A stretch of DNA of 63,730 bases, filler included, from Octopus bimaculoides (Eukaryota), in the NCBI RefSeq assembly GCF_001194135.2. It is 6 parts of 5 records of this genome, joined end to end, with 100 filler letters (N's around TTAATTAATTAA, not from the genome) between each part and the next. Parts side by side here need not be neighbours in the genome. Positions count along the whole stretch, not along the records: positions 14,718 to 44,273 come from NC_068993.1; 5 more parts are not named here. One strand, written 5' to 3'. A program made the position numbers and the translations under genes. Below are positions 1 through 63,730 of this stretch, piece after piece. The stretch's first letter is position 1. Every line of letters starts with the position of its first letter. The notes beneath the pieces are model-generated. The model saw only the letters and a list, made by a program, of their open reading frames with translations, ran no database searches and was not told where the DNA came from.

Positions 1-11
1 TAATAATAATG

Positions 12-77
<66 letters not shown>

Positions 78-124
78 GTAATAATAATAATGATAATAAT
101 AACAACAATAACAACAACAACAAC

Positions 125-170
<46 letters not shown>
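1..170. repeat. (TAA)n / (CAA)n microsatellite
   Basis: Direct reading. Confidence 0.95.
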
Positions 171-171
<1 letters not shown>

Positions 172-419
172 TGATGGTTTTAAATTTGGCCACAAGGTTA
201 TCCTATAATAATAATACATACATACATGTATACACACACACACACACACACACAGACACAAACACACACACACACACACACACGCGCGCACACAAAACGA
301 ACGAATTTATCTGACAACCAGTTTCGTTTATTCTCAGTCGATCTACAACAAACCACTTGTGATGATGAACAGCTTATATATTTTGTCGATTAACAGCATA
401 ATTGTCTTTTGATCAATAT

Positions 420-712
420 GGGCCTAGTGGTTGGGGTGTAGCACGCACGATAGCTAGATCGTGGGTTCGATTCCCGACCAAGCAGCACATCGTGTTCCTG
501 AGCAAAACACTTCATCTCACATTGCTTAAGTCTACTCAGCTGTAAATGGTTGACCCTGTGACAGACTAACCCTCTGATCAGAAGGAATATTGTCCTACTC
601 ACCTAGCCAGCAGGATGACATCATTCGGAAAGCTAAAACGATGTAAAGCGCATTGTGACCAGTGATGTGTAGCAGAATTTAATAGTCTGGTCGATTACAT
701 GATCACGAGATT
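420..712 (+). mobile_element. tRNA-derived SINE with CORE-like body
   Basis: A box (ggcctagtggtt), B box (gggttcgattccc), then gtgttcctgagcaaaacacttcatctcacattgct...actcagctgtaaatgg. Related copies at 12905-13035, 17390-17526 and 54700-54830. Confidence 0.65.
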
Positions 713-778
713 TGAGGATCTCGTATTTGAGGACCGTTCAGGATGTTGGCTTAATTCACATCGATATAATGACATAGT

Positions 779-1016
779 GGAGGCACAATGACCCAGTGGT
801 TAGGGCAGCGGACTCGCGGTCATAGTATCGTGGTGTCGGTTCCCAGACCGGGCGTTGTGAGTGTTTATTGAGCGAAAACACCTAAAGCTCCACGAGGCTC
901 CGGCAGAGGGTGGTGGCGAAGCCTGCTGTATTCTTTCACCACATCTTTTTCTCACTCTTACTTCCTGTTTCTGTTGTACCTGTAATTCAAAGGGTCAGCC
1001 TTGTCACACTGTGTCA
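779..1016 (+). mobile_element. tRNA-derived SINE (second family), running into a gap
   Basis: Head ggaggcacaatgacccagtggttagggcagcggactcgcggtc...gtcggttcccagacc has Pol III A and B boxes. Confidence 0.7.
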
Positions 1017-1513
1017 NNNNNNNNNNNNNNNNNNNNNNNNNNNNNNNNNNNNNNNNNNNNNNNNNNNNNNNNNNNNNNNNNNNNNNNNNNNNNNNNNNNN
1101 NNNNNNNNNNNNNNNNNNNNNNNNNNNNNNNNNNNNNNNNNNNNNNNNNNNNNNNNNNNNNNNNNNNNNNNNNNNNNNNNNNNNNNNNNNNNNNNNNNNN
1201 NNNNNNNNNNNNNNNNNNNNNNNNNNNNNNNNNNNNNNNNNNNNNNNNNNNNNNNNNNNNNNNNNNNNNNNNNNNNNNNNNNNNNNNNNNNNNNNNNNNN
1301 NNNNNNNNNNNNNNNNNNNNNNNNNNNNNNNNNNNNNNNNNNNNNNNNNNNNNNNNNNNNNNNNNNNNNNNNNNNNNNNNNNNNNNNNNNNNNNNNNNNN
1401 NNNNNNNNNNNNNNNNNNNNNNNNNNNNNNNNNNNNNNNNNNNNNNNNNNNNNNNNNNNNNNNNNNNNNNNNNNNNNNNNNNNNNNNNNNNNNNNNNNNN
1501 NNNNNNNNNNNNN

Positions 1514-1556
<43 letters not shown>

Positions 1557-1924
1557 CATATCTTTGTGTATATGTGTGCGAGAGAGCGTGCGCGTATGTG
1601 TGTAGTAAAGATTACTGGAAAAGCAGAGATTGTGTGATGTAGTTGGCGCCTGAGACCGGATTAATCTCAGCAATTATCAGAAAGAGACCTTTATCTTGTT
1701 AATCTCATTATATTTAGATGTCCACTGCTATTTACGAAAAAAAACAACTTAACACGACTATTGTGTCAGAGAGCCATTCGGGGTAATTAATTCATGAATT
1801 GGAGAGATTCCGTTATAATGATATCGTTATAACGATATGAGTGAGTTCAAATGCTGTCGAGGTCGATTTTACTTTACACCCTTTCGAGGTCGATAAAATA
1901 AGTATCAGCTGAACATATGTACGT

Positions 1925-2448
1925 TCGCATAATAGAAGCCCAGAATACCCATCATGACTACCTGTCTGATAAGAGTACACCAGGCACAAGCATCACAGCT
2001 ATATGTGCGTGACATAGTGACCTTATGTCAAGATAAACAGCGCATGACCTTGCAGCTGGGGCCCAGTTAGAATTTTCTTCAGGTTGAGTAGCCCATCCCG
2101 CTCAAACGGTCCCTGAATAAGTGTTGTATAAGGATGTTGAATGAAACATCCATGCTTCCAGAGATGAATTATTCAAACCCCAAAGAATATCTCTCAACAC
2201 ATGGCTATGATGCTCCCCTACTACTTCTGCTCGTGATCAGAGATCTACATATCGTCAGCCACCAAGGGACATGCTCAACTGGTTAAGGTCAAACAACTGA
2301 TAAGTAAATCTGTGGTATTGAGTAGAATATTTGCTGTAGCCCATCTTTGACACAAAGGCAAAACATGTGCATGATAACACTTCCAATCAGTTAAGATCAG
2401 AAGCCATGAGAGCCACTGCCTGGTATTGCATCATGGCATTTCTTCTTC
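1925..2448 (-). mobile_element. Non-coding interspersed repeat of about 520 bp (second, rearranged copy at 24390-24630)
   Basis: atcagaagccatgagagccactgcctgg and tgagtagaatatttgctgtagcccatcttt recur at about 24440-24535. Abuts (CTT)n at 2449. Confidence 0.65.
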
Positions 2449-2675
2449 TTCTTCTTCTTCTTCTTCTTCTTCTTCNNNNNNNNNNNNNNNNNNNNNNNNN
2501 NNNNNNNNNNNNNNNNNNNNNNNNNNNNNNNNNNNNNNNNNNNNNNNNNNNNNNNNNNNNNNNNNNNNNNNNNNNNNNNNNNNNNNNNNNNNNNNNNNNN
2601 NNNNNNNNNNNNNNNNNNNNNNNNNNNNNNNNNNNNNNNNNNNNNNNNNNNNNNNNNNNNNNNNNNNNNNNNNNN

Positions 2676-2754
<79 letters not shown>

Positions 2755-2756
<2 letters not shown>

Positions 2757-3200
2757 GGTGGCGAGCTGGCAGAATCGTTAGCACGCTGGACAAAACACTT
2801 TGCAGCAGTTCGTCTGTCTTTAGGTTCTGAGTTCAAATGGTGCCGAGGCTACTTTGCATTTAATCTTTTTGGGGTAGATAAATTAAGCACCATTTGAGTG
2901 TTTACGTTGATATAATCAACTAGCCAACCCCACCACCCAAATAATTTCATGCCTTTTACCTATAATAGAAAGGACTATTTTAGGGGCCAAGAAAGCAGAA
3001 TCCTGAGCACGCCGGACAAGATATTTAGCAACATTTCGTCCGTCTTTTCTTTCTGGGTTGCAATTCCATCGAGGTCGACTCTGCTTTTCATTCTTTCGGG
3101 GTTACAAAATAAGTACCAGTTGAGCACTGGGGTCGATGTAATCTACTTACATCCTTCCTTAAAAATTGCTAGCCTCGTGCCAAAATGTTATTATAATTAT
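2755..3200 (+). mobile_element. Two head-to-tail copies of the dominant tRNA-derived SINE (family A; about 2755-2980 and 2990-3200)
   Basis: aaggtggcgagctggcagaatcgttagcacg...ctgagttcaaat...gaggtcgac...tttcatcctttcggggtcgataa...gtaccagtt...ggggtcgatgtaatc with a TTA-rich tail. Preceded by (TTA)n. Confidence 0.8.
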
Positions 3201-3201
3201 T

Positions 3202-4560
3202 CCTTTTCTACGCATTTCACTTAGTCGGGTTTATTATCTATGTTCTGGGACAAAGGATATGAAATGAATGAGGTGTTGCCGCAAAAACACATTATTTATC
3301 GGAAGAAATGTGTGTTTTCTAAATATATCTTAGAGTTGAACATGCATGAAGTGTAGGAAGGCTCATTTTCGAGATATGATGCATTAATTTATGCCCGCTG
3401 TAATTCATATTTAGATTGTGAAGGCTCTTCGTAGGTTGTGTACATTGCTGCTTATTACCGAATTTTGTTTCGATGTTTCTCACTTCGTTTTTGTATCATG
3501 TCTTAGACTATATGATAAATGAGACTGTTTTCGTTTTAGGATTCCACATCTTTTCAATCCCTATTTGTAATTTTTTATATTTGCTTAGTTTTTCAAATCC
3601 TTTTACTGATATTCTTTTATCTGATGGAATATCCATATTAATTGATTAGCAGTTTTTATATTCGTTGTACTTCTTGATGATATCCGGTCTGTTTCCTTGA
3701 GCGGTTCAGTCTGAGGTAACTAAGAAACCCCCAAAGTATTGCTGTATTAACTCTTCTCGCTAGCGGTTCTGGATAGTGATCATATTAGCTAATGGGTTTT
3801 TTTTTAGTGGTTGCGTAACTTCTAGTGCAGTTACTGCCCTTCTTTATCATGAAGACTCATGTGCTTATTTGTTTCTTGTACCGGCCAGCCTGAAATAAGA
3901 CGTCTATTGTTTCATCATATTGGTAAAAAAAAAAATTAAAAAATGAAAAGGAAAGAAAAAAGAAAAAAGAAGAAAAAACACAGCATTTTGAGACTGAATT
4001 TGCTTTTAAAGTTATGGGCTTGGTAAGTTTCTTATTTCTTTATTGCCCACAAGGGACTAAACACAGAGGGGGCAAACAAGGACAGGCAAAGGGATAAAGT
4101 CGATTATATCGGCTTGGTAAGTTTCTGTTAAGCAAAGTTTTGTCTTGTGTTGTTAAGATGAATCTTTTTGGCTCTGCTTTAATCATAATCCCAGCTACTG
4201 AAGGTTTATTTTTTAGTTTACTTCGTCATCTTTGCTTTGTATACAATACTGCCCATGCAAGGGTTTTGTCCTCATTGGCCTTCTAATTCTTGATCTTGCA
4301 TTTCCTTGGCCGCCCAATGTTTTTAGCTTTCGTGACTCCTGTTTTCCTATGTTGCTCACTTTCATACTCATCTTGAGTTCACTGGTGCATTTTCTACATT
4401 CTTTTACTACTTTAGTGAAGCATTTTGTTTGTTTTAATCCTCTAGAACGTATTGTAACCCCAATCTTTTGTAAATTCTAAGTACTTTAACAAAGCTATTG
4501 TTGTTGTTTAGACACTTAGAGTACTAAACGACAGCTGCCCTTGCTTCTCTACTGGTACGG
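3202..4560 (-). mobile_element. R4/Dong-type non-LTR retrotransposon, decayed
   Basis: Minus-strand segments IALLKYLEFTKDW, KPLHGQY, IKAEPKRFILTTQDKTLLNRN, ISGWPV...HDKEGQ, NRPDIIKK...DIPSDKRISVKGFEKLSKYKKLQIGIEKMWNPKTK. The 3' end abuts the TTA-rich tail of a SINE at 3188-3201. Interrupted by a SINE at 4017-4126. Confidence 0.8.
4017..4126 (-). mobile_element. 5'-truncated SINE with 16-bp TSD, inserted in the R4/Dong element
   Basis: ggcttggtaagtttct occurs at 4017-4032 and 4111-4126. It flanks 78 bp whose minus strand (atcgactttatccctttgcctgtccttg...) matches the SINE 3' variant at 27015-27050. Confidence 0.75.
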
Positions 4561-5680
4561 ATGATCAATATCAGCCTTGGAGGAGTGAATTTTGTTGCAT
4601 TTCACTATTATTCGATACATAAACAAAGATGCAAAGAAAAGAAAAGTAGAAGCCAAGGCAAGTCATAAAGTGGAAATAATATAATGCTTAAGGATAGAGT
4701 AGGCGAAGTTTGAAAGGCTTGGACTTAGATTGCATTTTTCGAATTAAGCAATGTAAGCAGCTCTAGAGTAAAGTCTTTACCAATACGACATATTTAACGT
4801 ATGCATGTAGTTGAACAGTCAGAAGCTGTAGTTTTCTAAAACGAAATAGAATCAGTTAGTTTAAAAGTATATACAGAGATATAGTGTGCAAATTGTACAG
4901 TGGTTTGCGAAGGAGCTGCATGAGGAAAATAAAATTCAAATTGTGCAATAGAACCAGCTCTATAGTAATAAACAAATATGAAGATGACATACTTAACGTA
5001 TGCTTGTAGTTGACTATCTGTATATACTTCAGACTTGCTGATTCGATTTCGTTCCAAAAGTGAAACGCGTACGTGACATAGAGAAGCTGCATCTACAGTG
5101 AAATACGAGCCTGTCGTTCTCGTGATCACTTCTGGAGCGGTTTCGTATTACCTAGCTCTGAAGGGTATTATGGTTTCTTTTTTAGCACAATACATCTATA
5201 AAGGGATGCAAGCTTCTTACCCGTGCAGCCTTACCCATCGGAAATACCGCCTATAATAATGATGATACTAAAAATAAATTTCTTTTCTATCATCATCATC
5301 ATGGACAACATCAGTATCAATAATATTCCTATTTTAGTTCCCATTACTTTCTTTCCCTGATTTTATTCCCTTTCATATCTTCTGACTTCGATTTTATGAT
5401 TTTTTTTTTCTATTTCTTGGTCGTATTTTCGCTTTTATTATATTTCGTCTCTTGTTATTTTCACCTCTATTTTTCTGCTTTCCCCTAAATTGCTGGCCTT
5501 TTGCCTTAATTACAAAGCATTGTTGTTTTTGCTGTTGTTGTTGTTGTTGTTGCTGCTTTTATCATTATTAATAGTATTACTATCCTTGTCTTTTTTTTTA
5601 TTTCTTATTTTTATAGTTTTAGTATCTTTACTGTTAACAGTCGTGCTGTCCCATACACGCATACGTACGTACAAACACAT

Positions 5681-5733
<53 letters not shown>

Positions 5734-7215
5734 NNNNNNNNNNNNNNNNNNNNNNNNNNNNNNNNNNNNNNNNNNNNNNNNNNNNNNNNNNNNNNNNNNN
5801 NNNNNNNNNNNNNNNNNNNNNNNNNNNNNNNNNNNNNNNNNNNNNNNNNNNNNNNNNNNNNNNNNNNNNNNNNNNNNNNNNNNNNNNNNNNNNNNNNNNN
5901 NNNNNNNNNNNNNNNNNNNNNNNNNNNNNNNNNNNNNNNNNNNNNNNNNNNNNNNNNNNNNNNNNNNNNNNNNNNNNNNNNNNNNNNNNNNNNNNNNNNN
6001 NNNNNNNNNNNNNNNNNNNNNNNNNNNNNNNNNNNNNNNNNNNNNNNNNNNNNNNNNNNNNNNNNNNNNNNNNNNNNNNNNNNNNNNNNNNNNNNNNNNN
6101 NNNNNNNNNNNNNNNNNNNNNNNNNNNNNNNNNNNNNNNNNNNNNNNNNNNNNNNNNNNNNNNNNNNNNNNNNNNNNNNNNNNNNNNNNNNNNNNNNNNN
6201 NNNNNNNNNNNNNNNNNNNNNNNNNNNNNNNNNNNNNNNNNNNNNNNNNNNNNNNNNNNNNNNNNNNNNNNNNNNNNNNNNNNNNNNNNNNNNNNNNNNN
6301 NNNNNNNNNNNNNNNNNNNNNNNNNNNNNNNNNNNNNNNNNNNNNNNNNNNNNNNNNNNNNNNNNNNNNNNNNNNNNNNNNNNNNNNNNNNNNNNNNNNN
6401 NNNNNNNNNNNNNNNNNNNNNNNNNNNNNNNNNNNNNNNNNNNNNNNNNNNNNNNNNNNNNNNNNNNNNNNNNNNNNNNNNNNNNNNNNNNNNNNNNNNN
6501 NNNNNNNNNNNNNNNNNNNNNNNNNNNNNNNATATATATAAATGCATACATATAAATACATCTGACATTTTCCCTGCATTCCTTCATCAGAATCAGACAG
6601 TCGAACGACGTTATCAATTTTAGTTTACTCGATCTGATTGTCTTCTTCCTCTTCCGTTCTATAACTTTCTAATCTCATTGATTGATCTCATCAAGATTGT
6701 GACGTAAATGTCTTACTATTCATCAATTTAATCACAAAGTGAATAATTATCTGATTGTGCCTGTCTGGATTACAACATTCTTTCTGTCATCGTCTAAACC
6801 AACAAATCCCCTCCCTCCGATTCGTGTACTTCTTAGAACTTTATTGAATGACGTCTACAGATAATGTGAATACGTCACAGTTATCCGGTGAAAACGTCTG
6901 GCTGTTGTTCTTCGTTGTTCTTCGTTGTCGGGTTGTCTGCGTTCTCTCAGTTCAAAGAAAGACATCGAATAAATGTATTAGAGCTGACGGTTTGTGTGGG
7001 GGAGTAGAGAAATCGACAAGAAAGAAAAAGAAAAAGAAAGTAGAAAAAAATTAGAGACACATAAGTAGCACGAAAGTGTGAAGTGAAGATTAAGAAGAGG
7101 GTTAGGATTTGCAGACGTCGACAGAGGCGGTGACGGCGGTGAGAGTTAATAGAGATAAATAAATAGATAGGTAGATATTGATTTATACTCATATCAATAG
7201 AAATTTTGTTTGGCT

Positions 7216-7590
7216 TTACGTTCTGAGTTCAGTTTTTGCCGAGGTCCACTTTACCTTCCGCCTTTCCGGGGTAGATAAAATAAGTGACAATCCAATACTG
7301 AGATGAGGGTAATTGACTTACTCCGTACCTCAAAATAGCTGGTCTTGAGTCAAAATCAGAAACAATCATTGCCACCAGAGGTGAACCGGCAGAATCGTTA
7401 ACACGTTAGTGTCATTTTCCCCGGCTCTCTGTGTTATGAGTTCAAATTCCATCGAGCTCGACTTTGCATTTCATCTTTGCAAAGTCGATAAAATACGTAC
7501 CAGTTAAACGCGCAGGCCGTTGTAGTAGGCTCTGCAACTTCTAATATAGCTGGCCTTGAGCCAAACTTTGGAATCATAATTATCATCATT
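7216..7590 (+). mobile_element. Two tandem SINE-A copies
   Basis: Same motifs as 2755-3200. The second head gaggtgaaccggcagaatcgtt starts near 7378. A further minus-strand head lies at about 7975-8078. Confidence 0.7.
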
Positions 7591-8142
7591 ATCGATATAA
7601 TCACACATATTACTCATCTCGCCAGTATTTCCTGTCAACATCCTTTTATGTCATAACAACCATCATCTCTAAAGTATTCCTTTGTACAACTAATAACCAG
7701 CATCGTAGCTGGAGGTAGGGAATTGTCCGCTCCGTGCGACCCCTTTATAAAGGGCAGAGGCACAGGGGGCGACAAACTCAAGGGCTACGGCTGAGCAGGA
7801 CACACTTAGCTACGCTTCAGCAAAAAATTAGATTCTGTTTATGTGCTTGCGGTTCGGGCCTGATCTGCAGGTGGATCTGTGTCGGAACGAAGTTTCGGAA
7901 ACAGTTGTCAGGCTCCTCTTCTGCATATGAGCGAAGAGGAAGCTATTTCCGAAAGGGCGGAGGATTGAAATCAACGTTGACGCCGGCAGAATTTGAACTC
8001 GGAAACTAATGAGTCGGAAGAAATACTGCTAGGCATTTTGTCCAACGCTCTAACGATTCTGCGAGCTTGTCGCCTTTGAAACAGAAATAATGGAATCGAT
8101 CAAGTATTAGTATTTACATAAGAGAGAAAGTGAAAAAAACAC

Positions 8143-8180
<38 letters not shown>

Positions 8181-8239
8181 AACGAAAAACAAAAGGAGAT
8201 AGGAAAAAATAAAAATAAGATACGACTGGTAAATAGTAG

Positions 8240-8445
8240 TGGCAATGTTGTTGTGGTTGTTGTAGTGTTGGTGGTGAAGATAGTGGTGGTGATAGTGGTG
8301 GTGATGGTGGTGGTAGTTGTGATTGTTCTGGTGGCGGCGATCGTGGAGGCGGTAGCGGAGGTGGTGACGATGGTCCTCGCTGTAGTGGTGGTGGTGGTGA
8401 TGGTGGTAGTTGTGGCGGTGGCGGCGGTGGTGGAAGTGGTATTGA
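8240..8445. repeat. Degenerate (GTG/GGT)n tract
   Basis: Direct reading. (GA)n lies just upstream at about 8146-8178. Confidence 0.85.
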
Positions 8446-9349
8446 TGTTTATTTGTTGGTTGCAGTCATGGTGATGATAAAATGGCGGTGGTGACGTTTG
8501 TTTGATGATTGTATTCGGAAGTATTGGCTGGTTATTTAGCAATGGGTGTCGACCGTTTGTTTGTTTATTTGATTGTTGTCGGTACACATAATATCTGTAG
8601 TGATGGCGGTAACGACATTGCTACTTTAGACTTTTTTTCTCTCTGTTACGATTTCCACTATTCATTTTCTTTATAGCGATTTAAGTTTATTCAAATATTT
8701 TCAGTCATTTTACACATAATAGTTCACATTGCTGTATAATATATATTGTTTGCAAATCAAGTTATCATAGATACGATGATAAATGAAAGACAGTATGAGT
8801 AAATAATACTTTTAAATTATTACTGGGAAAAATGAATAAGCTGTTTTCATTAGTTATATCCTGCTGTATATTTCTAATTCAAATAATAGTTACAAATGAA
8901 GAAAATAAATACGAAACACATTTAATTGTCGGATCTCGTATGCTAAAAAAGGATTATATTTTTGGAAGGGACAGTATTAATTGAATAAGTTGTTTTCATG
9001 TATTTATATTCGTATGTAAATTATATTTCTCAATTATATTTTAATGTAAATATTTCAAATATACAGGTTATAAATCTATAGATTTCAGTACACCGTAGAA
9101 ATGAGTCAACATTTAATGTTATTCATGCATAGAAATCTGTATAATATATATACTTACCCAACAGAGAAGAAAGGAAAAAATATATTATCCAAATAATTTA
9201 TTGCAATCTCTAATAGGTATTTTTGTGTTCACTTATAATTATATCGAAAATCATGGAAATAATTTCAATACTAAAAGTCGTGTAATTCAAAGATTTGCAG
9301 GTTTACCATGAGATGTTTTTTAAAAATAATTGTAGTTATTAAAATTGAT

Positions 9350-9975
9350 TTTAAGTTTTGACACGAGGCCAGCAGATTCGGGGGTGGGGGTAAATCGATT
9401 ATATCGACCCAGTTCTTAACTGGTACTTATTTTATCGACCCCGAGAGGATGAAAGGTAAAATAGACCTCGATGGGATTTGAACTCAGAACGTAATGACGG
9501 ACGAAATGCTGCAAAGTATTTTGCCCAGTGTGCTAACGGTTCTGCTAGTTCACCGCCTCAATTGTATTTACTATATTCGGACATTGTACTAGGTGCACTA
9601 GCGTAGCTGGGGGTGGGGGAAGTAGGGGCGGTCCGTCCCGGATGGCACTTTTAAAGGAACGGCACTTTTGGGTCTGCTGTAGGCAATATGTTTTTTTGTG
9701 GGTTCTGGGGCGGTAAACGGAAGGACCACCGCAGGCGGCATAAACTCTAGCTACGCTAGTGATTAGGTGGCGATTTGGCAAAATCGTTAGCAAGCCAGAC
9801 AAAATGTTTAGCGGCATTTCTTTCGGCTTTATGCACTAAGTTCAATTTCTGCCGAGATCAATTTTATATTTTCAGATCGATAAGATAAAGTACTAATTAA
9901 TCCGTGGTATCAGTATAATCGACAAGCCCTATCTCTCCCAAATTTCAGGACTAATGTCCATAGTAGAAAGAAATA
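9350..9975. mobile_element. Divergent SINE-A pair (9350-9558 minus, 9763-9975 plus) around the hAT MITE
   Basis: Minus copy has actggtacttattttatcgaccccgagaggatgaaagg...aactcagaacg. Plus copy starts taggtggcgatttggcaaaatcgttagc. Confidence 0.75.
9596..9761. mobile_element. hAT-type MITE (166 bp)
   Basis: Perfect 13-bp TIR cactagcgtagct / agctacgctagtg. 8-bp flanking direct repeat actaggtg (9588-9595) / attaggtg (9762-9769), 7 of 8 identical. An 8-bp TSD is characteristic of hAT. Confidence 0.75.
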
Positions 9976-10249
9976 TAAAAAGAGATTGTACAATGCCGCT
10001 AGAAGTTTAAAAACCAGAAAAAAAATTTATTCTGTAATTCTTCACTGAATGTTATCGCGCGAACCAAATATATTTTTTTTCTTAATCAGTAATGCCATAA
10101 AATGGGAGATATTATATATCTCAGTTCGCTACTCTATTGAAAATAATATTTGACCAAAATGCTATGTAGTGGGATTGAACTCGGTGTCTCATGAATGCGA
10201 AATAAATATTTAACCATTCTGCTACATGGCGCCTGCCAGAGTTGTACTA

Positions 10250-10652
10250 TCTTTTATCTCTTACTTGCTTTAGTCACTGGACGGCGGCCATGCTGAAGCA
10301 CCGCTTTGAAAGGTTTTAATAGAACAAATCGACCACTGGACTTTGATACTTATTCTATCGAGCTCTTCTTCCAAAGCGCTAAGTTACGAGGACGTAAACA
10401 AAGTGACACTGGTTGTCAAGCAATGGTGGTGGGCACACATACACGTGCGCGCGCACACACACACGCACATGCGCGCGCGCACACACTCACATATATACAC
10501 ACACACGATGGGCTTCAAATTTTACTTACAAGGTTCTGGTCGACCCGGGGATATAGTAGAAGACACCTGCCCAAGATGCCGCGCAATGGGACTGAACCCG
10601 AATCCATGTAGCTGTAAAACGAGTCTCTTAACCACACAGCCATGCTTGCACT
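10250..10652 (-). mobile_element. tRNA-derived SINE (third family) with internal (CA)n
   Basis: Head gggactgaacccgaatccatgt...accacacagcc on the minus strand and 3' end ggccatgctgaagcaccgc. Shares sequence with 63541-63730, 42900-43026 and 23450-23530. Confidence 0.75.
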
Positions 10653-11593
10653 CGCAAGAAAAAAGAAAAAAAAAAGCATGCCCCCCCCCGTCTTTCTCTC
10701 GGTTGGTACGTATGTAGTACTCAGTATGTCTCTTATTTCTTCTGTTTTTTTTTAAATGATGGTTGNNNNNNNNNNNNNNNNNNNNNNNNNNNNNNNNNNN
10801 NNNNNNNNNNNNNNNNNNNNNNNNNNNNNNNNNNNNNNNNNNNNNNNNNNNNNNNNNNNNNNNNNNNNNNNNNNNNNNNNNNNNNNNNNNNNNNNNNNNN
10901 NNNNNNNNNNNNNNNNNNNNNNNNNNNNNNNNNNNNNNNNNNNNNNNNNNNNNNNNNNNNNNNNNNNNNNNNNNNNNNNNNNNNNNNNNNNNNNNNNNNN
11001 NNNNNNNNNNNNNNNNNNNNNNNNNNNNNNNNNNNNNNNNNNNNNNNNNNNNNNNNNNNNNNNNNNNNNNNNNNNNNNNNNNNNNNNNNNNNNNNNNNNN
11101 NNNNNNNNNNNNNNNNNNNNNNNNNNNNNNNNNNNNNNNNNNNNNNNNNNNNNNNNNNNNNNNNNNNNNNNNNNNNNNNNNNNNNNNNNNNNNNNNNNNN
11201 NNNNNNNNNNNNNNNNNNNNNNNNNNNNNNNNNNNNNNNNNNNNNNNNNNNNNNNNNNNNNNNNNNNNNNNNNNNNNNNNNNNNNNNNNNNNNNNNNNNN
11301 NNNNNNNNNNNNNNNNNNNNNNNNNNNNNNNNNNNNNNNNNNNNNNNNNNNNNNNNNNNNNNNNNNNNNNNNNNNNNNNNNNNNNNNNNNNNNNNNNNNN
11401 NNNNNNNNNNNNNNNNNNNNNNNNNNNNNNNNNNNNNNNNNNNNNNNNNNNNNNNNNNNNNNNNNNNNNNNNNNNNNNNNNNNNNNNNNNNNNNNNNNNN
11501 NNNNNNNNNNNNNNNNNNNNNNNNNNNNNNNNNNNNNNNNNNNNNNNNNNNNNNNNNNNNNNNNNNNNNNNNNNNNNNNNNNNNNNNNNNNNG

Positions 11594-11648
<55 letters not shown>

Positions 11649-11744
11649 GGATGAGATCGATATTTAAATATCGATTTTATCAAGTGGCCAGCATGGGAAT
11701 AAAAACCATCAAAGGTAATAATTATTTAAAATTATAATTTAGGG

Positions 11745-12135
11745 TATCTAAGAGAATCGTTAGCACGCTGGGCAAAATGCTTGGCGGTATTTCGTTCGTC
11801 TTTACGCTCTGAGTTCAAATGTCGCTGGGATCGACTGAGGTCGATTTAATAGAGTCCTCCCAAAATTGCTGGTCTTGTGCCAAAATTTGAAGCCAATATA
11901 TTATAGTTGCTTAAGGCGGCGAGCTTGCAGCATCATTAGCACGCCGGGGGAAATGTTTGGCGGCATTTTGTCCGTCTTCACGTTCTGAGTTCAAATACCA
12001 CGGAAGTTGACTTTGCCCTTCACCCCGTTCGAGAGTGATAAAATAAGTACCATCTGAGTACTGGGCTCGATGTAATCGACTTACCCCTACCTCCGAGGTT
12101 GCTGGCCTTGTACTAAAATTCGAAAACAATATATT
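11745..12135 (+). mobile_element. Two tandem SINE-A copies (first internally deleted; second 11913-12135)
   Basis: aaggcggcgagcttgcagcatcattagcacgccggg...ctgagttcaaat...ctgggctcgatgtaatcgac. Confidence 0.8.
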
Positions 12136-12904
12136 ACAGCTGCTCATTTGAACCGACCAGAGAGCAGTGATGAAATGTAACGTGTGCAGACCGAACAAAA
12201 CGGTCGCTTTATAGATTGGATTGTTAGATAAATTTGCTCGTTTCCCCGCCCCATCCTCATTTTTATTGTAACTCTTTCCAATGTTATTTGAATTAATCTG
12301 AAAAATGTTTTAATCGTAACGTTTTATGTATTTGTTTTTGTTGCTCTATTCTTCCTGTACAACATTTGATTATTGTTTTTGAAATTTGAATAAATTTTAG
12401 GTTTTCAGATTTATGACATTGGAGTGCCACTGTCGTACGAAAAAAAAAACCCAACAAATTTATTTGATATTCCATTACATATGTAGTTGAAGGTATATTA
12501 TATTTAAGGAAGGGGTAGTCAACTTGGTTACCGACAAGATGGCCAACCTCCACCTACCAAAAGGTAGCAACTACATCTTTCTCAAATCTCAACATACTTT
12601 TAAAATACAAGTCACTCAGAACAATGGAATTATGGGTAAATGGTATGGTTGGAATGTCTTTCATCATTAATGACCTTGGATTAAACAAGCTTGGCAGTGA
12701 CTCAATAAACATGTGGGACCAAGGCAGCTAATATCACGTTCTCGTTAATTGATTAATGTGTCTATGTAGTCACGAGCAAACATAGTCTCTTCCGCGACCC
12801 TTCCGTCCTTGACTCAGCATAATATCGTGGATGTGACAGCAGAAGGGGGCGGGGACACGGGGGGAGAAAAAGTGAAAGGGAGAGCAATACCAGCACTGGG
12901 ATGG

Positions 12905-38283: not shown

Positions 38284-39625
38284 GCACACACACACACATG
38301 TATATATATATACACACACACATATACATATATATATATGTGTATAAAATTCATATGTATGCACATGTGCATGCGTATATGTGTGTGTGTGTGTGTATGT
38401 ACATATACATTTTACACACGCTCGCACGTACACACACATGTGTGTATGAATATATGTATGTATGTATCTGTGTGTTTTTATATATGAATGTATAAGCAAA
38501 CGCCTATGCGTGTGTTAGAAAGAAATGATTGATACATGTGTAAAGAGGAAGGAGAGCAGGAAAGAGTAGCAGATGAAGACGAATAAAGAAAGATAAAAAA
38601 GGAAAATGAAGGAATACAGAAATGAAAGTAGAAGTGACGGAGAAGATGAAAGATTAATGACGCAGATTAATAGATTATAAGGCATAAATAATAAAAAAAG
38701 CAAAAATAACTGAATTTATTGAAGACATAATGAGTTCTTAGACAAACCCATACCTAGTTTTTTTTAACAGACACTGCCACAGAGAAATTTTAAATTATGT
38801 ATATAAATACATATCTATTCATCTTTTTATGACAAGCTAAGTTTCCTATATGAGGCCAGAAAATATTTAAATTACATTTAGAGCATGACCTAAACTTCTA
38901 GACTTTCAATTTTAACACCCAAAGAGTAATTCAGATTTAAACAGCTACTGAATATTTTAAACAAGAGTGTACTTCTCATTTTTGTTCATTTGAGACATGA
39001 AAAGTGTCAAAAGCCATCTTTTCTGGCCAGCTAAAAATACCACCTACTTATATGATTTTGTAAACCCTTGAAAGTTTCGTTACAAAAAAGCCGATACACC
39101 TATTTACTAAGTGTTAAATGCTGGACGAAACTTTGAGCTTGGGCTTTTACTCTGCCAGAGCGAAGAATTAAATCCAATAAAACCAAAAGAAACCAAATCT
39201 AATGACACATCTGCTGATTAAAAAAACTTCCTCTACATACCTACTTCTTTTTTGTGAACGGCTAAAACGATCCCATGACCTGAAGCTGACACACTTGAAT
39301 ATACACACCTGTTTATAAGGCTCTACATGCATGAATAAAATCCAAACAATAATATGACCCTAAGTCTAATCAATAAAATCTACCCTAGAACCTAATCAAC
39401 ATTCATTGCACTCCAGACACCTCAGGAATATTTTATATCAACAGAGACTATATAAAACCCAAATTAACTTAATGCATCACAGTTCGACGATGTCTTAGCT
39501 GGCCAAAACGTCGACGTCACTATCAATATTATTCTTTTAAAAAATAATAAATTTTTACTCTACAAATGTATGGAATAACACTTCAGATTGATGTAAAATT
39601 GTTTTTCTTAACTGAACAGAAAAAT

Positions 39626-39663
<38 letters not shown>

Positions 39664-41235
39664 GCGCGCACGGTGTATGTGTGTGTGTGCGTGTGTGTGC
39701 TAGAAACATCGATGTGTGGAAATCTGACAGGTGGCAGTAGTGGACCGATATGTTGTTTTTACACCTTTTTTTTACTATAAGAGAGAAGTTTTCTTCACCA
39801 TAACTACACTGAATTTGCTTTTAGCAGCTGAAATATGTCACAAACATATTTCAACTAACCTGAAGTTCGAATATGCCTAAAGACTGCTTGGTGCTAATAT
39901 TACTGTAATCTCTCTCTATCTCTCTATTATATACATACATGCATATATATATATATATANNNNNNNNNNNNNNNNNNNNNNNNNNNNNNNNNNNNNNNNN
40001 NNNNNNNNNNNNNNNNNNNNNNNNNNNNNNNNNNNNNNNNNNNNNNNNNNNNNNNNNNNNNNNNNNNNNNNNNNNNNNNNNNNNNNNNNNNNNNNNNNNN
40101 NNNNNNNNNNNNNNNNATATATATGTATGTATGTATGTATAAGAGTAGAAGTTAATATTATTAAATAATATCAATTTCAACCAGTGATCGGCATACTTAA
40201 AAAAAAAGAAAAGAAAAAAACTTTTATAAGCTGTTTTAGTACCGAATTGCAATATGTATATTGGTATTCATATTGAGAAAGAATCACGTTCGACGTAAGG
40301 TACTAAAAGTCACAGAAATATAAAATAACAGAGAATAAAATGTCTAGAACAGGCAGTGAATGCTTTTTTGTCTGCTGGTGGTGCTTCTCTGGCTTTTAGC
40401 ACTATACGGCAATACGAAATTCTTTCTCAAAATGAATACCGCACTTTTATGTTACAGTACATCTGCTTTCAGTTAGGTATACCTACATACACACACACTC
40501 ACACAAATACACACAAACACACACAAACGCATACATACGCACAACAAACACACACAATACACACACACACATCTACTTAAATTACAGACATCGGAGAAGG
40601 CCTCATAACCTGCAGTATTATAAAAATGGTAAGGATATATGTGCTTTAAGCATGATATACTGATTCCTATTTTGAATAAAAAAGGTTTCTGTCGCTCATA
40701 ACAAATATGTCCGTATGTTTATATGTGTATTTTTATTTATGTGTTTCAACCAAGTGGCTGCGGTCATGCTGGTGCATGTATATTTGTATATATATGTATA
40801 TACGTATATATATNNNNNNNNNNNNNNNNNNNNNNNNNNNNNNNNNNNNNNNNNNNNNNNNNNNNNNNNNNNNNNNNNNNNNNNNNNNNNNNNNNNNNNN
40901 NNNNNNNNNNNNNNNNNNNNNNNNNNNNNNNNNNNNNNNNNNNNNNNNNNNNNNNNNNNNNNNNNNNNNNNNNNNNNNNNNNNNNNNNNNNNNNNNNNNN
41001 NNNNNNNNNNNNNNNNNNNNNNNNNNNNNNNNNNNNNNNNNNNNNNNNNNNNNNNNNNNNNNNNNNNNNNNNNNNNNNNNNNNNNNNNNNNNNNNNNNNN
41101 NNNNNNNNNNNNNNNNNNNNNNNNNNNNNNNNNNNNNNNNNNNNNNNNNNNNNNNNNNNNNNNNNNNNNNNNNNNNNNNNNNNNNNNNNNNNNNNNNNNN
41201 NNNNNNNNNNNNNNNNNNNNNNNNNNNNNNNNNNN

Positions 41236-41267
<32 letters not shown>

Positions 41268-41444
41268 CACAGCTAAGACTGGCTCGAAACTTTGGCTTTT
41301 TCCGTACTCGCTTCTCCATTAGTATATATGCTTTCGTCAATTTGTACACATTAGTGAATTGCTAAATCATCCTTTGATTTGGATGACGAAAACATATATA
41401 CTAATAGAGATGCGAGTCCGGAAAAAGTTGCAGTGTCAAGCCAG

Positions 41445-41495
41445 TCCTAACTGATGAGGCAACGAAAATTGCCGAAACTGATGTCAGTATTAAGA
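41445..41495 (+). ncRNA. Type I hammerhead ribozyme motif, near canonical
   Basis: TCCTAA (stem I) - CTGATGA (41451-41457) - GGCAA/cgaaaa/TTGCC (helix II) - GAAA (41474-41477) - stem III ACTG/atgt/CAGT - A (GUA triplet, predicted cut after 41489) - TTAAGA (stem I, 5 of 6 pairs). All core nucleotides present. Confidence 0.85.
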
Positions 41496-42696
41496 AATCT
41501 CGATCGGCATTTTTCGGACGATTAAGGTCCCAGTAAGTGTATATGTTTACATTTACGTGCGCTGACTACAACATTGGAGTATGATAGCTCTTATTTCTAG
41601 CAATGTAGGTATTTCTAACACCCTAGTCACAATTATAATTCTCCTTTTTGGTGAAATATTTCAAACTGATATATATATATATATATATATAAGCTCATGC
41701 ATGCATTTGTACATTCCTGTCTTTGAGTTTGTCCTGCACCTATTGCCTGTGAACAGTTTTATTTTCCTGTCAATATTCGTTGTGTGGCTGATTGCTTCAA
41801 ATTGAAGGTTCCACCGAAAAGTAAATGATATTAGCGTATCGATCTATCAGTCCTATGGAGAAGCGATACCTGAATGTCACGACAATCTTGTCTTTAACTA
41901 CATTATTCAATGTTTTTTTTTTTAATTCAAAACAAGAGTCGTGATATGACAGAGGTTTATCGCTTTCATCGTAGGTTGAGATACGTATACACCAGAGAAT
42001 TGAGTCAACAATGGAGATACTGCTGAATGCACACACTACTCTCTTAAAGAAAGCTTGGTACATTGTGTAATAAAGTTCTAGGTACATTCTGGGTAAATAT
42101 AAACGACTATAGGGATAATTGGGACATATTTGCACACAGGTTAACAGGATTTTTGAGATCCTTTTGTTTCATTGCATTTCTTAGAATTTACAGCAATACC
42201 AAAGCATTCGTCCAGAACAAATGCAGAAAATTCTAGGTGGTCATTCTAACAACTAAAAGTAAAAGTCTAAACTTTCCAAATTATCTTCTTAAAAAAAGGT
42301 AATGATGAATTGGTTAATTTGTTTCTAGATACAGAATATATTAAGATAAAATAGACGGATTGGACACAGCCTGAACGTCTATGTTCATCGATCTGATCGG
42401 CCAAGACTAATACAAAGTTAAACAAGAGCTACGTTTGTCGAACGGCTATCATAAAAGCTACTACTACGCCCCACATCACGCTTATGGAATCTGGACAACC
42501 AAACTTCGAAGTAAACGTTATACCAAACACCTCCATCTCGTAAAGAACTTTCTGGAATTCTTTCCAATTATATATTTCACATGACGAACATCATGAGCTT
42601 AAGCTGAATATAACTGTATCGATTTGAACAGTCTGGATGAATTAGCAATGTATTATAGACATTAATTATTTCTTAATACTACAACAATACAAAAGG

Positions 42697-42754
<58 letters not shown>

Positions 42755-42787
42755 GATCTATCTTTCTTTCTATCTATCAATCCATCC

Positions 42788-42847
<60 letters not shown>

Positions 42848-42872
42848 GTCTGTCTATCTGTCTATATATTTT

Positions 42873-42905
<33 letters not shown>
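42697..42905. repeat. (CTAT)n followed by (TG)n
   Basis: Direct reading. Confidence 0.95.
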
Positions 42906-42915
<10 letters not shown>

Positions 42916-43026
42916 TTGTGTGTCTGTGTATGCCCCCCTCCCCCAACACCGCTCGTTTACGTCCCCGTAAATTAGCAGTTCGGCACAAGTGACCGATACG
43001 GCATACAAGGAATAAGTCCTGGGGTC
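42900..43026 (+). mobile_element. SINE third family, internal fragment
   Basis: gtttacgtccccgtaaattagcagttcggcac...gaataagtcctggggtc is the reverse complement of motifs at 63620-63700. Confidence 0.65.
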
Positions 43027-43473
43027 NNNNNNNNNNNNNNNNNNNNNNNNNNNNNNNNNNNNNNNNNNNNNNNNNNNNNNNNNNNNNNNNNNNNNNNNNN
43101 NNNNNNNNNNNNNNNNNNNNNNNNNNNNNNNNNNNNNNNNNNNNNNNNNNNNNNNNNNNNNNNNNNNNNNNNNNNNNNNNNNNNNNNNNNNNNNNNNNNN
43201 NNNNNNNNNNNNNNNNNNNNNNNNNNNNNNNNNNNNNNNNNNNNNNNNNNNNNNNNNNNNNNNNNNNNNNNNNNNNNNNNNNNNNNNNNNNNNNNNNNNN
43301 NNNNNNNNNNNNNNNNNNNNNNNNNNNNNNNNNNNNNNNNNNNNNNNNNNNNNNNNNNNNNNNNNNNNNNNNNNNNNNNNNNNNNNNNNNNNNNNNNNNN
43401 NNNNNNNNNNNNNNNNNNNNNNNNNNNNNNNNNNNNNNNNNNNNNNNNNNNNNNNNNNNNNNNNNNNNNNNNN

Positions 43474-43546
43474 CAACTCATGCTGAAGCAACTCATGCTG
43501 AAGCAACTCATGCTGAAGCAACTGATGCTGAAGCAACTCATGCTGA
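43474..43546. repeat. 15-bp minisatellite (caactcatgctgaag)n at a gap edge
   Basis: About 4.8 units visible, one variant unit. Confidence 0.9.
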
Positions 43547-43555
43547 TCCCTATAT

Positions 43556-43590
<35 letters not shown>

Positions 43591-44373
43591 TATGTAGACA
43601 TACACCCGCACACACACACACACACGCGCGCGCGCATACACACGCATGTATACATACGCACGCATGCACACGCACAAATGAATGTATGTATGTATTTAAA
43701 AAGAGAAATAAGTGAATGCGGATAGCGGCACGAATTTGGATAATAAAGACGAACTGACTCCCATTAAATGTCATATCCTGATTTATTTAAATTTTCTGTC
43801 CTATAAGAGAAGGTAAACAACCGCCTCAGAGAAAATGCCGCCGAAAGAACGTACGATAACCTTAAGGCTGAAGAATTCTCTAGAATTGGCATGCTATGAA
43901 GAAAAACATTTTTGGTGATTTCTGTTTTTTAGTTGGTCCAAAGGCGATGCATGCGTTTCTGCCTCAATATGCGCCAGTAGCATAGCCGTTGTGTTAATTT
44001 GACTCCGGCAGAAGTTAAGAGTTTGACATATACAACAATTGTTGCGAAGTTTTATGGTTTTGGATCATTCACATAATTAAATATAACTGAGCTAAGATAC
44101 GTAGATCAATGTGAGCGGTGGCATGAATTTAAACAATAAAAATGAATCATGCTGTATTAAATACCATACAAAAATCAATTCGTGATTTACTGAAATTATC
44201 TTGGCTCTTAGAGACGGTACAGCAATAAATATATATATATATATATATATGTACATATATATATATATATATANNNNNNNNNNNNNNNNNNNNNNNNNNN
44301 NNNNNNNNNNNNNNNNNTTAATTAATTAANNNNNNNNNNNNNNNNNNNNNNNNNNNNNNNNNNNNNNNNNNNN

Positions 44374-44773
44374 TAAGGATGTTGTAGCTGTAGCTTATAA
44401 CTGGGACAGCTAAAGTGTTGATACCCATTATCTTGTTTTTAGCATTGAGCTCTGCTTTTAGTATTGATCTAACTCGTCTATAGTACTCTTTCTTTATTGT
44501 TTTTTTCATTTGTGTATGTTGTATCCTATCTAGTTCATTGACTCCTAAATACTTATATGGTTGGCTTTCGTCTAGTTCTCTTATTTCATTGGCTTTATCT
44601 AGTGTTATATTGCTACTTTTAACTAATTTTCCTCTTTTCAGGGTTGCTTTGGCACATTTTTCTAATCCGAATTTCATTTCTATTTCCTTGGTAAAGCCGT
44701 GTACTGTCTGTAGTAGTGTTTCTAGCTCTTTGTCGTTTTTTGCATATGATTTTATAATTTTGCATATAATTTT
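44374..44773 (-). mobile_element. R4/Dong-type non-LTR retrotransposon, RT fragment running into a gap
   Basis: YAKNDKELETLLQTVHGFTKEIEMKFGLEKCAKATLKRGK...YKYLGVNELDRIQHTQMKKTIKKEYYRRVRSILKAELNAKNKIMGINTLAVPVISYS. The 5' truncation falls just after the YxDD motif and joins a (TAA)n tract. Confidence 0.9.
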
Positions 44774-44795
44774 ATTATTATTATTATTATTATTA

Positions 44796-44856
<61 letters not shown>

Positions 44857-44863
44857 CATTATT

Positions 44864-45077
44864 AAGGTTGTGAGCTGGCGGATTTAGTAGCACGCGAGAC
44901 GGAATGTTTAGTGGTATTTCGCCTGTCGTTACATTCTGAGTTCAAATTCCGCCAAGGTTGTTTTTGCTTTTCATCCTTTCGGGGTCGATAATTTAAGTAC
45001 CCGTGAGACACTGGGGTCGATGTATTTGACAAATCCTCTACCCCAAAATTTCAGGCTTTGAGCCTAGTGTAGAAAGG

Positions 45078-45115
<38 letters not shown>
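44864..45115 (+). mobile_element. SINE-A, full length with (ATT)n tail
   Basis: Head aaggttgtgagctggcgg follows (ATT)n. Ends agaaaggattattattatt. Confidence 0.8.
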
Positions 45116-45116
<1 letters not shown>

Positions 45117-45752
45117 AGTAGTAGTACTGGTGGTAATTGTATTAATGATAGTAGTTGGCGATTTATGTGATTATAGTGATGGTTTTGCTTTGTTGGCTTT
45201 TGGCAGTGAGGATTTAAAAGACAAAATTAAGTATTTTATTTACCATAAACTACAGAGAAAAATATAGATACAACTTCGTGATGCTGTTTATGATGATGAC
45301 GATGATGATGGTAATAATATTTGTAATTAAAGTGGTGGCAAGAATTATTTTGAATATGTCCAATATTGTGAATTTTAAAGAAGGTGAAAGTGATTACAAT
45401 GCCGGCAATAATTATGATAATGACGAGAAGGAAAAGCTGAAAGAAATAAATGATGATGATAACGATAGCAATCTTCATTATCGTCACCATCATGATTTCT
45501 CACTTTGGCATACGTCCAAGTATGTGAATGTATGATCTGTAATTGACTGAAGAAATTGGTACTAATTTCGTTTTGATAACGAGTAATTCATTTAATATAT
45601 CCGGCGGAATTGACAGGCAATCTCGCGTTCGACATGAATTTTACACGGAACAAAGTTGAGACGGAACAAAATTCTGCAAACACGGTACTATCCTTTTTTT
45701 TTTTCTCTTTTTCTTTTCTTATCTTTTCCTACCTGTAATAATTATGATAATA

Positions 45753-46330
45753 CCTTCAACTATAGGCACAAAGCCTGAAATTTGGGCATGAGGAGGAGTC
45801 TAGTCAATTGCATGCACTTCAGTGCCCGACAAGTACTTATTTTATCGATTCCGAATGGATAGAAGTTATGACAGACCTTGATAGAATTTGAACTCAGAAC
45901 ATAAAGGCGCAAGAAATACCACTTAGCATCTTATCCTGCGTGCTAACAATTCTGCAAGTTCGCCGCCCTTCATAAAAACAAAAAACAAATGTGAAGGAGG
46001 GTGTTAGTTAGTGTTATCGATTCCAGTTACGGTAGCGAACCGGCAGAATTGTGAGCACGCCTAACAAGATGCTTAGCGGCATTTCGTACATCGTTACTTT
46101 CTAAGTTAAAATCCTCCGAGGTCGACTTTGACTTTCATCCTTTCGGTGTCGATAAAATGAGTACCAGTAATCGACTTAGCTCCTCCCTCGTAATAGCTGG
46201 CCTTGTGCCGCAATTTGAAACCAATATTATCGACTCCAGTATTTGACTAGTTTATTTTATCGAATCAGAAAGGATAATAGCAAAATTGATCCCGGTAGAG
46301 GTAGAACTCAGAACGCTAAAAGTCAAAGAA
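45753..46330. mobile_element. Cluster of three SINE-A copies (45753-45969 minus, 46030-46225 plus, 46226-46330 minus partial)
   Basis: Repeated family motifs: gaactcagaac, gaggtcgactttgactttcatcctttcggtgtcgataaaa, ctaacaattctgcaagttcgccgcc. Confidence 0.7.
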
Positions 46331-48482
46331 AATGCAATTATGTATGGTTCGAAAGTAGAATGCAAAATCTTGGAGGCAGAAAAGTACCCTAGTCCATTGA
46401 ATTAACCTTTTCCTTTCTAGTATATGAGCGGTATTTATTCTAGTGACCCTGAATTCAGTGTGAAATTAGATGGAATTTGAACTCTAAACATAAAATACTA
46501 TAACGAAATACAGCGCAGCATTGTCCTTTTTTTCTCTAACATTTCTATTATCTGCAGCTCTTATGGTACTCAAAGTAATTATTTACATTTGCATATGGCC
46601 AAACATTTACACGGGGACCATATACTACTAATGAACAGCTCTACCAATTAAGTATAGATACGAGATTAAGTATGATGCTGAAGCGAACAGCAACGCAAAT
46701 AAAAAGCAAACTAGTAGTATGTAGTTTTGAAAAATAGCGTCATACACGTAACGTACAACATATACGAGGCGCGGCAAACCTGTTTCAGTCTACGCTAGAA
46801 CACATTCTTAATATGATCATATAAGTGTTACTTTTGAACCTAGGAAAATAAGGAACAGAACAATATCAAATATCAAGCAATGGTGAGGAACAAGCTCAAA
46901 GATATACACACATACATACATACAAAAATACAAACACACTCACATATATACATACATATATTTCTTAATATGTATGTATGTACATATNNNNNNNNNNNNN
47001 NNNNNNNNNNNNNNNNNNNNNNNNNNNNNNNNNNNNNNNNNNNNNNNNNNNNNNNNNNNNNNNNNNNNNNNNNNNNNNNNNNNNNNNNNNNNNNNNNNNN
47101 NNNNNNNNNNNNNNNNNNNNNNNNNNNNNNNNNNNNNNNNNNNNNNNNNNNNNNNNNNNNNNNNNNNNNNNNNNNNNNNNNNNNNNNNNNNNNNNNNNNN
47201 NNNNNNNNNNNNNNNNNNNNNNNNNNNNNNNNNNNNNNNNNNNNNNNNNNNNNNNNNNNNNNNNNNNNNNNNNNNNNNNNNNNNNNNNNNNNNNNNNNNN
47301 NNNNNNNNNNNNNNNNNNNNNNNNNNNNNNNNNNNNNNNNNNNNNNNNNNNNNNNNNNNNNNNNNNNNNNNNNNNNNNNNNNNNNNNNNNNNNNNNNNNN
47401 NNNNNNNNNNNNNNNNNNNNNNNNNNNNNNNNNNNNNNNNNNNNNNNNNNNNNNNNNNNNNNNNNNNNNNNNNNNNNNNNNNNNNNNNNNNNNNNNNNNN
47501 NNNNNNNNNNNNNNNNNNNNNNNNNNNNNNNNNNNNNNNNNNNNNNNNNNNNNNNNNNNNNNNNNNNNNNNNNNNNNNNNNNNNNNNNNNNNNNNNNNNN
47601 NNNNNNNNNNNNNNNNNNNNNNNNNNNNNNNNNNNNNNNNNNNNNNNNNNNNNNNNNNNNNNNNNNNNNNNNNNNNNNNNNNNNNNNNNNNNNNNNNNNN
47701 NNNNNNNNNNNNNNNNNNNNNNNNNNNNNNNNNNNNNNNNNNNNNNGTGATGGGCGATAGGGGCCGTACCGTCTTCATGGACGCATTCCTCGTAGGCAGC
47801 CTCTCCTTCACTACCAGGCATAAATCAAGTCGTCTTTCTTTTGCCGAAACCTACTAACTTTTGCTTCATCAGCACATGAGCGATATACATGAAATATTTA
47901 TATATACCCACAAAACAGCAAAACTGTGATTACGCATAAATATCACAAATATATACGCATCGAATTTCGTAGTCCATGTATGTATGTATGTATGTATGTA
48001 TGTATGTATGTATGTATGTATGTATGCATGTATGTATGCATGTATTTATGCATGTATGCATTTATGTACCTATGTAGGCAGGTAGGTAGCTAGGTACCGA
48101 TGTCACATGCTTCACGTAGGTGTTTTGTTTATGCGCTTAGTAGCTTCAGGATTTCATCAGTAAGAAAGTCTCTTTAAGCGGAGCAATAGTTAGAAAACAA
48201 ATTAAATACCTCAAATCAGACAAGACAGGTCGCCCTGTAGGTGAACGGCAACGCTGGGTATCAATATTTTATTGTTATTTCTGCTCATCGGTATCATGTC
48301 CTCGAATCACCTCGAAACAAACTGAAATTGCCGGTCTGGGGTTTACATGCAAATAGTGTAGAGTCACAAATCTACTTTCCCCTCTTGTAATCCCACAACT
48401 AATATGCTCATAAACAAAACTCATACATTAAGTGTAAGTAATACCGGTAATGTTTATATTATTAGATCTGCTTATAACTTAG

Positions 48483-48519
<37 letters not shown>

Positions 48520-48541
48520 TAAATATATATATATACACACG

Positions 48542-48584
<43 letters not shown>

Positions 48585-49996
48585 NNNNNNNNNNNNNNNN
48601 NNNNNNNNNNNNNNNNNNNNNNNNNNNNNNNNNNNNNNNNNNNNNNNNNNNNNNNNNNNNNNNNNNNNNNNNNNNNNNNNNNNNNNNNNNNNNNNNNNNN
48701 NNNNNNNNNNNNNNNNNNNNNNNNNNNNNNNNNNNNNNNNNNNNNNNNNNNNNNNNNNNNNNNNNNNNNNNNNNNNNNNNNNNNNNNNNNNNNNNNNNNN
48801 NNNNNNNNNNNNNNNNNNNNNNNNNNNNNNNNNNNNNNNNNNNNNNNNNNNNNNNNNNNNNNNNNNNNNNNNNNNNNNNNNNNNNNNNNNNNNNNNNNNN
48901 NNNNNNNNNNNNNNNNNNNNNNNNNNNNNNNNNNNNNNNNNNNNNNNNNNNNNNNNNNNNNNNNNNNNNNNNNNNNNNNNNNNNNNNNNNNNNNNNNNNN
49001 NNNNNNNNNNNNNNNNNNNNNNNNNNNNNNNNNNNNNNNNNNNNNNNNNNNNNNNNNNNNNNNNNNNNNNNNNNNNNNNNNNNNNNNNNNNNNNNNNNNN
49101 NNNNNNNNNNNNNNNNNNNNNNNNNNNNNNNNNNNNNNNNNNNNNNNNNNNNNNNNNNNNNNNNNNNNNNNNNNNNNNNNNNNNNNNNNNNNNNNNNNNN
49201 NNNNNNNNNNNNNNNNNNNNNNNNNNNNNNNNNNNNNNNNNNNNNNNNNNNNNNNNNNNNNNNNNNNNNNNNNNNNNNNNNNNNNNNNNNNNNNNNNNNN
49301 NNNNNNNNNNNNNNNNNNNNNNNNNNNNNNNNNNNNNNNNNNNNNNNNNNNNNNNNNNNNNNNNNNNNNNNNNNNNNNNNNNNNNNNNNNNNNNNNNNNN
49401 NNNNNNNNNNNNNNNNNNNNNNNNNNNNNNNNNNNNNNNNNNNNNNNNNNNNNNNNNNNNNNNNNNNNNNNNNNNNNNNNNNNNNNNNNNNNNNNNNNNN
49501 NNNNNNNNNNNNNNNNNNNNNNNNNNNNNNNNNNNNNNNNNNNNNNNNNNNNNNNNNNNNNNNNNNNNNNNNNATATATATATATATATATAAATAACAG
49601 AAGAACTGGAAAGGCAGAATCGATTAATTGAACATTGATTGTTTGACTGGTAAATCCTTTCATTCACCTTGTGAAATGATCGAAATGGCATAACTAAAAA
49701 TATCGCACAGCATTTTATCCCGCGTTAATGTACTATTCATATCATAATGCTTTGTGACATAGGCATAGACCTCATATTTGGAGAACAGTTATAGACTCCG
49801 TCATCGAAATCAGTACCTTTCTGGTACATAATTTATGAACCATGGTTGAGTTTAAAGTGTAAAACTTATTTCATTATGGTAAAATGTATTATTGTGTTTT
49901 CGATTCTTTTCCATTGTTAAATTTGCTTATCGAACACCACTATAACGTACTTTTTTATGTTGAAGAAAATTTCAATTATGTGTCCGATTTTATGAG

Positions 49997-50200
49997 AGGT
50001 AGCGTACTGGCAGAAACGTTAGCACATCGAACAAAATAATTCACTTCATTTCTTCTGATTCATTATATTCTGAAGTAAAATTCTGCCATGGTTCACGTTA
50101 CTTTTCATTCTTTTTGTGCTTATTAAAGTAAGTACCAGTTGAGCAGTGAGTTGGATATAATTGATTACACCCACTCTCAAAATTTAAAGCGTTTTGCTTA
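49997..50200 (+). mobile_element. SINE-A, old copy
   Basis: gaggtagcgtactggcagaaacgttagcac...aagtaccagttgagcagtg. Confidence 0.55.
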
Positions 50201-51210
50201 CATTAAAATGGGGGCTTATGACATATAAACAGTTTAAAATCCAAACAGTTAAACACATACGAAAGAACACTAAACGAACGACGAAGATATTTACAAAAAG
50301 TCACTTCAAATAATACCATTGCAAACATTTTTTTCGATTTCATTAATATATTTTTATTGTTTTCAATAATTTCATCAAATAAATCTGTTATATTTGTTTT
50401 TTCTGTTTTATTTTTTTTTTCCGTTTACAATTTTATGACGTATATCACTCTATCACTGACACGCGTAAAACCACATATATACAGCAAACTCTCAGAATTC
50501 TCACCCACCATTTACAAGATCACCCAAACAAACCCACACTCACACACATACACGTTCATTCACTCACACACTTTCACACACACACACATAAACGCTCGAA
50601 CATATTTACGCACGTGCAAACATATTTACATTTTACCTTTGAGATTATAACTAACACTGTTATATATATNNNNNNNNNNNNNNNNNNNNNNNNNNNNNNN
50701 NNNNNNNNNNNNNNNNNNNNNNNNNNNNNNNNNNNNNNNNNNNNNNNNNNNNNNNNNNNNNNNNNNNNNNNNNNNNNNNNNNNNNNNNNNNNNNNNNNNN
50801 NNNNNNNNNNNNNNNNNNNNNNNNNNNNNNNNNNNNNNNNNNNNNNNNNNNNNNNNNNNNNNNNNNNNNNNNNNNNNNNNNNNNNNNNNNNNNNNNNNNN
50901 NNNNNNNNNNNNNNNNNNNNNNNNNNNNNNNNNNNNNNNNNNNNNNNNNNNNNNNNNNNNNNNNNNNNNNNNNNNNNNNNNNNNNNNNNNNNNNNNNNNN
51001 NNNNNNNNNNNNNNNNNNNNNNNNNNNNNNNNNNNNNNNNNNNNNNNNNNNNNNNNNNNNNNNNNNNNNNNNNNNNNNNNNNNNNNNNNNNNNNNNNNNN
51101 NNNNNNNNNNNNNNNNNNNNNNNNNNNNNNNNNNNNNNNNNNNNNNNNNNNNNNNNNNNNNNNNNNNNNNNNNNNNNNNNNNNNNNNNNNNNNNNNNNNN
51201 NNNNNNNNNN

Positions 51211-51259
<49 letters not shown>

Positions 51260-52759
51260 CATACACACACATATATATACATACATATACATATGTTTTA
51301 TGGTGCTTTTATTTTTTGTCTTCTTTTCTGTTTATGGTTGTTCTTTCTTCAGGGTTAAACGTTCGTATCACCTGTGAGACTCATCAGTCGTTCGATAAAA
51401 GTTACACTGATGACATTCTCACTCTTTCAGACATTCTATGTATGCATTAGGAGAAGGGGGAGGGTAAGCGGATTTACTTGCGTGCATTGATAGAAGGAAG
51501 GGTGGTGGTAGGTTTGTATGTATGTGTGCTAACAGAAGACGTCACCTCATTTATATGTGCCCATTTACAAATGCAATACAACGTATTGTTTGTCCATAAA
51601 AAAATCTTAAAGTTATTTTTTTCCTGTTTTCGTTATATTTCATAAATGGCAAGAATTTGCTTTAAAAAGAATTTATTTTTGTGTATCGATATATGTTGAC
51701 TTTTTATTTTCTGTATTGTCTCTTCATACGTTAATGATTTAATAATTTTTAACAAATGCCGTTCATTATTAGATCTTTGTTCTGGCTGTCTGTGAGGTAC
51801 TATATGTTATATAATATATGTTATATATGTTATATATGTTATATAATATATGTTATATATGTTATATAATATAGATGCAGCAGTAGATGGCAGTGCATTT
51901 GCACTTTATTTCATTTTGAAACTGTTTATTAATATTATTATTAATTGTTTTTTTTTTTTTACAAGATAAAGTGTCAGTGTAATAAATTATATCGATAAAT
52001 GTTTTATTGTTGTCGGTAGAAAATTTACGATAAATGAAGTTTGAATTTGTGAAGAAGTTCATTCATTCATTCATTCATNNNNNNNNNNNNNNNNNNNNNN
52101 NNNNNNNNNNNNNNNNNNNNNNNNNNNNNNNNNNNNNNNNNNNNNNNNNNNNNNNNNNNNNNNNNNNNNNNNNNNNNNNNNNNNNNNNNNNNNNNNNNNN
52201 NNNNNNNNNNNNNNNNNNNNNNNNNNNNNNNNNNNNNNNNNNNNNNNNNNNNNNNNNNNNNNNNNNNNNNNNNNNNNNNNNNNNNNNNNNNNNNNNNNNN
52301 NNNNNNNNNNNNNNNNNNNNNNNNNNNNNNNNNNNNNNNNNNNNNNNNNNNNNNNNNNNNNNNNNNNNNNNNNNNNNNNNNNNNNNNNNNNNNNNNNNNN
52401 NNNNNNNNNNNNNNNNNNNNNNNNNNNNNNNNNNNNNNNNNNNNNNNNNNNNNNNNNNNNNNNNNNNNNNNNNNNNNNNNNNNNNNNNNNNNNNNNNNNN
52501 NNNNNNNNNNNNNNNNNNNNNNNNNNNNNNNNNNNNNNNNNNNNNNNNNNNNNNNNNNNNNNNNNNNNNNNNNNNNNNNNNNNNNNNNNNNNNNNNNNNN
52601 NNNNNNNNNNNNNNNNNNNNNNNNNNNNNNNNNNNNNNNNNNNNNNNNNNNNNNNNNNNNNNNNNNNNNNNNNNNNNNNNNNNNNNNNNNNNNNNNNNNN
52701 NNNNNNNNNNNNNNNNNNNNNNNNNNNNNNNNNNNNNNNNNNNNNNNNNNNNNNNNNNN

Positions 52760-52802
<43 letters not shown>

Positions 52803-52967
52803 CATACATACACAGACATGCACACACACATATATATACATATATATATTATGAACACATACATATATTTCGTGTAGTTTTTATATCTCAGCTTTCATAA
52901 TTGCGTATGCTTTTGTATATATTTATGAATGTATGTGATAATGTAATTCATGCAATGCGTATAAGTG

Positions 52968-53221
52968 TTAGTGTCCTACATCAAATATTTCCCGCAGTAG
53001 TGGTGTTACATCTGAGTCTTTAGAGGCGCTGAGAAAACTACCTTTTTGCAGATGGCGGCCGAAATTCTCGGTAATTTGACGAAGATCTGGTATAAGTAGA
53101 AGCAGCTTTGGAAAAAGGAGGCGCTGGCGTGGATGATTATGCTTCAATTCAAGTCGAAGAGCATCCAAAAGATCCAACTGAATTTGTTCGATTTTGTGAG
53201 ATTCGTGCAGCCCAGGGACAT
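52968..53221 (-). CDS. Terminal coding exon of a nuclear receptor, LBD helices 9-12 (NR1 subfamily, PPAR/E75/E78-like)
   Basis: Minus strand has a pyrimidine-rich acceptor (catttttttttctgccattttctctAG, AG at 53223-53222), then a phase-1 start reading (D)VPGLHESHKIEQIQLDLLDALRLELKHNHPRQRLLFPKLLLLIPDLRQITENFGRHLQKGSFLSASKDSDVTPLLREIFDVGH* (TAA at 52970-52968). By eye this matches the NR1 pattern DxPGL...IExIQxxLLxALxLxLKxNHP...LFxKLL...DLRQI...PLLxEI, closest to PPAR as recalled. A phase-1 intron at this Asp is typical of NR genes. Upstream exons not found. Confidence 0.9.
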
Positions 53222-53967
53222 CTAGAGAAAATGGCAGAAAAAAAAATGATGTAATTTATATACAATACATTGTGTACATATCAATATATATGCGTGTTTG
53301 TCTTTGTGCATGTATGCATATATATATANNNNNNNNNNNNNNNNNNNNNNNNNNNNNNNNNNNNNNNNNNNNNNNNNNNNNNNNNNNNNNNNNNNNNNNN
53401 NNNNNNNNNNNNNNNNNNNNNNNNNNNNNNNNNNNNNNNNNNNNNNNNNNNNNNNNNNNNNNNNNNNNNNNNNNNNNNNNNNNNNNNNNNNNNNNNNNNN
53501 NNNNNNNNNNNNNNNNNNNNNNNNNNNNNNNNNNNNNNNNNNNNNNNNNNNNNNNNNNNNNNNNNNNNNNNNNNNNNNNNNNNNNNNNNNNNNNNNNNNN
53601 NNNNNNNNNNNNNNNNNNNNNNNNNNNNNNNNNNNNNNNNNNNNNNNNNNNNNNNNNNNNNNNNNNNNNNNNNNNNNNNNNNNNNNNNNNNNNNNNNNNN
53701 NNNNNNNNNNNNNNNNNNNNNNNNNNNNNNNNNNNNNNNNNNNNNNNNNNNNNNNNNNNNNNNNNNNNNNNNNNNNNNNNNNNNNNNNNNNNNNNNNNNN
53801 NNNNNNNNNNNNNNNNNNNNNNNNNNNNNNNNNNNNNNNNNNNNNNNNNNNNNNNNNNNNNNNNNNNNNNNNNNNNNNNNNNNNNNNNNNNNNNNNNNNN
53901 NNNNNNNNNNNNNNNNNNNNNNNNNNNNNNNNNNNNNNNNNNNNNNNNNNNNNNNNNNNNNNNNNNN

Positions 53968-53999
<32 letters not shown>

Positions 54000-54699
54000 G
54001 TGTGTGTAGTAATTATTATTATTAGCCTGTCTATTTCGTTATTCTAATTATGTAGATGCAACAAACATATAGACAAACAGAGAAACAACTAAGAGAAACT
54101 TGCACTGAATAAATGTGTTTTATTGTTTTCTTCTAGAAGGTTCAGTTCGAGATCGTTTCAGTAGTACGGCTCCCATGTTCGGGATAATGCCACGTAAACG
54201 TAAAATCTCGTGCTTAATCACACGGCATGAAGCAAAAACAAAAAAATGTGACCAATTAACATACTACCGGCCAATAATATATTTCAACCTCTAATTAGCA
54301 TAATCACTATCTCCGTACCCTTCCTTTCCTGCCATCCTTATAATGGTCTCTGCTCTTTACAGTTATGACCTTTCACCACTTGTACCCGACGTACATATTC
54401 TTCTCAGCACCCGTATCACTTTCCGTTCCCAACCTACTTGTGTTTCCCTTTTCTTAACCTTTCTTTGTCTAGGGATTCCACCATTACATCTGTGTACGTG
54501 TGTGTTTGTATGTGTATGTATATATGTGTGTGCATGTGCATGTGTGTGTGTTTGCGCGCATCTGTACGTGCGTAAAACAATACTAAGTGCGCTGAACGCT
54601 ATTGTCTCAGGTTCTAGAATCCATATAGCATGTTACCCTGCTTTCGTGGCATTCTTCCTGAAGAATATGCCAGGCCGTCGCAGAGGTAATCATTTTAAA

Positions 54700-54830
54700 G
54701 CTTTGTGAACTGAAATAACGTGAAATAAAGTGTTTTCTTCATGAATACTCCGCACAGACCGATCTTGGAAATCGAAACTACAAACTTGAGTTTGTGAACG
54801 CATCAGCCTTAGCACTAAACCACATGCCTT
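54700..54830 (-). mobile_element. tRNA-derived CORE-like SINE, diverged
   Basis: gtgaaataaagtgttttc...atcgaaactac...cactaaaccacatgcc is similar to 17390-17526. Confidence 0.5.
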
Positions 54831-55616
54831 CACACGCACACAGACACAAACACACACACATATGTGTGTGCATGTATATANNNNNNNNNNNNNNNNNNNN
54901 NNNNNNNNNNNNNNNNNNNNNNNNTTAATTAATTAANNNNNNNNNNNNNNNNNNNNNNNNNNNNNNNNNNNNNNNNNNNNATATATATACAGACACATCC
55001 ATACATATATTTATATATATTCATGCATTCGATAATATATACAGCAATGTGCATAAACATGAACGCACACACACAAATGTATGGATGTATACATATATAC
55101 CTAAATACATGCATTCATTAGAATATGGGTAATGACTCTTTACATCCACGTATGTACTATAACAAAAGGAGGGCTCTCGTCTATGTTTAATCCCTAACCA
55201 AATGGTTTATGCGTCAAAAATAAATTTGAAATGCTATATTTCGATGGCAATGCTGAATAACATTGATTATAGATTTTGATATAAAAAGATTCTGATTGAC
55301 GACAATGACAAAATATAGACTTCTGTAGAGGTTTATAGAGTTGCAGTCATCACCTCTGTAGAGATATAGAATAGGATACAGAGGGGCACATTGATAGAAA
55401 AATAGACATTGCCCAACTTTTATTTTATTTTTCATTATGGCCTTTTACGGGATATGTATATATGTAAATATCTATGTGCATGTCTTGAAATATTAGGGAC
55501 ATATTCAGTGTACATATTTACTGCGTGGTAGCACCTTGTGCCAGTGTTTTCTAATATATTTTTATGAGTGTAATTTATAGACGGAAATTGTAAGAAGCCT
55601 GTCATATATATATATG

Positions 55617-55649
<33 letters not shown>

Positions 55650-55676
55650 ATGTGTGTGTGTGTGTGTGTGTGTGTA

Positions 55677-56198
55677 CAGGGTGATTGAAAAGTAACTTCC
55701 TATTTTAAAATAATTATAAATTATTTCTGAGTTATACAGTAGCAGCACGATAATTTGATGGTTTTTTTGCCAACTTAATGTGGCATTCCCAATTAATTGT
55801 AATTTTTTCTCAAAATTTTGTTTGTTTTCTGAAGTATGGAAATTTAATCTGTTATTGTATTGCTGACTTAACATCCAGTGACTTCTTTCTTTGAGGTTGG
55901 TTAAAGGAGCAAGTCTACTGTACCAAACCAAAGACTTTGGAAGAACTTGAAGGTTGAATACGAGAAATTATGTCTTCTTCCATCGCACAAGAGTTTCTGG
56001 TGAAATGAGCTGACGCAATTCCTGGATGACTCAAGAACCTGGTGGCGACATCTGGAGCGCATATCGAATTTTAAATAAAACTCCATACTAAAAGCTTCGC
56101 TCTCATATCCATTTGTATTTTTTTTCTTTTGTAAAAATTAGAATTAATAAATAATTTATAAGTACTTTCAAATAAGGAGTTACTTTTCAATCACCCTC
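55677..56198 (+). mobile_element. Tc1/mariner-superfamily deletion derivative (522 bp)
   Basis: About 50-bp TIRs cagggtgattgaaaagtaacttcctatttt... and ...aaataaggagttacttttcaatcaccctc, with TA on both sides. Internal decayed transposase C-terminus DLTSSDFFL*GWLKEQVYCTKPKTLEELEG*IREI...LKNLVATSGAHIEF*. Confidence 0.85.
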
Positions 56199-56232
56199 TA
56201 TATTAAAAAGCTTAGCCATCAAGCGCAAGTGA

Positions 56233-56490
56233 GTACGAGGGTGTGGCTAGTTATTTCAGGTGTCTTCCTAGTTCCGAACAACTATCCTTGACTCAGCAGA
56301 AGATCGACGATATGAGAGTTGGCAGGGGGATTGAAAGAGAGGGCTGCATCATCACTAGACTGGCCCCAAATTTTCAGATGAATAAACCGAAGCAGGGTAA
56401 AACGCACCATCAGATCCGGGGAAACGAACCCACGAACTTCATGATCGTTAGCCCAACACTCTAATTCACCAGACATTGCGCCATTCATTT
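56233..56490 (+). mobile_element. Possible mariner remnant
   Basis: Starts with tacgagggtgt (a mariner-like terminus) and contains SLAQHSNSPDIAPF, resembling the HPPYSPDLAP motif. No second TIR seen. Confidence 0.35.
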
Positions 56491-56495
56491 AAATA

Positions 56496-56542
<47 letters not shown>

Positions 56543-57260
56543 GTGTGTGTATTTGTGTGCGTGTGCGTGCGTGTGTGCGTGTGTGTGTGCGTGTGTGTGC
56601 ATGTGTTTGCGCACGCTTCTTTGTGTGTGTTATATACACCCCCTTCACACACACACTGAGGCACACACATTTTTGTCTGAAGATCGTTTTTATAGAAAAC
56701 ACAGATTAGAAATTTAGTTTCAATTTGTGGTTGTGTGGGTGTAAGTGTGAGTGCGTGTGTGAGTATGTGTGTGTGCGCGCGCGCCTTTGCATGTATGTGT
56801 GCGTGTGAGTTGGGGTGTAAGTGTGTGTATTTCTTTGTGTTTGTTTGCATATGTCATCACACGTAGAAATGTATGTTAAAAACAGAAACACATAATGTAT
56901 TGCAGTTGTTTATAATATAACGGCTAAAATCTCTTAAAAAAGAACATCTCAGATAAGGGATTAAGAATTGTAGGGATCATGAGTGTTAATCATGTGACGT
57001 GTCTGAAAAATCTTCATGTGCACAAGGAGACGAGAGATAACTACGATATATCTGAAGGATGAAGATGCCCTAAAGCTATTATAATGTGATAACAAATATC
57101 GACTTTTTGCCTCGCTTGCAAATCTGTTCTTTTAAATATATATATATATATATATATATATTACTCCTTTCTTTTTTCGATAACTGTCTTGATTAGGTCA
57201 AGACATGAAGAAAAACTATTTTTGTTGTTTCTGTAAGTCATCAATGATATCCTAGCAGAA

Positions 57261-57374
<114 letters not shown>

Positions 57375-58629
57375 GACACTCAGGCATACATACATACACA
57401 TAGACACGCACATATATACATACGTACACACATACATATGTACACATACATATACATATGTATATATATATATATATTTCTTTTCCAACTTTGTGCAGAT
57501 TGTTTGGATGGAATGACCACAATATAGAAGTTGTAAGTGGTAATGATATTATCGTTGTTGTTGTTGATACTGCTATTGCTGATTCTACTGTGATTATGAT
57601 AATGATGGTGCGGAGGAAGAGAGAAGTCTTGAGTTGCGGTGGCGAAAATGATTTTATCTTCCGACGTTTTAGTCAAAGAGCATTCACTTGATCATCGCTG
57701 AGTTTACCACAGTCGAAACGTGTACCCTAAACATAATTCTCAAGGTGAATCGGCAGGAAACAAAATATACGATAAGTTTGTACCTTTGAATTAAAAATGC
57801 AGCCTTTCTAGCATGTTCCTTCTTCACAGTTTACATCTACCCTATTTGATTTTTAAGGCTTAGGTCGAGCAGAGAATAGAATAAAAACTATTTGTCCAAG
57901 ACAAAATCAACTGCAAATATCGGGCATGGGAGCACATTTTTCCCAACCTAATTTCTTAACAACTCAGCCAGGACAGTGCCATTACAGCAATAATATTAAT
58001 AGAGAAAAACTCAAATGTAAACGATTTAAGGACTGCCAATATAATTTCATTAAACATAGTGGTTTGTGTATGCGTGACATCTTTTGTGGGGAAACATCAA
58101 TTGCAATGAATTTTGAACAGTAAACCTAAATGTCAGATTCATTGGAACATATTTCATAAAAGATTTTTCAGAGGGATAGTACAATTGGTAGCAAGTCAAA
58201 CGAAATACTTTGTGGTATTTGGCCAACCCACTTTACGTTGGGTTTTCAACCTGATTCATATCCCTCTTATATTTCTTTATCCATCCAATGTCAATAAAAT
58301 AGATACCAGTCGATACAATACGTGGTATGGCCAATATAATGAACTCCATCCCAAAATCACGAAAATTTTTCGGAAAATGAGGAAATACAGAGAACAAATA
58401 TTAGAAATATAGAAGTTGACTGCAAAGAAAAATAGGATGGACACGGCTGGAACGTTTATGTTTAACTAATTAGACTTGTGATGTGGGATAAACAATAGCA
58501 CACTAATAGTATTAACAGCTCGAATTAAAGAGAATCCATAACAATAATGGCCAACATTTGTGTACGATGACAACTAAAACCATGACAATATTGACAGCTA
58601 ATGGGAGAAAAGGTGGATTGTAGCTTTAA

Positions 58630-58850
58630 TAAGAAAAGCAGCTGAAGTTTCCAGAAACTGTCACCTCAGCAATCGGATACACTACTGAGTTTCAGAAGCC
58701 TCCAGGCAGGTGGTTCTGTTAGAAGCGTCCGATCTCCGTGAGGACCGCATCAGGGAGGCAAATGAGAGCAAGAGAAGGAAATATGCTGAGCTGGAGAAAA
58801 TATGTCAATGTAATAGGTGGTAAGCAAGATGTGATCCTATTAAGGTGGAA
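58630..58850 (+). mobile_element. Hero/R2-like non-LTR restriction-like endonuclease fragment
   Basis: KQLKFPET, then after a frameshift SEASRQVVLLEASDLREDRIREANESKRRKYAELEKICQCNRW*ARCDPIKVE. Resembles the QVVLLELTVPWEDR.EEANERKRAKY.EL...GW.ARC.PIEVG motif as recalled. Confidence 0.75.
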
Positions 58851-59695
58851 ATAACATATTTAGGCTCTACCTTCATTAGTTATAAAATGTAAATCGCACA
58901 CTCAAAATAACAAGTCAAACCTACAGAGATATATAATCTTTATACGTAACATTACTTGATTGTTGAATTGCTGACGGAAGTAGCGATCCTAAACATAGGG
59001 ACAAATTGTACTTAAGATAATGTAACTATATATCTTATAAATAATCACTCATCTTTTGTTTTGTTATATTTTCTATATGTACCCTGTGATATACCCAGTT
59101 CTGAAGGTCATTCTAAGTTTAAGTGATACCAGAACATATCATATTTCACCACTATTTCTACTGTCCTTTACCCTTATATTTTATGTTCCGTCACCAAGAA
59201 TATACTCTAAGAACGCATATCTAATACATGAATCTTCAGTTCACTTCACCCACCAGTATGGGTAACATCTTGAATAAAGCTGCATAGGACTGTCAGCCTT
59301 TAGATGAATGTATATTGCAGTTGATTTTATATAAATCAGCTCGACTAAATGCACATAATTGCTAAATCAAAGTACTCTAGAAACACGTATCGGAATGGAA
59401 TATGAAACAACAGCAGAAACACGTATCGGAAACAAATATGAAAAAAATACTTCAATAAATAAAATTTGAAGATGTACAATTTTCCATTCTTCATTATGAT
59501 TATATACTGAATATGTTATACAATGAGGCGAACTCAGGATTTACCTATCAAGTGAAGTACAGTTTAATTGTCTATCTTAAAAGATCCTGAATGTTCCTTA
59601 ATATTTGATGCGGTTAACCAGATCTGGATTGTATCAGAATGCTCATAAGGTACATCACCGGATTACAGATCCTTATTCTTTTGTGTTTTATATAT

Positions 59696-59822
<127 letters not shown>

Positions 59823-60418
59823 CATACACATAAACACACACACATACACACACACACAAATATTCCAGCCCCATTTCACATTGAAAACTGGGGTCTTACA
59901 GAAATTCTTCTAGAATTCTGTATGTTGAGGCAAGTATTACCCAATTTCATGGTATATTAAAAAAAGAATCCTGGTGATTTGAAGTACCGTACTTGGATTG
60001 GAATTCATTCTGACACAATATATGAAGAAACGTCCAAAACGTTCAAATCATTGATTTCACTCAGGTTTCTGTCAGTTAAAATTCTTCATTTTCCTGTTTC
60101 AAAGTCCAACATTTTGAGGAAGCCTTATACCCCATTTCTTTCTCACTGTATGTCTTTATCTATCACAATTTTCTCTCCCTCCATCCCTCTCTCCCTCTCC
60201 CCCTCTCTCTCTCTCTTTCTATCTATATAACTGTTTATTTATGTGTCTACCCATCTGTCTATCTGTGTAAGTGTGTGCATATGTTTGTATATGTCTGCAG
60301 GTATGCATCTGTCTCTTGTCTAAATATGTTCTCCTTGGAATTTTATCCCAATTTATGCATACAAATGGATGTATGAAATATATATACCTATTAATATATG
60401 CAATTCTATGTGTGCATA

Positions 60419-60449
<31 letters not shown>

Positions 60450-60724
60450 AAGAGAGAGAGAGCACATACAAGTGTGGGCACAAGTGTATTGATACATGTA
60501 TATGTATGTGAATGTGTATGTATTATGCATGCATGGATAATACCGCAAAGTAAACGACGTTAAACTTTCTGAAGTCTATTATGCGAAAAATGATATGGAC
60601 GCTTATTTGCCTTTGCATTTATTTAAATATAAATATTTTACGCATACAAATACAAACACACACAAACATATACACACACCTACACATGACATTATACATA
60701 TTTATATAAATATATACATATATA

Positions 60725-60770
<46 letters not shown>

Positions 60771-60880
60771 NNNNNNNNNNNNNNNNNNNNNNNNNNNNNN
60801 NNNNNNNNNNNNNNTTAATTAATTAANNNNNNNNNNNNNNNNNNNNNNNNNNNNNNNNNNNNNNNNNNNNGAAGAAGAAG

Positions 60881-60919
<39 letters not shown>

Positions 60920-60967
60920 ATCGAGAAATACCTAAGGAATAAGAACTCAGTTTCGAAATTTCCCCAG

Positions 60968-61013
60968 AATACCTGATGAAGGCTGGAGGGCATATCAGCC
61001 GAAACCTTGTATT
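60968..61013 (+). ncRNA. Minimal hammerhead ribozyme motif of a Penelope-like repeat, helix III degenerate
   Basis: AATAC - CTGATGA (60973-60979) - extra A - GGCTG/gagggcatat/CAGCC - GAAA (61001-61004) - CCTT - GTATT. Stem I (5 bp) and helix II (5 bp) are perfect. Helix III reads ACCU where a self-complementary ACGU would be expected. Confidence 0.75.
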
Positions 61014-61049
61014 AACAACAAACAAAATGAGGACATATATCTGTCAAAT

Positions 61050-61310
61050 GTAAATAATGTAAATAATGAACTTGATGGATGTTGCAGAAACATACACGAT
61101 ATATTTATTAAAATTCTTTCTTTCATTGGTTATGGCGTTTCTGCAGGGCAAATCGTTAGATATAATACTATTATTAATAATGCTAATAATTTTTTGGAAA
61201 GAATAAATAAGCTGTTAAGACATTTAGTAAAACAAGGTTATAAACATGGCAATTTGGATAATACTTTTAATCGCTGTTTAGGTGGGAAGCTTGAAATTTT
61301 AAATAAATAA
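61050..61310 (+). mobile_element. Penelope-like element, RT C-terminal (thumb) fragment
   Basis: Open frame ...NIHDIFIKILSFIGYGVSAGQIVRYNTIINNANNFLERINKLLRHLVKQGYKHGNLDNTFNRCLGGKLEILNK* (TAA 61308-61310) resembles the PLE YGVxxxQxxRY...FxxR...LxxQGY...L segment. It directly follows a hammerhead-bearing repeat. Missed by the ORF track. Confidence 0.6.
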
Positions 61311-62270
61311 GTGGTAAATATCTAGTCTTCAGCTAAGCAAATATTTATAAGGATTTGAAGGTTTACGATTCTAGTTATTTGTTTACTACGTAACCGTTAT
61401 TGAAACAGTTGAAAAATTGGTAATTAAGCACTGTCATCTATATTTAGTTGCTCTTTAAATTCTTGGGGAGGGAGTTGCGTATTTGATGTAAACATGTAGG
61501 TGTTAATACTTGTAGTTTTAATACTTGTAGTTTTATTGTCTTTTAAACAGTTTAATAAGCTTTAAACATAACAAGGTTTATAATATTAGTTTATTATAAG
61601 AACTTTTATTAGTTCCTCATTAATGTTTAGTGTTTATTAGTCACCTTTAGTTTAATATTATAACTTGTAATTGTAATATAATGAGTATGTAGTGTTTTAT
61701 TATTAACTTTTGGGTGATGAAATAATATATTTCACTCATAAAAATATTAGTTAAATCAATTACAATTGTTTTGTTTTGGAAAAAAAATTTATAACGTTTG
61801 AACTTTCATTATAGTTGTATCTATGGAGCAACCGTGGGATTATTATTTAATCTGGACTTAAAGATGGATAGCATTTTAGTATATAATTTACTTATTGCAG
61901 TTTACTATTAATACCGATACAATGTACATTGATTCAAAGGTCTCTTGTAGTTTTAGTAAGTTTAGTGTTTAATCCTGCCTATATATTGATTAAAATAACG
62001 TGATTATTAAGCTCTACTTTTATATTACACAACGGAAGACGGTATGTATTATAATTTTTTTATGACTTAATAAAGTTGTTGATGTTTAGTTACATATTTA
62101 GGAGGAGTTGTGATTACTTATTGAATTTATTTATCGATATGGTTGTACACTAAGTAAATGTATGTATCGGNNNNNNNNNNNNNNNNNNNNNNNNNNNNNN
62201 NNNNNNNNNNNNNNTTAATTAATTAANNNNNNNNNNNNNNNNNNNNNNNNNNNNNNNNNNNNNNNNNNNN

Positions 62271-62318
<48 letters not shown>

Positions 62319-62639
62319 TATCATGTAGTGTATCAGCGTATACGATAAGCTGTTGAGATATTGCTATATTTGTTATCACACACACCAACAGAGACAGATG
62401 TTTTAAGATGGATCAACTTTCGCTTGGCTTTGTTGTTTTGCGTCTGTTTCTTTCTTGTTTTTTTTTCTTTCTTCTTTTTACTTTCTCACCTTTGCTTTCA
62501 TTCCTTCCACTTAGACAAATTAAACACCTTACGTCGTGGCTGAGGTTTGGAAAGAAGCCTTTGTTATATTTTTCCTAAAAACTAAATAAATCTGCAAGAC
62601 AATGGAAAGTAGGAAAGCGAACATATGAACACGCTACGA

Positions 62640-62703
<64 letters not shown>

Positions 62704-62855
62704 ATAAATATAAATATAACTGAAGCCTATATATTTGTCTATCATTTTAAAGTAGAGCAGTGATGCTTGATTCATTATCTCATTAATCCTCCAATTAAAT
62801 GTTTGTTTTATTTCATTTAAAAGAGATTCATTGTACTTTTTCAATTAAATTTCTT

Positions 62856-62891
<36 letters not shown>

Positions 62892-63349
62892 CACACACAC
62901 ATATAGATACATATATATAGATACACATACACACACACACACATATATAGATAGATGCGTGTGTGTGTATGTATGCATGTATGTAAGTATGTATGTGTAT
63001 ATGTGTGTGTGTGTATATATATATATGTGTGTGTGATTAACAACAACAACAGCTTCGATATTATGATCCTACGTGGTTCCCTGCACATGGGAACAAAATA
63101 TGAGAAAGACGTGCTGGTCATATATGGAATAACTTTGATCAGAGTTCTGCGCAAAATTGGTGACCTGGATGCAAACAATGAGAAGAACAATATTAAATTA
63201 TTCTGAATACGTTCAGTGTCATAGGGGACACGGTATTGTCGATTCAATTAAAAGCTAGTTAATTACTGGTATTTGTTTTCCGAGCAACAAAACGGGCAAA
63301 TTCAGGCATAATTCTAATATCATAGGACCCTAAAACAATAAGGTGTCAT

Positions 63350-63533
63350 AATATTGGTTTCTAAATTTTGACACAAGGTCAGCAGTTTCGAGGAAAGGAC
63401 TGAGTCAATTACATCGGTCCCAGTGCTCAGCTGATACGTATTTTATCCTTCCCGAAGGATGAAAGGCAAAGTTGAGCTCGGTGGAATTCGAACTTAGAAC
63501 GTAAAGACGGACGAACTGCCAGCTCGTCGCCCT
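63350..63533 (-). mobile_element. SINE-A with internal deletion, abutting the tail of a third-family SINE
   Basis: ggatgaaaggcaaagttgagctcggtggaattcgaacttagaacgtaaagacggacgaa joins directly to ctgccagctcgtcgccc. Confidence 0.75.
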
Positions 63534-63540
63534 ATGAGGT

Positions 63541-63730
63541 ATCTCTTTTACTCTTTTACTTGTTTCAGTCATTTGACTGCGGCCATGCTGGAGCACCGCC
63601 TTTAGTCGAGCAAATCGACCCCGAGACTTATTCTTTGTAAGCCTAGTACTTATTCTATCGGTCTTCTTTTTGCCGAACCACTAAGTGACGGCGACATAAA
63701 CACACCACCGTCGGTTGTCAAGCAATGCGG
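63541..63730 (-). mobile_element. SINE third family, 3' part (continues beyond the window)
   Basis: tctcttttactcttttacttgtttcagtcatttgactgcggccatgctggagcaccgcc...gccgaaccactaagtgacgg. Confidence 0.75.

What the first reader, a model, noticed from the sequence alone, without database searches (positions are those of the whole stretch)
41445..41495. Near-canonical type I hammerhead ribozyme with an intramolecular helix III and no visible parent ORF
Seen: every catalytic-core nucleotide (CUGAUGA, G10.1-C11.1, GAAA, A15.1-U16.1, GUA triplet), a perfect 5-bp helix II, a 4-5 bp helix III closed by a loop, and 5 of 6 pairs in stem I. Known: animal hammerheads mostly ride on Penelope-like elements and non-autonomous retrozymes, and many are minimal forms that need dimerisation. 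Inference: this copy could self-cleave as a monomer after 41489. No RT frame was found beside it, so it may mark a retrozyme-like non-autonomous element or a retained intronic ribozyme.
Basis: partly seen in the sequence, partly recalled or inferred. Interest (0 to 1): 0.85.

Follow-up and report, generated by a model that had tools for sequence, protein, structure and literature searches.

The report
Hammerhead ribozyme on an octopus-like repeat
A complete self-cleaving hammerhead ribozyme motif sits at the end of a long RNA hairpin in non-coding, octopus-like DNA, and is most likely a stray copy of a known kind of small mobile element rather than a new kind of ribozyme.

Summary
At 41445-41495 (+) every invariant hammerhead core base is present. 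Helix II is a perfect 5 bp, helix III is 4 bp with a closing loop, stem I pairs at 5 of 6 positions, and the cleavage triplet is GUA (cut after 41489). It is the only such motif in the piece. A motif of this quality arises by chance about 2e-5 times per piece, but about twice per 2.7 Gb genome.

Context argues against chance. The ribozyme abuts, in register with stem I, the only nearby long hairpin of complex sequence (70-nt arms). The roughly 400-bp AT-rich non-coding unit folds far better than shuffles (z -9.2) and is bracketed by (TA)n. These features fit a solo or decayed monomer of a metazoan non-LTR retrozyme, or a non-autonomous derivative of a Penelope-like element. The host looks like an octopus.

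Weak points: no Rfam family reaches its gathering score. The best match is Hammerhead_3 at 28.9 bits against 48.5, seen only in small sub-windows. No related copy was found, because no animal genome could be searched. Tandem structure is only hinted at (p about 0.01). The catalytic fold is 14 kcal/mol above the predicted minimum.

Verdict: a real motif, a new member of a known kind, of modest interest.

The parts
41236..41264 (.). Left (TA)n run. It follows directly on the assembly gap 40814-41235.
41270..41339 (+). L arm of the long inverted repeat. Its first bases, CAGCUAAGAC, are complementary to the stem I 5' strand plus C3-G5, and they resemble the bases around the cleavage site (CAGUAUUAAGAA).
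   Evidence: I15: 70-nt arms, 83% complementary; E 2e-24.
41340..41383 (+). 44-nt apical region of the hairpin, with two small internal hairpins.
41384..41453 (+). R arm of the inverted repeat. Its 3' end is the stem I 5' strand (41445-41450) plus C3 U4 G5 of the core.
41445..41450 (+). Stem I, 5' strand: UCCUAA.
41451..41457 (+). Core box CUGAUGA (C3-A9).
41458..41473 (+). Helix II: GGCAA/UUGCC, 5 bp, with hexaloop CGAAAA.
41474..41476 (+). Core G12 A13 A14.
41477..41488 (+). Helix III: ACUG/CAGU, 4 bp including A15.1-U16.1, with loop AUGU.
41489..41490 (+). Predicted scissile bond, between A17 (41489) and U1.1 (41490). Cleavage triplet GUA.
   Evidence: with the NUH rule from established hammerhead knowledge. 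Inferred, not assayed.
41490..41495 (+). Stem I, 3' strand: UUAAGA. It forms 5 of 6 pairs, with a C41447/A41493 mismatch.
41490..41565 (+). Downstream segment D. It is weakly similar to the L arm and so also complementary to R (for example GUCCGGAAAA 41415-41424 with UUUUUCGGAC 41510-41519). It could be the start of a diverged second unit.
   Evidence: z 3.0, 6 of 500 shuffles; z 2.5 without the first 10 nt; 3 of 648 control windows do as well.
41464..41515 (+). Competing hairpin: 41464-41468 and 41470-41475 pair with 41504-41509 and 41511-41515. This disrupts helix II and the GAAA box in the predicted minimum-energy fold.
41649..41670 (+). Possible decayed second core (UGGUGA..AAUAUUUC..AAACUGAU), ending where the right (TA)n begins. 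Not statistically significant.
   Evidence: score 10.5 against background 7.2 +/- 1.8.
41669..41691 (.). Right (TA)n run, closing the unit of about 400 bp.

Best explanation
This is a genuine type I hammerhead ribozyme motif carried on a short, non-coding, AT-rich, strongly self-paired unit (about 41270-41668). The unit lies inside a (TA)n microsatellite of an octopus-like genome. It is most likely a solo or decayed copy of a metazoan non-LTR retrozyme, meaning a non-autonomous hammerhead-bearing retroelement related to the terminal repeats of Penelope-like elements (PLEs).

If the + strand is transcribed, R (41445-41450) pairs with 41490-41495 as stem I, and helices II and III form as local hairpins. 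The core then catalyses in-line attack of the 2'-OH of A41489 on the 41489/41490 phosphate. This leaves a 2',3'-cyclic phosphate and a 5'-OH.

In a tandem or circular parent, the sequence 3' of the cut would be the L arm. The L-R hairpin would then be an extended stem I, and the whole 216-217-nt monomer (41273/4-41489) would be a rod capped by the ribozyme. That is the form known retrozymes take as circular RNA.

Shown: the motif, the hairpin and its register, the fold statistics, the flanks and the absence of coding capacity. Inferred: cleavage, the retroelement origin, and any circular RNA. At this locus only one intact ribozyme is visible, so it probably cannot release a circle by itself.
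For: - Complete core and three helices.
- Chance expectation of 2e-5 per piece.
- The ribozyme abuts one of only three complex-sequence inverted repeats in the piece, in register with stem I.
- The unit folds at -137 kcal/mol, z -9.2. Folded as a circle it gives z -8.0, with 67% of bases paired.
- GC is 0.37. The unit of about 400 bp and the 216-nt monomer both lie within the 150-450 bp range, and under the <45-50% GC limit, reported for metazoan retrozymes (PMC7229834).
- Retrozyme monomers are known as dispersed copies (bioRxiv 10.64898/2026.07.22.740005).
- PLEs carry hammerheads in their terminal repeats, form inverted-repeat insertions and prefer microsatellites including (TA)n (PMC8557442, PMC4209133).
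- Both L and D place an A opposite C41447, and D weakly resembles L.
- The host is octopus-like, and octopus genomes hold Penelope families (PMC13282606).
- The giant squid genome has 235 Rfam Hammerhead_1 hits (PMC6962438).
Against: - No second copy of the unit exists in the 29.5-kb piece.
- No relative was found in any searchable collection. None of those collections holds an animal genome, so this is not evidence of single-copy status.
- No Rfam hammerhead model reaches gathering score, and the sub-threshold hit vanishes in the whole-piece scan.
- Tandem structure is only hinted at. L and D are about 55-60% identical, far less than expected for two units of one recent insertion while the core stays intact.
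- Helix III (4 bp, non-palindromic loop) and helix II (5 bp) differ from the canonical metazoan form (PMC4209133).
- The catalytic fold is 14 kcal/mol above the predicted minimum.
- Because I defined the unit by its (TA)n flanks, those flanks are consistent with the model but not independent evidence.
Confidence: 0.6

Rival explanations
1. This is the stump of an autonomous Penelope-like element. On this reading it is a heavily 5'-truncated copy retaining only the ribozyme-bearing terminal repeat, joined head-to-head to an inverted partial copy (the L arm), and inserted into a (TA)n target by the GIY-YIG endonuclease.
For: - PLE insertions often carry an adjacent inverted 5'-truncated copy that forms an inverted repeat.
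- PLEs place the hammerhead near the 3' end and show a bias for microsatellites, including (TA)n (PMC8557442).
- Octopus genomes contain Penelope families (PMC13282606).
- The inverted repeat and the (TA)n flanks are both present here.
Against: - No RT or GIY-YIG coding remnant lies anywhere near.
- The inverted arm stops exactly at C3-G5 rather than carrying a reverse-complement ribozyme, which an inverted copy keeping its 3' end should have.
- Metazoan PLE hammerheads are minimal forms lacking a stable helix III (PMC4209133), whereas this one has 4 bp.
Confidence: 0.15
2. This is a chance hammerhead-like sequence next to an unrelated foldback or MITE-like hairpin, with no ribozyme ancestry.
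For: - About 2 motifs of this quality are expected by chance in a 2.7 Gb genome.
- Core plus helix II alone occurs by chance inside bacterial genes.
- No covariance model reaches threshold.
- No relatives were found.
- Other complex hairpins exist nearby.
Against: - Expectation within this piece is 2e-5.
- All 9 pairs in helices II and III are Watson-Crick.
- The hairpin ends in register with stem I, and about 1.6e-3 is my own rough estimate of the probability of that adjacency given 3 complex inverted repeats in 27 kb.
- If the hairpin were an independent insertion, removing it would delete C3-G5. The rest of a perfect ribozyme would then have had to pre-exist without them.
- No target-site duplication of the TA, 3-bp or 8-bp kind flanks the hairpin.
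- Cephalopods are already known to carry hundreds of hammerheads (PMC6962438).
Confidence: 0.07
3. This is a host-domesticated ribozyme, either intronic or in a UTR, that processes a cellular transcript, as HH9/HH10 do in amniote introns or the discontinuous Clec2 hammerhead does.
For: The core is intact although the surrounding arms carry 17% mismatches. That would be compatible with selection.
Against: - No exon, gene or conserved ORF was detected in the 29.5-kb piece.
- The surroundings are microsatellites, transposon debris and assembly gaps.
- HH9/HH10 models do not hit.
- Given about 8% decay per arm, an intact core has a chance of about 6% by my own estimate, so it is not strong evidence of selection.
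Confidence: 0.03
4. This is a ribozyme-terminated hairpin RNA. The hammerhead would define a precise 3' end 36 nt past the base of a 70-bp hairpin, which would then feed small-RNA production.
For: - A long, nearly perfect hairpin lies immediately 5' of a ribozyme that stays attached to the upstream fragment after cleavage.
- The hairpin scores as miRNA-precursor-like (MIR530, 33.9 bits, sub-threshold).
Against: - There is no precedent known to me.
- The miRNA-like hit is far below gathering score, among about a hundred equally meaningless hairpin hits on microsatellites.
- No expression data are available.
- The retrozyme rod explains the same hairpin more simply.
Confidence: 0.03

Closest known systems
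Metazoan non-LTR retrozymes: type I hammerhead in short AT-rich tandem repeats, expressed as circular RNA (Cervera and de la Pena 2020, PMC7229834)
   Same: - Type I hammerhead.
- A non-coding unit of a few hundred bp (here about 400 bp, or a 216-nt monomer).
- GC 0.37.
- A strongly self-paired predicted RNA.
- No LTR, PBS or PPT.
- No RT nearby.
- Dispersed monomers are known.
   Different: - Only one intact ribozyme is visible, and tandem repetition is not demonstrated.
- Helix III is 4 bp with a non-palindromic loop, against the usual 1-2 bp.
- Helix II is 5 bp, not 4.
- The conserved loop 1/loop 2 contacts could not be recognised.
- Copy number and expression are unknown.
Minimal hammerheads in the pseudo-LTRs of Penelope-like elements (Cervera and de la Pena 2014, PMC4209133; Craig et al. 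2021, PMC8557442)
   Same: - Type I topology.
- Association with an inverted-repeat structure.
- Microsatellite (TA)n surroundings.
- A host lineage that carries Penelope elements.
   Different: - No RT/GIY-YIG ORF.
- No direct terminal repeats.
- PLE motifs in animals lack a stable helix III and are thought to act as dimers, whereas this one has a closed 4-bp helix III.
Schistosoma Sm-alpha SINE-like element and newt satellite 2 / cave cricket pDo500 hammerheads (the classical type I hammerheads that I take to underlie Rfam Hammerhead_1, RF00163)
   Same: Type I hammerheads embedded in short non-coding repeats of animal genomes. The catalytic core is identical.
   Different: - No detectable sequence relationship.
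- No Hammerhead_1 match was listed at E <= 10. One lower-scoring overlapping match from the same clan was hidden by the tool, and I could not see which family it was.
- The classical members have a weak, often palindromic helix III and defined loop-loop contacts.
Rfam Hammerhead_3 (RF00008), the best-scoring model
   Same: Core boxes and helix II align with high posterior probability.
   Different: - The topology is type I, not type III.
- The model's stem I hairpin is absent.
- The score is 28.9 bits against a gathering score of 48.5.

Membership tests
Hammerhead ribozyme, type I | Invariant core: C3 U4 G5 A6 N7 G8 A9, and G12 A13 A14. | tested here: met
   CUGAUGA at 41451-41457 and GAA at 41474-41476.
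Hammerhead ribozyme, type I | G10.1-C11.1 closing helix II, A15.1-U16.1 closing helix III, and H17 (not G) at the cleavage site. | tested here: met
   G41458-C41473, A41477-U41488 and A41489.
Hammerhead ribozyme, type I | Three helices around the core, with helices II and III closed by loops and stem I open. | tested here: met
   Helix II is 5 bp, helix III is 4 bp, and stem I pairs at 5 of 6 positions.
Hammerhead ribozyme, type I | Tertiary contact between the stem I internal loop and loop 2, needed for fast cleavage at physiological Mg2+. | not testable with these tools
   An unpaired region does follow six stem I positions, and loop 2 is an A-rich hexaloop. With one sequence and no 3D tool, the contact cannot be judged.
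Hammerhead ribozyme, type I | Covariance-model score at or above Rfam gathering for a hammerhead family. | tested here: not met
   No hit at gathering. The best match is Hammerhead_3 at 28.9 bits against 48.5, and it is absent from the whole-piece E-value scan.
Hammerhead ribozyme, type I | Site-specific self-cleavage. | not testable with these tools
   This needs in vitro transcription. Predicted folds show the catalytic fold 14 kcal/mol above the minimum.
Metazoan non-LTR retrozyme | Carries a type I hammerhead and has no coding capacity. | tested here: met
Metazoan non-LTR retrozyme | Head-to-tail tandem repeats of 150-450 bp, each with a hammerhead. | tested here: inconclusive
   - One intact ribozyme is present.
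- The downstream segment resembles the unit start only weakly (z 2.5-3.0).
- A possible decayed second core is not significant.
- TRF finds no array.
- An assembly gap lies 35 nt upstream.
Metazoan non-LTR retrozyme | Low GC (<45-50%) and a highly self-paired RNA. | tested here: met
   GC 0.37. Fold z is -9.2 linear and -8.0 circular.
Metazoan non-LTR retrozyme | Many related copies in the same genome, and expression as linear and circular RNA. | not testable with these tools
   No animal genome or transcriptome could be searched. Indirect routes found nothing.
Penelope-like element | ORF with a telomerase-like RT and a GIY-YIG endonuclease, between direct pseudo-LTRs. | tested here: not met
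   No such ORF or direct repeat lies near the motif.
Penelope-like element | Insertion signatures: a microsatellite target and an adjacent inverted partial copy. | tested here: inconclusive
   (TA)n lies on both sides and an inverted repeat is present. However, the inverted arm lacks the ribozyme, and (TA)n is common throughout this piece.

The most novel reading that the evidence does not exclude
Octopods may harbour a retrozyme lineage that Rfam models miss. Its hammerhead would be competent as a monomer (a stable 4-bp helix III). Its whole monomer of about 216 nt would be one long extended stem I, so a rod capped by the ribozyme. Alternatively, the ribozyme may serve to cut a precise 3' end onto a long hairpin RNA that enters a small-RNA pathway.
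Probability: 0.08. Interest if true: 0.55.

Novelty: new member of a known kind. Interest (0 to 1): 0.3.

Why it matters
If confirmed, this would add cephalopods to the animals with retrozyme-type hammerhead elements. It would also give an example whose helix III is stable enough for monomeric cleavage, unlike most animal type I motifs. A third point would be that standard Rfam thresholds miss some complete hammerheads in animal genomes. Beyond that, it is an expected by-product of Penelope/retrozyme activity and does not open a new question.

Tried and rejected
- **Rfam at gathering score** over the piece gave no hit. The whole-piece E-value scan did not list the hammerhead and was dominated by microsatellite miRNA-like false positives.
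- **JGI metagenome scan** with a degenerate motif pattern gave one hit (L001). It lies at the start of a bacterial membrane-protein ORF and fails the full descriptor, so it is a chance match.
- **GTDB scan** gave two hits. One lies inside a bacterial ORF that I recognise as ispF (L004), and one is in a MAG (L003). L003 fails even the loose full-ribozyme descriptor. L004 could not be scanned (file missing); by eye, its A15.1 has no U16.1 partner.
- **IMG/VR scans** with three patterns found nothing.
- **Literature search** for the exact ribozyme sequence found nothing.
- **Protein-space route to paralogues**, using the 54-aa stop-free frame across the ribozyme, found no word-sharing candidate. 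The exhaustive search returned only P0121, a bacterial protein with 12 internal repeats whose weak matches add up. That hit is spurious.
- **Exact-ORF look-ups** to recover the same locus elsewhere: four window ORFs and an octopus protein (P0104) are not on record.
- **The 123-codon ORF** 310 nt downstream (41800-42168, minus strand) has no Pfam hit and no homologue, so it is not a gene.
- **A clear second tandem unit**: local alignment of the unit against the downstream sequence is not significant. Global tests give only z 2-3, and the putative second core is within background.
- **Type III reading** suggested by the Rfam alignment (upstream CAGUC as helix III and cleavage site) is rejected, because only 4 nt would remain for stem I.
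- **DNA-transposon MITE reading** of the hairpin: no TA, 3-bp or 8-bp target-site duplication is present.

Full report
**1. The observation**

The sequence at 41445-41495 (+) reads UCCUAA-CUGAUGA-GGCAA(CGAAAA)UUGCC-GAA-ACUG(AUGU)CAGU-A|UUAAGA.

- All invariant hammerhead positions are present: C3-A9, G12-A14, G10.1-C11.1, A15.1-U16.1 and a non-G at position 17.
- Helix II is five Watson-Crick pairs with a hexaloop.
- Helix III is four pairs with a tetraloop.
- Stem I pairs at five of six positions, with a C41447/A41493 mismatch.
- The order of elements (stem I 5' strand, core, closed helix II, GAAA, closed helix III, cleavage site, stem I 3' strand) is type I.
- The predicted scissile bond lies between A41489 and U41490.

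**2. Is it more than chance?**

A descriptor scan of both strands finds this as the only type I hammerhead in the piece, even with loose rules. The bare pattern CTGATGA..CGAAAC occurs once, against 0.02 expected.

Random sequence with the piece's dinucleotide statistics gave 6 loose hits and no strict hit in 40 Mb. A seeded simulation measured the rate of motifs as good as this one at 3.9e-4 per Mb per strand. That is about 2e-5 expected for the piece, but about two for a 2.7-Gb genome. The motif alone therefore does not exclude chance if the whole genome was scanned.

Scans of very large collections illustrate the same caution. Core plus helix II turned up at the start of a bacterial membrane-protein ORF and inside a bacterial ORF that I recognise as ispF. 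The hits that could be scanned (L001, L003) do not have the full three-helix architecture. L004 fails it by eye.

**3. Covariance models**

- No Rfam family reaches its gathering score anywhere in the piece.
- Restricting the search to 181 nt or 84 nt gives Hammerhead_3 at 28.9 and 26.9 bits (gathering 48.5), aligned over the core and helix II only.
- The type III layout that this alignment implies (upstream CAGUC as the cleavage site) leaves only 4 nt for stem I, so I reject it.
- In the whole-piece E-value scan the hammerhead is not listed at all. Microsatellites meanwhile collect miRNA-like hits with E-values down to 3e-9, all far below gathering.

Rfam support is therefore weak, and sub-threshold E-values in this sequence are not trustworthy.

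**4. Surroundings**

The piece is AT-rich draft assembly with eight N gaps and dense microsatellites. It has no tRNA and no recognisable gene.

A frameshifted LINE-like C-terminal remnant at 29.2-30.7 kb has 746 homologues across invertebrates. The best named match is 88% to an Octopus bimaculoides protein. The DNA is therefore from an octopus or a close relative.

The ORFs around the ribozyme have no Pfam match and no homologue. 'No RT beside it' is confirmed.

**5. The unit that carries the ribozyme**

Immediately 5' of the ribozyme, and overlapping it, lies an inverted repeat with 70-nt arms at 83% complementarity (41270-41339 and 41384-41453). It is one of only three complex-sequence inverted repeats in the piece.

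Its 3' arm (R) ends with the stem I 5' strand plus C3-G5. Its 5' arm (L) begins CAGCUAAGAC. That is both the complement of that end and a near-copy of the bases around the cleavage site (CAGUA|UUAAGAA).

L places an A opposite C41447, exactly as the true stem I 3' strand does. Both partners face the same mismatch, which suggests a single U-to-C change in R.

The stretch 41262-41667 folds at -137 kcal/mol (z -9.2). As a circle it gives z -8.0, with 67% of bases paired. GC is 0.37. (TA)n runs bracket the unit at 41236-41264 and 41669-41691, and an assembly gap begins 35 nt upstream.

**6. What the architecture implies**

In a type I hammerhead, the stem I 3' strand must follow nucleotide 17. In a tandem or circular parent, the sequence after nucleotide 17 is the start of the next (or the same) unit, which here would be L. 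The L-R hairpin would then simply be an extended stem I. The monomer 41273/4-41489 (216-217 nt) would be a rod capped by the ribozyme's three-way junction.

This is how retrozyme circular RNAs are described: 170-400 nt, highly self-paired, low GC, type I hammerhead, tandem units of 150-450 bp (PMC7229834). Dispersed monomers also occur (bioRxiv 10.64898/2026.07.22.740005).

The segment after the cut (D, 41490-41565) resembles L weakly:
- z 3.0, with 6 of 500 shuffles scoring as well.
- z 2.5 without the first 10 nt.
- 3 of 648 control windows score as well.

D can also form a 10-bp helix with R.

A possible decayed second core, ending exactly at the right (TA)n (41649-41670), is within background.

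I treat 'more than one unit' as a hint and not as a result. L and D are much more diverged than L is from the complement of R. That is hard to square with two units of one recent insertion.

**7. Link to Penelope-like elements**

- PLEs carry hammerheads in their terminal repeats (PMC4209133).
- They often sit next to an inverted partial copy and insert preferentially into microsatellites, including (TA)n (PMC8557442).
- Animal retrozymes have been argued to derive from PLE terminal repeats (bioRxiv 10.64898/2026.07.22.740005).
- Octopus genomes contain Penelope families (PMC13282606).
- The giant squid genome yielded 235 Rfam Hammerhead_1 hits (PMC6962438).

The (TA)n flanks and the inverted repeat here fit that biology. 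There are two caveats. (TA)n is common in this piece and I used it to delimit the unit. Also, the inverted arm lacks a reverse-complement ribozyme.

**8. Mechanism and activity**

If the RNA is transcribed and folds into the catalytic form, it would cleave by the standard hammerhead reaction, giving a 2',3'-cyclic phosphate on A41489 and a 5'-OH on U41490. This is established chemistry and is inferred here, not assayed.

The 4-bp helix III should allow monomeric action. The canonical animal motif differs: helix I is 6 bp, helix II is 4 bp, and helix III is 1-2 bp with a palindromic loop, and it works as a dimer (PMC4209133).

Predicted folding is less favourable to the catalytic form:
- The catalytic fold is 14 kcal/mol above the minimum.
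- L sequesters the stem I 5' strand and C3-G5.
- A hairpin between 41464-41475 and 41504-41515 competes with helix II and the GAAA box.
- Helices II and III are nevertheless the local minimum when the transcript ends near 41500, so a co-transcriptional window exists.

With a single intact ribozyme, the locus could release a 5' fragment ending in the hairpin plus ribozyme, but not a circle.

**9. Search for relatives**

Nothing related was found in:
- JGI metagenomes;
- GTDB genomes;
- IMG/VR;
- the full-text literature;
- protein space, using the stop-free frame across the ribozyme.

The single hit, P0121, is a bacterial repeat protein and is spurious. None of these collections contains an animal genome.

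**10. Verdict**

The motif is real and very unlikely to be chance once its context is counted. The most likely identity is a solo or decayed monomer of a retrozyme-type, PLE-related non-autonomous element in an octopus-like genome (0.6).

The alternatives are:
- a PLE stump (0.15);
- a chance motif (0.07);
- a domesticated ribozyme (0.03);
- a ribozyme-terminated hairpin RNA (0.03).

It is a new member of a known kind. Its distinguishing points are a stable helix III, a 5-bp helix II and invisibility to Rfam thresholds. Interest is modest (0.3).

Noticed in passing
window 29204-30671 (+): Frameshifted C-terminal remnant of a LINE-like retroelement protein, spread over several frames. The 111-aa segment 30339-30671 has 746 homologues across invertebrates. 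The best named match is 88% to an Octopus bimaculoides protein, which identifies the host lineage. Pfam finds no domain.
   Followed up: partly
window 21466-21692 and 22137-22356: Complex-sequence inverted repeat (231 nt, 67%) bracketing a region whose minus-strand ORF (22038-22268) looks to me like a mariner-type N-terminal helix-turn-helix. Pfam gave no hit, so the transposon reading is unverified.
   Followed up: partly
window 40263-40317 and 40385-40440: A second complex hairpin (56-nt arms, 80%, 68-nt loop) about 1 kb upstream of the ribozyme unit, on the far side of the assembly gap. It has no sequence similarity to the ribozyme unit.
   Followed up: no
window 43474-43546: A 15-nt minisatellite (CAACTCATGCTGAAG, 4.9 copies, 96% matches) directly after the assembly gap 43027-43473. 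A related TCATGCTG motif also precedes the gap at 40764.
   Followed up: no
window 37420-37731: (GAA)n microsatellite of 104 copies, followed by (ATG)27 at 37831-37912. These create long spurious ORFs.
   Followed up: no
window 16215-16655, 36119-36428, 38161-38535, 39622-39715, 43531-43706: TA/CA microsatellites draw sub-threshold Rfam miRNA-family hits (mir-3149, mir-297, mir-466 and others) with E-values down to 3e-9, all far below gathering score. They are false positives, and a warning about E-values in this kind of sequence.
   Followed up: yes
L001 11642-11682 (-); L004 913-938 (+); L003 6872-6899 (+): Hammerhead-like core plus helix II occurs by chance inside bacterial sequences: at the start of a 251-aa membrane-protein-like ORF, inside a 159-aa ORF I recognise as ispF (Desulforamulus), and in a MAG. 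L001 and L003 fail even the loose full-ribozyme descriptor. L004 was judged by eye only.
   Followed up: yes
P0121: A 1495-aa bacterial protein with 12 near-identical internal repeats scored E 5e-21 against a 54-aa non-coding translation, by summing 12 weak matches. It is an artefact of repeat proteins in exhaustive HMMER searches.
   Followed up: yes
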